The notes below the pieces were generated by a model that was given only the letters and a program-made list of their open reading frames with translations, did not search any database and had not been told where the DNA came from. 64,000 nucleotides of DNA from an uncultured Gammaproteobacteria bacterium (GTDB lineage Bacteria; Cyanobacteriota; Vampirovibrionia; LMEP-6097; CAYGPN01), in NCBI GenBank assembly GCA_964352085.1, contig CAYGPN010000001.1:243426-307425 (forward strand), in the 5' to 3' direction. This document shows positions 1 to 64,000 of the stretch, piece after piece; positions within the stretch are counted from its first letter, which is position 1; each line of letters opens with the position of its first letter. Position numbers and translations under genes: made by a program.

Positions 1-237
1 CCAGTTCCGATAACACTTACTTTCACGCTAATTAGTCTAACACTTTAGAGTGATTTGTATCTAGGAAAACTTAGAGCTAGTAGCTGAGTACACCTAATAA
101 ATATGGATAATTCCTAGAAATGAGCATTTTGAGGGAGAAAATAAACAAGCTATAAGTCGAATGTACTAACTTTAACGCCACTTAACAATAGCTTAATAAG
201 ATTCTCATACCCTTAGACCACATAAAGGAAGTGCGAT

Positions 238-693
238 ATGGGGAATAACGAATCGGTGATCAAAAGGCTAAAAAACCTAACTTTGGCATTAATGCTTTCT
301 GGCATTCTAAGTCCAGCTATGGCAATAAATAAAACAGATCGAGCTTTAAAACATAAAAGAGCTTCGAGAACTAAAAGTTATAAAAAACTTCAAGAAAGAT
401 ATCTAAGCAGATTCGGCGTAGATATTTTAAATCCTGAAGCAATAAAACGCAAAAATGAATTAAGAATTTTAAACGATGATAGTCTTTGGGAATTGATGTG
501 CCTTACTGGTGATGACTTCATTGAAGTTATGGGAAAAGTAAACTCTACTACTTCACCAAAGCAGACTTTAGTCTTACTAAAAGATGAATTGAAAAAAGTA
601 GGTCTAGATATGGCAAGCGTTATCCAAGAAAGAATTGATAATGGCGGTTTTTCCAGAGATCTAAAATGCACTAAAGAAATCGCACAAAATTAA
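238..693 (+). CDS. Hypothetical exported protein
   Basis: 151-aa ORF with SD-like AAGGA upstream and a signal-peptide-like stretch ending SPAMA. Confidence 0.6.
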   Translation: MGNNESVIKRLKNLTLALMLSGILSPAMAINKTDRALKHKRASRTKSYKKLQERYLSRFGVDILNPEAIKRKNELRILNDDSLWELMCLTGDDFIEVMGKVNSTTSPKQTLVLLKDELKKVGLDMASVIQERIDNGGFSRDLKCTKEIAQN

Positions 694-745
694 CACGTAT
701 CATTTGAAGAGTCTTTAAGTCATAATAATCTCCAGAGATTTAATA

Positions 746-1351
746 ATGAAACTTATACTTGCATCCAACTCACCTAGAAGAAAAGAAATTTTAGAAAGAT
801 TAGGCTTAGATTTTGAAACTATGCCAGCAGCTCACGCAATTGAACCTGAAGTTCATAGTTTTAGTGACGCAATTGTTGCAGCAAGAGTTAAAGCACATGA
901 TGTTGCGATGCGCCTTAATCCAGAGACCAAAAAAGCAGGAGCGATAGTTATTGGCGCTGATACCGTAGTAGTTCTTCAAGGAGAAGTTTTAGGAAAGCCC
1001 AAAGATAAAAAAGATGCTAAACGCATGCTCAAGATGCTTTCAGGGAAGCAACATACAGTAGCAACGGGCTTGTCTCTAGTTTATGTACATGGAGTTGGGA
1101 CTGAAGATTTTGAAGCTTTCAGTACTATTGGGAAGACTGAAGTTGTTTTTAGAGCTTTAAATGATGAAGAGATTAATCGTTATGTAGAAACTGGTGAGCC
1201 TATGGATAAAGCAGGCTCTTATGCAATTCAAGGAATTGGCAGCATTCTAGTAGAGAGCGTGCACGGTTGCTTTAATAATGTAGTAGGGCTTCCAACCACT
1301 TTGCTTTTAGATCAGTTAGCACAGCTAAATTATGAGAGTGCTATTCTTTAA
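746..1351 (+). CDS. maf: Maf family nucleoside triphosphate pyrophosphatase
   Basis: LILASNSPRRKEIL, GADTVV, LGKP and DKAGSYAIQG motifs. Confidence 0.95.
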   Translation: MKLILASNSPRRKEILERLGLDFETMPAAHAIEPEVHSFSDAIVAARVKAHDVAMRLNPETKKAGAIVIGADTVVVLQGEVLGKPKDKKDAKRMLKMLSGKQHTVATGLSLVYVHGVGTEDFEAFSTIGKTEVVFRALNDEEINRYVETGEPMDKAGSYAIQGIGSILVESVHGCFNNVVGLPTTLLLDQLAQLNYESAIL

Positions 1352-1354
1352 ATC

Positions 1355-2038
1355 GTGAGCAAAGTCTGCATTATAGATTATAAAGGCGGAAATATTTTCA
1401 GTGTACAAAACACTGTAAACACTGTTGGTGCAGATTCATTTTTAAGCTCTGATCCTGATGAAATCAGGAGAGCTAAGAAGATAATTTTTCCAGGTGTTGG
1501 TAGTTTTGAATCATCTATGCAACATATTAATGAGCTTGGCTTGGCTGATGTTATAAAAGAAAAAGCTTTAGACCGGACTCCTTTTTTAGGAGTTTGTGTG
1601 GGCATGCAGGTTCTATTTGAATCAAGCACAGAAGCAAAGAACGGTAGCTCTAAAGGCTTAGGTATTTTCGCGGGTTCTTTTTCCAAGTTTGATTTCGATA
1701 AAATAAACGCTAACTCTAATCAAAAGCTAAATATTCCACATATGGGCTGGAATCAAATAGAAAGCAATTTAAATGGAGAAGTAAAGAGTCCTTTATTCAA
1801 GGGGATTAACTCTAAATCTAGTTTCTACTTCGTGCACAGCTTTATGACAGAGATAGAGCCTAGTGCTATCCAAAAGAACCAAGAAAAATTCCCAAAACTA
1901 GAAATACTAAGAAGCAACTATGGTCAAGATTTTATAAGTTCTATCTGGAATGGTGAGAATCTATATGCATGCCAGTTTCATCCAGAAAAGAGTGGCGAGA
2001 ACGGTCTGCAACTAATCAAGAACTTCATAGATCTATAA
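1355..2038 (+). CDS. hisH: Imidazole glycerol phosphate synthase amidotransferase subunit
   Basis: FPGVGSF, LGVCVGMQ, IPHMGWN, YFVHSF, QFHPEKSG. Confidence 0.95.
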   Translation: MSKVCIIDYKGGNIFSVQNTVNTVGADSFLSSDPDEIRRAKKIIFPGVGSFESSMQHINELGLADVIKEKALDRTPFLGVCVGMQVLFESSTEAKNGSSKGLGIFAGSFSKFDFDKINANSNQKLNIPHMGWNQIESNLNGEVKSPLFKGINSKSSFYFVHSFMTEIEPSAIQKNQEKFPKLEILRSNYGQDFISSIWNGENLYACQFHPEKSGENGLQLIKNFIDL

Positions 2039-2132
2039 AATCAACCATATAGACTACTTGCAACTTAGCTTCTAAACTCCAGTTGAGTTTTCAGGCTCTC
2101 TCTGGTGGCATCATAGGCTAGGAGACTATTCT

Positions 2133-3290
2133 ATGCTCAAACTTAAAAATCTAATATATATAATGATTACACTAGCTTTAACAACGCAAGCAGCTTCAGC
2201 AACAGTAATCAAAAATATCAAATCAAGATCTATTTTTGAGGGAGAAGAAATTCAAGTCAAAATTAATGGGAAAATTAAAGCCAATGATCCGATCATAGTA
2301 AGGTTTTTAAGTTTCGTAGATGGTATAGAAACAGCATTTGGCGGCACCCCAAGCATTCAATTACCTAAAAGTAAAAAAAGCAGCCTTATTAAAATAACTG
2401 CACCTAATGTTTCAAAAAGTACTCAAGCTTTAATTCTTGAAATCAAAAGACAAAGCGAAGACAATTCAGATGCTGGCAGAACAGAGCTTGTGGTCTTCAA
2501 CAAACCTGATAATTCAGCCCCAGGACCAGCAGGTACAGATGGAGTTGTCAGCGCATCAGATATATCTGCAGAGTCATTAGCACTTGGCGCTGGAGTAACA
2601 CTTAGCTCAAATGGTGACGCGCTTCTTTACAACAGTGAAAGCATTGTTTATAAAAATGCTGATAACACAAGATTAAAAGGCGACCAAGTAGACCTTGGAG
2701 AAAGCATTTTAGAAAACATAGCAGGCGCACTTACCTGGAACGGGCATTCAGTCATAGGACCAGATGGAGTAACTATTTCTAATACTTTAGATAACGGTGA
2801 AGATACAGCGACTACACTTGCTATAACTGGCACAGGTCCGATCACCCTAGACACTGATGGAGCAGATTCAATAAGCCTGAAGCTACCGCCAGCAGGACTG
2901 ATTAAAGGTTTGATAAGAGCTGAATATAATTTTGCTACAGACGGCGGAACCGCTGGGACTGTAAATCTAAGAAATGGAAATATTCCAGATAATGCAATTC
3001 TTACAAATGTTTGGTACGACGTTTTAACTAGTCTTCAATCGGCTACTGACGCTTCTCAAATAGCACTTGGCATTCAAGTTAACGATATTAATGGCATAAT
3101 TGCACCAACTGCAATCAGTGCAGGTGGGAATATTTGGGACCAGGGCTTCCATAGCAGTATTGTCGATGGTCAAGCAGCAAATTTTGCAAACAAAACTACT
3201 GACGAAAGAAACATTCAACTTTCAATAATTGGTGAAGCTTTAACTGCAGGGAAAATAAATATCTTTGCAGAATACGTAATATCAGAATAG
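2133..3290 (+). CDS. Secreted beta-rich protein; N-terminal domain shared with the downstream fibre protein, C-terminal phage cement-like beta domain
   Basis: Signal peptide ending AASA; VDG...LIK.T.P...LVVFN pattern shared with the next ORF; C-terminal IPDNAILTNVWYDV...LTAGKINIFAEY. Confidence 0.55.
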   Translation: MLKLKNLIYIMITLALTTQAASATVIKNIKSRSIFEGEEIQVKINGKIKANDPIIVRFLSFVDGIETAFGGTPSIQLPKSKKSSLIKITAPNVSKSTQALILEIKRQSEDNSDAGRTELVVFNKPDNSAPGPAGTDGVVSASDISAESLALGAGVTLSSNGDALLYNSESIVYKNADNTRLKGDQVDLGESILENIAGALTWNGHSVIGPDGVTISNTLDNGEDTATTLAITGTGPITLDTDGADSISLKLPPAGLIKGLIRAEYNFATDGGTAGTVNLRNGNIPDNAILTNVWYDVLTSLQSATDASQIALGIQVNDINGIIAPTAISAGGNIWDQGFHSSIVDGQAANFANKTTDERNIQLSIIGEALTAGKINIFAEYVISE

Positions 3291-3394
3291 CCCTTTAACT
3301 AATTTATACAAAAACAGTTCTCAAGATAAGCCCTTGAGTAAAATTAAACTTAATTCATCTTTCTGCCTTTTCTGGAACTATTTAGAAAGCTCAA

Positions 3395-3424
3395 TTGACA
3401 TCGCTCTTCTCAAAGTGTTATAAA
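3395..3424 (+). promoter_or_regulatory. Sigma70-type promoter of the fibre gene
   Basis: TTGACA (3395-3400), 18-bp spacer, extended -10 TGtTATAAA. Confidence 0.7.
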
Positions 3425-3497
3425 TACAAATTGCCAGGCGTAAGATCTTATGTTTGGAGCTTATATTTTTATGAATAACAAGGGAGATAAAAATCGA

Positions 3498-6400
3498 ATG
3501 AATATTAATTGGAAAAGAGCACTTAGTGCTGCTCTTGCAGTTATTTTCTTAAGCAATTCTGTTGCTTTTGCAAAATTAACTGGTTTTCCTAGCATTGCTA
3601 ACGAAAGAGATACTGTAAAACTTTCAACAACTGCTGGCGAAAAAATCACTAACAAAAAAAACCCTGCTACGGTTTCTATTACTTATGACAATGTAGACGG
3701 CACACAAACGACTGCTGTTCTTCCAATAACAAAAACTGACAAGACTAAAGGTCTTGTAAAGTTTGCACTTCCAGTACTAAGTGTTGATCAACCTGCTTTG
3801 CAAGCGACACTTTCTTTTTCAGGTGGTTCATTTACAAATGAAACTGCAGACATAGTTATCTTCAACACTGTTGGTGCTGACCCTGCTGTTGACCCCGCAG
3901 ACGAAGCTTCTCCAATTTCAATTGCAAGTGTAGCTAAAACTCTTGGCGCTAAAGGTGAGAAAGGTGATCCTGGTGCTGACGGTGCTGCTGGCGCTGCTGG
4001 TGGAACTGGCGCTGCTGGTGGAACTGGCCCTCAAGGTGCTCAAGGAGCTCCCGGAGATCCAGGCATTTTATTAAACACAAATGCTGTTGATTTCAACCCT
4101 AATGATCCAAGGGTAAACAGTTTTAGAGTTAGACACTTAGCTCCAACTTTCGACAACAGAATTACTGGTAGTATCGACGGTTCTGCTTTCACTTTAAGCG
4201 ACGCAAACACAAGAACTCTAAGTCTTGGTGGTAACGCTAATGACGATATAGTTCTTACAACTACTGCTGATTCAAATCTAACGCTTCCAACAACTGGTAC
4301 TTTAGCTACTCTTGCTGGAGCTGAAACTTTCACAAATAAAACACTAACTACTCCAACATTAAATAACCCAGTTATCACTGGAACATTGAATGGTGCTAAC
4401 ACTACTTGGTCTGGTACTTTCAACTCTACTGGTTCTGGCATGTTCGGTAACACTCTAAGTGTTGCTGGCTTAAGTTCAGCTAATGGTGGTCTTAATGTTA
4501 CTGGTGGAACTTTAAATGTTAACGGCGGAAATAACTTAGCTGTTTCTGGCACTACAACTACAACTGGCTTAACTTTAGCTAATGGTGGTTTGAATGTAAC
4601 TGGCGGAACTCTAAACGTTAATGGTGGAAACAACTTAGTAGTTTCTGGGACTTCTGCCGTAACAGGAACTAGTACTTTTACTGGTTTAGTTACTGCTAAC
4701 GGTGGCGCTGATGTAACTGGTGGATCTCTTGATGTTCTTGGTGGAAACAACTTAACTGTTTCTGGCAACACTACATTAGGTGATGCAATCACTGACACAA
4801 CTATGGTTTCAGGTCCTTTCACTGCAACTGGAGCTAGCACTTTTAACGGTGCTATTCAGTCAAATCAAAACTTAACATTAGCGGCTGGTAAAGATTTATC
4901 AGTTGGTGGAAACGCAACTGTTCTTTCTAACTTAAGTGTTAGTGGAAACGGTAGTGTAACTGGAACATTTACAGTTACTAGCAACGCTACTTTCAACGCT
5001 AACAACACAGTAAGTGGTAACACTGTTCTTGGTGATCAAATCACTGACACAACTTTAGTTGCTGGTCCAGCTACTTTCAACAGCACTGCAAACGTTGCAG
5101 GTCTTGCGACTTTAGCTACTGTTGATATCAACGGCGGAAACATCGATAACACTGTTATCGGTGCAACTACTCCAGCTGCTGGTACTTTTACAACTATTAA
5201 CCTTACTGACTTAAACGCTGGTGACGGAACTGCTGCTGATCCTTCAATTGGCTTCACAGCTGATCAAGATACTGGAATCTTCAGAAATGGTAACGATGAT
5301 ATGGCTGTTACTACTGCTGGTTCTACAGTTGCTAACTTCACAACTGCTGGTGTTGATGTTACTGGTACTTTAACTTCATCAGGTTTAGCTACTCTTAACA
5401 GTGCTGCTGTTACTAACAACGCTACTGTTGGTGGTACTTTCACTTCAACTGGTTTAATCACTGGTAACAATGGTTTAACTGTTACTGGCGCTAACACTAG
5501 CGTTACTACTTTAAGTTCATCTGGTTTAGCTACTCTTAACAGCGCTGCGGTTACTAACAACGCTACTGTTGGCGGTACTCTTGGTGTTACTAGCAACACA
5601 ACTGTTGGCGGTACACTTGGTGTTACTAGCAACACAACTGTCGGTGGTACTTTAGGAGTAACTGGTGCTTTAACTGGTAGCTCAGCTACTTTCTCTGGTA
5701 ATTTAACTGGAAATGGTAACACTGTAATCGGTGATGCAAACACAGATACTTTAACTGTTAATGCAGCTACTACTATTGCTGATGGAACTTCATTTACAGC
5801 AAGGGGTGATGTTACTTTAGGTAATGCAAATTCTGACACTTTAACTGTTAATTCTGTTGCGACTTTCGCTGACAACTTAACAGTAAATGGAACAACTACT
5901 TTAAACGGTAATATCGTTCTTGGTGACTTAGCTGCTGACACTATCACTGCTACTGGTACTGCAAGCTTCGCTGAAACATTAACTGCGAATGGCGGCGTAA
6001 GTGCTACTACTTTCACATCTTCTGGCAATGGTACTTTCAACGGTAACAATATCCTTGGTGATGCTATTACAGACGATCTAACAATTAACGCTGCTATTCA
6101 AGGCAATGTAAGCTTTGATGGTGGTACTGGCGCAAATGGTTTCGAAACTACTTTAGCTATTACTGATCCTAGTGCTGACAGAATGATCACTGTTCCTGAT
6201 GCAACAGGAAATCTAGTACTAGATTCAACTGCTAATACTTTCACTGCACTAAATACTTTTAGTAATGTAGATATTAATGGTGGTGCAATAGATACTACCA
6301 ATATTGGTGCTGCTACACCTGGAACTGGTGCATTCACAACATTGGCTTCATCTGGCGCTGCAACTCTTAACTCTTTAGGAGTTACCGGTGCTGCTACTGT

Positions 6401-7853
6401 TGGGACTACACTCGCTGTAACAGGAACTTCTACTTTCACTGGCGCACTTACTGCTAACGGTGGTGTTGTAGGTGATATTTCTGGTAACGCTGGTACTGTA
6501 ACAAGCATTGGTAACTTAACTGGTGATGTAACTTCTGTTAACAGAGCAACTACTATAGCTCCTGCTACTGTTACTGGTAAAGCTTTAACTGGCTTCCTTC
6601 AAGGTGCTGGTGGTGAGACTCTTGCTGCTACTGATACTATCCTTCAAGGTTTCAACAAACTTGCTGGTAACGATGCTGCAAGCGTTAAGCTAACAGGTAA
6701 CCAAACAATTGATGGCACTAAGACATTCAATTCTCCAATCGCTGGTAGCGTAACTGGAAATGCTGGAACAGCTACTACTGCTGTTAGCTTAAACAATGGT
6801 GGCGCAACACTTACTAGAACTGGTGTTCACACTGCTGACTTAACTACAACAGGAAATACTGCTATTACACTTCCAACTACTGGAACTTTAGCTACATTAG
6901 CTGGTAGTGAAACACTGATTAATAAAACTATCGATGATGCAAATAACAACTTAGTAATCGATGGTGGAAGTATCACTACTGGTACTATTGCTAATGCAAG
7001 AACTACAGCTACTAATGCAAACACTGCAAGTGCAATCGTGGCTAGAGATGGTTCTGGTAACTTTGCAGCTGGTACTATCACTGCGAGCTTGACTGGTAAT
7101 GTAACAGGTAACTTAAACGGTAACGCTACAAGTGCTACTACTGCTACTAGCTTGCTAGATGCTACTGGTGCAAGCTTAGCTCTTGCTGGTGGTAACAATG
7201 CTGTAACTTTAACTGCTACAGGTGCTACTAACGTTACTCTTCCAACTACTGGAACTTTAGCGACATTAGCTGGTGCTGAGACTCTTACTAATAAGTCTCT
7301 TACTAGTCCTACTATTACAGGAACTGTTCCTACAATTACTGCTACAGACTTGACTGTTACTAACACAATCAACGGTAGAGCTAATCAAGCAGCTACGGTA
7401 AATAATGGTATGGATTCTCTATTATTAACCAATAGTGGAACTGCAAACAACTTGACACTAAACGGTAACGCTACAGTTACTCTTCAAGTGCCAACTACTG
7501 CCGGCAATATAACGGTTGACAATAGTTCTACATTTACACCTGCTGCAGGAGCACTTGATGTAACTAATGGCGGAGCAATCTCTGCATCTCGCCTAGTCAC
7601 ATTGGAGATTGGTGGAACCGCTGCTCTTACTGGAATAAGTAATGCAGTTGCAGGTCAAATCATCATAATGAACTTCACTAGTACAGCTACGCTTGCTGAT
7701 GGTGGAACAGCAGGTTTAAACCTGAATGATGTTAACAATGACAACAATGCAGCAGCTGATGCAGCTGATGATTTCGCCGGTCCTGGCACACTTGTAATTC
7801 TTACAACAGGTGCTACAAGCGGAGTAGAAATTTCTAGATCAATCAACAACTAA
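3498..7853 (+). CDS. Large secreted collagen-repeat / beta-strand-repeat fibre (adhesin-like) protein
   Basis: Likely start ATG 3498 after GGAGA; signal peptide ending VAFA; Gly-X-Y collagen tract (~3946-4063); T/G/N/A-rich repeats; TLPTTGTLATLAGxETxxNK three times. Confidence 0.75.
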   Translation: MNINWKRALSAALAVIFLSNSVAFAKLTGFPSIANERDTVKLSTTAGEKITNKKNPATVSITYDNVDGTQTTAVLPITKTDKTKGLVKFALPVLSVDQPALQATLSFSGGSFTNETADIVIFNTVGADPAVDPADEASPISIASVAKTLGAKGEKGDPGADGAAGAAGGTGAAGGTGPQGAQGAPGDPGILLNTNAVDFNPNDPRVNSFRVRHLAPTFDNRITGSIDGSAFTLSDANTRTLSLGGNANDDIVLTTTADSNLTLPTTGTLATLAGAETFTNKTLTTPTLNNPVITGTLNGANTTWSGTFNSTGSGMFGNTLSVAGLSSANGGLNVTGGTLNVNGGNNLAVSGTTTTTGLTLANGGLNVTGGTLNVNGGNNLVVSGTSAVTGTSTFTGLVTANGGADVTGGSLDVLGGNNLTVSGNTTLGDAITDTTMVSGPFTATGASTFNGAIQSNQNLTLAAGKDLSVGGNATVLSNLSVSGNGSVTGTFTVTSNATFNANNTVSGNTVLGDQITDTTLVAGPATFNSTANVAGLATLATVDINGGNIDNTVIGATTPAAGTFTTINLTDLNAGDGTAADPSIGFTADQDTGIFRNGNDDMAVTTAGSTVANFTTAGVDVTGTLTSSGLATLNSAAVTNNATVGGTFTSTGLITGNNGLTVTGANTSVTTLSSSGLATLNSAAVTNNATVGGTLGVTSNTTVGGTLGVTSNTTVGGTLGVTGALTGSSATFSGNLTGNGNTVIGDANTDTLTVNAATTIADGTSFTARGDVTLGNANSDTLTVNSVATFADNLTVNGTTTLNGNIVLGDLAADTITATGTASFAETLTANGGVSATTFTSSGNGTFNGNNILGDAITDDLTINAAIQGNVSFDGGTGANGFETTLAITDPSADRMITVPDATGNLVLDSTANTFTALNTFSNVDINGGAIDTTNIGAATPGTGAFTTLASSGAATLNSLGVTGAATVGTTLAVTGTSTFTGALTANGGVVGDISGNAGTVTSIGNLTGDVTSVNRATTIAPATVTGKALTGFLQGAGGETLAATDTILQGFNKLAGNDAASVKLTGNQTIDGTKTFNSPIAGSVTGNAGTATTAVSLNNGGATLTRTGVHTADLTTTGNTAITLPTTGTLATLAGSETLINKTIDDANNNLVIDGGSITTGTIANARTTATNANTASAIVARDGSGNFAAGTITASLTGNVTGNLNGNATSATTATSLLDATGASLALAGGNNAVTLTATGATNVTLPTTGTLATLAGAETLTNKSLTSPTITGTVPTITATDLTVTNTINGRANQAATVNNGMDSLLLTNSGTANNLTLNGNATVTLQVPTTAGNITVDNSSTFTPAAGALDVTNGGAISASRLVTLEIGGTAALTGISNAVAGQIIIMNFTSTATLADGGTAGLNLNDVNNDNNAAADAADDFAGPGTLVILTTGATSGVEISRSINN

Positions 7854-7881
7854 TTGAACTAGATAGCTAATCACAACGTTT

Positions 7882-7912
7882 AAAAAGCCCGCTCGCAAGA
7901 GTGGGCTTTTTT
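7882..7912 (+). terminator. Intrinsic (probably bidirectional) terminator
   Basis: AAAAAGCCCGCTC-GCAA-GAGTGGGCTTTTTT hairpin with T-tract. Confidence 0.9.
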
Positions 7913-7933
7913 ATTTGATAGAATTAATTACTA

Positions 7934-8416
7934 ATGAAAAGCATTAAACTCTTAATTTCTATTTTTGTGATTGCTCTATCTTTAACTAGCTGCAAGAAAG
8001 CTCAGAAAATAAAAAATAGCGAGCTTGGAAAAGATAAAAACGAGCTTGCAGAAACTAAGCTAAAGATAATGGACCCACCTGATGGTCAAATAGCTTTTGT
8101 TATTGGTAAAGTTAAAAGACTACGCAAGTACCCAGCAAATGGATCAAGCAAAGAAGAAATTCTAGATTTAGGTGGAGCTTTTCCTTGCGTTGAGGGTTGT
8201 GGTTGGATGAACTTTCCTTTCGATCCTTCTGAACTTAAAGTTGCTAATGTTCAAAGAAATGGCGGCGGCGTGGATCCCTATGGAAATCCTGCTATTGAGA
8301 ATATCTACACTGTACTTGAAATCAACTATAAGCTTATAGATCAGAATGATTTAATCTACGGTGATTATGTTTTTGGTCCGAAAGGTGAGATCATAAGATA
8401 TGAGCCTAAGAATTAG
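7934..8416 (+). CDS. Hypothetical lipoprotein
   Basis: Signal peptide with lipobox LTSC. Confidence 0.7.
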   Translation: MKSIKLLISIFVIALSLTSCKKAQKIKNSELGKDKNELAETKLKIMDPPDGQIAFVIGKVKRLRKYPANGSSKEEILDLGGAFPCVEGCGWMNFPFDPSELKVANVQRNGGGVDPYGNPAIENIYTVLEINYKLIDQNDLIYGDYVFGPKGEIIRYEPKN

Positions 8417-8480
8417 ATATTGAAAAAACAAAGAGAAATCAACATATTCACAAAAAATTTCTAGAACCACTAAAATCATA

Positions 8481-11400
8481 ATGCCAAAAAGAACAGACAT
8501 CAAAAAAATATTAATCGTAGGCGCTGGTCCTATTATCATCGGTCAGGCATGTGAGTTTGATTACTCTGGCACGCAGGCATGCAAAGCTTTAAAAGAAGAA
8601 GGCTACGAAGTAATCTTAGTAAACAGCAACCCTGCAACGATCATGACTGATCCAGGTTTTGCAGACAAGACTTATATAGAACCAATCACACCAGACTACG
8701 TACGTAAAATTATCGAAAAAGAAAAACCAGACGCGCTGCTTCCAACTATGGGAGGGCAGACTAGTTTAAACATAGCTGTAGCCTTATCTAAAGATGGAAC
8801 ACTTAAGAAAAATAAGGTAGAGCTAATCGGCGCAAAACTAGATGCCATCGAGCTTGCTGAAGATAGAGAAAAATTTAAAAATCTAATTGCCGAGCTTGAT
8901 TTAAGCACCCCTCCTTCAGGTATTGCAAACAATAAAGAACAAGGTCTTAAGATAGGTACTGAGATAGGTTTGCCACTAATACTCAGACCAGCTTTCACTA
9001 TGGGTGGAACTGGAGGCGGAGTAGCGACTAGCCAAAAAGAATTTGAAGAAATTCTAGAGCGTGGTCTTCAAGCTAGCCCAAGCAGTCAAGTTTTAATCGA
9101 AAAATCTGTTTCAGGCTGGAAAGAATTTGAGATGGAAGTGATGCGTGATCTTAGTGATAATGTAGTTATTATTTGCTCAATAGAAAATTTTGATCCAATG
9201 GGCGTGCACACAGGAGATAGCATTACAGTCGCTCCCATCCAAACTTTAACTGACAAAGAGTACCAAGCATTAAGAGACGCCTCTATAAGAATTATTAGAG
9301 CCGTTGGCGTAGAGAGTGGTGGTTGCAACATCCAATTTGCAAGTTGCCCAGAAACTGGAAAGTTAATAGTAATTGAAATGAACCCTAGAGTTTCAAGATC
9401 AAGTGCACTCGCTTCTAAAGCCACTGGTTTTCCTATAGCTAAAATTGCAGCAAAGCTAGCGGTGGGATACACACTTGATGAAGTGCCAAATGACATCACT
9501 AAGAGCACTATGGCAAGCTTTGAGCCGTCAATTGATTATGTGGTCACAAAAATCCCAAGATTTGCCTTTGAGAAATTTCCTGGAGCCGATGATACTTTAA
9601 ACACACAAATGAAATCAGTGGGTGAGACTATGGCTATTGGTAGAACTTTTAAAGAGTCCTTCCAGAAAGCCATGCGCAGTTTGGAGACGGGCTACACTGG
9701 CTTTCTTCACAACAAAACAGTTGAAGATATAAAATTTACTAAAAAGGATGAGCTTTTAAATAAAATTAAAAGTGAACTTAAAAGACCGAACCCAAAAAGA
9801 TTAATGCAACTTTTTGATGCTTTTTATTTTGGTGTTTCTGTTGATAAAGCTTTTGAACTTTCCAAAATTGATCCTTGGTTCTTAACTCACTTAAAGCAAA
9901 TCACAGAAAGAAGTCTAGAGCTTATGGAGCTAAGAAAGCGCAATCTAAACATTGATGATCTTGCTAATGAAGATTTTAGAGAACTTAAAAAGATGGGCTT
10001 TGGTGATAAGCAACTCTCTTTAATTCTTGATAGTAGCGAAGAAAAAATCAGAAATGCCCGCACTAAGATTGGACTAAGAGCTATCTATAAAACAATAGAC
10101 ACCTGTGCTGGTGAATTTGCATCTTATACTCCTTATCACTACTCTTCATATGACGAAGAAGATGAAGTTGAAGATTCAGAAAAAGAAAAGATCATTATCA
10201 TAGGTGGCGGACCAAATAGAATTGGTCAAGGTATAGAATTTGATTACTGTTGCGTGCATGCAGCACTCGCTTTAAAAGAAGCGGGTTTTGAAAGCATAAT
10301 GATAAACAATAATCCAGAAACGGTTTCTACAGACTATGACACTAGCTCAAGACTTTATTTCGAACCAATCACAAGAGAAGATGTCCTTAGTATTTGGAGA
10401 AGAGAATCTCAAAATGGCAAAGCCCCATTGGGAGTAATTATTCAACTTGGTGGTCAAACTCCTTTAAACATTGCTAAAGACTTAGAAGAGAATGGAGTTA
10501 AGATTCTAGGAACTAGCCCAGAGGCTATTGACCTTGCTGAAGATAGAGAAAGATTTGGTGCATTGATAAATAAACTAAATTTACAACAAAGCCCAAGCGG
10601 AATCGCGTTTACAACTAATGAAGCTATAAAGGTAGCAAATGAAATCAAATACCCTGTTGTAGTAAGACCTAGCTATGTACTCGGTGGACGCGGCATGGAG
10701 ATTGTTTATAACGATGATGAGCTAAAGCCTTGGGTGGATGAGATTATTAGAAACGAAGCCTTAGATAATTCTAGAGATTTAATTAGCTCACTAAAATCAA
10801 ATGAAGCTAGATCAAAAAATCCAATACTGATCGATAAGTTTTTAGAGAATGCAATAGAAATAGATGTTGATGCTATCTGTGACAAAAAAGAAACTATCAT
10901 TGCTGGAATTATGGAGCATATAGAATACGCTGGCATACATAGCGGAGACTCTGCTTGCGTGCTACCTGCTCAAAGCTTATCTAAAACAACCATTAGTAAA
11001 ATCGAAGATGCGACTAAAGAATTAGCTAAAGCTCTTAATGTTCATGGACTTATGAATATCCAATTTGCCGTAAAAGACGAAAAGCTCTACATTCTAGAAG
11101 TCAATCCTCGAGGTAGTCGCACAGTGCCTTTCGTGAGTAAAGCCACAGGAATCCCATGGGCAAAAATTGCAAGCTTAGTCATTGCAGGCAAAACTCTAAA
11201 AGAACTTGGAATTACTGAAACTAAAATTCCAAAACAAATATCAGTAAAAGAAGCAGTTTTTTCATTTAATAAATTTATTGAAACTAATATTTTCTTAGGT
11301 CCAGAAATGAAGAGTACTGGAGAAGTTATGGGTAGCAGCGATAATTTTGCTAGTGCTTTTGCCAAAGCTCAAATAGGTGCGTCTTTTAATATGCCAGAAA

Positions 11401-11816
11401 GCGGCACTGCCTTTTTAAGTGTTGGTGACAAGGAAAAAGAATTTATAAAACCTATAGCCAAGAATTTAGAAAAATTAGGTTTTAAGATTAGTGCGACTGA
11501 AGGAACAGCAAAACTTCTAAACGATATTGGCATTAAAAGTTCAACAGTAGGGAAAATCTCAGAGCAATCAGCAGGCACAGTTATTGATGCGATGAAAAAT
11601 AACGATGTACATATTGTGATAAATATTCCAGAAGGGCGAAATCCAATTCAAGATCATATTAAAATTGGGCAGACTGCAATTTCTCTAAAAATACCCATAA
11701 TTACAACTATTACTGGGGCAAAAGCAACCATAATGGCTATAGAAGCACTGCAGAATAGTGAAATAGATGTTAAGTCCTTACAAGAGATAGGTCTCCTAGA
11801 AAGCGTATTACATTAA
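8481..11816 (+). CDS. carB: Carbamoyl-phosphate synthase large subunit
   Basis: [30 protein letters not shown]; two ATP-grasp halves; C-terminal MGS domain. Confidence 0.99.
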
Positions 11817-11884
11817 AATCTAAATTAGCTTAGCATTAGACATAACAAATTTTATAAAATAGATAATGTCGTATTCAAAATATC

Positions 11885-12967
11885 TTGAATGGACAAATAC
11901 ATATAACTAGCCCAAGGAAAAACTTGCTAGAAATCGCAGAAAAAAAAGAAGGTCTAATCAGACCTCAAAATAAGATCGCGCAGAATCAAGATAAGAGAAA
12001 TCTTGCTAGAGAAAACACAATTCAAACGGAAGTCAAAGATAAGGATTTAAAAAATACAAAAGAAAAATTAAATGCAAAGCCTCAAGAATTTGCAAAAATG
12101 GAATCTAGTAAGAATCATCGAAGAGAGGAAGCTAATAATCTTTATGACGGTTTAAGAAAAATACTTGATACTGTAACAGTTAAAGTTGGTTTACCTCTTA
12201 TCGGAAATAGCGCCTCTTTAATCTTCAATGCAATATCTGCTTACTCAAATGCTTTTAGCAAAGATACTCAATTCAAGGAACTCGCCAGCAAGCTTGGAAG
12301 TATTGGTACAAAAATATTTTTTATAACAAACGGTACCATTAATTTTTTAGAGCAGCTTATTTTTAGAAACTACACTTCAGCATTCGGAAATTTCTTTGAT
12401 AACATAGTCGCTGCTTTTGTAAAGCAGGAGCAGACTTACTTGGCTAGAGGAATTTCATTAGGTTTTTATACTATTGCAAACTCACTCGGCATCTTAAATA
12501 ACAGAAAATCTTTTAAAAGTTTTGGTGATCACTTTAATCATATAGTTGATGGATTAAAGAAAAGTTACAAGATGCTAACTACTGATCCAATTAAGCATTT
12601 AAAATCTTCAAGCACGGGTTTGCTTGGTACAGTTGGTGGCTTCCTTTCTTTAATCGGGACCACTGCTTGGAAAATTACGGGAAGTGAAAAGTTAGGAGCC
12701 GGCATTAGAGACTTTGGTGGACTCTTAATAGATTTCGAGCAAGCTAAACCAAGTAATATAAAAGAAGGTAAGCCTTTCTATTTCGCTGCAGGGTCTACTT
12801 ATATCTTTGGTACTATTTGCGACTATTTATCAAAACTTCTACCACAACAAAAATCTATACTAGTGCCTCTTGGCTTTGCTACAGATGTAATCGCGCGTAA
12901 TTTCCTAAGAATCTCACAGCTTTATGAAATAGGAGAATCACCAAAAACAACAGTTCAGCACCAGTAA
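11885..12967 (+). CDS. Hypothetical membrane-associated protein
   Basis: 360-aa ORF; charged N-terminus followed by several Gly-rich hydrophobic helices; start uncertain (TTG). Confidence 0.6.
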   Translation: MNGQIHITSPRKNLLEIAEKKEGLIRPQNKIAQNQDKRNLARENTIQTEVKDKDLKNTKEKLNAKPQEFAKMESSKNHRREEANNLYDGLRKILDTVTVKVGLPLIGNSASLIFNAISAYSNAFSKDTQFKELASKLGSIGTKIFFITNGTINFLEQLIFRNYTSAFGNFFDNIVAAFVKQEQTYLARGISLGFYTIANSLGILNNRKSFKSFGDHFNHIVDGLKKSYKMLTTDPIKHLKSSSTGLLGTVGGFLSLIGTTAWKITGSEKLGAGIRDFGGLLIDFEQAKPSNIKEGKPFYFAAGSTYIFGTICDYLSKLLPQQKSILVPLGFATDVIARNFLRISQLYEIGESPKTTVQHQ

Positions 12968-12993
12968 GTTTATAATTAGTGTAGTAATAAAAA

Positions 12994-13608
12994 ATGTCAG
13001 AATACCAAATCATCACCAAATTTATAAAAAGCGCGCCATCTCTAAAAGAATGCCCGGAATTAGGGCAGGGTGAGATCGCAATAATCGGCAGAAGTAATGT
13101 TGGAAAATCTAGTTTTATCAACACAGCTTTTAAAAAGAAAGGACTAGCTAGAACCAGCTCTACACCAGGAAGAACACAACTTATAAATTATTTTGAAGCT
13201 GACGTAACTAAGCCAGGAAGCTCTAGTGCTAAAAAGCTTTATGTAGCAGATTTACCTGGCTATGGTTTTTCAAAAGTAAATAAAGCAAAAAGAAGGTTTT
13301 GGGCAAAAGAGCTTGCTGAATATATTGAAAAAAGAGAAAACCTAGAATTAATAGTTTTAGTAGTAGATCTTAGACATGCTCCTCAAGATAAAGATCTGGA
13401 AGCCAAAGAGTGGTTAGAACATTTAGAAATTCCTTATATGATCATTGCAACTAAAGCAGATAAGGTAAAACAAAAAGACAAAAGCAAAAACACAAAAGCT
13501 TTAAAAGAAGCTTTTGGTCAAGCTAGAGATTTTATAGTCTTTTCAGCAGAAAGAAGAACTGGACTTAAGTTATTTTGGAATTATTTAGCAAAAGATGAGT
13601 TTATTTAG
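12994..13608 (+). CDS. engB: Ribosome biogenesis GTPase YihA/YsxC
   Basis: GRSNVGKSS, TPGRTQ, DLPGYG, TKADK. Confidence 0.95.
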   Translation: MSEYQIITKFIKSAPSLKECPELGQGEIAIIGRSNVGKSSFINTAFKKKGLARTSSTPGRTQLINYFEADVTKPGSSSAKKLYVADLPGYGFSKVNKAKRRFWAKELAEYIEKRENLELIVLVVDLRHAPQDKDLEAKEWLEHLEIPYMIIATKADKVKQKDKSKNTKALKEAFGQARDFIVFSAERRTGLKLFWNYLAKDEFI

Positions 13609-13675
13609 AATTTCAAGCTAAGCTTATCGGCTTTTGCTTGCTTGCTTTAAAAAGCCGTGATAATATGCACCTATA

Positions 13676-15214
13676 ATGGATTTTAAAGCATTATTCACTT
13701 CAGTTTTCAGTAGTTTTTTCGGACTTTGTAAAAATAGCTTCTTATTTATAAATGAGCATGCTGCTGGTTTAATGATTTTAACGCCATTGTTAGTGCTCGC
13801 TGTGTTCTTTATAAAAGATATCACTCAAACTAAGCATACAATTCGCAGAAACTTCCCTGTTCTTGGTTTAGCTAGGTATTTTTTAGAATTAATAGGACCT
13901 GAGCTTAGACAGTACCTTTTCCACGATGAAAAATCAGACAGACCAATCCCTAGATACATCAGGACTTGGATCTACGCTCATTGCAAAAAGGAGCTAGCGA
14001 CAGTTGCCTTTGGTACTTTAAGAGATATTGATAATCCAGGCACCTTACTTATAAGGCATAGTGCTTTTCCTATAAACACTGTCTCTGACGATTTAAATTA
14101 TGATTTTAGAGTAAAAATTGGGCACAGACGCAAGCATCCATATGATGCTTCTATCTTTAATATCTCTGCCATGTCCTATGGCTCGCTTGGCAAAAATGCA
14201 ATTTTAGCTTTGAGTCATGGAGCAAAAATGGGTAATTTTTATCACAACACTGGCGAGGGTGGCGTATCTAAGTATCATCGGGAAGGAGGCGCTGATCTCT
14301 GCGCGCAAATCGGAACTGGAAAGTTTGGGGTGAGGAATGATGATGGAAGTTTTTCAGAAGAAAAATTTTTAAAGCTAGCTAGAGAAGATCAAGTGAAAAT
14401 GTTTGAGATTAAACTCTCTCAGGGAGCCAAACCCGGGAAGGGCGGCGTACTTCCAAAAGAAAAAATCACTGATGAGATTGCAAGCGCTAGAGGAATTCCT
14501 TTTGGCAAAGATGTGATTTCTCCACCAGCTCATAGCGAATGGAAAGATGAGTACGGGATGTTAGAGTTTATTGACAATCTTCAAAATATCAGTGGGAAAC
14601 CAATTGGCATCAAGTTTTGCTTAGGTAAACCAAACTTCATAGATGATTTAGTAAAAGCAATGCTAGAAACTAAAATCATGCCTGACTTCATTACTATAGA
14701 TGGAGCCGAGGGTGCTACTGGAGCTGCTCCACTTGCGCACACTGACTTTTTAGGCTACCCACTTAAAGACGCGCTTATGCTTCTCGATAATAAATTAAGA
14801 GAAGCAGGGCTTAGAGATGAAATTAAAATCATAGCTTCAGCAAAGGTCTTTACTGGCGCTGAGCTAGCAATTATGACAGCACTTGGCGCTGATCTTTGCA
14901 ATAGCGCAAGAGGCTTCATGCTAGCTATAGGTTGCATCCATGCACTTAAATGCAACACTAATCACTGCCCATCTGGCGTAGCAACTCACGATCCATGGCT
15001 TGAGCGCGGATTAGTGGTTAAAGAGAAGATTCCTCGCGTAGCTCATTATCATAACGCTGTTCTATATGAATTCTGCAGTTTACTTCATGCTTGCGGATAC
15101 TCTCATCCAAGCGAATTCCAGCGTAACGATATCATGCAGGTCATTGATCATCATAAGATCGTTAGCATGGATGAAATCGTGCCTCAGCCACCAAAACAAG
15201 CCTGCAAAATCTAG
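13676..15214 (+). CDS. FMN-binding glutamate synthase family protein
   Basis: SAMSYGSL, NTGEGG, EIKLSQGAKPGKGG, GCIHALKCNTNHCPSGVAT Fe-S motif; N-terminal TM. Confidence 0.9.
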   Translation: MDFKALFTSVFSSFFGLCKNSFLFINEHAAGLMILTPLLVLAVFFIKDITQTKHTIRRNFPVLGLARYFLELIGPELRQYLFHDEKSDRPIPRYIRTWIYAHCKKELATVAFGTLRDIDNPGTLLIRHSAFPINTVSDDLNYDFRVKIGHRRKHPYDASIFNISAMSYGSLGKNAILALSHGAKMGNFYHNTGEGGVSKYHREGGADLCAQIGTGKFGVRNDDGSFSEEKFLKLAREDQVKMFEIKLSQGAKPGKGGVLPKEKITDEIASARGIPFGKDVISPPAHSEWKDEYGMLEFIDNLQNISGKPIGIKFCLGKPNFIDDLVKAMLETKIMPDFITIDGAEGATGAAPLAHTDFLGYPLKDALMLLDNKLREAGLRDEIKIIASAKVFTGAELAIMTALGADLCNSARGFMLAIGCIHALKCNTNHCPSGVATHDPWLERGLVVKEKIPRVAHYHNAVLYEFCSLLHACGYSHPSEFQRNDIMQVIDHHKIVSMDEIVPQPPKQACKI

Positions 15215-15234
15215 ATCCCTTATAATAAGCTTAA

Positions 15235-15966
15235 GTGAAGCTCATGGGCACAAAGTGCTTAGAAATTGAAGATATCGGCGAAGTCAAGCTTTTTAAAACA
15301 GCTAAGGCTAGAAATATTCGACTAACTATAAAGCCTTTTGAAGCAATCAGAGTTTCTATGCCTAATTGGGTAAGTTATGATGAAGCTATAAAATTTGTAA
15401 ACGAAAGAATTGAGTGGATAAAAAAAAGCCGCAGAAAAATAGAAAATCTAGAAAACAGATTAACTATTTTTGACGAAAAGACCCATTTCAAAACTAGAAA
15501 TCATGAGCTTATTCTTATCCCAAGCCATTCTTCAAAAATCAATTCAAGAATTTCAAATGGGAAAATCAAATTTCACTACCCTGAAGAAAGAAAGATTAAA
15601 GATCAAGATATTCAAGAAGCTATTAGAGAAGCCATAGAAACTGCATTAAGAAGAGAAGCTAAGGAATTTTTACCCAAAAGATTATGTGAGCTTTCTTATG
15701 AACACCAACTGGCTTTCAATAGAGTTTTTATAAAAAACACTAAAACACAGTGGGGATCATGCTCTGCAGAGAACAATATAAACCTTTCCATTCATCTAAT
15801 GAGGCTCCCTGATCACTTGATAGATTATGTTTTATTGCATGAGCTTGCCCACACCATAGAAAAAAACCATAGCAAGCAATTTTGGCGCACATTAGATGCC
15901 TTTACTGAAATAGATGCAAAGACTCTAGATAAAGAGCTTAATAAATATCCGATAAAAATATATTAG
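15235..15966 (+). CDS. YgjP/DUF45-like (M48/SprT-like) zinc metallohydrolase
   Basis: KTQWGSCS and YVLLHELAH...NHSKQFW. Confidence 0.9.
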   Translation: MKLMGTKCLEIEDIGEVKLFKTAKARNIRLTIKPFEAIRVSMPNWVSYDEAIKFVNERIEWIKKSRRKIENLENRLTIFDEKTHFKTRNHELILIPSHSSKINSRISNGKIKFHYPEERKIKDQDIQEAIREAIETALRREAKEFLPKRLCELSYEHQLAFNRVFIKNTKTQWGSCSAENNINLSIHLMRLPDHLIDYVLLHELAHTIEKNHSKQFWRTLDAFTEIDAKTLDKELNKYPIKIY

Positions 15967-16007
15967 TCATTGCGATTGCTACGTCGCCTTCGGCTCCTCG
16001 TGATGAC
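15966..16007. repeat. Short copy of the GTCATTGCGAG palindromic repeat family between convergent genes
   Basis: GTCATTGCGA...TCGTGATGAC terminal inverted repeats with an internal GCC-TTC-GGC hairpin. Confidence 0.75.
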
Positions 16008-16008
16008 A

Positions 16009-16272
16009 TCATGAGAATTTCTTTAGTATTTTCTCTCGAGCTTCATCTTTGCATCGTATAAAGAATCTTATAACTCCATTACCGCTATAGCCATTAGCTC
16101 TTAAACCAGCATCTGTTTCATTTTGAATCTTAATATGACCAGGAGGAAATTTATGACGCGCATTTTCATTTAAGCCCAGGATAATCTTGCCGCCATTAGC
16201 CTCAATCCAAGCTATGTTCTTTTTGAGCTCTTTAGGTACAGTCTTATGTTTGCCGCGCTCAGCCATAGCCAT
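16009..16272 (-). CDS. Small protein, DUF2103-like
   Basis: 87 aa; HKT...KIILG...IKIQ...GLRANGYSGNGVIRFFI resembles the DUF2103 pattern. Confidence 0.5.
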   Translation of the reverse strand: MAMAERGKHKTVPKELKKNIAWIEANGGKIILGLNENARHKFPPGHIKIQNETDAGLRANGYSGNGVIRFFIRCKDEAREKILKKFS

Positions 16273-16299
16273 ATTATTCCACAGCCAAATAAAATTATC

Positions 16300-17325
16300 T
16301 TAGAAAACTCTGGAAATACTAAAAGTCAGCTGAAACTCTGGATCAGACTGCTTTCCACTCAAGTCACTCAAGACTTGAATACTTGGTGCCACATTTGCAA
16401 CCCATTTTTCATTTAATATCATTCTTAAACCAGGTGTGAGATATAGAAGATTTCCACCATGATTGTTATCACGACTACCATTCACTTGAACATTTTCTGA
16501 CCATTGCCCGTTCATTTCCATCACAAGATCCCAATCTAAATCACTGCCCAATAAATGTTGTGGGAAAACTTTTGACAAAAAGTAATCATTATTTTTTTCA
16601 ACTCTATGAGCAAGTGCAAAACCATAACTTACTAAATCACCAGAAACAGTATTTTGAGAGCCTTCAGTAGCAAGCTTATAAACACCACTAGCATGAGCTG
16701 ACAAATGTTTAAATTCCTTTGATACTGCTAGTCCCATAATAGGGTCCCAAGAACCAGTCCCAGCCTGATCATCAGCAGCAATTTTCACACCAAAACCATC
16801 TTTATCATTGGTATCGCCTGTAGGTATTTTAATTCCTGCAATTGCTGCCATATGCAAACCGTGTTTTTTATTTTTATAAAAACGATATTGAGCTATAGCA
16901 GTCAAATCACCAAAACCAATTGCATCACCCTGATTTAAAGTAATTCCATTAATAGTACTTTGAACATTTAACTTGATCACATAAGGCATAGTAAGAATAA
17001 GTGATAAGTCATCTGTTATACCGTAACCACCAGAAATAAAAGGACTTAAAATATCACCATTATTATGAGAGTGAATGCGCTTTCTATTAAAAGCGCGGCG
17101 CTGATTAAAATCAAAACGATCAAAATTTGTGTAGCCCATCCCCGCTCCTATATAAAATCTCTTTTTAGGAAGAGTTAAAGCTGGAAGAGTAATAATCGGA
17201 CCTGCAAGCCTGGCTCCTGAAATAGATGCTTCAGCTCCATGGTGAGCGCGCGCGGGACTACTAAAAATAAGCGCGACTAAGAAATTCGCCAATAAAATTC
17301 TAAATAGAAGACTTTTTTCCATCAA
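16300..17325 (-). CDS. Outer-membrane beta-barrel, MetA-pathway of phenol degradation (transporter) family
   Basis: Signal peptide; GFGDL, GIKIPTG, GTGSWD, LYLTPGLR; C-terminal Phe. Confidence 0.8.
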   Translation of the reverse strand: MMEKSLLFRILLANFLVALIFSSPARAHHGAEASISGARLAGPIITLPALTLPKKRFYIGAGMGYTNFDRFDFNQRRAFNRKRIHSHNNGDILSPFISGGYGITDDLSLILTMPYVIKLNVQSTINGITLNQGDAIGFGDLTAIAQYRFYKNKKHGLHMAAIAGIKIPTGDTNDKDGFGVKIAADDQAGTGSWDPIMGLAVSKEFKHLSAHASGVYKLATEGSQNTVSGDLVSYGFALAHRVEKNNDYFLSKVFPQHLLGSDLDWDLVMEMNGQWSENVQVNGSRDNNHGGNLLYLTPGLRMILNEKWVANVAPSIQVLSDLSGKQSDPEFQLTFSISRVF

Positions 17326-17501
17326 ACCCTATAGTTAACCATAAGGTTTAAAGAGGCTCCATATTCTTAAAATTTACTGACAAATTAGCTTTCAGTATTT
17401 GATATTTACACTTAATCACCCCTAGAACTGGGGACTAGCCAAAAAGGGTCAGCAAAAGTCTAGAATAATATTAAGGACTGCTTTAAGCTTAAGTCCATAT
17501 T

Positions 17502-18941
17502 ATGTCAAAAGAAATTGAAGCAACTTTAAAAAAACAAAGAGCCTTTTTTAATAGTCATAAAACAAAAGATATCTCTTTTAGAATCTGGCAGTTAACTAAA
17601 CTCAAAAAAGCTCTAATTGAAAATCAGATCCAAATTTTAGCAGCACTTAAAGCTGATTTAAATAAACCATCTTTTGAAGCATATTTTAGTGAACTTAAAG
17701 CTGTGCTTGAAGAAATTGATCTTGCCCGCAAAAATTTAAAAAAATGGTCTCGTCCAGAAAAAGTTAAAGGATCTCTTCTTCATTTCCCTTCTTCTAATTT
17801 TATTATTCACGAACCTTTAGGTGTACTTCTTATCATAGCGCCGTGGAACTATCCTGTTTACTGTGCTTTAGCTCCTCTTGTGGGTGCACTAGCTGCAGGG
17901 AACTGTGCAATATTGAAACCATCAGAATTTCCTGAAAACACTTCTAAAATTTTAAATGAAATTATCTCAAAGACTTTTGATGAGAATTACGTAAAAGTTT
18001 TTGAGGGTGATGCTAAAGTCAGCAAAGCTTTAAGCCAAGAGAAGTTTGATCATATAGTTTTTACTGGCAGCACTGCTGTCGGCAAGATCATAATGCAAGA
18101 GGCAGCTAAAACTTTAACGCCAGTAACTCTAGAGCTTGGCGGGAAATCTCCTTGCATAGTTGATAAAGATATAAAGGTAGATATTGCTGCTAAAAGAATT
18201 GTTTGGGGTAAATTTTTTAATGCAGGTCAAACCTGCACAGCACCTGATTATCTATTAGTTCATAAAAAGATCTATAAGCCATTTATCTTTGCAGTCAAAA
18301 AAGCTATTAAAGATTTCTGGGGTCAGGACCCTTCCAAAAGTGAAGACTACGCAAGAATAATTAATAAAAATCATTTTAAAAGAATTAAAGAGCTCATAGA
18401 TCCTTATGGTGATCTTATTGATATTGGCTTAAAGAAAAATCAAGGAGAGCACGTAGACCATAATTCAAAAATTATTGCTGGTGGAGAAATAAACTCAAAA
18501 GAGCTCTACATCTCACCAACAGTGATTGAAGGAGTAAATGCTGATGACGCAATAATGGGCGAAGAAATTTTTGGTCCGGTACTTCCTATAATTCAATATT
18601 CAGATCTTAACGAAGCGCTTAATATTATTAACGCTAAATCAAAGCCCCTTGCTCTTTATATCTTTAGTGAAGACAAATATAAACAGAACTATATTTTAAA
18701 TAAAACATCTTCTGGAGGGGTCACCATAAACGATACCCTTATTCATAGCGGTTCTCTTTACTTACCTTTTGGTGGGGTAGGCGAAAGTGGAATGGGCAAG
18801 TATCATGGGCAAAATTCTTTTAGAGCCTTTTCTAATGCCCGTGGAGTCACAAAGCGCAGCTTCCTCTTTGATATTCCAATCAAATATGCCCCATATGCCT
18901 CTAAATACAAGCTTTTCAAAAAAATATTTAATATCAAATAA
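17502..18941 (+). CDS. Aldehyde dehydrogenase (ALDH3-like)
   Basis: APWNYP, FTGSTAVG, LELGGKSP, NAGQTCTAPDY, EEIFGP. Confidence 0.95.
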   Translation: MSKEIEATLKKQRAFFNSHKTKDISFRIWQLTKLKKALIENQIQILAALKADLNKPSFEAYFSELKAVLEEIDLARKNLKKWSRPEKVKGSLLHFPSSNFIIHEPLGVLLIIAPWNYPVYCALAPLVGALAAGNCAILKPSEFPENTSKILNEIISKTFDENYVKVFEGDAKVSKALSQEKFDHIVFTGSTAVGKIIMQEAAKTLTPVTLELGGKSPCIVDKDIKVDIAAKRIVWGKFFNAGQTCTAPDYLLVHKKIYKPFIFAVKKAIKDFWGQDPSKSEDYARIINKNHFKRIKELIDPYGDLIDIGLKKNQGEHVDHNSKIIAGGEINSKELYISPTVIEGVNADDAIMGEEIFGPVLPIIQYSDLNEALNIINAKSKPLALYIFSEDKYKQNYILNKTSSGGVTINDTLIHSGSLYLPFGGVGESGMGKYHGQNSFRAFSNARGVTKRSFLFDIPIKYAPYASKYKLFKKIFNIK

Positions 18942-18964
18942 CCTGCTATAATATATTCCTGGAA

Positions 18965-20086
18965 ATGAGCAAATTTTTAGAAGCAGCTGGCAAAAACCTT
19001 AAAGAAGTTAAGAATTCTGAACTTCCTGATCATTACACCGTTGATGATGGAGTTACATTTGATGATGTTCTTTTAGTGCCTCGTTATTCAGAGATTGAGC
19101 ACAGAGCTGATGTTGATGTGAATACCGAGATTTTACCTGGCGTTAAATTAGAAATCCCTTTTATTTCAGCAAATATGGACACCGTAACTGAGCACGGCAT
19201 GTGCCATGCGATGGCTATTGAAGGCGGTCTTGGTATTCTTCATAGATTTATGAGCATTCCAGATATGCTTAAGCAAATTGAACTTTATAACGAATTAGAG
19301 AAAGAAGAAAAAACTGGAAAGCCATTTGTAATTGCTATTGGTGTTCACGATAAAGAAAGAATTAAAATAGCTTACGAGCATGGAATTAGAAATTTTTGTA
19401 TCGATGTGGCTCACGGTCACCATATTTTAGTGAAACGTACTCTTGAGTATTTAAGAAAAGAATTTGGTAATGAGATAAATATCATTGGTGGTAATGTTTG
19501 TACTTACGAAGGTGCTTATGATCTTCTTGAATGGGGCGCAGATTGCGTTAAAGTAGGAGTTGGTCCTGGCTCAGTTTGTTCTACAAGAATTAAAACTGGT
19601 TGCGGTTACCCACAACTTTCAGCAATCGCTAACGCTGCTAAAGCAAAGAAAGACTTTGAAGCAAAATACAACTGCAAAAAATATATTATCGGTGATGGCG
19701 GCATTAAAACTTACGGTGATGCAACTAAAGCATTAGCTGCAGGCGCAGATGCGATCATGATGGGATCTATTTTTGCTGGCTGCAAGCAAACTCCTGGACC
19801 TGTTTGGAGAGATGAGAATGAGAACATGATTAAGACATATCGTGGCATGGCATCTACTCAAGCACAATCAGATTTTGGTATTGAGGATATCAACGAAGAA
19901 GGTATATCTCTTACTGTTAAGTACAAAGGTAATATCAAACATATTTTAAACAAACTTACTCGAGGACTTAAAAGTGGACTTAGCTACTGCGGTTCTCATA
20001 ACCTTAAAGAACTTCAAGCAAAACCTCACTTTGTAAAAATGTCTTCAAGTGGTTACCACGAAAGCAAGCCACACAAAGCTGCTTAA
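18965..20086 (+). CDS. guaC: GMP reductase (IMPDH/GMPR family, no CBS domains)
   Basis: SANMDTV, GVGPGSVCSTRIKTGCGYPQLSA, YRGMAS; the short flap lacks the IMPDH Arg-Tyr dyad. Confidence 0.75.
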   Translation: MSKFLEAAGKNLKEVKNSELPDHYTVDDGVTFDDVLLVPRYSEIEHRADVDVNTEILPGVKLEIPFISANMDTVTEHGMCHAMAIEGGLGILHRFMSIPDMLKQIELYNELEKEEKTGKPFVIAIGVHDKERIKIAYEHGIRNFCIDVAHGHHILVKRTLEYLRKEFGNEINIIGGNVCTYEGAYDLLEWGADCVKVGVGPGSVCSTRIKTGCGYPQLSAIANAAKAKKDFEAKYNCKKYIIGDGGIKTYGDATKALAAGADAIMMGSIFAGCKQTPGPVWRDENENMIKTYRGMASTQAQSDFGIEDINEEGISLTVKYKGNIKHILNKLTRGLKSGLSYCGSHNLKELQAKPHFVKMSSSGYHESKPHKAA

Positions 20087-20961
20087 GATTCTATCTTTAA
20101 TTTTTCTGAAAAATCTTTTATAGATCTAATTTCATTTAGCTCAGTTTCTTTGAGCAATTTTTCGGCACTCAAACAAGATTTCTGAATTTCATCAGCTTTA
20201 GTACCCAAATATTCAATTTCAGGCTCTTTAGAAAACCTAGTCGCTATAACTTTAATAAGCTCAGTCAAGGAAGTGCTTTTACCAGATGAAAGATTAAAAA
20301 GTCCATCACAGTTATTATTCATTAAAGACCTAATTCCTGCGACCAAATCTTCGATATAGATAAAATCTCTAAGAATTTCAGAGCTTTCATCATCTTGATT
20401 TATCGATATCTTTTTATCATGAAAGAGATCATCACCAAAAATTCTCACAACGCCTCTTTTATCAGGCTCATTAGCAAAAGGATTTGAAATTCTTAAAATC
20501 AAAGACTTTTTAAATTTATCTTGTATGATTTTTTCGGACTCAAGCTTTATTCGTCCATAATCATTAAGAGGCTCAGGCTCATCAGTCTCCACCAAAGCTT
20601 TCCCTTCATTAGCTTCCCCATAAACAGCAGCACTAGAAAGATAAATCATAAAAAGATCTTGGCTCAAAGAACCCAGGAAGCTTTTCTCTGCATCACCCAA
20701 ATAACTAGCATGCAAGAAAGTCACATTTTCAAGATCTTTAAACTTCTTAGCAAGGATTTTCTGAACCTCAGGGGCAGAAAGATCTGCTGGCACAAACTCT
20801 ATCTTTGCATTTTTTAAAACGTCTTTATTTAGGCGATCTTCTTTCAAAGTTCTATCAATAAAATAGAGCTTCTCGTATTTAGATAAATCAAGACCATTGA
20901 TTATTTGGGATCCCAAATAACCAGTTGCGCCTGTGACAATAAGAGTTTCAATAGCACTCAT
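20083..20961 (-). CDS. NAD-dependent epimerase/dehydratase
   Basis: TGATGYLG, SSAAVYG, YGRIK (YxxxK), RDFIYIED. Confidence 0.9.
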   Translation of the reverse strand: MSAIETLIVTGATGYLGSQIINGLDLSKYEKLYFIDRTLKEDRLNKDVLKNAKIEFVPADLSAPEVQKILAKKFKDLENVTFLHASYLGDAEKSFLGSLSQDLFMIYLSSAAVYGEANEGKALVETDEPEPLNDYGRIKLESEKIIQDKFKKSLILRISNPFANEPDKRGVVRIFGDDLFHDKKISINQDDESSEILRDFIYIEDLVAGIRSLMNNNCDGLFNLSSGKSTSLTELIKVIATRFSKEPEIEYLGTKADEIQKSCLSAEKLLKETELNEIRSIKDFSEKLKIES

Positions 20962-21015
20962 AGAGCTAAATCATACTATATGGATAATTTAAAATCAAAA
21001 AAATCTAAGAACTGC

Positions 21016-21291
21016 TTAAGCATCATCAAGCTTATTAGTGTCTCTATTTGCATTTGCTGAGTTTTGGATCTCACCACGCCAAAATTGCGCTACGTTTCTA
21101 AAATGGGTTATTAGTGCTTTTACTGAATTAATGTTTACTAAAATTTCATTGATGTTTAAATCACTAGCATCACCTTCAGAAATCGCATCATTATAAGTTA
21201 ACTCAAGATCGGTCATGATCTGAGTATAATCATAGATCTGAAACTCTGCGTTTGCTAACTCTGTTGTTGGATTTACTGATGTGATTGCCAT
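21016..21291 (-). CDS. Small helical protein, paralog of 21307-21573
   Basis: 91 aa; ungapped alignment to its neighbour with 30 identities over 85 positions. Confidence 0.75.
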   Translation of the reverse strand: MAITSVNPTTELANAEFQIYDYTQIMTDLELTYNDAISEGDASDLNINEILVNINSVKALITHFRNVAQFWRGEIQNSANANRDTNKLDDA

Positions 21292-21306
21292 AATTAATTA
21301 AAATTT

Positions 21307-21573
21307 TTATGAGGCATTGGCTAATTTATTAGACTCTTTGTTTTGTGTAAGTGATTGACTTTGTTGGTCTCTCCAGAAAGAAACTTCTGATCTCCAGAAA
21401 CCGATCAATGCGCGAACTTTATTTACCTCAACACGAAGAGCTGCTGCTTCTTCTTGAGTATCGTCTCCACCCTGTATAAGCTCATCCATCTCAATTTCTA
21501 ATTGAGTCATCAGGTCCTGATAAACCTCTACAAAGGTTTCGGCCCTAGCTAACATTTCCATTGGATTTGCCAT
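21307..21573 (-). CDS. Small helical protein, paralog of 21016-21291
   Basis: 88 aa; AGAGGA SD; TATACT -10 upstream. Confidence 0.75.
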   Translation of the reverse strand: MANPMEMLARAETFVEVYQDLMTQLEIEMDELIQGGDDTQEEAAALRVEVNKVRALIGFWRSEVSFWRDQQSQSLTQNKESNKLANAS

Positions 21574-21623
21574 TGGTTTCCTCTAACTTGTACTACAGAG
21601 AGTATAGGTGTCCTAGGTTAAAT

Positions 21624-22298
21624 CTAGGTTAAGCCTTCTTCTGCCTTTTTCTTTTCGGAGTTATGGAGGACATCATCAAGGTGTCTTACCATCATCTCCC
21701 GAACAAGAGAATCATCCATAGACTTAAGATATTTAGTCACCTGGTCCATTCTCATCTCACGACCCTTACCTGCTGACAGGTAATCATTAATCTTCACAAC
21801 TCTTTCTTTAGCTGTAGAAATATTTTTAGACAGTGAAACTGCCTCTAGATCCTTCTTTTCAGCCTCATGCTTCATAACCTGCGCTGCCATTAGCATTGCT
21901 TCAGGTCCAGCTGACATTACAGCGCCAACTGCTACAGCAATTGATTCAGCTTCAGCCTGCGGAAATCTATATTTTTCTACGAGTTTTACACTTAACTTCT
22001 CGTTTTTCTTAGATTTTTTAATGTCCTGAGGATTAGCTTTTGCCTCAGCTTCAGCGTTTTTCATTTTTTGAGCTTGCTGATAAAGCTCTCTTGCCATAAA
22101 TTTATAGCCTTGGGACTGACTATTAACGTCAACCATCTGCTTAGTGTCTTTGCCAATATCTTCAATCAGCCCAGTACGTCTAGTTTTAAGAACACTAACT
22201 TCGTCCTTATCCTTTGTGCTGCTTTGGTCCTGAAGACGCGAATTATCTAGCTTCTTATTAAGAACGGCTGGAATAGCCTTTGCTACTGTGTCTTTCAT
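21624..22298 (-). CDS. Hypothetical coiled-coil protein
   Basis: 224 aa; strong GGAGG SD; helical, with one Ala/Met-rich hydrophobic patch. Confidence 0.7.
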   Translation of the reverse strand: MKDTVAKAIPAVLNKKLDNSRLQDQSSTKDKDEVSVLKTRRTGLIEDIGKDTKQMVDVNSQSQGYKFMARELYQQAQKMKNAEAEAKANPQDIKKSKKNEKLSVKLVEKYRFPQAEAESIAVAVGAVMSAGPEAMLMAAQVMKHEAEKKDLEAVSLSKNISTAKERVVKINDYLSAGKGREMRMDQVTKYLKSMDDSLVREMMVRHLDDVLHNSEKKKAEEGLT

Positions 22299-22394
22299 TT
22301 AGTCCTCCCGCGTATTTATGCGCATTTTGAGTTAATCACGCATTGGTTAAGACCTTGTTAAGGATGTATTTATCTATAGTCTTAGCCCAAGTTT

Positions 22395-23531
22395 TTAAGA
22401 TTCAGGATCTCTAAGGTGATGAAGCTCCATTTGCTCACCAAAAATACTCATAAACCTAGAATAATCAGGTTCTTTAGCCCAAATCTCATCCATCAAATCA
22501 TCTCTAGTCTTAATATGACGGTATTCATTTATATAGCCAAGCCTATCTAATAGCAAGACCTGGCGCCTTGCTCTGCCAGAATTAAGTTCATTAATAATGT
22601 TCATTATAAAATTAAGAGCATCTTCTATTGTTCTTATGGTGTAATCTGGCAAACCTGCATACAAGTCAAAACTATCATTCCCTGATCTTTGCATTCCAAG
22701 ACGCATGGCAATTGCAGTTTGCGCCCCTAACATAGAAGGATTAGTAAGTCCTTGCATTTGATTGAAATGACAAGCAAGTTCTAATGATAGTTCTTTATTT
22801 AAGTCTTGAGGTCTTTCTTTGATCTCATCTTTTAGTTTTTCAATAGAAAACATAAATGAATTTTCTATACACGAAAAAATTTCCTGCATTCCAAGCAGAT
22901 GATTAAGTTCAAATTTATGTGATAACTGTTCTCGACAAAAAGGTTCTACAGCTTTCTTAAAATCGAGCCCATACCAAATAACAAAATCATCAACTGCTAA
23001 AAGTTGCTCTAAATATTCCTGAGCTTTCCTTTCATGAGGAAAGCTTAATGAAATAAATGTAGGTTCTCTACCATTTTCAATTAAATTTGAAATATTCCTG
23101 TTTAGAAATTCAGCACCTTCTTGTCCAAAGATCTTTTCACTTAAATCCAAAGTAAATGGTGGCAAGTCTTTCATCACTGACTTTAGCCTTTCTCTGGTTT
23201 GAGCTGGTTCACAAAAATATTTAGATTCTAGAGCTTCTCTAAGTTCTCTAAAACTGGAGATGCTATGGCCACTAGCTTTAGCATAGGCTCTAGCACTTGC
23301 CATAAGTAGATCTAAATTCTTGAACTCCACTTCAAAAAGATCTCTATTATTCTTAACACGATCAAAACGACTTCTAAAAGAGTCTTTCCCTGAAGCTAAT
23401 CTATTTCTAAACTCTAAAAAATAATCTGCACTTGGCTCACCTGAGAAGCTAATTACTGGTTTTACTTCTTTATTAAAAGCATAGTTCCAAGCACTATTGC
23501 CAAGACTAGCCATTCGATCCCAGATCCCCAT
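22395..23531 (-). CDS. Hypothetical helical protein
   Basis: 378-aa ORF, no recognised motif. Confidence 0.65.
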   Translation of the reverse strand: MGIWDRMASLGNSAWNYAFNKEVKPVISFSGEPSADYFLEFRNRLASGKDSFRSRFDRVKNNRDLFEVEFKNLDLLMASARAYAKASGHSISSFRELREALESKYFCEPAQTRERLKSVMKDLPPFTLDLSEKIFGQEGAEFLNRNISNLIENGREPTFISLSFPHERKAQEYLEQLLAVDDFVIWYGLDFKKAVEPFCREQLSHKFELNHLLGMQEIFSCIENSFMFSIEKLKDEIKERPQDLNKELSLELACHFNQMQGLTNPSMLGAQTAIAMRLGMQRSGNDSFDLYAGLPDYTIRTIEDALNFIMNIINELNSGRARRQVLLLDRLGYINEYRHIKTRDDLMDEIWAKEPDYSRFMSIFGEQMELHHLRDPES

Positions 23532-23549
23532 GAGATCAGTCTAGCAAAA

Positions 23550-24050
23550 TTAAAGTTTTTTAGGTTTAAGAACCTTAGCACCCCTAGTCAGAGCAAGGGT
23601 TCCAGTACGTGCTATCTCACGAATACCGTATGGAGAGATAAGCTGCAGCATCGCATTTACCTTCTCAGAATCACCAGTAGATTCTATAGTCACAGACTCA
23701 TCAGAAACATCTACTATGCGTCCTCTAAAAAGTTCAGCAATTTCTATAATCTCTGCGCGGTGTGTTTTAGTAGAAACTTTAACTAAAGCTAGCTCCCTAC
23801 CTACAAAGCCTTCAGTAGTTGTAAGGTTAGTGATTTTAATTACATTTATAAGTTTATGGAGTTGTTTTTGAATTTGCTCAACATGCTCAACATTGGTAAC
23901 AATAGTCATACGACTAAGACCTTCAGTTTCTGAAGCGCCCACTGTTAAACTTTCAATGTTATAACCACGACGACTAAATAAACCAGAGATTCTAGCCAAA
24001 ACTCCTGATTCATTCTCTACTAATACTGATAGTACGTTCTGTTTAGACAT
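23550..24050 (-). CDS. ilvN: Acetolactate synthase small subunit
   Basis: LSVLVENESGVLARISGLFSRRGYNIESL ACT domain; EIARTG. Confidence 0.95.
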   Translation of the reverse strand: MSKQNVLSVLVENESGVLARISGLFSRRGYNIESLTVGASETEGLSRMTIVTNVEHVEQIQKQLHKLINVIKITNLTTTEGFVGRELALVKVSTKTHRAEIIEIAELFRGRIVDVSDESVTIESTGDSEKVNAMLQLISPYGIREIARTGTLALTRGAKVLKPKKL

Positions 24051-24151
24051 TGCAATTAGTACTTAATTTATTGTGCCCTTCTGCTGAATTAATAAAACGG
24101 CTCGAACCTATAATAGCATTTACATAATTAAGACTGCTAATTTACAATTAA

Positions 24152-24577
24152 CTATTCAATTAAATCTATTCTGCTTTGATGTCTTCCAGCTTCAAAATCA
24201 GTATTAAGCCAAGCATCAATAATTTTTATAGCATCATCATTAGAAATGAATCTAGCTGGCAAGCATAGAATGTTTGAGTCGTTATGCTGGCGGCTAAGTT
24301 TTGCTATCTCAGCATTCCAAGCAAGAGCTGCTCTGATACCTTTTACTTTATTCGCTGTAATACTAACGCCAATACCAGAGCCACAAGTAAGAATACCTCT
24401 AGAGCCATTTGATGCTACTTCATTAGCTAAAGATTTGGCATAGATAGGGTAATGCACAGATTCCGTGCTATCACAACCATGATCTTTCACATCAAATTTG
24501 AGTGACTCAAGATAAGATTTGATGAATTCCTTCATCTCATATCCTGCATGATCTGATCCTATAGATATTTGAGGCAT
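24152..24577 (-). CDS. rpiB: Ribose-5-phosphate isomerase B
   Basis: GSDHAG, CGSGIG, ANKVKGIRAA, HNDSN, FEAGRH. Confidence 0.95.
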   Translation of the reverse strand: MPQISIGSDHAGYEMKEFIKSYLESLKFDVKDHGCDSTESVHYPIYAKSLANEVASNGSRGILTCGSGIGVSITANKVKGIRAALAWNAEIAKLSRQHNDSNILCLPARFISNDDAIKIIDAWLNTDFEAGRHQSRIDLIE

Positions 24578-24587
24578 AAGTTTATAG

Positions 24588-25136
24588 TTAAGCTGAAAGA
24601 AGCTGACGCATCTGCTTAAGTTTAGATTTAACTGAAGAGTCTAAAACCTTATCACCGACATTAACTTTAATACCAGCGATTAAAGATTCATCGATGTGAG
24701 TTTCTAGCTCTAGTTTCTTAGCAAAGATTTTTTCAAGTCTAGTCTTGATCTCTTCTACTTGCGCGCTTGTAAGTTCTTTAGCAGAGCTTAATTTAGCAAC
24801 ATCAATGTTTTGTTTTTTAAAAACCAGTTCTTTAAAATAAGAATGAAGAGTAGGAGCCACATTAAGTCTTCCTTTCTCAAGAAGAAGCATAAGAAGCTTA
24901 TTAGTTTCTTCACAAATATTAGTTTTAAAAAGTTTCTCTAGAGCTTTTTTCTTGTCAACTGGATCAACGCTTGGGTGATCCATAAACATGCGAAATTGCT
25001 CGTTTTGTTCAAAGACTTCTTTAATTACAGTTAGATCCACTTGAACCTTTGCTTCACTACCATTTTTATCAGCAATAGCAAAGAGAGCTTCAGCGTATCT
25101 TTTAGAAATTTTCTCTAATCCAATTGTTTTGCTCAT
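24588..25136 (-). CDS. atpH: ATP synthase F1 delta subunit
   Basis: KRYAEALF...IDESLIAGIKVNVGDKVLDSS. Confidence 0.93.
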   Translation of the reverse strand: MSKTIGLEKISKRYAEALFAIADKNGSEAKVQVDLTVIKEVFEQNEQFRMFMDHPSVDPVDKKKALEKLFKTNICEETNKLLMLLLEKGRLNVAPTLHSYFKELVFKKQNIDVAKLSSAKELTSAQVEEIKTRLEKIFAKKLELETHIDESLIAGIKVNVGDKVLDSSVKSKLKQMRQLLSA

Positions 25137-25657
25137 TAGTTTATCGAAGCCCCTTGTTTTTCTAAATCGTTAACAAATTTATCTTGAATATTACGAAGAA
25201 CTTTCTCGTCTTTTGTTGATTGACGAACACTTTCTTCAGTCAAAGCGATAGCAGCTTTAGTAGCCATATTTTTAATAACTTGGATAGCTGAATTTTGTTT
25301 AGCTTGAATATCTTTTTCAGCTTGATCTTTCATGCGCTCAATCTGATCTTTAGTTTCAACTAAAGTCTCATCTTTAATCTTTGCAGCCATTTCCTCTGCT
25401 TGAGCAACTATCTTTTTAAGCTCATCATCACTACCTGATAATTTCTTAGACAATTCATCTAGTTTCTTTTCAGCAGAAAGGCGAGCCTCTTTTGCTTCCT
25501 TTAATTCTGCTTCTAATTTTTCTTTATGCTCTTTAGCTGACTTTGGCAAAATCTTTAATATAAGGAATACCAAAGCAGCTGCAACAACCACAAAGTTTAG
25601 GAGGTTGCTTTCAAGGATTAATCCCATCAAATCTGTTTCATGACCAGTTCCGTGCAT
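25136..25657 (-). CDS. atpF: ATP synthase F0 subunit b
   Basis: ILESNLLNF TM helix then coiled coil; position in the cluster. Confidence 0.85.
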   Translation of the reverse strand: MHGTGHETDLMGLILESNLLNFVVVAAALVFLILKILPKSAKEHKEKLEAELKEAKEARLSAEKKLDELSKKLSGSDDELKKIVAQAEEMAAKIKDETLVETKDQIERMKDQAEKDIQAKQNSAIQVIKNMATKAAIALTEESVRQSTKDEKVLRNIQDKFVNDLEKQGASIN

Positions 25658-26157
25658 TAAACTCCAACCTCCACTTTATTTTGTGACTTTTTTGCAAAAG
25701 CATCTTTTATTTTCTCATCAGAAAGATTAATATCAATTTCTTGATGCAAGATCTTTCCAACCATAAGAGCTGTTATCTCTCTAATAGTTGAACTTAAGTT
25801 CGAGATAGCTTTATCTTTTTCAGATTCAAGAGTTTCACTAGCTGAATGCTTCTTCGCGCGAAGCTCATCAGAATTAGCCATTACTAGCTCCTGTTTTTTG
25901 CGATGCGCTTCCTCGTTAGATTTCGACAAAATTTCAGAAGCCTTATGTCTTGCCTCAGCAAGAGCTTCTTCGTAATGCTCCACCTTAGATTCTGCTTGCA
26001 AAATAGCATCTTTAGTTCTATTTTTATCAGAATCAAGAACAGTATCTCGCTCTGCAAGCACTTTTTTAACCGGCTTAAAGAAAACCATGTTCATTAATAT
26101 AATGAACACAATAAAGCTAGGTATAAAAGCTAATGTCGTGAAATCAATTGGATCCAA
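25657..26157 (-). CDS. ATP synthase F0 subunit b'
   Basis: DFTTL...FFKPVKKVLAER, then coiled coil; TTG start. Confidence 0.85.
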   Translation of the reverse strand: MDPIDFTTLAFIPSFIVFIILMNMVFFKPVKKVLAERDTVLDSDKNRTKDAILQAESKVEHYEEALAEARHKASEILSKSNEEAHRKKQELVMANSDELRAKKHSASETLESEKDKAISNLSSTIREITALMVGKILHQEIDINLSDEKIKDAFAKKSQNKVEVGV

Positions 26158-26180
26158 TTAAAGCCTCTCTTTAACTAATC

Positions 26181-26196
26181 CCTGACCTAGGTCAGG
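26181..26196. other. Perfect 16-bp palindrome between atpE and b' (possible mRNA stability or processing stem)
   Basis: CCTGACCTAGGTCAGG. Confidence 0.5.
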
Positions 26197-26206
26197 TGAG
26201 TTTTTA

Positions 26207-26446
26207 CTACGCGCCGATTTTGCTGAACATCAAGAATGATACTAACCAAGCAAGAATTCCAAGTGCCTCAGCCATACCTGCAAAGATAATTGCGTTAGTG
26301 AAAAGTGAACCAGTGTGCTCAGGTTGTCTAGCCGCACCTTCTAGCATCTTACTTGCTGTAAGTCCTACTCCGATTGCTGGACCAGCTACTCCCATAGCTG
26401 CTAAACCTGCACCAATTGCTAAACCCATTACTTCCATTTCTGCCAT
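26207..26446 (-). CDS. atpE: ATP synthase F0 subunit c
   Basis: Gly-rich helix, ARQPE loop, conserved Glu in MAEALG. Confidence 0.97.
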   Translation of the reverse strand: MAEMEVMGLAIGAGLAAMGVAGPAIGVGLTASKMLEGAARQPEHTGSLFTNAIIFAGMAEALGILAWLVSFLMFSKIGA

Positions 26447-26700
26447 GTGATTAATATCCTTTTTTTTGACTTTGGGAATTATGCCTCAAATACGGGCTCT
26501 TCCCTGAAACCGTCGAAAATTATAGCAAATAGGCTGATCTGGCAAATCTGTATATCCTGACTGTTTATATAAACCTTATTTTTGGCTTTTTAAAGAAAAA
26601 TCTAAAAGAATAGCTGATTCCACCTATATTTACGGGATTTACTTAACCTCTCCATAAACTAAGTACGCTTCTATAAGCATGTAATCACAAGGAGATTTAC

Positions 26701-27039
26701 ATGTCATATTCAGCACAAAATATTATGCAAGCCATGGAAATGCAAAAGTATGGACAAGTTCCAATGGCCCCAAACCCAAGCCAACTTAAGGGTTATGCTG
26801 CTATCAATGAAGCAGATGGAAAGACTTTTGGTCAGACAGTTGGTTCGATGCTAAACAAAGTTAATAATGTTATGGCAGAACCAGAAAAGCTGACAATTAA
26901 AGCTGTAACAACTGGTGAAGTTGATATCCACGAAGTAATGATCGCAATGGGAAAATCTGAAGTGGCATTTAAATTACTTACTGCTGTTGCACAAAAAGGA
27001 ATTAGTGGATTCGATAAGTTGACCAATATGCAGGTGTAA
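26701..27039 (+). CDS. fliE: Flagellar hook-basal body protein FliE homolog
   Basis: TFGQ...GEVDIHEVMIAMGKSEVAFKL...LTNMQV; AAGGAG SD. Confidence 0.85.
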   Translation: MSYSAQNIMQAMEMQKYGQVPMAPNPSQLKGYAAINEADGKTFGQTVGSMLNKVNNVMAEPEKLTIKAVTTGEVDIHEVMIAMGKSEVAFKLLTAVAQKGISGFDKLTNMQV

Positions 27040-27114
27040 GAGGTCTTTACACAGTTTAGTTTTTAAGCATTTTGTCAATAACTTGAGGGAGGATCCATTA
27101 AACAGGACTCATAA

Positions 27115-28851
27115 ATGGCTGACGACGCACTAGCAGAAATAGATGAAGAAACTGGCTTGGCCCAGATGCAGGCACCTGCAGGAAATTTCTTTGAAGAGAT
27201 AATGCAAGATCCACAAAAAAGATTGTTTGCAATGGTTGGTGCTGGAGTTTTAGTACTTGCCTTAGTTTTAATAATCACAATGGGTGGCGGGCAGCGAAGC
27301 GAGAACAGAGGCAAGTTAGTGAGCTTAGTTCAAGAACTTGATCAAGCAAGAGCCTTTGAAATTATTGCAAAGTTAAAAGTTGTTAACATCGAAGCAAAAG
27401 TAGTACCAAGTGAAAAGCCTGGCGAGTATGTTGTGCAAGTTTACGAAAACGCTGTTGAAACTGCTTACTTAAATCTTTCTAGAACCAATCTTTTATTAGA
27501 TGAAGGCTACGGTCTATTTGACCAATCCGACTGGGCAGCTAGTGACTACGATAAACGTATCAAACTTACTAGAGCTATTAATGGTGATCTTTCTAGAATC
27601 ATAAGTCGCATGGATGGTGTGCGCGGCGCAATTGTTAGAGTAAACATTCCAGAACAACAACTTTTCACAGAGTTTCAAGCAGCAACTACAGCAAGTGTTC
27701 AAGTTGAATTACAAAATGAAGCTGACGAACTTGCTAAAACTGAAGTTAAAAGTATAGTGAATATGCTTCGTGGTTATGTACCAAACCTAGACAAAGAAAG
27801 AATTTCAATTGTTGACACGCAAGGCAACAATTACAGCACTTTTAAAGATGAAGATGAAAGTTCAACAGATGATTACATCGATGAGATCGAAAGAATCAAT
27901 AAAACAATTAAAAAAAGAATTGCTAGATACTTAGATGATGTAATTGGAAACGAGAAATTTAAAGTGAGCGTGAGCGCTTCTTTAAGTCGTGAAAGAGTTC
28001 AAAAACAACAGACTATTTATTCAGAAGGTGCTGTTGGTCAAAGACAGCTTGGTCAAGAGACTCTAGCTTCAGGTGGCTCTGGTGCTGCTGGACCTGCTGT
28101 AGCAAGTGGTAAAAACTATAATCAAAGCTCAACATCAGAAACTTTATATCCAAGCTTTGAGCAACAAAGCGTAACTTTACTTCCAGGTAGAGTAACGAAT
28201 GTTACTGTTGCTTTAGCTGTAGATAAATCAGTTCCAGCTTTAATGTCACTTAAGCAGCTTCAAGAAAGCGTAGCTGCAATAGTTGGACCAAATGCTCTTC
28301 CAGAGCATATTAAGATCGTAGTTACTGACCTGGTTAATCCTGGTGGTGAAGGCGCTCCCCCATTACTTCAAAAAGAAGCTAGCGGTGGTATCGTAGGCTT
28401 TTTCCAATTCGATGGATTCAAGGATGCCTTCTTTAAAATCTTTTCTGTAATTGGTACAATCTTTGGTTTACTTATAATTGGAATCATTGGCTTGAATTTC
28501 TTAAACGCTGCAGCTAACCAAGAAAGCAAAACTACTGTTGATGCAAATCTTGGAAGCGAATTCGATGACCTCTTGCATGAGGAAGAGGACATGGGTGAAG
28601 ATTTTGGCGAAAAAAAGGCTCTTAAACAACAAGAAGCTCTTTTACAAGAGATGTTAAATGCTCAGCAAAGAGCAGAGCCAGCTACAGCAACAGCTGTTAA
28701 AGAAAAGCCTAAAACTAAAACAGAGGCAAGTGCTGATGACCAAAAAGTAGAGTTTGAAGGTTTATTAAATAATTTTCAAAATGCAGCACAAAATCAACCA
28801 GACATTCTAGCTAAAAAGATTGAAATGTGGCTTGATGAAGACGAAGAATAA
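27115..28851 (+). CDS. fliF: MS-ring protein FliF homolog (divergent)
   Basis: N-terminal TM, GYGLFD, RAINGDLSRII...GVRGAIV...PEQQLF...TASV, LDKERISIVDTQG, second TM, C-terminal PDILAKKIEMWL. Confidence 0.85.
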   Translation: MADDALAEIDEETGLAQMQAPAGNFFEEIMQDPQKRLFAMVGAGVLVLALVLIITMGGGQRSENRGKLVSLVQELDQARAFEIIAKLKVVNIEAKVVPSEKPGEYVVQVYENAVETAYLNLSRTNLLLDEGYGLFDQSDWAASDYDKRIKLTRAINGDLSRIISRMDGVRGAIVRVNIPEQQLFTEFQAATTASVQVELQNEADELAKTEVKSIVNMLRGYVPNLDKERISIVDTQGNNYSTFKDEDESSTDDYIDEIERINKTIKKRIARYLDDVIGNEKFKVSVSASLSRERVQKQQTIYSEGAVGQRQLGQETLASGGSGAAGPAVASGKNYNQSSTSETLYPSFEQQSVTLLPGRVTNVTVALAVDKSVPALMSLKQLQESVAAIVGPNALPEHIKIVVTDLVNPGGEGAPPLLQKEASGGIVGFFQFDGFKDAFFKIFSVIGTIFGLLIIGIIGLNFLNAAANQESKTTVDANLGSEFDDLLHEEEDMGEDFGEKKALKQQEALLQEMLNAQQRAEPATATAVKEKPKTKTEASADDQKVEFEGLLNNFQNAAQNQPDILAKKIEMWLDEDEE

Positions 28852-28941
28852 AAGTTTCTCGAATTAACGGGCATAAAAAGAAAGTATATAAAAAATAAAT
28901 AATGATTAGGTCTAGGTCAAATGGGGGAATATAGACAATAG

Positions 28942-29307
28942 ATGGAGCAAAAGCTAAAAACATTAACTTTAATACTTCGCTCACTGCCACCGATGCTACA
29001 AACAATGATAGTGCAGAAACTACCTGCGCAAGTTGTTGAGAAACTAGCTACCCTAGAGCTTTCTATCGAAGAAGAGCTTACTGAAGAGGACTGGGAGAGC
29101 TTTTACGAGTCATGGCCTGAGCTGGCTTCGATGCTAGGTAATGTCAAGCAAGAAGCAAAATCTGAAGAAGTAAAAAACTTAATGATTACAGAAAGACCGA
29201 AAATACGGGATTATATAGCTTACAGAACAGGAAAATCTGAAGAAAGACCCAATTTACCCAGCTCAATTTGTAAAATAGTTGATCAAACGGTGATTAAAGC
29301 ATGCTAA
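28942..29307 (+). CDS. FliG N-terminal-domain-like small protein
   Basis: Sits between fliF and fliH; LILRSLP...IVQKLP...VEKLA resembles FliG-N; only 121 aa. Confidence 0.5.
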   Translation: MEQKLKTLTLILRSLPPMLQTMIVQKLPAQVVEKLATLELSIEEELTEEDWESFYESWPELASMLGNVKQEAKSEEVKNLMITERPKIRDYIAYRTGKSEERPNLPSSICKIVDQTVIKAC

Positions 29308-30842
29308 TCAAAAAAGCAAAACTGAAAACAAGCGGCTTCGCCGAGCCCGAGATCCGCATTGATGTAGATCAGCTTAGCTCTGATATTAACCACATGCAAG
29401 ATCTTGAAATTCCTCAAAATTTAGTTCAAGAACGAATTGAAGTTTTAGTAAAAGAACAAGAAGAAAGATTAGTCCAAAAAGAAGAACGAGCAGAAAGAGA
29501 AATCGCTGCAAAGATTCAAGAAGCTCAAGCAGAAGCTAATAAAATTATCCAAGAAGCTGAAGTCCAAAAAGCAGAAAGTGAAAAATCTATTGAAGAAGCT
29601 AAGGCTAAATTAGAAGCTGAGACGGAGACCTTAAAAGCTCATATAAATAGTGAAAAACAAAAAGGCTACGAAGAAGGCTTTAAGGAAGGTGAGGAGCTAA
29701 CGAGTGAATTTAAAGCAATACTCGCAACTTTCCAAAACACTAAAGCTGATATCATGCACGAAGCTAAAAATGAAATTGCAGCTATTGCAATTGATGTTAC
29801 AAAACAACTTATAAAAAAGGAAGTCGCTAAAGGTTCAAGCATATTAAAAGATCAGATAAATGATGCAATTAAGAAAGTAGTTCGAGGCAAAGGTAAAGTC
29901 CAAATTCACGTAAGCCCGTTAGATCTAGCTTCAGCAAGGGATTTAGAGCCCAAACTAATGAAGACTTTAGACCCTGCAATAAAACTAGTCTTTTCAGAGG
30001 ATGAAAGAATTATCCCTGGAAGTTGCATAATAGAAACAAAGGGAGGAAAGTTTGATGCGAACTTTAGTACGCAACTTAAAACTATCCAAACTGCTTTTTC
30101 AAATTATTTAAATTATCAAGTAGAAGATTTACCCCAAGAGGAGTTAAAGGGGAATAAAGAAAGAGAGGAAGAAAAAATGCCTGCAAAAAAGAACAAAAGC
30201 ACAACAGCAAAAAAAACTACAACTAGTAAAAAGACTAGTAAAGCTTCAAGCTCAAAAAACAAAGTAGTTGCGACCATGAAAACCTCTTCGACAAAATCTA
30301 CTGCGAAGAAAACTACAAGTAAAGGCAGCGCTGCCACTAAAAAAAAAGACCAAATAGAAAATGAAGTCTTGGATGATGAATTAGAAGCTTTACTTGAAGC
30401 TTTTGATATGCCCGAAGATGAAACTGACCCTGCAGAACTCGCAAAATTATTTACAGACGATGATGACTCAGAAATAGAGAAGATAACTAAAGATGCAGAT
30501 ATCCCGACTGTAGCCACAGCAGTCCAAGCTGAAGTAGTCCCAGAGAGTCCTGAAGATCTAGATGAGTACGGCATCCCTATATCAAAAGAAGAGAAAATCA
30601 TTAAACATGATGAAGACAGAGTAGTTGATTTTGACTATGATGACACTCTCGATGATTACAAAACCAGAACATATAAAGATTACGAAGGTACTGGCTTTGA
30701 TGAAGACGATAATGAATTTGATCCAGGTCATTTCAGGCAACATCACGAGGAAGACGAAGAGCCTCCTGAGGATGGTCATTTTAAAGAAGCATATGATGAT
30801 TATGTGCCAGGCGATGAGATACTTCCAAAAGATATCAATTAA
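29301..30842 (+). CDS. fliH: FliH/SctL family protein with a long basic-then-acidic C-terminal extension
   Basis: GYEEGFKEG GxxxG repeats, IHVSPLDL, DERIIPGSCIIETKGGKFDA; about 240 extra residues. Confidence 0.8.
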   Translation: MLIKKAKLKTSGFAEPEIRIDVDQLSSDINHMQDLEIPQNLVQERIEVLVKEQEERLVQKEERAEREIAAKIQEAQAEANKIIQEAEVQKAESEKSIEEAKAKLEAETETLKAHINSEKQKGYEEGFKEGEELTSEFKAILATFQNTKADIMHEAKNEIAAIAIDVTKQLIKKEVAKGSSILKDQINDAIKKVVRGKGKVQIHVSPLDLASARDLEPKLMKTLDPAIKLVFSEDERIIPGSCIIETKGGKFDANFSTQLKTIQTAFSNYLNYQVEDLPQEELKGNKEREEEKMPAKKNKSTTAKKTTTSKKTSKASSSKNKVVATMKTSSTKSTAKKTTSKGSAATKKKDQIENEVLDDELEALLEAFDMPEDETDPAELAKLFTDDDDSEIEKITKDADIPTVATAVQAEVVPESPEDLDEYGIPISKEEKIIKHDEDRVVDFDYDDTLDDYKTRTYKDYEGTGFDEDDNEFDPGHFRQHHEEDEEPPEDGHFKEAYDDYVPGDEILPKDIN

Positions 30843-30859
30843 TTGATACAATAAGGAGC

Positions 30860-31426
30860 ATGACAATGCTCGAAACAACAGTTAAAGCAGAATACACCCC
30901 GAATCCAAACAGCATTAAATTTGTTTGTAGTGAGAAATTGTATCCAGCAGGTACGCTAACTTACGCAAGCCAAGAAGAGGCTCAAGTTAACCCTATGGCA
31001 AAAAGACTTTTTGAAGTTACAGGAGTGACTAAAGTTTTTATAATGGCAAACTTCACAACAGTTGATAAAAATGACGATATCAACTGGAAAGACATTCACC
31101 TTGAAATAAAAGAAATTATAAAAGAAGAATTAGAGAATCTTCACAAATGGGCTGAAGAAAATGCCCCAGCTCTTAAAGAAAGTCATGGTGAAGACGATGA
31201 GAAACGCGCAAAAATTGAAGCGGTTCTTGATAAAATTCGCCCAGCTCTTGTTGCTGATGGCGGTAATATCGAGCTTGTAGATATTGTAGACACTGATGTT
31301 AGGCTTCGCATGGTTGGCGCGTGCGGGACTTGCCCAAGCGCTATGATGACCATGAAAATGGGAGTAGAAAGAGCATTAACTGCTGAGCTTCCAGATATGG
31401 TTGAAACAGTTACCCAAGTATACTAA
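30860..31426 (+). CDS. NfuA/NifU-family Fe-S carrier (Nfu_N + NifU_C)
   Basis: TPNPNSIKF; IRPALVADGGNIEL...GACGTCPSA. Confidence 0.9.
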   Translation: MTMLETTVKAEYTPNPNSIKFVCSEKLYPAGTLTYASQEEAQVNPMAKRLFEVTGVTKVFIMANFTTVDKNDDINWKDIHLEIKEIIKEELENLHKWAEENAPALKESHGEDDEKRAKIEAVLDKIRPALVADGGNIELVDIVDTDVRLRMVGACGTCPSAMMTMKMGVERALTAELPDMVETVTQVY

Positions 31427-31448
31427 AACAGATTAATTCAAAAACTAA

Positions 31449-32099
31449 GTGATTGAACTAAAAAATATTTCTAAAAAATATGACGGTGCAATTAGCCCTG
31501 TAGTAGAAAATCTTTCTTTTAGCCTTGAAAAAGCTAAGTGTTTGGCTTTGCTAGGAGAAAGCGGCTCTGGCAAAACAACTATTCTTAAAATGATTAATGG
31601 CTTAATAAAACCTGACTCAGGCATTATTAAAGTAGACTCAAAAGATATTAATGAGTACAAAGACCAAGATTTAAAAAGAAAAGTAGCTTATTATTTTCAA
31701 AAAGGCTTGCTTTTCCCTCATCTAACTGTCGAAGAAAATATAAGCCTTCCACTTTTAGCAGCTGGAAGAAATAAAAAGCAGGCACATGTTTGCGCTCTTG
31801 ATCTTATGAATTTAATGGAAATGGACCCAAAACTTTTCCTAAGCAGGTATCCTCACGAGCTCTCCGGTGGTCAATCACAGAGAATCAGCCTAGCTCAATC
31901 TATAGCAGCGCACCCAAGCGTACTTTTACTAGACGAGCCTTTTAGCGGTTTAGATACCAAGACTAAATTTAGCCTCATGGAAAAAATACTTGAGATCAAA
32001 GACGAGCTTAAAAAAACTATCATTCTTGTAACTCACAATGAAGAAGAAGCTAAATTCCTAGCTGACGAAGTTTTAGAAATCAAGGGTGGTGCCCATTGA
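31449..32099 (+). CDS. ABC transporter ATPase (osmoprotectant type)
   Basis: GESGSGKT, LSGGQ, LLLDEPF. Confidence 0.9.
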   Translation: MIELKNISKKYDGAISPVVENLSFSLEKAKCLALLGESGSGKTTILKMINGLIKPDSGIIKVDSKDINEYKDQDLKRKVAYYFQKGLLFPHLTVEENISLPLLAAGRNKKQAHVCALDLMNLMEMDPKLFLSRYPHELSGGQSQRISLAQSIAAHPSVLLLDEPFSGLDTKTKFSLMEKILEIKDELKKTIILVTHNEEEAKFLADEVLEIKGGAH

Positions 32100-33670
32100 A
32101 AAGCTCCATACCACTACTAAAAACTTTAGGTATTTGTGCTCTTCTTTTATTTATTTTTGCTTTCACTTCGGTTAAAGCAAAAACAATCAGAGTCGGCTCC
32201 AGAGATTTTCCTGAGTCTGTACTAAGTGCTGAAATTCTAAGCAGTGCTATAGAAAAATATAGTGATCTTAAAGTAGATAGAAACTTCAATCTTGGTGGTG
32301 TGCGCATCAATATGGCAGCAATGCAAAGCAACAACCTAGATATTTACCCAGATTACACTGGCTCACTGCTTCACAACTTACTTGGTGAGCATAGCGAAAA
32401 AGAATATTTAAGTAATTACCTAAAAGAAACGCTTAAAAATAAATATGAGCTGAGCATGTCTGAACCACTTGGTTTTGACAATAGTTTCGTTTTAGCTGTC
32501 AGAAAAGACTTTGCAAAAAAGCATAAATTAGAAAAGATATCTGATCTTTCAAAAATAAACCCCGAAAACTTAAGAGTCTCTTTTAAGCATTCTTTTATTA
32601 AAAGACCAGATGGTTATGAGCAAATCAAAAAAGTATATGGCTACGATTTCAAAAATTTGAGAGCTATGGAATACAACATTGCATTACAGCAATTATTAGC
32701 CGGGCGCATCGATGTCATAGACTCATTTTCAACGGACTCAAGAATAAAAAACCCTAAGCTTCTGACACTTAGAGATGATAGAAAAGCACTTCTAGCTTAC
32801 TCATCTATCTATCTTTCAAGGAATAAAATCCTAGCAAAATATCCAGAGATCGAGACGATACTAAATTCGCTTAGCTCATCACTTACAAACGATAAGATGC
32901 TTAAACTTAACGAGCGCATAGAAAAAGGTGAGACTTATAAAGAGGTAGCTGCTGACTTTTTAAAAGAGCTGGAGGCTAGCACCAACACTTTTAGCAAGAA
33001 AAGGCTGCTACCTAATAATCAAAGAAGCTCTAAAGAAAAGAAAAGTGGCATCGAAGCTAGGCTCAGTCAAGATTTGCCTCTAGTTAAAAAGGCGCTTTTA
33101 GAGCATCTTTGTTTATCTTTCTTGGCGGCATTCCTTGCAGCATTATTTGGCATAAGTTTAGGCGTTCTTATAACTTATAAAGAAAAACTCGCAAAGATAG
33201 TACTTGGTATAAGTGCAGTGACTCAAACGATACCTAGTCTCGCTTTACTTGCACTTTTAATTCCAATAGTTGGTTTAGGGTTTTACCCAGCTTTAGTTGC
33301 GCTCTTTGTTTATGCACTACTTCCAGTTATTCAAAACACTTACACCGGAATTAAAGGCATTGATAATAAATATATAGAACTAGGGAAATCACTGGCGCTT
33401 AGCGAAAAGGAATTATTGTTTAAAATCAAAATGCCTATGGCTGCAAGTGTGGTAATCGCTGGTGTTAAAACGAGTTTGGTTATTTGCATTGGCACTGCAA
33501 CTCTAGCCACTTTTGTAGGTGGCGGCGGGCTTGGTGATCTGATTAAAGCTGGTATAGATCTTAATAGCAACTACCTTATATGTCTTGGTGCTTTGCCAGC
33601 CGCAGCACTCGCATTAATTAGCAATATAGCTTTAACTAAAGTAGAGAAAGCTTTTACTTACAAAACTTAG
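32096..33670 (+). CDS. Fused glycine-betaine/osmoprotectant binding protein and permease
   Basis: VGSRDFPES, DIYPDYTG, RPDGY; C-terminal QTIPSLALL, GGGGLGDLI. Confidence 0.88.
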   Translation: MKSSIPLLKTLGICALLLFIFAFTSVKAKTIRVGSRDFPESVLSAEILSSAIEKYSDLKVDRNFNLGGVRINMAAMQSNNLDIYPDYTGSLLHNLLGEHSEKEYLSNYLKETLKNKYELSMSEPLGFDNSFVLAVRKDFAKKHKLEKISDLSKINPENLRVSFKHSFIKRPDGYEQIKKVYGYDFKNLRAMEYNIALQQLLAGRIDVIDSFSTDSRIKNPKLLTLRDDRKALLAYSSIYLSRNKILAKYPEIETILNSLSSSLTNDKMLKLNERIEKGETYKEVAADFLKELEASTNTFSKKRLLPNNQRSSKEKKSGIEARLSQDLPLVKKALLEHLCLSFLAAFLAALFGISLGVLITYKEKLAKIVLGISAVTQTIPSLALLALLIPIVGLGFYPALVALFVYALLPVIQNTYTGIKGIDNKYIELGKSLALSEKELLFKIKMPMAASVVIAGVKTSLVICIGTATLATFVGGGGLGDLIKAGIDLNSNYLICLGALPAAALALISNIALTKVEKAFTYKT

Positions 33671-33724
33671 AATATTACAGCTCCCAAACCAGAAAAATGT
33701 CACAAAATTAGCCCTGGCACCGGT

Positions 33725-34534
33725 GTGACACAAGCTAGGGAATACCATGCCCCTAGTTTTCCTATGCTTATGATTCAAATCATGAGCCCCAGAATCTATA
33801 TTAAAGCTTTTACTAAGCCACTAAGCATACTAGGTCGTTTTTTGCTTAAGGAACTTGCCTACCAGAGGTGCTTCAAATGCAAGATCAAGCTAAAGACAGA
33901 GCAAGATTATCTTTGCAGAAAATGTGAACCTCTTTTTTACCAAACAAATAGCAAAACTAAAAACATTAATGGGGTTAATATTCACTTTGCAAGTAAGTAT
34001 TCTAATTTACATCAGGACTTAATGAAACAATTTAAATATGAAAGCCCTAGATTAAAAAAGATTTGGGCAAGACTTTTAACTAAATACTGGAAGAAGTACA
34101 GAGACCGCATCCTAGAAGCTGATGATTTCGATAGCTTAATTCAAAGCCACCAAGACTCTCAAACTTATGTGACAGAAATTCCTCTTCATTTTATTAGAGA
34201 ATTTAGTCGCGGCTACAATCAATCAAAACTAATAGCTAAAGATTTCTCTAGAAAGCAAAATTTTATACATATTGAAAATTTATTGAAGAGGAAAAAGGAA
34301 ACCCTTAGCCTTTTTGACAAAAGCAAAAGTGAAAGAGAAGCCATCATGAAAGATGCTTTTCTAATTAATAGAGGAAAGCTAAGGGAAATCGAGCCAAATG
34401 ATAAATACAAAAGACTAATTATCATTGATGACATCACGACAACTGGCATTACACTTTATGAAGCTCAAAAAGCTATTAAGAAATCACTAATCTTTGATGA
34501 GATTCTACTGCTTTCTTGCACTGGAAATACTTAG
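33725..34534 (+). CDS. comF: ComF family phosphoribosyltransferase-like protein (true start probably further downstream)
   Basis: CxxC...CxxC, RGYNQS, IIDDITTTGITL. Confidence 0.85.
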   Translation: MTQAREYHAPSFPMLMIQIMSPRIYIKAFTKPLSILGRFLLKELAYQRCFKCKIKLKTEQDYLCRKCEPLFYQTNSKTKNINGVNIHFASKYSNLHQDLMKQFKYESPRLKKIWARLLTKYWKKYRDRILEADDFDSLIQSHQDSQTYVTEIPLHFIREFSRGYNQSKLIAKDFSRKQNFIHIENLLKRKKETLSLFDKSKSEREAIMKDAFLINRGKLREIEPNDKYKRLIIIDDITTTGITLYEAQKAIKKSLIFDEILLLSCTGNT

Positions 34535-34572
34535 CATTCAAGAGTTCTGATAGAATTAGATAGGCAAAAAAC

Positions 34573-35136
34573 ATGTTAACACCTACAGATTTTAAAAACG
34601 GACTAACATTCAAGTGGAAAAACGGCTTATATCAAGTCACCGAATTCCTGCATGTTAAACCTGGTAAAGGCTCTGCTTTTGTCAGAACAAAATTGAGAAA
34701 CCTCTTAACTGGAAGTACTCTTGAAGATACATTCAGAATGAACGAACAGTTTGAGCCAGCTCACATTGAAAAGAAAGAGATGCAGTACTTATTTAATTCT
34801 GGTGATCATTATACTTTCATGGATATGAAATCCTATGAGCAAGTTGAGCTTAATAAAGAACAGATTGGTGCTGACACACTACTTTTCTTAAAAGAAGAAA
34901 CCTTGTGTAGCGTAATGACCCATGATGGCAAAATTTTAAAAGTAGATCTTCCTAACTCTCTTGAGTTAGTAATAACAGAGACTGCGCCAAACGAAAAAGG
35001 CAACACTTCATCAGGCGGCACAAAACCAGCAATTTTAGAAACAGGTGCAACGATTAACGTACCTTTCTTTGTAGAGACGGGTGAAACAGTAAGAGTTAAT
35101 CCAATTGAGAAAAAATATCAGGATAGGGTGAAATAA
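34573..35136 (+). CDS. efp: Elongation factor P
   Basis: HVKPGKGSAFVRTKLRN; KPAILETG. Confidence 0.98.
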   Translation: MLTPTDFKNGLTFKWKNGLYQVTEFLHVKPGKGSAFVRTKLRNLLTGSTLEDTFRMNEQFEPAHIEKKEMQYLFNSGDHYTFMDMKSYEQVELNKEQIGADTLLFLKEETLCSVMTHDGKILKVDLPNSLELVITETAPNEKGNTSSGGTKPAILETGATINVPFFVETGETVRVNPIEKKYQDRVK

Positions 35137-35585
35137 TGTCAGATAAACTTCCAGTAGATAAAATTAAAAAACTTTCAGAGCTTCTTAAAGAGCAAGGACT
35201 AACTGAAATCGAACTAGAATCTGAAGGCTTTAAAATCAGAGTTCGCAAGGAAGCAGTGAGCCATGTTCACAGTAATGGACACGCGCCGGCGCCAGTAGCA
35301 GCAGCACCGGTAGCAGCGAGCGCAGCACCTGCAGCAGACCCAAGCCTTTTTGAAGTTAAGTCACCAATGGTTGGTACTTTTTATCAAGCCGGATCTCCTG
35401 ATGCTGATCCTTTTGTTAAAGTTGGCTCATCAGTTAATTCTGGAGACACACTCTGCATTGTTGAAGCGATGAAATTAATGAACGAACTACCTTCAGAAGT
35501 GAAAGGTGAAGTGAAAGAAATTTGCGTTAGTGATGGAGAGGCTATCTCTTTCGGGCAAGTAATAATGCGCATCAAAAAAGCTTAG
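35136..35585 (+). CDS. accB: Acetyl-CoA carboxylase biotin carboxyl carrier protein
   Basis: SPMVGTFY, EAMKLMNE biotinylation motif. Confidence 0.97.
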   Translation: MSDKLPVDKIKKLSELLKEQGLTEIELESEGFKIRVRKEAVSHVHSNGHAPAPVAAAPVAASAAPAADPSLFEVKSPMVGTFYQAGSPDADPFVKVGSSVNSGDTLCIVEAMKLMNELPSEVKGEVKEICVSDGEAISFGQVIMRIKKA

Positions 35586-35636
35586 CTATTGCATACATAA
35601 CGCTGGAATAGATATTAGCCCAGCTTAATCTTAAAC

Positions 35637-36275
35637 ATGGACCTTTACAAACAAGCACTCACACATAGTTCTGTCTCTAAAGACAATCCTACTGAGTCTG
35701 ATAACGAGCGCTTAGAATTCTTTGGAGATGCTGTTTTAAAACTAGTTTTCAGCAAATATCTATTTGATAGATTTAAAAATTCAGGAGAAGGTACTTTAAC
35801 CAAATACCGCTCTAGGCTAATCTCGGACCAAGTATTATCAATGATTGGATATGACCTAGAATTTGATAAAAAAGTTTTAGTTGGCTCATCTTTAGCAAAT
35901 AAAAAAAAACCTAAATCTATAGTTGGAGATGCAGTTGAAGCTCACATCGGTGCTCTTTATTTAGATAGAGGCTATGAAGCTGCCGAAAAATTCATTCTAG
36001 ATAGTTGGGACAAACATATAGATAACTGCATAGAGGAAGCTGAGACTGAAAACTATAAAGCAAGACTGCAAGAATTAATTCAAAAAGAACATAGTATGGC
36101 ACCTCACTATGGAGTTTTAGAAGAGCATGGACCCGATCATGATAAAGAATTTACCGTCGGGGTATATTTTAAAGAGGAGCTTTTAGGTTCTGGTAAAGGT
36201 ATCAGCAAGAAAGACGCTAGCCAAATGGCTGCGAAAGATGCATTAAATTTAATAGAAAAAAAAGATGCCAGATAG
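35637..36275 (+). CDS. rnc: Ribonuclease III
   Basis: ALTHSS, NERLEFFGDAVL, C-terminal dsRBD. Confidence 0.96.
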   Translation: MDLYKQALTHSSVSKDNPTESDNERLEFFGDAVLKLVFSKYLFDRFKNSGEGTLTKYRSRLISDQVLSMIGYDLEFDKKVLVGSSLANKKKPKSIVGDAVEAHIGALYLDRGYEAAEKFILDSWDKHIDNCIEEAETENYKARLQELIQKEHSMAPHYGVLEEHGPDHDKEFTVGVYFKEELLGSGKGISKKDASQMAAKDALNLIEKKDAR

Positions 36276-37128
36276 TAACGGAAAAAACAGAGTAAAAACA
36301 ATTTCAGAGGCTTTGCCTTATATACAGAAACACGCAGGTAAGGTTTTTGTAATTAAATATGGCGGCTCAGCTCTTACCAATAAAGAGATGATGGAAAGTA
36401 CCATCAAAGATTTAGTTTTACTAAATAGTGTTGGAATCAAAGTCATACTTGTGCATGGCGGTGGTCCGGAAATTAACGAGATGCTTGGTAGAGTTGGCTT
36501 GGAACCAAAATTTGAGAAAGGTCTTCGCACTACTGATGCTGAGACGATGGAAATCGTCGAGATGGTTTTACATGGGAAAGTACAACGCCGTTTAGTTACT
36601 GCTGTAAATTGCGCAGGTGGAAAAGCGATTGGGATTTCTGGTAGAGATGGCAGAATTATAGTCGCTAAAAAACACCCTGATGTTGATGAACATCATCATG
36701 TCGGGGAAGTAAAGACTTCTAACATGGAGCTTATTCATAATATGATGGATCTTGGCATGATACCGATTATCAGCTCTATAGCGCCTGACGAGAGTGGCAA
36801 ACCTTATAACATTAACGCTGATACTATGACTGCCGAAATAGCAATCAGCATGAAAGCACATAAAATGCTTTTGATGACAGACACTCCTGGAATTTTAAAA
36901 GACAAAGATAAAGCGGAATCTTTAATTACCGAGATCAGTACTGATGACACAAAAGAACTAATTAAAGATGGCACGATACAAGGCGGGATGATTCCTAAAG
37001 CTGAATGCTGCATAGAAGCTATAAATAATGGTGTCGGTCAAGCAGTAATTTTAAATGGTTTAGATAAACATTGCCTTCTACTTGAAACCTTTACTGATAT
37101 TGGCTCAGGGACAATTATCAGAAATTAA
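36265..37128 (+). CDS. argB: Acetylglutamate kinase
   Basis: VIKYGG, VHGGGPEI, NINAD, GGMIPK. Confidence 0.97.
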   Translation: MPDSNGKNRVKTISEALPYIQKHAGKVFVIKYGGSALTNKEMMESTIKDLVLLNSVGIKVILVHGGGPEINEMLGRVGLEPKFEKGLRTTDAETMEIVEMVLHGKVQRRLVTAVNCAGGKAIGISGRDGRIIVAKKHPDVDEHHHVGEVKTSNMELIHNMMDLGMIPIISSIAPDESGKPYNINADTMTAEIAISMKAHKMLLMTDTPGILKDKDKAESLITEISTDDTKELIKDGTIQGGMIPKAECCIEAINNGVGQAVILNGLDKHCLLLETFTDIGSGTIIRN

Positions 37129-37222
37129 GAGACCTAAAGCTAATAGACTAGGTGGTGAAACTTCATCACAAAAGTGACGCCAGCTTAGAATAGTGGTATA
37201 TCACTTAAATAGAGATGTTTTC

Positions 37223-37819
37223 ATGAAAAAAAGTCAAAACGCTTTAGCAATTTTTACTTTTCTGCTAGGCGCCAGTTTAACAATTAATCCGCCAGCTACT
37301 GCAAGTCTAGAGACTGCTGTAGCACAAACAGAGTTGATCACAAAAGTCATCATTACTGCCAGCAAAAAAGTAAAGAAAAAAAATCTGAGTATTTCAGCTG
37401 ACAATGATCTTTATCTCGCAAAGAAAGTGAAAATCAAAGGCAAGAAAATTACAATTCCTATAATTGTTGACCCTTCAATTACATCTGGTTCTTTGATAGT
37501 TACAGCAACGATTAAAGATCAAGTTTTAAGCAACAGCATAGAGCCCTCTTTAATTGCTTCGCAAAAAAATGTGAATTTTAATACTGAAACAGGAAAGATT
37601 GATATGACAGCAAGCCTTATAGGCAAAAAGACAAAAGGCTTTCTGCTTAAAGCAGGTGAAGGAACTAGTATAAAAAAAGCTATTCGACTTAAAGGGAAAG
37701 CAAATAGCAATAATGATACTGTGAGTTTTAAATTAAAGAGTGAGCTTGAAGATGGTGTGATTTACACCATGATATTCAAAGATAAAGCTAATGTTTTCTT
37801 TGGTAGCTTTTCTAAGTAA
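37223..37819 (+). CDS. Hypothetical Lys-rich secreted beta protein
   Basis: Likely start MKKSQ; signal peptide ending ATA. Confidence 0.6.
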   Translation: MKKSQNALAIFTFLLGASLTINPPATASLETAVAQTELITKVIITASKKVKKKNLSISADNDLYLAKKVKIKGKKITIPIIVDPSITSGSLIVTATIKDQVLSNSIEPSLIASQKNVNFNTETGKIDMTASLIGKKTKGFLLKAGEGTSIKKAIRLKGKANSNNDTVSFKLKSELEDGVIYTMIFKDKANVFFGSFSK

Positions 37820-37833
37820 TTAAATTTTGAAAA

Positions 37834-38049
37834 TTATGATTGCTGTGATTGAATTTTGATTGCTTCAATCAAGTCATTAGGCTCAATATAGCCTTCTTCT
37901 AAAAGGATTCTGCCAATTGGATATTTCTCATCTGCTGATTGTTTAGACTGAATGTCTAACGCGCGCAGAAGTTGATCTTCTTCCAGGACCCCTAATTGAA
38001 TAAGGATTTCACCTAGCTTGTATCTTTTTTTTGTTTTTTCTTCTGCCAT
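37834..38049 (-). CDS. Stand-alone MshEN-type c-di-GMP-binding protein
   Basis: Two tandem motifs KLGEILIQLGVLEEDQLLRALDIQ and PIGRILLEEGYIEPNDLIEAIKIQ. Confidence 0.8.
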   Translation of the reverse strand: MAEEKTKKRYKLGEILIQLGVLEEDQLLRALDIQSKQSADEKYPIGRILLEEGYIEPNDLIEAIKIQSQQS

Positions 38050-38078
38050 CTTGTTTACTATATCCTATTTTTTTAGAA

Positions 38079-38161
38079 GCCGTAGATTACCTGAAAGCGG
38101 CTAATTATGGCTGCTTGATTTCTCACCTGACCAGGTTCATAGGCTCCCACCAACCTACGGC
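38079..38161 (-). ncRNA. ffs: Signal recognition particle RNA (small, 4.5S type)
   Basis: Minus strand reads GUCAGG-UGA-GAAA-UCA-AGCAGC (domain IV) inside a long hairpin closed by GCCGUAG/CUACGGC; ends approximate. Confidence 0.9.
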
Positions 38162-38301
38162 AATAACCATTATAACTAATTTGCCCAGTATATAGGGTTT
38201 TTCACAAAGAAAACTCTTAGTCATATATATAATCGGTAAATAAAAAAAATTCTTCAGCTAATTAACTGAGTAAAGTTATATTAGAAATTAATTACTCATA
38301 A

Positions 38302-38766
38302 CTATTTGTTACGGCGCATCTGAGAAGTCGTAAGAAGCATCAGTTCTCTTTGAAGTTTATGCTCAGCAATCACTAATTCTTTTTGATTAGTATCTTTTCC
38401 TTGAAGCATGTCTAACTCAGACTTAGCTTTATCAGCTTCTTTCTTAGCAATAGCTTCATCAATATCTTCACCACGTTTAGCATAATCAGAGATAACTGTT
38501 ACCTTACTATCCTTTATTTCAAGCACGCCGCCCATAACTGCAACAAACTCTTCTTGACCGCGATACCAATATCTAATTGGCGCAAAGTCTAACTGAGCAG
38601 TCATATCAGCATGCTTTGGCAAAATTCCAAACTCACCACTAACTGACTTAGCTACGATCCTATCAACATCAAAACTTATCAATACCTCGCCCGGTGTGAT
38701 TAGCTCAAATTTGAAAGTTTTAGAACCTTTAGCAGTTGTTTTATCTTCTATAGTACTTGTGCTCAT
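38302..38766 (-). CDS. atpC: ATP synthase F1 epsilon subunit
   Basis: FELITP, GEFGILPKHA, AVMGGVLEI, EDID. Confidence 0.93.
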   Translation of the reverse strand: MSTSTIEDKTTAKGSKTFKFELITPGEVLISFDVDRIVAKSVSGEFGILPKHADMTAQLDFAPIRYWYRGQEEFVAVMGGVLEIKDSKVTVISDYAKRGEDIDEAIAKKEADKAKSELDMLQGKDTNQKELVIAEHKLQRELMLLTTSQMRRNK

Positions 38767-38789
38767 ATCAGGAGTATAATGATAGCAAA

Positions 38790-41624
38790 ATGACTAAAAG
38801 TAAACGGATTTCGCTGTGTTATTTAAGAAAATTTCTGTTAATCTCACTATTAGCGACTAGCTATTTAAGCCAAATGAGTACCAACACTATTGAAGCAAAG
38901 GTGAAAACCCCAAAAAGTATTGAACATATCAAAACTTATGGCGGGATTTCGGAATACAAATTAAAGAACGGACTTACCGTCTTAACAAAACCTGATTTAA
39001 ACTCGCCTTTAATTTCTTGGCAAGTTTGGTACAAAGTTGGCAGCAGAAACGAAAACACTAGTTACACAGGAATCGCTCACTACCTTGAGCACATGATGTT
39101 TAAAGGTACTGATCAATTTGACAAAGGCGAAATATCACAGTCTATTCAATTGCGTGGTGGCATCTTTAATGCCTTTACTGGTGATGACTACACAGCATAT
39201 TTTGAAAACTTTGCACCAGAAAACTTAGAGCTTGCAATAAAACTTGAAGCTGATCGTATGAGAAATTCTCGCTTAAATGAAGAAGAGCTTAATTTAGAAA
39301 GATCTGTAATTGTTTCTGAGCTTGAGGGAGGCGAAAACAATCCGATGCAAACTTTATACAAAACATTAAAAGCAACTGCTTACAATGTACATCCTTATAA
39401 AAACCCTATAATAGGATGGCCTCAAGACTTAAATAATATCAACGCAAAAACAATGCGTGAATTTTATGACACTTACTATCAACCAAATAACGCAACTGCT
39501 ATTCTTGCTGGTAACTTCGATACAGAGCTAGCACTAGAGCTTATCGATGCATATTTTGGTGATTTCAAAGCTGGCGAACTTCCTTACCCTCCAGTAAGCG
39601 AAGAGCCTGAACAAAGAGGCGAGCGCAAAGCTGTAATAGAACAAGAAGGTTTAATTACTTACCTTGCTCAAGCTTTTCATATCCCTAAATTCACTCATGA
39701 AGATTACGCAGCTTTAAATATTGTGTCTGATATTTTATTTGGTGGAACTAGCAGCCGTACTTACAAATCTTTAATTGACTCTAATAAAGCAATTGACGTT
39801 TCTGGTTACGCCGAAAGTGGTATAGATCCTGGCTTATTAAGAATCATAGTTAATATCCCAGCCAATTCAAGCATTGAAGAAGTAGAGCAAATTTTAAACA
39901 AAGAATTAGAAGCTGTCAAAAATGGTGTTAGCCCTGAAGAGCTAGAAAAAGCAAAAGCTAGAGTAGAAGCTTCAGCTGTCTATGACAGAGATGGCGTTTA
40001 CCACCAAGGAATTCAAATAGGCTATTTCCATAATATGGCAACTTGGGAGACTTACATCGACTGGGTAGATATCGTTAACAAAATAACAAATGATGATATT
40101 AAAAGAGTTACCAAAAAATACTTAGTACCATCGAACAGAACAACAGTTCATCTTTTGCCTACTAAAGCTAAAGAGAGTTTAATAGCAAGTGCTGATTTCT
40201 TAGAGAATGCAACTAAAAAACAAGTGCAGGGTTATGGTGCTGGAACAGTAGAAAAGCTTGACCCTAAAAAATTGAAGAAATTACTAAAGCTTACCGAGCC
40301 AAAACTTTCAAAAAAGAAAATCAAAAACCACAAACTTGATTTAAATATAGAAAAAATCGTCAACAACGAAAAATTAGAGATTGACTATAAGTTTGAACAA
40401 GACCCTCCTCTGGTTTTTGTTAACGGAATTATGTTTGCAGGAAAACTTGCAAACCCAGAAGGCAAAAATGGTTTAGCTGGCATCACAGCTGAAATGCTTG
40501 AGCGTGGGACCACTGAGCATGATAAATTTGAGCTTTCTGAATTACTCGATCTTTATGGAGCTGAGATCAGCTTTAAAAGTAAAAAGGAAGCTGCAACTTT
40601 TGAAATTACTACTTTGTCCAAAAATTTCGATAAAGTCTTTGAGCTTTTCAAAGAGAGCATCACAATGCCAGCTTTTGATCCTGCAGAATTAGAGAAATTA
40701 AAAAAAGAGCTTATTGGTCAAATAGAGCAAGAAAATGAGTATCCTAGAAAAATAATAGCCAGAGAACTTAATCGCATTATCTACCCAGCAACTCACCCAT
40801 ACTATTCTTATAGTCCTGAAGAAAAGATCAAGCAAATATCATCAATAACAATTGATGATATTAAAAAGTTCTATGCAACTTACTATAACGCCGATCACAT
40901 GAAGGTTTCTGTGGTTGGTGACATCAGCATAGATAAAGTTAAAAAAGAGATTGTGCCAACGCTAGAATACTGGAATGCTGGCAAAGGAGTGGGTAAATCG
41001 TTTAAGTTTAATGACAAAGGACTTCCTTCTATAGAAAAAGTTAAAGCTAAACAGCCTGTAGAGAAATCTATAATCGTTGAAGAGAAACAACAAGTAGAAA
41101 TCGCAATGGGGCATGCTGGAGACATCACCAGACTAGATGATGATTTCTACCCAATGCTTCTTGCTAACTACGCTCTAGGTGGTAGCGCTCTATCTTCTAG
41201 ACTTGGGACTGTGGTACGCGATGAAAATGGTCTGGTTTATGATATCCACTCTGGCTTTAATGCAAGCTTAGGTGCTGGTAGTTTTTATATCTCACTTGGC
41301 TGTAATCCTAAAAACGTAACTAAAGCTATTAGAATAACTAAAAAAGCTGTAAAGGACTTTTTAGAAGAAGGCATAGCAGAAACCGAGCTTGAAGCAACTA
41401 AAGCATACATAGGTGGCTCTTTTGCAGCACGCAACCTTCAAAGCAATGAAGAAACTTCTGAGACTCTTTCTCATCTGATGCTTTATAAGCTTGGGAAGGA
41501 ATATATAGAGAATTATTCTGAGATCATAGAAAAAATCACGAAGAAAGAAGTGGATAGAGTAATGAGAAAGTATATTAAACCAGATATGTTTAATGTAGTT
41601 ATTGCTGGTCCTAAATATGAGTAG
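38790..41624 (+). CDS. M16 family zinc peptidase (fused active and inactive halves)
   Basis: AHYLEHMMFKGT (HxxEH), NAFT, SSRL...VRDENGLVY; start moved to ATG 38790. Confidence 0.92.
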   Translation: MTKSKRISLCYLRKFLLISLLATSYLSQMSTNTIEAKVKTPKSIEHIKTYGGISEYKLKNGLTVLTKPDLNSPLISWQVWYKVGSRNENTSYTGIAHYLEHMMFKGTDQFDKGEISQSIQLRGGIFNAFTGDDYTAYFENFAPENLELAIKLEADRMRNSRLNEEELNLERSVIVSELEGGENNPMQTLYKTLKATAYNVHPYKNPIIGWPQDLNNINAKTMREFYDTYYQPNNATAILAGNFDTELALELIDAYFGDFKAGELPYPPVSEEPEQRGERKAVIEQEGLITYLAQAFHIPKFTHEDYAALNIVSDILFGGTSSRTYKSLIDSNKAIDVSGYAESGIDPGLLRIIVNIPANSSIEEVEQILNKELEAVKNGVSPEELEKAKARVEASAVYDRDGVYHQGIQIGYFHNMATWETYIDWVDIVNKITNDDIKRVTKKYLVPSNRTTVHLLPTKAKESLIASADFLENATKKQVQGYGAGTVEKLDPKKLKKLLKLTEPKLSKKKIKNHKLDLNIEKIVNNEKLEIDYKFEQDPPLVFVNGIMFAGKLANPEGKNGLAGITAEMLERGTTEHDKFELSELLDLYGAEISFKSKKEAATFEITTLSKNFDKVFELFKESITMPAFDPAELEKLKKELIGQIEQENEYPRKIIARELNRIIYPATHPYYSYSPEEKIKQISSITIDDIKKFYATYYNADHMKVSVVGDISIDKVKKEIVPTLEYWNAGKGVGKSFKFNDKGLPSIEKVKAKQPVEKSIIVEEKQQVEIAMGHAGDITRLDDDFYPMLLANYALGGSALSSRLGTVVRDENGLVYDIHSGFNASLGAGSFYISLGCNPKNVTKAIRITKKAVKDFLEEGIAETELEATKAYIGGSFAARNLQSNEETSETLSHLMLYKLGKEYIENYSEIIEKITKKEVDRVMRKYIKPDMFNVVIAGPKYE

Positions 41625-41630
41625 AACAGA

Positions 41631-41696
41631 GCCGTCATTGCGAGCGAAGCCGTCATTGCGAGCGAAGCCGTCATTGCGAGCATAGCGAAGCAATCT
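41631..41696. repeat. Tandemly amplified half of the palindromic repeat family (18-bp unit, about 2.8 copies)
   Basis: GCCGTCATTGCGAGCGAA twice, then GCCGTCATTGCGAGCATAGCGAAGCAATCT. Confidence 0.9.
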
Positions 41697-42981
41697 AAAT
41701 CATTTCTTCAATAATTCTTTTAAGACTAGCTGGAACTTGAGATTCATTCTCAACATAATCCACCACCGCATTAGCAAAAGCAACTTTATCAAAGTTACCC
41801 AAACCACGCCGGCGCCAAATCTTATCAAGCTCTACAGTACGGCGAGCGCCTGGTTCAAATTCACCTGGCTCTACTAAAGGCTGCCCAGCAACTAAGATTT
41901 GATTAGCAAGGTCTATTAGTGAATCCAGTTCAAAACTATCTTCAAACTCACCTTCTTTAATCACAAAAAGTTTATCTTGCTCCCTAAGATGTGCCTGAAT
42001 AGCTTCTATCTGCTCTTCAGCATCTGAATCTAGAATGACCCTAAGAGGAAGCTTAGAAGCTGCAACCCAATCCATAAACTGTTTAAGCATTTGGTTTTTA
42101 CCACCAACACAGATAATTGCTAGACCATGCTTATTAAAATCTATACCCATGCATTTAGCTAGATGCGGCAAAGCTATTTGCTCAGTATTGCCCTCAACAA
42201 GCAAAACCATTTTTTCAGGCAAAGGCGTCTGTAATTCAATTCTAGATTGGCTAGAAATTTCACTCAATTCTAGAAAAAGAGAGTCCATATCTTTAAGATC
42301 ATCTAGACTAACTTTAATTTGGCTTGTTGCTTTTATATTCTTAGACTTTAAATCCAGCCTAGCTTGTCCCATATCAAATAGACTTCTGCTTTCTTCTATA
42401 TTCAAACAAAGATAATCCACTAGTTTTATAAGTCTTAAAAAACGATTTGGCTTTGTTTGAAAATTATCAGAGACTTTAAGCTCATTAGCCAGGCAAGCCC
42501 AAGGCAAAGGAAAGCTCATCATTAAAGAGATATAGAATTTTTCAGCAAAAGTAAAGTGAGCCAATCTATCGTCTACTAAAAACTTATCATCATAGGCATT
42601 GTCCTTAAGTAAAGTTCTCAAATAATTCTCATCATCAAAATTACGCTTAACTGGCCTTTGGTCAGAAATGATATTAAATTCAAAAAGCTTTTCTATTAAT
42701 TTATCAGCATTATAATTTGTGATATCTAAATAAGCGAAATAAAGAGTGATTATTCCATCAATAACATTTGGCTCATCAATAGCTAAAGACTCTTGCCAAA
42801 TTTTCTGAAGATCAGCACCATGATGCTTTAAGTCTTTATGACCAGTCTTTTTAAAGGTCCAATCTGCTGCTGCATATTTTCTAAAAACAGGACTACCAAA
42901 ACGCAAGTATCTTCTAGCGCTTGAAAAGATTATACTTTTTGAAATTGAGCGTATTTGAGGCACTAAATATAATTTTCCCAT
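41695..42981 (-). CDS. OLD-family TOPRIM domain protein with an unknown N-terminal region
   Basis: VLLVEGNTE, IICVGGK, VILDSD, GEFED, KVAFA; no Walker A seen. Confidence 0.75.
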   Translation of the reverse strand: MGKLYLVPQIRSISKSIIFSSARRYLRFGSPVFRKYAAADWTFKKTGHKDLKHHGADLQKIWQESLAIDEPNVIDGIITLYFAYLDITNYNADKLIEKLFEFNIISDQRPVKRNFDDENYLRTLLKDNAYDDKFLVDDRLAHFTFAEKFYISLMMSFPLPWACLANELKVSDNFQTKPNRFLRLIKLVDYLCLNIEESRSLFDMGQARLDLKSKNIKATSQIKVSLDDLKDMDSLFLELSEISSQSRIELQTPLPEKMVLLVEGNTEQIALPHLAKCMGIDFNKHGLAIICVGGKNQMLKQFMDWVAASKLPLRVILDSDAEEQIEAIQAHLREQDKLFVIKEGEFEDSFELDSLIDLANQILVAGQPLVEPGEFEPGARRTVELDKIWRRRGLGNFDKVAFANAVVDYVENESQVPASLKRIIEEMI

Positions 42982-43061
42982 ATTTTAGACTAAATAGAAT
43001 GAGTTCCACAGAGCATAGCCCGCTAGTGATTCTCAAGATGCTGATGTTATACTGAATGGTG

Positions 43062-44270
43062 ATGAAAATAGCATTAACAGGTGGCGGAACAGGAGGGCAT
43101 ATCTACCCTTGCCTCGCTATTGCTGAGTATTTTCACGATATTAATTTAGAAAACAACCTGAGTGAAAGATTAGAAGATTCAATTAAAGGTGAACTTGGGG
43201 CGACTATCAAAAATAAAGTCGAGCTTTTTTATATTGGGCAGCCCGATAAATTGGAAGGCGATCTTGTCATCAACAGACATCCTTATATAAAGTTTCTGCC
43301 TATCAAAACATCATCCCCTTCTAAAGCTGGCTGGAATCCTTTTAATATGCTTAGCTGGCTTTGGGAATTTACAATGGCAACTCAAGCTTGCAAAGATTAC
43401 ATAAGGAATAATAATATAGAAGTTTTATTTGGCACAGGTGGCTACGCTTCAGGTCCTGCTTTTGCTGCAGCGATCCTCACTAAAACACCTTATATTATTC
43501 ATAACCTAGATGCTTCTATCGGCTTAGCTAACAAGGTTTTCATCAAGGATGCCCAAGCAGCGACTTTAGCTTTTCCTGTTAAACATATAAAGCCTAAAAA
43601 CGGCAATGTTTTAGTAGCCGGCAACCCAGTATCAAAAGAATTTTTCTCAAGACCATCAAACAACAGTTCCAGACCTGTTTCTGACAGTCAATTTGCAAGT
43701 ATTATAAATAAAAATGATGAAGTGAATATTCTAATTACTGGTGGTAGCCAGGGATCTAAAAACCTTAACGATACTGTTGGTGAAATAATTCCAAATCTTA
43801 TTAGCAAAACTAAAGTTACAGTTACACACATAACTGGAGCTAAGCTTTACGATGAATATCTTATGAAATATATGAACGGAGATCCTGGAAGATACTCAAA
43901 CTACACTGTGCTTCCTTACACTCACACCATGCCACAACTTTGCAAAGAGGCTGATATAGCTATTTGCCGCTCTGGGGCTATGACAATTGCTGAAATGGCA
44001 GCGTCAAACACGGTCCCTCTTTTTATTCCACTTCCATGGGCAGCGCATAATCACCAAGTAAAAAATGCTGAATCTCTAGCGAATGCTGATGCTGCAATTA
44101 TGATAGAAGAAAAAGACCTAAGTCCTGAAGTTTTAAAAAATAGAATTTACGAATTAATAACTGATGAAGATAAGCTTGACGAACTAAAAACTAATCTTCA
44201 AAATTTTTCCAAGCCGACTGCTGCAAGAAATTTAGCTGAGCTTATAGTTCATGTCGCACAAAATAAGTAA
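43062..44270 (+). CDS. murG: Undecaprenyldiphospho-muramoylpentapeptide GlcNAc transferase
   Basis: TGGGTGGHIYP, GTGGYAS, TGGSQG, RSGAMT. Confidence 0.96.
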   Translation: MKIALTGGGTGGHIYPCLAIAEYFHDINLENNLSERLEDSIKGELGATIKNKVELFYIGQPDKLEGDLVINRHPYIKFLPIKTSSPSKAGWNPFNMLSWLWEFTMATQACKDYIRNNNIEVLFGTGGYASGPAFAAAILTKTPYIIHNLDASIGLANKVFIKDAQAATLAFPVKHIKPKNGNVLVAGNPVSKEFFSRPSNNSSRPVSDSQFASIINKNDEVNILITGGSQGSKNLNDTVGEIIPNLISKTKVTVTHITGAKLYDEYLMKYMNGDPGRYSNYTVLPYTHTMPQLCKEADIAICRSGAMTIAEMAASNTVPLFIPLPWAAHNHQVKNAESLANADAAIMIEEKDLSPEVLKNRIYELITDEDKLDELKTNLQNFSKPTAARNLAELIVHVAQNK

Positions 44271-44277
44271 TTTCAAA

Positions 44278-45888
44278 CTAAGCTGCTACTGGCGTGCGAT
44301 TCTTAAGTGAAACTGGCTCTTTGAAAAGTACTCGCGTGATTGCGATTTCCCAAGCTTTAGTCTCATCACTAGAAAGCTTATTATCACCATCAAAATGAGC
44401 TTCACCATAATCCACATTTTTATTTAGTGCATTAGCAATCTCATCAGGAAGTTTTACAAAAACATTCTTTCCACCACCATGAGCATGCTCAGTGAACTTA
44501 GGCATAGGGCGAACATTAAGCTCATTAAGGATGTCAACTAAAGACATCGCAATATCATCATCGTCAATGGGTTGCTTCGCTTCGCTCGCAATGACCTCAT
44601 CACGTCTAACAAAGAACTCTTCTGGTGGATAGTTTTCATAAAAGATATCACCCAACTCATACTCTAATGTTTCAGTAGGTGTAATAAACTCAATTTTATC
44701 ACCGCGATCTAATCTATTTTTAACTTCAAACTCTGCAATTTTCGTTTCTGGATTAAAGTTAACTATGCGAGCAGCATAAAGGTGTGTTTGAAAAGCACTA
44801 TCTTTTTCAAATTCTTGAGCAGCAGCAGCAGCACTTTGAGCGTAAAAACCAGGAATGAAACCACGGTTAGCAGTACTTCCTAGCTCGTCAAGTATCCAGC
44901 GGCGCTCATCTTCACTTATATCTCTGCCTGATTCTAAAATATCTAAAGCCTTGCGGTAAGCTCTAGCAACAATCCCAGCGTAGTATTCAGTTTTATTTCT
45001 ACCTTCTACTTTAAAACTTATAATTCCAGCATCAATCAAATCTTTAGTGTAATCAACAGCACAAAGATCTTTAGAGTTCATGATGTAAGTTCCAAACTCA
45101 TCTTCATCAACTGGCATCATATCGCCAGGTCTTTCTTTTTCTTCTAAGAAAAACTCGCCTTCAATAGGCACATAGTTAGCAATAACATCATCTTCTAAAA
45201 CAGCTCTAGGTTTCGGTGCATTTATATCATAATTAAGAGACTCCGTTTTAGCAGCTTCAATATCATTAACTTTAACGTTAAAACCCCAGCGGCAAGTATG
45301 AGAGCAAGTCCCTTGATTCGCGTCACGATAGTTTAAATAGTTAGAAAGCAGACAACGACCAGAGTACGCCATGCATATAGAACCGTGAACAAAAGCTTCA
45401 AGTTCAAGTCCAGGATTATGCTCATGAATTTCTTTAATTTCTTTTACTTTAAGCTCACGTGCAAGAATTACACGAGTCACTCCATGTTGGTGCCAGAATT
45501 TTGCTTGCGCCCAGTTAGTGTTATTTGCTTGAGTAGATAAATGAATCTCAACATCTGGAAATAATTCACGCGTTAGCATAATAAGTCCGGGGTCAGTCAT
45601 AATAAAAGCATCAGGAGCGCAATCTACCATTTGCTTCATTGCATCTATAAAACCATTTATCTTATTATTGTGTGCATAGATATTTGTAGTAAGATAAATC
45701 TTCTTACCTTTAGAGTGCACGTAATTAACTGCCTCTTTCACTTTTTCAATATCAAAAAACTCATTCTCGCGAGCTCTTAAACTATATTTAGGCACGCCAG
45801 CATAAACAGCATCTGCTCCGTAAGCAATTGCATATTTAATCTTCTCAAGACTGCCACCAGGCATTAATAACTCGAACTTTCTTGACAT
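44278..45888 (-). CDS. Peptidase U32 family protein (TrhP/YegQ-like tRNA hydroxylation)
   Basis: GADAVYAG, HLSTQAN, LAREL, HGSICMAYSGRCLLS...CSHTCR, SFKVEGR. Confidence 0.9.
   Translation of the reverse strand: MSRKFELLMPGGSLEKIKYAIAYGADAVYAGVPKYSLRARENEFFDIEKVKEAVNYVHSKGKKIYLTTNIYAHNNKINGFIDAMKQMVDCAPDAFIMTDPGLIMLTRELFPDVEIHLSTQANNTNWAQAKFWHQHGVTRVILARELKVKEIKEIHEHNPGLELEAFVHGSICMAYSGRCLLSNYLNYRDANQGTCSHTCRWGFNVKVNDIEAAKTESLNYDINAPKPRAVLEDDVIANYVPIEGEFFLEEKERPGDMMPVDEDEFGTYIMNSKDLCAVDYTKDLIDAGIISFKVEGRNKTEYYAGIVARAYRKALDILESGRDISEDERRWILDELGSTANRGFIPGFYAQSAAAAAQEFEKDSAFQTHLYAARIVNFNPETKIAEFEVKNRLDRGDKIEFITPTETLEYELGDIFYENYPPEEFFVRRDEVIASEAKQPIDDDDIAMSLVDILNELNVRPMPKFTEHAHGGGKNVFVKLPDEIANALNKNVDYGEAHFDGDNKLSSDETKAWEIAITRVLFKEPVSLKNRTPVAA
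44572..44595 (-). repeat. Half palindromic repeat read in frame inside the U32 gene (VIASEAKQ)
   Basis: Minus strand GTCATTGCGAGCGAAGCGAAGCAA matches 41670-41693 at 22 of 24 positions. Confidence 0.75.
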
Positions 45889-45934
45889 ATCGCATATGAT
45901 TATAGCGTATTTACAAAGAAGCTGCCAAATCAGC

Positions 45935-46462
45935 CTATTTCAAGGTTTTCAAGACTTCTAAGGCCTTATCAACATGCCCTTGGTGCTCAAGAAGTTTAGA
46001 AAAGCGGTATCTAACAGTCCCTTCTTTATCAATTACAAAAGTAACTCTTCCAAGCATAATCACACCAAACATTTTTTTAACACCATAACTTTTAGCTACT
46101 TTGTTCTTTTCATCACTTAAAAGCGTGAAAGGTAATTTTCTTTTAGTCGCAAATTCTTTATGTGATTCCACAGAATCACCACTAACTCCAAGTACCTCAG
46201 CACCAGCGTCAGTAAAAACATCATAGCTATCACGAAAAGCACAGGCTTGTTTTTTACAAAAACCAGTATCATCTTTAGGGTAAAAATAAAGGACTACATT
46301 CTTGCCAGCATAATCACTAAGCTTCACAGCTTTGCCGTCTTGGCTTAAAAGCTCAAAGTCAGGTGCTTTATCACCAACTTCAATTTTCTTAGCACTAACG
46401 CTTGTCATTCCCATAAATAAAAATAAAGCAGCTAATACTATCGATAAAAATTTTCTTTGCAT
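45935..46462 (-). CDS. bcp: Peroxiredoxin, BCP/PrxQ type, with signal peptide
   Basis: YFYPKDDTGFCKKQAC; N-terminal signal ending VSA. Confidence 0.9.
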   Translation of the reverse strand: MQRKFLSIVLAALFLFMGMTSVSAKKIEVGDKAPDFELLSQDGKAVKLSDYAGKNVVLYFYPKDDTGFCKKQACAFRDSYDVFTDAGAEVLGVSGDSVESHKEFATKRKLPFTLLSDEKNKVAKSYGVKKMFGVIMLGRVTFVIDKEGTVRYRFSKLLEHQGHVDKALEVLKTLK

Positions 46463-46505
46463 AAGCTAATTATACTAAATGCAATTACTCTGGATACAGA
46501 AACTA

Positions 46506-47333
46506 CTAAGCCATAAGCTTTTTAACAGCCTCTTTTATGTCTTCTTGAATAACTAAAGACTCACCCACTAAAAAAGCTTTTGCGCCAGCAGCATAAAGAT
46601 CCGAGATATCTTGATTATTATAGATCCCAGATTCTGAAATAACTAACCTGCTTTCAAGTGCTGTTTTAAATTTATTCATCAAATCAAAAGTCACCTGCTT
46701 ATCCACTTCAAAAGTTTCAAGGTTTCTATTATTTATTCCAATAAGTTTTGTAGAAAGACTTAAAGCTCTTTCCATCTCTTCTTCGTTATGCACTTCAACT
46801 AAAACACCCATACCAAGATCATGAGCTATGTCCTGAAATCTTTTTAGATTATGATCATCAAGAATTGCAGCAATAAGAAGAATCGCATCAGCGCCAGCGA
46901 GTCTCGCTTCTATTATTTGTCTTTTATCTATGATGAAATCCTTACGCAGACATGGGATCTTCACTTTCTCAGAAATCTCTTTTAGAAATTCAATATCACC
47001 CTGGAAATATTCTTTATCAGTTAAAACTGAAAGGCAATTAGCTCCAGCAGCTTCATAGTCTTTAGCAATCTGCATATGATCAAATTTAGACCTCATGATT
47101 CCTTTACTAGGACTAGCTTTTTTAACTTCAGCAATTAAAGCAGGACCTTTAACTAGATCTAAACCATCTAGAAAATGTTTACAGTCAGGCAAATCATCAA
47201 CTTCATTTATATAAAACTCAAAATCAGGCAAAGCCTCTACTTCTTTCAGTTTAGTCGCGACAATTTGCTCTAATATATTCTTCTTTTCTGCTTTTGCCAT
47301 ATTACTAGACATGCTTTTGCCTTTGCTTACCAT
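46506..47333 (-). CDS. trpC: Indole-3-glycerol phosphate synthase
   Basis: LIAEVKKASPSKG, LSVLTD, LRKDF, GINNRNL, SESGI. Confidence 0.97.
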   Translation of the reverse strand: MVSKGKSMSSNMAKAEKKNILEQIVATKLKEVEALPDFEFYINEVDDLPDCKHFLDGLDLVKGPALIAEVKKASPSKGIMRSKFDHMQIAKDYEAAGANCLSVLTDKEYFQGDIEFLKEISEKVKIPCLRKDFIIDKRQIIEARLAGADAILLIAAILDDHNLKRFQDIAHDLGMGVLVEVHNEEEMERALSLSTKLIGINNRNLETFEVDKQVTFDLMNKFKTALESRLVISESGIYNNQDISDLYAAGAKAFLVGESLVIQEDIKEAVKKLMA

Positions 47334-47339
47334 TCTAGC

Positions 47340-48677
47340 TTAATTGGGTGAAACAATCATTCCTGCAGCTACAGTATTATTAGTAAGCTCATCAATGATA
47401 ATAAAGCTGCCAGTCTGCCTGTTTCGTGAGTACTCATCAACCAAAATCGGTTTCAAAAGCTTAATTTGTACTCTAGCTATCTCATTAAGCTTAAGCTCAC
47501 TAGCCTCTTCTTTAGAATGGTCATTAATATTAGTTTTGTAATCAATTGCAGTTATCATTGCTTTAACTTTATTAGAAGTACTTTTAATTAGATATTTCTT
47601 TTTGATCTGCATCGGCTCATCAACCATCCAGCAAATATTCGCTGAAAAATCTTTAGACATCTTAGCTGCAGATGATCCATCACCATTTTTAGCTAAAGAT
47701 TCTGGGAGCTTAACTAAAATATCACCACGACTAGTATCTATCTCATCTTCAAAAGTAAGAGTCACTGACATCGGTGCAAAAGCTTCATCTAAGTCTCCAC
47801 CATAACTAACTATAGATTTAACCTTAGATGTTTTACCTGAGGGTAAAGAACAAATCTCATCACCTTTCTTAATAACGCCACTAGCAATCTGCCCAGCAAA
47901 GCCACGAAAGCTTTCATCAGGTCTTAAAACATATTGCACTGGCAATCTAAAATCACTAAGATTCCTATCATCAACCACATTAACAGTTTCCAAAATATCT
48001 AATAAAGTTTCGCCCTTGTACCATGGCATAGGATTCTGTCCTTCACCAGGATTATGCTTAACCACATTCTGACCGAGCAAAGCTGAGATTGGCACGATTC
48101 TAATATCTTTAATAGCAAGATCCTTAGAAAATTCTTCAAACTCTTTAACTATCTTATTAAAAACATCTTCAGAAAAATCTACAAGATCCATTTTATTTAC
48201 AGCAATAACAATATGTGGAATCCCAAGCATCGCAGAGATTGATAAATGCCTGCGAGATTGAGCAATAAAACCTTTACGAGCATCCACCATCACCACAGCC
48301 AAATTCGCAGTAGATGCGCCTGTAACCATGTTACGTGTGTATTGCTCATGACCAGGAGTGTCAGCAATAATGAACTTACGCTTAGGTGTTGAGAAATATC
48401 TGTAAGCAACATCGATGGTAATTCCTTGCTCGCGCTCAGCAGCTAAACCATCAGTAAGAAGAGCAAGATCTACTTCATCCTTTCCTCTTTTTTGACTAGT
48501 CTTTTCAATGGCCGCTAGTTGATCTTCATAAATTGACTTTGAGTCATAGAGTAGGCGCCCAATTAAAGTAGATTTACCATCATCAACACTTCCAGCCGTA
48601 GACAACCTGAGAAGATCTTTTTTTAAATCCTCTTCTATTATTTCGCTTATTGATTTTTTAGTTTCTGTTTCTTGCAT
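47340..48677 (-). CDS. cysN: Sulfate adenylyltransferase subunit 1
   Basis: GSVDDGKSTLIGRLLYD, EREQGITIDVAYRYF, DTPGHEQYTRNM. Confidence 0.97.
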   Translation of the reverse strand: MQETETKKSISEIIEEDLKKDLLRLSTAGSVDDGKSTLIGRLLYDSKSIYEDQLAAIEKTSQKRGKDEVDLALLTDGLAAEREQGITIDVAYRYFSTPKRKFIIADTPGHEQYTRNMVTGASTANLAVVMVDARKGFIAQSRRHLSISAMLGIPHIVIAVNKMDLVDFSEDVFNKIVKEFEEFSKDLAIKDIRIVPISALLGQNVVKHNPGEGQNPMPWYKGETLLDILETVNVVDDRNLSDFRLPVQYVLRPDESFRGFAGQIASGVIKKGDEICSLPSGKTSKVKSIVSYGGDLDEAFAPMSVTLTFEDEIDTSRGDILVKLPESLAKNGDGSSAAKMSKDFSANICWMVDEPMQIKKKYLIKSTSNKVKAMITAIDYKTNINDHSKEEASELKLNEIARVQIKLLKPILVDEYSRNRQTGSFIIIDELTNNTVAAGMIVSPN

Positions 48678-48735
48678 CTTCTAAAATAAATTTCCCTTAG
48701 TAACTCTCTATGGCTTTACAAAAGCGCCCCTGGCG

Positions 48736-49707
48736 CTAGAAATAGCCTTCTTTTTTCTTATCTTCCATAGAGCTATCTGAACCAAGGTCTATGACTCTAT
48801 TTTCTCGCTCCGACTTTCTGTAAAGAGTCGCCTCTTGAATAATTTCGTCAATAGTCGTTGCTGTTGAAGGAATAGCTCCAGTACAAGGAGAACAGCCTAA
48901 TGATCTAAATCTAGACATCACTTTCTCAATCTTCTCACCTTCTTGCACTCTAGTATTTTCATTAACAGGAATCAATACACCATTACGATTCACCACTTCT
49001 CTTTCTTGAGCAAAGTAGATAGGAACCATAGGAATCTCTTCAGATTTTATATAATGCCAAATATCCATCTCAGTCCAATTAGAAAGAGGGAAGACTCTGA
49101 TGGACTCACCTTCATTAAGCTCTGAGTTGTAAAGATTCCAAAGCTCAGGTCTTTGGTTTTTAGGATCCCATTGACCAAACTCATCTCTAAAGGAATAAAC
49201 TCTTTCTTTCGCTCGTGACTTTTCTTCTTCACGCCTTGCTCCACCAAAAGCAGCATCGTAAGCACCCTTTTCTAGAGCCCTTAACAAGCCACCTGTTTTT
49301 AAAGCAGCACAACATTTATCAGTGCCGTATTTAAATGGATTCATGTCTGAGGCAATCGCATCTTCATTTCTATGAATAATCAAACGCGCGCCGATTGATT
49401 TTACAAACTCATCTCTAAAGTCGTACATCTCCTGAAACTTGTATCCAGTATCCACATGCAAAAGTGGGAAAGGAATCGGACCAGGATAAAAAGCTTTTTG
49501 TGCAAGACGCACCATCACACTAGAATCTTTTCCAACAGAATAAAGCATCACAGGGTTTTTAAATTCAGCAGCAACTTCACGAATAATGTGAATGCTTTCA
49601 GCCTCGAGTTGCTCTAGGTGACTTAGTTTGTATTTTTCTTGTGTACTCGCCATATCCCTTTCTTTTGTCTCAGTGCTTTCCCTAGTTGTGCTCAAGATCG
49701 CTTCCAT
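48736..49707 (-). CDS. cysD: Sulfate adenylyltransferase subunit 2
   Basis: [37 protein letters not shown]. Confidence 0.97.
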
Positions 49708-49941
49708 AATTGATTATGTATAAACCCATATTCTAACATCTTGAAAAGCTGCATGCACAAAGGATTTCCAATTCGTATCACGAGGGGAAACCCTGTCCTA
49801 GAAAAGATAGCTTAAATAAAATTAATTAATAAAAAATTAAGTCTCGTATAGAATAATGTTCAGTTACGTATTAGCAAAAGATTGGATAGTTAAGCCGAGC
49901 TTGAATGCAATACAGATTTTAAGGAGAAGAGGGGATAAATT

Positions 49942-50559
49942 ATGAAAAAAATAATACTTGTACTTAGTTTAGTACTAATTACGTTTGCGCCAGCGTTGGC
50001 AAGAGAATTAAGAGTAAATCAAAGTGTACTTTCAGATTACACAGCAGCGATTGAAAGTGAAGTAGCAGAGAAATTAGCTATTGGGGAGCCTTTAAGAACA
50101 AGAGCTCGAAAAGAAAGAGTGAGAGATCTTTCAACTAAGTTTATTTCTAAAGCTGAGAAAAAACTATTGGGTACATACTTACTAACAGAAGAAAGTGGTT
50201 TTCAATTACTTATAGATATCTTTGATATGGAGACTTTTGTGCCTGGCTTACTCTCATTTGGTTATGACGTCTTTGTAGTAAATAGTCAGACGAGTGAAGG
50301 CATTTTACTTTATGAGAATATGACTGGAACAGCTACAATTGTTAAAAAGTCAGCAATTATGAGTTTTGAAGTTCCAATCGGCGGCTTCAGTGCGACATAC
50401 AGCATTCCACTTGATAAAAAAGCTAAGGGAGAACTTGGTCTAGGTGTGGTTTCAAGAGTTCTTGACTGCAGAGGATCATCACCTAATCTGACATGTAGAA
50501 GTTTAAGTGGACAAATCCTTGACAGTTCGCTAAGATTCTCATTAATCCGACTTGATTAG
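49942..50559 (+). CDS. Hypothetical secreted protein
   Basis: Strong SD; signal peptide ending ALA. Confidence 0.65.
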   Translation: MKKIILVLSLVLITFAPALARELRVNQSVLSDYTAAIESEVAEKLAIGEPLRTRARKERVRDLSTKFISKAEKKLLGTYLLTEESGFQLLIDIFDMETFVPGLLSFGYDVFVVNSQTSEGILLYENMTGTATIVKKSAIMSFEVPIGGFSATYSIPLDKKAKGELGLGVVSRVLDCRGSSPNLTCRSLSGQILDSSLRFSLIRLD

Positions 50560-50631
50560 GTTGGAGAAAGCTTTTGGTCAAAAGATTGAAAATTGCTTTA
50601 GAGGAGCTTGAGTAAAGAATTGATCGAATAC

Positions 50632-50663
50632 CAGCCTGGCACCCCCTGTCAGGCTGTTTTTTT
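50632..50663 (+). terminator. Intrinsic terminator
   Basis: CAGCCTGGCA-CCCCC-TGTCAGGCTG followed by T7. Confidence 0.85.
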
Positions 50664-50664
50664 A

Positions 50665-50787
50665 GTCATCACGAGGAACGAAGTGACGTGGTGATCCATG
50701 GATTGCTTCGGGCACCTTCGGTGCGGTCGAGGATCTAAGGTCTCTCATATATGCTAGTTTGTGTAAGCCCCGCGTGCTCGCAATGAC
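50665..50787. repeat. Longest copy of the palindromic repeat family, abutting the thrS stop
   Basis: GTCATCACGAG...GATTGCTTCG...CTCGCAATGAC termini; internal GCACC-TTC-GGTGC hairpin. Confidence 0.75.
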
Positions 50788-52772
50788 TATTTAATTTCTT
50801 TATCAGCTATTTCTTTTTTAATTGATTTAATAAAATCAGAAGTGCTCATGGTAGTTTGCTCTTCGCTTCGACGGTGACGAACATTTACTTCATTCGCTTC
50901 TTCTTCTTTATCACCCACAATTAACATATAAGGTATTTGCTGTTCTTGAGCATCACGAATTTTAGCGTTCATTCTTTCTGATCTTGTATCCGTTTTCACT
51001 CGAACTTCATTTTGCATAAGCTCTGCTTTAATTTTCTCAGCGTAATCATTATGCCTGTCAGCAATTGGAATAACCATCACTTGAACTGGAGATAGCCAAG
51101 TAGGAAATGCTCCTGCGTAATGCTCAATTAAAACCATAGTAGTGCGTTCCAAAGAACCATACAATGCTCTATGAATCATCACAGGCTGCTCTTCTTCATT
51201 CTTTGCGTTAGTGTAACTAAGATCAAATCTATCTGGAAGATTGAAGTCAAGCTGGATAGTAGCTCCCTGCCATTCTCTACCAATAGCATCCTTAAGCTGA
51301 AAATCAATCTTAGGACCATAGAAAGCACCATCACCAGGATTGAGCTCATAACTAAGACCAAGTTCTTTAAGCGCTTGTTTAAGACCTTCTTCAGCAAAAT
51401 CCCAAAGTTCATCTCCACCGATAGCTTTTTCTGGTTTAGTAGAAAGTTCTATGTAGTATTCAAAGCCAAGAGTTTTATAAATTTCATCAGCTAATTTAAA
51501 AACATTTTTAACTTCTTCGACATACTGATCGCGGCGACAGAAAATATGCGCGTCATCTTGAGTAAAACCTCTAACACGAGCCAAGCCATGCACAGAACCA
51601 CTAGCCTCGTTTCTGTAAACCGTACCCATTTCTGCCATACGCACAGGAAGCTCTCTATAACTATGTTTCGTGTCCTTGTAAATAAGTACATGAAGAGGAC
51701 AATTCATGGGCTTAAGAATATACTCTTGCTCATCAACGTTTAAAGAGTACATGCTATCTCTATAAAAAGAATTGTGACCTGATTTATCCCAAAGCTCTGA
51801 TTTAGCTATATGAGGAGTAACCACAAATTCATAACCATTCTTTCTATGAAGTTTTTTCCAGTAATCTTCAAGCTCCATTCTGACAGTAGCTAAATTACCA
51901 TGCCACATAACCAAACCTGCACCAGCTTCCTCTTGGTGTATAGAGAAAAGGTCTTGTTTTTTAGCAAGCTTACGGTGATCACGTTTCTCAGCTTCTTCTT
52001 TTCTTTGAAGATACTGTTTAAGCTCATCTTCAGTCCACCAAACAGTTCCGTAGACTCTTTGCATAGGATCTTTTTCTACATCCCCGCGCCAGTTTGTGCC
52101 AGCAACATTTAAAACTTTTATGTGTTTAATAAATTTTGTGTTTGGTATATGCGGTCCTGCACAAAAATCAGACCAAACTTTCTCACCATTATTATCAACG
52201 AAATAATACTCACTAGGATTATGATCTTTATGTTCCGTAGCCAGCTCAGCTTTATAAATCTCACCCTCTGACTTGTATTCAGCGATTCTTTTATCTGGAT
52301 TAGCTATTTCTTCGCGCATTAAAGTATAAGCTCCAGAAGCAAACTTTAAAATTTCTTTTTCAATCTTCACTAAATCAGCATCAGTGATTGGCTTATCACC
52401 AGTTTCAAAATCATAGAAAAAACCATTTTCTGTAGCTGGTCCCACACCAACTTTTGCATGTGGAAAAATCTTTTGAATCACAGCTGCCATTACATGACTT
52501 GTCGTGTGCCTTAGGTACTCATAGCTCTTTTTATCACCAACACAAACGATCTTTACTTCATCACCATTTTCAAGAGGTGCTGTTAAGTCTCTAAGCTCTG
52601 ACTCGCCAGAAACAATCGCTTCAATTCCAATGGCTTTTTTAGCCAAACTTGATGATATAGATTTAGCCAAATCTAAGCCGGTTGAACCAGCGCTGAGGCT
52701 TTTTTCGCTGCCGTCAGGTAGTTTAATTGTGATTTGATCTGCTATTGCTTTTTCCTTAGTTTCTGTGCTCAC
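50787..52772 (-). CDS. thrS: Threonine--tRNA ligase
   Basis: TGS domain, RDHRKL, KPMNCP, RGFTQDDAH, GAFYGPKIDF. Confidence 0.99.
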   Translation of the reverse strand: MSTETKEKAIADQITIKLPDGSEKSLSAGSTGLDLAKSISSSLAKKAIGIEAIVSGESELRDLTAPLENGDEVKIVCVGDKKSYEYLRHTTSHVMAAVIQKIFPHAKVGVGPATENGFFYDFETGDKPITDADLVKIEKEILKFASGAYTLMREEIANPDKRIAEYKSEGEIYKAELATEHKDHNPSEYYFVDNNGEKVWSDFCAGPHIPNTKFIKHIKVLNVAGTNWRGDVEKDPMQRVYGTVWWTEDELKQYLQRKEEAEKRDHRKLAKKQDLFSIHQEEAGAGLVMWHGNLATVRMELEDYWKKLHRKNGYEFVVTPHIAKSELWDKSGHNSFYRDSMYSLNVDEQEYILKPMNCPLHVLIYKDTKHSYRELPVRMAEMGTVYRNEASGSVHGLARVRGFTQDDAHIFCRRDQYVEEVKNVFKLADEIYKTLGFEYYIELSTKPEKAIGGDELWDFAEEGLKQALKELGLSYELNPGDGAFYGPKIDFQLKDAIGREWQGATIQLDFNLPDRFDLSYTNAKNEEEQPVMIHRALYGSLERTTMVLIEHYAGAFPTWLSPVQVMVIPIADRHNDYAEKIKAELMQNEVRVKTDTRSERMNAKIRDAQEQQIPYMLIVGDKEEEANEVNVRHRRSEEQTTMSTSDFIKSIKKEIADKEIK

Positions 52773-52840
52773 GATTACTTAGTATATTACATAATCGTCA
52801 AGAAGCTGCAAATGCCTTAATTTAAAGGATTTTAGACTTA

Positions 52841-52870
52841 TTGCTTTTTATAAACACAAAATGCTAGGAT
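52841..52870 (+). promoter_or_regulatory. Sigma70-type promoter directly before the small ORF
   Basis: TTGCTT, 18-bp spacer, extended -10 TGcTAGGAT; ATG 7 nt downstream. Confidence 0.55.
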
Positions 52871-52877
52871 AGGTATT

Positions 52878-52952
52878 ATGATAATACTTTTATTAAGCAA
52901 ATTAATAAAAGATTGGCTGCGCAAAAGAGAGCAGCAGCAAGCTTCTGCTTAA
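52878..52952 (+). CDS. Putative 24-aa amphipathic peptide MIILLLSKLIKDWLRKREQQQASA
   Basis: Below the ORF-track cutoff; leaderless promoter geometry like other genes here. Confidence 0.45.
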   Translation: MIILLLSKLIKDWLRKREQQQASA

Positions 52953-53529
52953 TAATTGAAGTTTATTTTTAGATCTATTTTTGCTTAGGAATTAGGCTTC
53001 CATTAAAATGACTGTTTCAGATTCCTTTGCCTCTTTCTTCATCTGCTAGCGCCAAATCTATTTTCAGCACAGAGGTTAGAGTGTTGGTTGTCTGTTGAAA
53101 CTCTAGTTGGCTCTAAGGTTGCGCTTCAAATGATTTGGCAGCTAGCATCTTTGCCAGAAGCTAAAGTCATCTAGAGAAGTCATTTTAATGGAAGCCTAAT
53201 TCCACGCTAAAAAAATAATCTGCAAATAAATACTGCAACTAATTATGGTTGAAGCTTTTTTGTTTGCTAATTTTCAGGAAAGGATATTTTGCTAAAACAA
53301 CTCCAGTAGATGACATTAGTTTCTAAGTGAATGAGCAAGCAGGCAAATCCTGTGAGGCGCAATTATTTGTAGTCTAGAATATTTTAACTGTAACTGGCGC
53401 CAAATCTTCTGTGCCAAGCAGTGATTTGCCGCTTGTGAGTGAGCTTGGAAACTAATATCATCTGAAACAGTTGTTTTAGGGAAATGTGCTTTCCTGAAAA
53501 TTTAAGAAATCTAAATAAACTTCAATTAT
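52952..53529. other. Nested long-hairpin element (two long stems inside a 17-bp terminal inverted repeat); structured RNA or palindromic element
   Basis: Perfect 26-bp IR 52988-53013/53178-53203; 14-bp IR 53269-53282/53489-53502 plus further stems; outer IR 52952-52968/53513-53529. Confidence 0.8.
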
Positions 53530-54443
53530 CTATAATTATATCCACCAGGATCTTGGAAACCACCGCCACCATACTGTGAAGGAGCAGCAAAATCTCTACC
53601 TGGAGAAGGAGCATTACGTCTTGGAGCTACATTAACTTGAAGAGGTGAGTCTAACAAGAAAGGAATAGAAAAACCAGATTGAATTACAAACTCTTGACCT
53701 TTTTTAACTGCGCCACCTAAAAGACCAATACCACCACCGATACCAGTACCAATTGCTGAAGCTTTTCCTTTCTTACCACCAGAAATTGCTGAACCGATCA
53801 AACCAGCAAGAGCACCACCACCAGCACCAACAGCAGTTGACTTAACAAAGTGCCCAGCTCTACCGCCAGATGCGCTTAATTGAAATCTCGCTCTATCAAC
53901 ACTTGCAGATAATGGATATCTTTTTCCATCAGGAGTAACAATAGAAGTTAAACGCAAATCTAAAGCGCCAGCTTTACCACCTCTACCTGCTGGAATAACT
54001 GAAACTACTTGTCCTTGAAGAGTTGATCCTGGAGGAGCAACCATCTCACCACCAGCGTAAATTGGAGCATCTAATGCAGCCGTGAAAGTTTCACCAACTC
54101 TTGAAAATTCTGAACTAAGAGTGCTTTGAATTCTCACGGGAACTGGCGTGCCTGCTGGTGCATAAACTACTCTACCTTGAAGAGGAGGAGCGTTATAGCC
54201 TCCACTATTTCCACCACCAAAAAAACCGCCTCTACTATCAGCAGAAGAACCGTAAAAGCCGCCGCCAACTGAATTTGACGAGTCCGCGCCATAGCCATTA
54301 TCAATATTAATTGATTGACTACCATTAGTGATATTTAAAGATTGTGAATCAAAGTATCCTTCAGCCGTTGACGAAGAGATCGTCATAGCCAAAGCTAAAC
54401 TTAGTGCCACTGAACCTTTTAGAATTTTTTTAAGCGATTTCAT
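53526..54443 (-). CDS. Secreted glycine-zipper protein with a TrbI/VirB10-like beta domain
   Basis: Signal peptide; PAGTPVPVRIQSTLSS...VGETFTA...PGSTLQGQV; GAGGGALAGLIG zipper. Confidence 0.7.
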   Translation of the reverse strand: MKSLKKILKGSVALSLALAMTISSSTAEGYFDSQSLNITNGSQSINIDNGYGADSSNSVGGGFYGSSADSRGGFFGGGNSGGYNAPPLQGRVVYAPAGTPVPVRIQSTLSSEFSRVGETFTAALDAPIYAGGEMVAPPGSTLQGQVVSVIPAGRGGKAGALDLRLTSIVTPDGKRYPLSASVDRARFQLSASGGRAGHFVKSTAVGAGGGALAGLIGSAISGGKKGKASAIGTGIGGGIGLLGGAVKKGQEFVIQSGFSIPFLLDSPLQVNVAPRRNAPSPGRDFAAPSQYGGGGFQDPGGYNYR

Positions 54444-54500
54444 TTATTACCCTCTTTCCTATTCCTTTCCAAATGATAAAAGATCTAGATTATCATTTGA

Positions 54501-54839
54501 TTAAAACCTTAACATCTCATCCCGTATTTTGCCCCCAAGCTTGATCAATTCAGGGATATCCACTGGCTTCCTTGACCCAGCCATAATAAGCAGATATTTT
54601 TCTTCTATTTTACTCATATACCAAGCACCTTTTTCTGTCATAAGAATAGTACTTTCGCTAGCCTCAAGAACTTGCGAATTAGTATTTATTACATTTTTCA
54701 GAGTGAAGCCTGTATTTTCATTAACCAAACTATCATCAATATTTTTATCAAGAATTCTTAGATCTTCATCAAAAACAATATAGCCATCAAGACCTTCTAA
54801 ATTTTGCAGAGATTCATTGATTGTACTTAAAGTTTCCAT
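54501..54839 (-). CDS. Roadblock/LC7-like protein
   Basis: LQNLEGLDGYIVFDED...TILMTEKGAWYM...YLLIM pattern; 112 aa. Confidence 0.6.
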   Translation of the reverse strand: METLSTINESLQNLEGLDGYIVFDEDLRILDKNIDDSLVNENTGFTLKNVINTNSQVLEASESTILMTEKGAWYMSKIEEKYLLIMAGSRKPVDIPELIKLGGKIRDEMLRF

Positions 54840-55339
54840 TAAGTGTCACATTCCTGTTTTTCTTTTCTGCGAATAGTCTTAATGTCTACCCAAGGCTCAC
54901 CAAGAGCGTTTGAGAAGACCTTGCCTTCTATCTCTAAAACATCTCCATGTTCGATTTGAGACAAGTCATCATTCTTTTTAAATACTTTTAAAGGAAGTAC
55001 AAGCTTAAGTTCAACTAAAGGAATCTCTTTTAAATCAGGTCTTGATAAAAGAATCCCTATGTAATCCTTAGAACTTCTAAATGCTTTTTCCTTATCTTTG
55101 TCTTCAGCTTTATCTTCTTCCCCATAATCTAAAGGAAGGTTTGTAAAAGAGCTAAATTCTCCAGTAATATTTACTTCTTTCTTTAAGTACTTTTTTGGTT
55201 TAGAAACCAAGTCATATAATTTGACAAAAGTCTTTGAATCACAAAATTCAGCTTTCGAAAGAGCCTGAGTGCTTTCTCCACTTGAAAGAGAAATAGCTAA
55301 TACAGACATTATTGGAATTAAGATTTTAAATCTATTCAT
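54839..55339 (-). CDS. Exported OB-fold-like protein
   Basis: Signal peptide; PKKYLKKEVNITGEF...GDVLEIEGKV. Confidence 0.55.
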   Translation of the reverse strand: MNRFKILIPIMSVLAISLSSGESTQALSKAEFCDSKTFVKLYDLVSKPKKYLKKEVNITGEFSSFTNLPLDYGEEDKAEDKDKEKAFRSSKDYIGILLSRPDLKEIPLVELKLVLPLKVFKKNDDLSQIEHGDVLEIEGKVFSNALGEPWVDIKTIRRKEKQECDT

Positions 55340-55436
55340 AGTTAACTACATGATACCAAAAGTTTAAATCCTACTTATATAGATTATCTTCATTTCTTAT
55401 AAGAATTTAGTATAGATTTACTAATTATAAGTATCA

Positions 55437-56174
55437 GTGCTAAGATATTTCTGCAAAGAACTTGTCCAGGAGTTGATTTTATTGCAAGAAGAAGAACTAA
55501 AAAAGCTGCAAGACGCTAATAAAATTCTCAACGAGAGATACTCGGATCTCGGGCTTAAGCCCCTTGATTTCCCTTTGCCAAATCCTGACCAGGCGCCTTT
55601 GGATGAATTTTTAAACGATGATTATGTCATTGATGATATTCACCCAGATTTTCATAATATCCCTCAAGAAGAAGCTAATGAAATCGAAAGTCTATTACTT
55701 GACGAGGCTCTAGTAAATGAAGTCATTGATGACTATGAAATAGAAGGCTCTCAGGAAGACGAAGCTCCAAGATTTGTTTTAGTTAAACGATTCGTTTTAC
55801 CAGTGCTGATTCTTGCTGGAATTATTTTTATAATTAGCTCTGAATTACGAGAAAGCCTTTTTAAAACAGAAGAGCTAAAAGAAGAAGTGACTTACGCCAA
55901 GCCAGTTAAGCGCAAAAACATGGTTCAAGTTATAAGTGTAAACGACAGACCTTATATAATTTCTAGTGGCTCATATAAAACTAGAGAAGAAGCTAAAAGC
56001 GCTAAAAATGAGCTTGCTAAAATTGCTGGAACTTCGTTAAGACTTAAATTTCTAAAAGATTATTACACTGTACAAATTGGTCCTGCTTACAAGGAATTTG
56101 ATAATGCTGTACTTGTTTATAAGGAATTATCTAAATATCCTATTAAGGACTTATCGATACGCACTCAAAGATAG
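55437..56174 (+). CDS. Membrane-anchored SPOR-domain protein
   Basis: Acidic N-terminus, one TM, YIISSGSYKTREEA...YTVQIGPAY. Confidence 0.75.
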   Translation: MLRYFCKELVQELILLQEEELKKLQDANKILNERYSDLGLKPLDFPLPNPDQAPLDEFLNDDYVIDDIHPDFHNIPQEEANEIESLLLDEALVNEVIDDYEIEGSQEDEAPRFVLVKRFVLPVLILAGIIFIISSELRESLFKTEELKEEVTYAKPVKRKNMVQVISVNDRPYIISSGSYKTREEAKSAKNELAKIAGTSLRLKFLKDYYTVQIGPAYKEFDNAVLVYKELSKYPIKDLSIRTQR

Positions 56175-56189
56175 TAGAATTGCATAGGT

Positions 56190-56885
56190 ATGGCAAAAAC
56201 TTTAGTAGCGAATCTTGAAAGCGACTTCTTCTTAAGAAGGCTTCAATCTTTAACTGGCATCATTCCAATTGGTGGCTTTATGGTTTTCCACATCATGGTT
56301 AATAGCATCGCGATGTTTGAACCGGAAAACTACAACACAATTATTGATTTACTAAGAGCAATGCCATTCTTACTTCCAATCGAAATCATGTTTATCTATG
56401 GTCCAATTGCCTTCCACGCAATTTACGGAATTATTATTTGCAAAACCTCTAAGCCAAACCAGATGCAGTATTCAGGTCTTGAAAACTGGAGATATATCCT
56501 TCAGAGAATAACTGGCATGCTTGGTTTCTTTTATCTTATCTATCACATGTTCCAGTTTAGAAACGTAGAAGATTTAGACTATAACTACATCGCTGTTTCT
56601 CTAGCTGGCAACGGTACTATTTCTTGGTTACCAGAGCTTCCTCTTTTAAACCCATTTAGCATCTACTGGCTATATATCATTGGTGTGGTTTCACTGGTTT
56701 ACCACTTTGCTAATGGTATGTGGAGTTTCTGCATCACTTGGGGAATTACTGTTGGTAAAAAATCTCAAACAATAATGTCTTACGTGGCTTTAGTAACTTT
56801 CATCGCACTAACAGCAGTATCAGTTTCTACTGTGAATCATCTTCGTGAAGCAGGTTTAGAGATTATTGCTTCTGGTGGTCTTTAG
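56190..56885 (+). CDS. sdhC: Succinate dehydrogenase cytochrome b558 subunit (Bacillus type)
   Basis: LRRLQSLTGIIPIGGFMVFH, AFHAIYG, LQRITG, YHFANGMWSFCITWG. Confidence 0.88.
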   Translation: MAKTLVANLESDFFLRRLQSLTGIIPIGGFMVFHIMVNSIAMFEPENYNTIIDLLRAMPFLLPIEIMFIYGPIAFHAIYGIIICKTSKPNQMQYSGLENWRYILQRITGMLGFFYLIYHMFQFRNVEDLDYNYIAVSLAGNGTISWLPELPLLNPFSIYWLYIIGVVSLVYHFANGMWSFCITWGITVGKKSQTIMSYVALVTFIALTAVSVSTVNHLREAGLEIIASGGL

Positions 56886-57126
56886 AAAAACCAATTAGCT
56901 TAGAAAGCTTAGTCCCAGTAATAAGAGTGGCTTTCAGCTAGGTATTTAAAGATTAAATAGAATTAATGGCAATCCCTGATTATGGAATTGTATGATTCCC
57001 AATATAGAAAGACAGTGATTTTATCGCTGGATGATAACTATTAGCTTAAAAAAGAGGAGTCGACTGCGCCTGGGGATAGCACGTAAGAATTTTTATTTAT
57101 CTAGCTTATATGCGTAGTTAATTGTC

Positions 57127-60100
57127 ATGAAAAAATTTATTTGTATTGTATCTAGTGTTCTTTTACTATCAAACGGTTTTGCGTCTGCAAAGCTAAAAGA
57201 CTCTAGCCCGCCAGAGCTTATTAGCGTAGTGCTACCAGCTTCTATTAATACTCTTAATGATAACAGCTCCTTAAAACTAGCAATAAAGGCAAGTGACAAG
57301 GATACAGGGCTTAAAAGAGTAGAGCTAATCCTCACCCACCAAAATTTTAAGAAGATTAAAAAGAAAAAAAGCGTGCGACTAATAAAGAAAGTTCGCAAAA
57401 AAGCTAGCTCTAGAATTGATGATATAGAAACTTATGATTTTGATTTTAAAATCCCAAAGAAAGCAGAAAAAGGAATCTGGGATTTAAAGCTAAAGCTTGT
57501 AAATAGAGCTGGTACCAAAAAAGTCTTAGATAAAGAAGCTCTAAAAACATTAAATATAAACTCAAAGATAGAGATTATTTCTAATAAAGACACTCTAGCT
57601 CCAGAAATACAAGAATTAAGTTTTGATAATTCAATCTCACTTTCTGAAGGCTCTGCAGAACTAGCACTTAGTATAAAAGCTGCAGATTTCACTGACGTGC
57701 AAAGTGTTTCAGCTAGATTCCTGCACAAGAATAAAAAACTAAGAAAAAAGAGTTCAGGCAAAACTCAAAGCCAGCAAACTAACGTGACTCTAAATAGAGA
57801 AAATAACGTAAGCGAATTTTTAATCAAAATACCTTTTGATATCAGCAAAAAATTAGGTGACTGGCTTTTAAGCTTAAAGTTAATTGACAGCAAAGGAAAC
57901 AAAACTACTCTTAGTCCTAAACAACTTGCAAAGCTAGAACTCTCAAACTCATTAAATGTAAATAACGACCCAATTATCCAAGAACCACCAAGCACCCCTC
58001 CAATTGAAGAGCCTGAAGAAGAGGAAGAAGAAAATCCTGGAAACAATACTGGTGGAAACACTGGTGGTGGTGGAACTAGCGGTGGTGGCGGAGCTCCAGC
58101 AGGTGGTGGCGGAAATACTGGCGGCGGGTCAAGCGGTGGCGGAAATACTTCACCTCCATTAGATCCTAGAGATCTTTCTATGCCAGATTCTGCAATTACT
58201 GCACCTGTAATTTCTCCTGGCAATAGCTCACCACTAGATGATTTAGATTTTATTACTGGTGGCGCCAATCCTATCCAAACAGGAATTACTCCAGGCACAA
58301 TTGATGAAACTAGAGCAACTATAGTTAGAGGTAAGATTTTTGATACCAGCAATAATCCAGTATCTAATGCTGTAGTAAAAGTCCATAAGCATAATGAATT
58401 TGGTCAAACGCTTACTATGGCAAATGGTGAGTATAACTTCGTTGTTAATGGTGGCGGTGGCATCACAGTAAATGTAAGTGCTGCAGGTTTTTTGCCTATA
58501 CAACGCACTGTTCAAGTTCCTGTCAGAGATTTTCTAGTGATGGACACAATTGTGCTTACTCCTTTAGATAATCAAATGACTGCTGTTAATTTAAATGCTA
58601 CAGGACCTAAAGTAGTAGAGTCTTCTATGTCAAATGATGCTGACGGTGAAAGACAAGTGAAGATGCTTTTCACTCCAGGCACGCAAGCTGAAATGGTGAT
58701 GCCAGATGGAACTAAACAGCCACTCACTAATTTAAGTGTTCGAGCAACAGAATTTACAGTAGGCGCTGATGGTCCTATGGCTATGCCAGGAACACTTCCA
58801 GCTACTAGCGCTTACACATACGCTGTTGAGCTAAGTGTAGATGAGGCTATGGCAGCTGGAGCTACTACAGTTAACTTTAATAAAGCTGTGCCTTTTTATG
58901 TAGATAATTATCTAAACTTTCCAGTGGGTGAGGCTGTTCCAACAGGCTACTACGATAGAGAGAAAGCTGCATGGGTAGCATCTGATAATGGACGTATTAT
59001 CCAAATTTTAAATATAGTAAATGGAAAAGCTGAAATAGATATAGATGGGAGCGGCACAGCAGCTTCTGATGCTGATCTTTTAGCGTTAGGTGTAGATGCT
59101 ATGGAGCAAACAAAGCTAGCTGATCTTTATACAGTCGGTAAAAGTATCTGGCGCGTTCCTGTAACTCACTTTACTCCTTATGACTGCAATTGGCCGTATA
59201 CTCCTCCCCCTGACTCTGCACCACCTCCACCTAATCCTCCTGATATCGATGACGAAAACAATCCACCAAATCCATGTATTCAAAGTGGCTCAATAATAGA
59301 ATGCCAAACTCAAACTTTAGGTGAGAGCCTGGAAATAGCAGGAACACCTTTTACTCTTGAATACAGAAGTAATAGAGTTAAAGGAAGAAAAACTGGCAGA
59401 AGAGTTAGAATACCTCTTTCTGAAGCTACTATACCAGCATCACTTCAAAGAATTGATTTAGAGATTATAGTTGCCGGTAGAAAGATAGTAAAAGAATTTG
59501 CACCAGCACCAGATCTTGAATTCATCTATGAATGGGATGGAATGGATGCTTTTGGTAGGGAAGTTATTGGTAGCATGCCTGCAACAATAACTATTTCATA
59601 TCTTTATAATCCTTTCTACGTAGGAGCTGCTAACTTCCAAAGAGCATTTGCAGAGTTTGGTGAAATAATTGCTAATAACGTACGAGTTATAGGTAATAGA
59701 GTTACCAATCAAATTAGACTAGAGAAAATATACAAAAAAGCCCTAACAAATAATGCCTTAGAGAAAAAACTAGGTTTAGGTGGATGGTCACTTTCGGAGC
59801 ATCACACATACGACAGAACTTCTAAAACCTTATTCTTAGGAACAGGTGAAATCAGAAGTGGTCAAACCTCTGGAAATTTCATTAACACTGTTCCAGGAGG
59901 GAGTTTAAGAAATTCAAACTTTCCTTTTGATAATATTGATGATGTCGAGGTTGATAACAAAGGAAATATCTACTTCACAAGTACTGCTGGCAAAATTTTC
60001 AAACTAGGCACGGACGGTGTTGTAACTAGAATTGCTGGAGACAGAAACGGTAGCAACTTAGATGGCATACCAGCTATAGATGCAAGGCTCGCTCTTCCTT

Positions 60101-63100
60101 CCGGATTAGCTATAGATAATGAAGGTAATATATACTTCACAACTATTTTAGGACACAAAGTTCACAAAATTGACACAAGTGGAATTATCACCACAATAGC
60201 TGGAACAGGAACTAATGGTTTTAGTGGCGATGGTGGTCCAGCAACTCAAGCACAACTAAGTCAACCAGAGGATATTGCTTTTGGACCAGACGGAAGTCTA
60301 TACATCGCAGACAGGTTAAACCGCCGAATAAGAAAGATTGATTCTCAAGGTATCATAACTACATTTGCAGGGAATGGAAATATATTTTATAACGGCGAAG
60401 GGCGTAACGCTTTAGATACAGCTTTCTACTACGCTGAAGCTTTAGCTGTAGGAGACGATGGAAGCGTATATATCTACAGTGGTTTGAATTTTAGAATACA
60501 AAGAATTACTCCAAATGGTACCGTCTTTACTATTGCTGGCAATGGGGTCAATCAAGGAAGTTTAAATGAAGGAGGGCTTGCTACAGACGCGAATGTAGTT
60601 GGTGTATTCGATTTAGAAGTTGATTCAAATAATAACGTTTACTTTGCTACAGCACGTGATGACCTTATTAGAGTAGTTACCAACGATGGTTTTATTCATA
60701 CAATCGGCGGAACTGGCGATACTTCTAATACAAGCGCTGGCGGAGATGGAGGACCTGCTCTTCGAGCAGATATTAATGCACCCTATGGTATTGCATTATC
60801 ACAAGATGGAGGAATTATTGTCGGACAATTTGTTGGAGGATACATAAGAAAGATTGACTCTAGTCTTGGAGGTTTTACAGGCAGCGAAAGTATAATCCCA
60901 AGTGATTCGGGAGAGCTCTATTACAAGTTTGATAAAAATGGCAAGCACCTTTCCACTCACCATGCTCTTACCAACGCAATTGTTTATGAATTTGAATATG
61001 GTACTGATGGTTATCTAACTAAAGTTAAAGATGGAGATGGAAATGAAACTTTGATAGAACGTAATGGTCAAAATATCACAGCCATTATTTCACCTGACAG
61101 CTTACGCACTGAAGTTACATTAGATGCTAATGGATATATAGCATCTCTTAGCAATCCTGCTGGAGAAGCACATAACATTTCTTATACCAACGATGGCTTA
61201 ATGACATCCTTTGCTGATCCTAAAGGTAACCTTTCTACACTTAATTATGACGATAAAGGGCGCTTAACAAAAGACGAAAACGCTGCTGGTGGTTCTTGGA
61301 CATTAGCTAGAACTAAAAAAGACAAAGGTTACGATGTAACTATGACATCTGCTGAAGGTAGAGAGATTAAGCACAAAGTCAAAAGAAAAAGCAATGGTGA
61401 TTTAGAGCAAATAAACATTGGCAAAGATGGCAGAACTAATAACTCTAATGATGGTGAAAACGGCATAGACACGACCACCAAAGCTGATGGCACTACTATC
61501 ACACGTGAGATCACAGGAGACCCTAGATTCTTTATGCTTGCTCCTATTACTAAAAACTTAGAAATCGAGTTGCCAAGCGGTCTTAAGAATCAATCATCAG
61601 TATCAAGATCAGTTAATTTAAATGATCCTATTGATCCATTATCATTAACTCGCTTCACTGAAACTACCACCACTAACACTAGAACATTCACTAAAGCCTT
61701 TAATGCTAATTCTAAAACCTTCACCAACACTTCAGCTCTTGGTAGAACTATCACTGAAGTGATAAATGATCAAGGAAGAATTGTTAGCAGATCCACTCCA
61801 GGCTTAGCTGACACCGCATTTAGCTACGATGCAAGAGGAAGGTTAGAAACTATCACTAGAGGAAACGGGGCTAATGAAAGAGTTAGCACTCTATCATATG
61901 GACCTAATGGCTTTTTAAATCAAATCATTGATCCAGAAGGAAACACCACTAACTTTACTAGAGATCCTGTAGGGAGAGTGACTCGCGAAGAGCAGAGTGC
62001 TACTAATATTGTTGATTTTGTTTTTGATGCTAATGATAATTTAACTAGCATCACCCCTCCAGGAAAAACTGATCACAACTTTAGCTTCACTCCTGTTGAC
62101 CAAGTGTCAGTTTATGGACCACCTACTGCTAGTGGACTTAGTAACGCTAATACTAACTTTAGCTATAACCTTGATAAAGACTTAACTCAAGTAAGCAGAC
62201 CAGATGGTAAAAATATAGATCTAAGTTATAACAATAAAGGTCAATTAACTACTCTCACTATTCCTAGAGGTTCTTACACTTATGAGTATAAAGATATATC
62301 TCAGCAGCTAAAAAGCATTACAGCTCCTAATAGCGAAGTAGTGAAGTTTAAATACGATGGTTTCTTGCAGACCCAAGAAGACTGGGACGGTAGCATCGAT
62401 GCCGATGTTGATGTAATTTATGATAATAATTTCTTTGTCAGTTCAAGAGACGTTAATGACGCTAATCAAATTAATTTTACTTATGATGCTGATGGATTTA
62501 TCACTAGTGCTGGTGATTTAAATATAAACATCAGCAATCAGAACTCTCTTATACAAGGAACTAGCTTAGATAATATCTCTACAGCTATTTCATATAATGA
62601 ATTTGCTGAACCAACTAGCTACATTGCTAAAAACTCTGGCGCTGATATTTACAATGTCAGCTACAGCAGAGATAAGCTAGGAAGAGTCACACAGAAAGTT
62701 GAAACTATCTCAGGCACTACGACCACTTATGACTACAGTTATGATGCTGATAGAAGATTAAGCGAAGTAAAAGTAAATGGGCTAGTAGCTAGAACTTACA
62801 CTTATGATACTAACGGTAATAGACTTTCACTAAATAGCACTGCAGCTAGCTATGATGCTCAAGATAGATTGCTGAATTATGGGGCTAATAATTACAGTTA
62901 TAACGATGCGGGTGATTTAACTAATAAGTTTGATGGCAATCTAAATACTCAGTATAACTACGATGCTCTTGGCAATTTAGTAAACGTAACTTTACCTGAT
63001 GGTAGACAGCTTGACTATGTAATCGATGGCAAAAACAGACGAATCGGTAAAAAGATAGATGGCGTTTTAACTCAAGGCTTCGTTTACAAGGATCAACTTA

Positions 63101-63930
63101 ACCCAATAGCAGAGCTAGATACAGCAGGAAACCTCGTCTCCAGATTTATTTACGGAGTCAAGCCACATGTACCTGACTACATGATTAAAGCTGGCACGAA
63201 GTATAGAATCATCTCAGATAATGTCGGTTCCGTAAGATTAGTGCTGAACTCTTCCACTGGTTCTATAGCTCAGCGCATAGACTATGACGAGTTTGGAAAT
63301 ATCACTCAAGACACCAACCCAGGCTTCCAACCATTTGGCTTCGCTGGTGGTCTTTATGATAATGACACTAAGTTAGTTAGATTTGGTGCTCGTGATTATG
63401 ATGCAGAAATAGGAAGATGGACCGCTAAGGATCCGATATTGTTTAAAGGTGGGCAGAGCAATCTCTACGAATACTTAAATAACGACCCTTTAAATGCAGT
63501 TGATATTACAGGCTTAGCAAGATTTGGGAAAGGTCCATTAATTAATTTACCTGGTAATTTTGATATCTTCAATACGAACCCTCTTGATAATATATTGAAT
63601 ACAGAAATAGCTCACGAACAGTTATTTTATGATGATGACACAAATGTAGGATTCTTCCCAGAAAATCGTGGTTCTTTTATCGGTCCAGGTGATGTAAGCT
63701 CGTTAGAGGAGAGAAATATTGATCCTGCACCTTATAATAGATACGGTCCTCATTATGACGACGAGATAATTAAGCAAGCTGTTAAAAATGTTGGAGAAGG
63801 ACGCTATTGCTTGATAGGGTCAAACTGTCAGAACTGGGCTGATAAAGTCAGACATGAATATAACCGTATTAAGAATGGTAATGTTGATAATAGTAATAAT
63901 GGAAACAATGGAGGAGGTACATGTCCTTAA
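57127..63930 (+). CDS. Teneurin-like Rhs/YD-repeat protein with NHL propeller and C-terminal toxin-like domain
   Basis: Signal peptide; Ig-like repeats; GFSGDGGPA NHL repeats; YD repeats; FGARDYDAEIGRWTAKDPI...NDPLNAVDITG core end. Confidence 0.92.
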   Translation: MKKFICIVSSVLLLSNGFASAKLKDSSPPELISVVLPASINTLNDNSSLKLAIKASDKDTGLKRVELILTHQNFKKIKKKKSVRLIKKVRKKASSRIDDIETYDFDFKIPKKAEKGIWDLKLKLVNRAGTKKVLDKEALKTLNINSKIEIISNKDTLAPEIQELSFDNSISLSEGSAELALSIKAADFTDVQSVSARFLHKNKKLRKKSSGKTQSQQTNVTLNRENNVSEFLIKIPFDISKKLGDWLLSLKLIDSKGNKTTLSPKQLAKLELSNSLNVNNDPIIQEPPSTPPIEEPEEEEEENPGNNTGGNTGGGGTSGGGGAPAGGGGNTGGGSSGGGNTSPPLDPRDLSMPDSAITAPVISPGNSSPLDDLDFITGGANPIQTGITPGTIDETRATIVRGKIFDTSNNPVSNAVVKVHKHNEFGQTLTMANGEYNFVVNGGGGITVNVSAAGFLPIQRTVQVPVRDFLVMDTIVLTPLDNQMTAVNLNATGPKVVESSMSNDADGERQVKMLFTPGTQAEMVMPDGTKQPLTNLSVRATEFTVGADGPMAMPGTLPATSAYTYAVELSVDEAMAAGATTVNFNKAVPFYVDNYLNFPVGEAVPTGYYDREKAAWVASDNGRIIQILNIVNGKAEIDIDGSGTAASDADLLALGVDAMEQTKLADLYTVGKSIWRVPVTHFTPYDCNWPYTPPPDSAPPPPNPPDIDDENNPPNPCIQSGSIIECQTQTLGESLEIAGTPFTLEYRSNRVKGRKTGRRVRIPLSEATIPASLQRIDLEIIVAGRKIVKEFAPAPDLEFIYEWDGMDAFGREVIGSMPATITISYLYNPFYVGAANFQRAFAEFGEIIANNVRVIGNRVTNQIRLEKIYKKALTNNALEKKLGLGGWSLSEHHTYDRTSKTLFLGTGEIRSGQTSGNFINTVPGGSLRNSNFPFDNIDDVEVDNKGNIYFTSTAGKIFKLGTDGVVTRIAGDRNGSNLDGIPAIDARLALPSGLAIDNEGNIYFTTILGHKVHKIDTSGIITTIAGTGTNGFSGDGGPATQAQLSQPEDIAFGPDGSLYIADRLNRRIRKIDSQGIITTFAGNGNIFYNGEGRNALDTAFYYAEALAVGDDGSVYIYSGLNFRIQRITPNGTVFTIAGNGVNQGSLNEGGLATDANVVGVFDLEVDSNNNVYFATARDDLIRVVTNDGFIHTIGGTGDTSNTSAGGDGGPALRADINAPYGIALSQDGGIIVGQFVGGYIRKIDSSLGGFTGSESIIPSDSGELYYKFDKNGKHLSTHHALTNAIVYEFEYGTDGYLTKVKDGDGNETLIERNGQNITAIISPDSLRTEVTLDANGYIASLSNPAGEAHNISYTNDGLMTSFADPKGNLSTLNYDDKGRLTKDENAAGGSWTLARTKKDKGYDVTMTSAEGREIKHKVKRKSNGDLEQINIGKDGRTNNSNDGENGIDTTTKADGTTITREITGDPRFFMLAPITKNLEIELPSGLKNQSSVSRSVNLNDPIDPLSLTRFTETTTTNTRTFTKAFNANSKTFTNTSALGRTITEVINDQGRIVSRSTPGLADTAFSYDARGRLETITRGNGANERVSTLSYGPNGFLNQIIDPEGNTTNFTRDPVGRVTREEQSATNIVDFVFDANDNLTSITPPGKTDHNFSFTPVDQVSVYGPPTASGLSNANTNFSYNLDKDLTQVSRPDGKNIDLSYNNKGQLTTLTIPRGSYTYEYKDISQQLKSITAPNSEVVKFKYDGFLQTQEDWDGSIDADVDVIYDNNFFVSSRDVNDANQINFTYDADGFITSAGDLNINISNQNSLIQGTSLDNISTAISYNEFAEPTSYIAKNSGADIYNVSYSRDKLGRVTQKVETISGTTTTYDYSYDADRRLSEVKVNGLVARTYTYDTNGNRLSLNSTAASYDAQDRLLNYGANNYSYNDAGDLTNKFDGNLNTQYNYDALGNLVNVTLPDGRQLDYVIDGKNRRIGKKIDGVLTQGFVYKDQLNPIAELDTAGNLVSRFIYGVKPHVPDYMIKAGTKYRIISDNVGSVRLVLNSSTGSIAQRIDYDEFGNITQDTNPGFQPFGFAGGLYDNDTKLVRFGARDYDAEIGRWTAKDPILFKGGQSNLYEYLNNDPLNAVDITGLARFGKGPLINLPGNFDIFNTNPLDNILNTEIAHEQLFYDDDTNVGFFPENRGSFIGPGDVSSLEERNIDPAPYNRYGPHYDDEIIKQAVKNVGEGRYCLIGSNCQNWADKVRHEYNRIKNGNVDNSNNGNNGGGTCP

Positions 63931-64000
63931 TCAACCAAGCCAGATTACTGTTAATATCAGCAGCATTGCTAGCACTTAGCAGTTGCCATTTACTAAGGCA
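63921..64000 (+). CDS. Start of a lipoprotein, candidate immunity protein (truncated by the window edge)
   Basis: GGAGG SD; MSLINQARLLLISAALLALSSC lipobox; overlaps the Rhs stop codon. Confidence 0.7.
   Translation, partial: MSLINQARLLLISAALLALSSCHLLR

Follow-up and report, generated by a model that had tools for sequence, protein, structure and literature searches.

Between thrS and the gene for a conserved 305-aa protein, both on the minus strand, a 753-nt spacer (52773-53525) houses an element (52952-53529) built around two long hairpins, raising the question of whether this is a regulatory RNA of the thrS locus or a copy of something that has moved through the genome. The window analysed here is a stretch of 64,000 nucleotides (C1:243426-307425) of assembly G000, which comprises 2.23 Mb in 32 contigs, has 36% GC and is 93.6% complete. 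An earlier note on the element had offered two readings: a large structured RNA or 3' UTR able to switch its conformation, perhaps as an RNase III substrate, or two diverged palindromic elements. The features of the locus and of the related copies are collected in Table 1.

The pairings proposed in that note were all present. An inverted-repeat search recovered hairpin 1 with arms at 52988-53028 and 53163-53203 (41 nt, 85% complementary, the outer 26 bp perfect) and hairpin 2 with arms at 53269-53327 and 53444-53502 (59 nt, 81% complementary), the latter with more inner stems in the fold, matching the stacked stems that had been drawn for it. The terminal pairing of 52952-52968 with 53513-53529 is 100% complementary over 17 nt, and the alternative, imperfect pairing of the 5' segment, placed near 53213-53230, was found as two inverted pairs (76% and 83%) between 52953-52982 and 53210-53230. 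The motif said to be common to both halves, CT(A/G)GCGCCAAATCT, lies at 53046 and 53394. When both strands of positions 52940-53540 were folded, the plus strand reached -243.2 kcal/mol (z -17.2; shuffled sequences averaged -139.4 +/- 6.0) and the minus strand -221.3 kcal/mol (z -14.4).

Table 1. Features of the thrS locus and copies of the repeat family in the genome. Positions are those of the window unless a contig is named.
Feature	Position	Strand	Length	Remarks
thrS (threonyl-tRNA synthetase)	50787-52772	-		tRNA-synt_2b, HGTP_anticodon, TGS and tRNA_SAD domains; downstream gene, 180 nt past the element
Terminator-like hairpin	52933-52949	-		5-bp stem, tail GCTCTCTTTT; consensus match only; immediately past the element
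Left terminal inverted repeat	52952-52975			outer 17 nt perfect; family-wide terminus ATAATTGAAGTTTAT
Hairpin unit W_1, subfamily A	52988-53203	-	216 nt	26-bp perfect basal stem; model R1 205 bits on minus strand, 61 on plus
Central junction	53204-53268			degenerate inner terminal repeats of W_1 and W_2
Hairpin unit W_2, subfamily B	53269-53502	+	234 nt	inverted relative to W_1; model R1 200 bits on plus strand, 76 on minus
Right terminal inverted repeat	53513-53529			17-nt pair with 52952-52968, 100% complementary
TAA stop of the 305-aa ORF	53526-53528	-		inside the right terminal inverted repeat
Gene of conserved 305-aa protein	53526-54443	-		upstream gene; reading frame terminates within the terminal repeat of the element
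Double, window copy	52952-53529		578 nt	A+B
Double	C6:3718-4302		585 nt	
Double	C6:32309-32860		552 nt	
Double	C18:21801-22410		610 nt	
Shorter copy	C1:329881-330196		316 nt	94% identical to C6:117467-117789
Shorter copy	C6:117467-117789		323 nt	94% identical to C1:329881-330196
Internally deleted copy	C1:159501-159624		124 nt	
Contig-end copies (n = 4)	C17 end, C21 start, C21 end, C5 end			

Nothing in the element matched an Rfam family at gathering thresholds, T-box included, and the 12 sub-threshold hits (E >= 0.13) were far below threshold, in agreement with the remark that it belonged to no recognised family. The sole Rfam match at the gathering threshold within the window is a bacterial small SRP RNA at 38073-38164 on the minus strand (47 bits versus a gathering score of 40). 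A plus-strand promoter had also been proposed; no more than a 9/12 consensus match lies at 52851-52879, and promoter-like sites in the region are not above chance (3 versus 3.3 expected from shuffles).

Complementarity between the two hairpins (32 nt at 78% and 19 nt at 89%) shows that a single sequence gave rise to both, now diverged and inverted relative to each other, W_1 and W_2 being 58% identical. The alternative pairing of the 5' segment arises because degenerate inner terminal repeats remain at the unit junction, so the mutually exclusive pairings exist, but as a switch they are explained away by decayed inner termini. Inner sequence of the junction resembles the outer terminus plus linker of the copy at the end of contig C17. 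The arms of W_2 carry two different basal-block variants, each mirrored in another copy, and this difference accounts for the G-U pairs in hairpin 2; to judge from the blocks, W_2 is either an old copy or a recombinant.

At least nine loci in the genome are bounded by the same terminus, and together they hold 10 hairpin units of full length and a truncated one, besides four copies at contig ends. The outer 14-mer, TAATTGAAGTTTAT, has 15 exact occurrences, every one at an element end, where simple arithmetic gives a chance expectation below 0.1 in 2.2 Mb. BLAST of each hairpin against the genome returned a full-length relative (C6:32599-32819, 79%, for hairpin 1; C6:4049-4279, 84%, for hairpin 2) together with weaker and partial copies, and a covariance model of the unit, R1, picked out no sequence in the genome other than the truncated unit and the 10 full ones. 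Single-unit forms measure about 290-320 nt and doubles 552-610 nt. The inward sequence is the same for the C17-end and C21-start copies, and likewise for the C21-end and C5-end copies, where either near-identical copies or perfectly palindromic units broke the assembly.

All copies are intergenic and AT-rich, with a GC content (0.36-0.38) similar to that of the genome, and for 7 of 17 element ends the stop codon of an ORF of 100 aa or more lies inside the end or no more than 8 nt away. Conserved small ORFs were not found inside the elements, the longest internal ORFs being of 28-51 aa and not common to the copies. The best-conserved part is the outer terminus (15 nt), while unit interiors fall to 50-60% identity; this is as expected for a DNA recognition site and counts against an RNA specific to thrS. 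The idea that the whole 580 nt form one structured RNA or 3' UTR of the thrS locus, switching its 5' pairing and perhaps cut by RNase III, can appeal to the folding of both strands far below shuffles and to the alternative pairings, but the same architecture recurs at no fewer than eight other loci with unrelated neighbours, and copy number already largely refutes it.

The four complete doubles are all inverted dimers of diverged units, arranged as unit(+) then unit(-), with unit orientation set by an asymmetric conserved motif. This arrangement has a prior of 1/4 among three flip-distinct ones, so that 4/4 gives p of about 0.004 by simple arithmetic. About four unit subfamilies were distinguished, and no two doubles combine them alike: the window copy is A+B, the others are D+B, C+A and D+C. 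The two shorter copies have the terminus and the first bases of an A-type unit in place of the second unit, and from this remnant they look like doubles with one unit largely deleted. Inner junctions of the doubles carry degenerate versions of the terminal repeat. The family is built on a module in which a terminal repeat of 15-20 nt flanks a hairpin unit some 220 nt long. By analogy, the inverted-dimer layout looks like the left and right ends of a transposon after loss of the middle; it could also reflect oriented insertion of one unit beside another. The feature is probably, then, one copy of a dispersed, non-coding, MITE-like family of palindromic repeats, the window copy being an inverted A+B dimer; on this point the suggestion of two diverged palindromic elements was well founded, since the homologous, inverted units belong to a dispersed repeat family.

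The limits of the element are sharp. In contigs of four DNA runs from one study, two of which may be the source of the assembly, similarity between copies breaks off precisely at 52951/52952 on one side and at 53529 on the other (at 53532 in the case of one copy), with the flanks of the other copies attached there. The element was present at the thrS locus in contigs of the four runs, among which no contig skipping the element, no empty site at the nucleotide level and no presence/absence polymorphism was found.

Comparison with relatives points to insertion. Both flanking genes were present on five of the 11 loci fetched, all five from another family (the genome's own family, f1, contains only G000). 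Four of these loci have spacers of -1, 45, 42 and 55 nt, whereas the fifth has one of 727 nt. Given spacers of -1 to 55 nt in four of the five relatives versus 753 nt here, the 578-nt element looks like an insertion. The 727 nt between the 305-aa orthologue and thrS in the fifth relative (L174, G015:C1) are unrelated to the element and look coding; since other sequence fills that spacer, the same spacer appears to have been a landing site more than once.

The 305-aa ORF had no match in Pfam or NCBIfam, and orthologues were found in 30/30 relatives. Because their alignments extend to residues 296-304 of 305, the gene is essentially intact, with its TAA supplied by the element. The element lies right at the 3' end of this gene and 180 nt upstream of thrS, the stop codon now coming from the element itself. 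The terminator-like hairpin just past the element may be the gene's original terminator displaced by the insertion, to judge from its position, and if so the element would be transcribed within the mRNA of the 305-aa gene. This arrangement, with the element between the stop codon and a terminator-like hairpin on the minus strand, makes co-transcription with the 305-aa gene probable and speaks in part for a single RNA; against that stand the lack of any such spacer in four of the five syntenic relatives, the missing Rfam match and the chance-level promoter. The element may be co-transcribed or cut by RNase III, and any effect on the flanking genes would pass through a minus-strand read-through transcript carrying both hairpins.

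Covariation among the genome's own units was strong. Across 10 units with a mean column identity of 65%, RNAalifold predicted 57 pairs, and compensatory double changes were present in 38. For a 61-pair structure, 91.6% of cells pair versus 73.5% in shuffles, a value that 0/500 shuffles reached, and changes on both sides occur in 39 pairs; sliding the partners by 1-3 columns reduced pairing to 50% or less. Two alignments were left out of these counts: a MAFFT alignment of units from this genome (G000) and from a second one, G009, in which the 5' arms were poorly aligned, and a model-made alignment that mixed both strands. Close copies differ mainly by one-sided changes (8 one-sided and 2 double between W_2 and C6a_2), and distant unit copies mainly by double changes. 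This pattern fits palindromic master copies that decay after insertion, together with a force that keeps the masters paired, which could be selection or arm-to-arm conversion.

Folding was also polarised by strand. For all 10 units the better fold is that of the strand with CTGAAAC in its 3' arm, the difference being 1.6-29 kcal/mol; W_1 reaches -98.5 kcal/mol on the minus strand versus -91.6 on the plus strand, and W_2 -114.6 on the plus strand versus -85.7 on the minus strand. The favoured strands in the window double, minus for W_1 and plus for W_2, thus each run outward from the centre. With opposite strands favoured in the two units, one transcript could not contain both hairpins in their better-folding form, which argues against one switching RNA. 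With this polarity, with the alternative pairing accounted for by decayed inner termini, and with copies far from thrS, the claim of one large structured RNA or 3' UTR is not supported, and we regard it as very improbable.

Several features of the favoured strand exceed what a plain DNA palindrome needs. A U.G pair is invariant there (10/10 units), tandem G.A/A.G pairs occur in 9/10 units, W_2 having Watson-Crick pairs at that place, and the 3' strand of the internal loop reads AAAC in 8/10. Such non-Watson-Crick, strand-specific features hint at a single-stranded functional form. Each unit might accordingly act as a single-stranded molecule, either an RNA read outward from the centre or the single-stranded DNA of a transposon end, bound by a protein through the U.G pair, the tandem G.A pairs and AAAC; mobility and function may coexist in such a case. 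The agreement of all 10 units on the same unit-relative strand is consistent with this, as is the near-invariance of the non-canonical features across subfamilies that are only 50-60% identical, with GAAAC kept in G009. It should be considered that the polarity is largely an inherited family trait, so that the 10 units are not independent.

The mismatches bear on this idea from both sides. In the 61-pair structure G.U accounts for 54 cells in 22 columns versus 10 cells in 6 columns for A.C, a count biased toward the favoured strand because structure and alignment were derived on it. A strand-neutral comparison of the arms, counted by hand in the basal stems, gave 21 versus 1 transition mismatches toward G.U on the favoured strand, two or three of the 21 being common to the 94%-identical pair; over whole arms the same comparison gave 43 versus 37 and the bias was gone. 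A conserved promoter upstream of the units in the favoured orientation was not found (a 9/12 match in 2/10 units), and strand-specific C-to-T mutation could mimic selection. The polarity might stem from outward transcription, from a single-stranded state of each transposon end or from mutation that is biased by strand. Weighing these points, we consider it unlikely that the units function as single-stranded molecules.

Evidence on mobility was sought in the flanks and in the transposase content of the genome. The earlier note had taken a high copy number with target-site duplications as the mark of an ordinary MITE; the element is multi-copy, but no consistent target-site duplication was found among the six complete copies (offsets 0-4, lengths 2-9). 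The best flank repeat in these copies was of 4 bp, with 14/24 positions matching and one perfect repeat, CTAA. In the flanks before ATAATTG, A occupies position -2 in 16/17 ends and T position -3 in 11/17 (the genome-wide TA frequency is 0.082), a bias that may reflect a TA duplication or form part of the terminus.

Of the transposase families searched for, DDE_Tnp_1, DDE_3 and rve had no member in the assembly, which is 93.6% complete, and neither the IS110 and RAYT-like genes nor terminus scans yielded a related autonomous insertion sequence sharing the element's ends. Contig C29 (1-1455; L143) holds a complete IS110-family element with a 317-nt non-coding leader and a 368-aa DEDD/Transposase_20 protein, for which the NCBIfam model 'IS110 family RNA-guided transposase' gave 183 bits. 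That this element is multi-copy follows from overlaps of its 55-nt ends with those of contigs C4, C17, C18, C24 and C25 and from a 40-nt match at C6:76804-76843. As the mover of the hairpin element it was rejected, having no ends in common with it. A 16-nt identity between its ORF (C29:879-894) and the C-type units at C1:329881-330196 and C6:117467-117789 was also set aside as probably chance (E 0.003 in a tiny database); it falls in the most conserved stretch of the hairpin unit. Contigs C24 and C25, both short and with ends overlapping the IS110 element, carry ORFs of 570 and 561 aa with near-identical N-termini, by their look putative serine recombinases.

Two RAYT-like Y1 transposase genes were detected at C1:96387-97256 (L144) and C12:70550-71395 (L145), encoding 289 and 281 aa with 44% identity across 174 aa. 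Short inverted REP hairpins, a different set for each gene, stand on both sides of them and have further copies elsewhere in the genome. With both Y1_Tnp genes matching best the REP-associated tyrosine transposase model, and with a strand polarity that would suit a single-strand enzyme, the hairpin element could be imagined as a REP/BIME-type element moved by these enzymes on single-stranded hairpins. But the short REPs of each gene are unrelated to the units, no unit adjoins either gene, and the units are of about 220 nt, not 20-40 bp. Inversion of the units would, moreover, leave the hairpins that such an enzyme recognises on different strands, in contrast to IS200/IS605-type ends. We give movement by the RAYT-like enzymes scarcely any credence.

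Outside this genome the unit is rare. In G009, a genome of the same order but a different family, model R1 found four copies (43-57 bits), single hairpins of about 180-225 nt wedged between housekeeping genes, without the ATAATTGAAG terminus and with copy-specific basal stems; the GAAAC loop strand is kept. In these distant homologues (L157, L158, L160 and L161) the basal stems of about 20 bp are perfectly paired and wholly different between copies, and the interiors of L157 and L160 are about 90% alike. Among 39 relatives R1 found the unit in G009 alone, and the hits were in 1/150 genomes of a class sample and 0/150 of a phylum sample, large searches run with stricter filters and few candidates scored per genome, which may have passed over weak copies. 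The 601-nt element had no BLAST match in 40 relatives, phages or plasmids. So patchy a spread would be less expected of a conserved RNA gene than of a mobile element.

Exact-terminus scans gave 59 loci in the genome collection, with one hit each and in unrelated taxa, four loci without further similarity in the metagenome collection and three single hits in the viral collection; these isolated hits were treated as chance and not as element copies. A single hit of the genome collection came from a related lineage (L119), and it looked like part of a long repeat-free stretch without the element.

Among known systems, prokaryotic MITEs are the general class closest in form. As defined in PMC10969869 (section 2.1), they have terminal repeats of 4-30 bp, are typically shorter than 500 bp, show flanking direct repeats at least in young copies, and are dispersed, non-coding, AT-rich and intergenic, with stable stem-loops and an autonomous IS partner acting in trans. 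Within that description, the elements resemble MITEs in their terminal inverted repeats (17 nt in the window copy), several dispersed copies, non-coding, AT-rich and intergenic nature, stable stem-loops and lack of a transposase of their own. They differ in length (578 nt for the window copy against a typical <500 bp, a soft criterion), in their two inverted hairpin units of about 220 nt, and in having no demonstrable flanking direct repeats and no related insertion sequence among those searched.

In behaviour, Correia and ERIC-type repeats are the nearest by analogy. The Correia elements of Neisseria are transposon-like palindromic repeats whose transcripts form hairpins cleaved by RNase III at the terminal repeats (PMC10969869), a fate like the one suggested in the earlier note. 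Conserved terminal repeats, the lack of a known transposase and frequent location at gene ends are common to both; Correia elements measure about 100-200 bp, form one hairpin each and number more than 100 copies, against 580 nt, two hairpins and about a dozen copies here, and the sequences are unrelated. Correia elements duplicate TA on insertion; a TA-rich flank bias, which may or may not stem from such a duplication, is seen here.

The ERIC/YPAL repeats of enterobacteria (for ERIC, PMC10969869) are likewise imperfect palindromes over almost their whole length, with co-transcription alongside neighbours, which is probable for the present element, and with pairing maintained between copies. 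ERIC differs in being of about 127 bp with a single hairpin and in its lineage, and no separate terminal repeat is described for it. Compensatory evolution in ERIC was reportedly described by Wilson and Sharp in 2006. REP, BIME and REPIN sequences (PMC3733652) likewise place hairpin repeats in inverted pairs, and this genome also has RAYT-like genes with short REPs. Unlike REPs, which are 20-40 bp long and lie on the flanks of their RAYT gene, the units have ten times that length, with terminal repeats separate from the hairpin, and show no linkage to either RAYT-like gene.

A further point of comparison is the layout of the ends. IS200/IS605-derived elements have no terminal inverted repeats and carry subterminal hairpins on the same strand at both ends, unlike the present elements, with terminal repeats, inverted units and favoured hairpins on opposite strands. 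A limited literature search found no description of such repeats in this lineage.

A more radical model would take the units as strand-specific structured modules, read in single-stranded form by a dedicated protein through the invariant U.G pair, the tandem G.A pairs and the AAAC strand of the internal loop, and the dimer as the paired, long folded ends of an undescribed kind of transposon; the ends would act as DNA or as end-derived RNA, and the autonomous form would be unassembled or elsewhere. The chances of this model are small.

Our verdict is that the elements form a new, lineage-restricted family of MITE-like repeats, unusual for their 220-nt units, constant inverted dimer and mirrored polarity with non-canonical pairs. 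The element at this locus is most likely selfish mobile DNA that landed at the end of a gene, and not a one-off regulatory RNA of thrS. It would most likely have arrived by transposition, catalysed in trans by an enzyme recognising the conserved termini, with the outer termini kept intact and the inner ones decaying.

Identification of the repeat family prevents a riboswitch-like structure upstream of an essential gene from being wrongly annotated as a regulator of thrS. The family offers a compact example of an unusual architecture, in which long hairpin units are joined as inverted dimers. Its elements supply stop codons to several genes and broke the assembly at four contig ends, and they would place long double-stranded RNA in read-through transcripts. 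The mirrored strand polarity provides a definite lead, open to test, on the recognition of orphan repeats of this kind.
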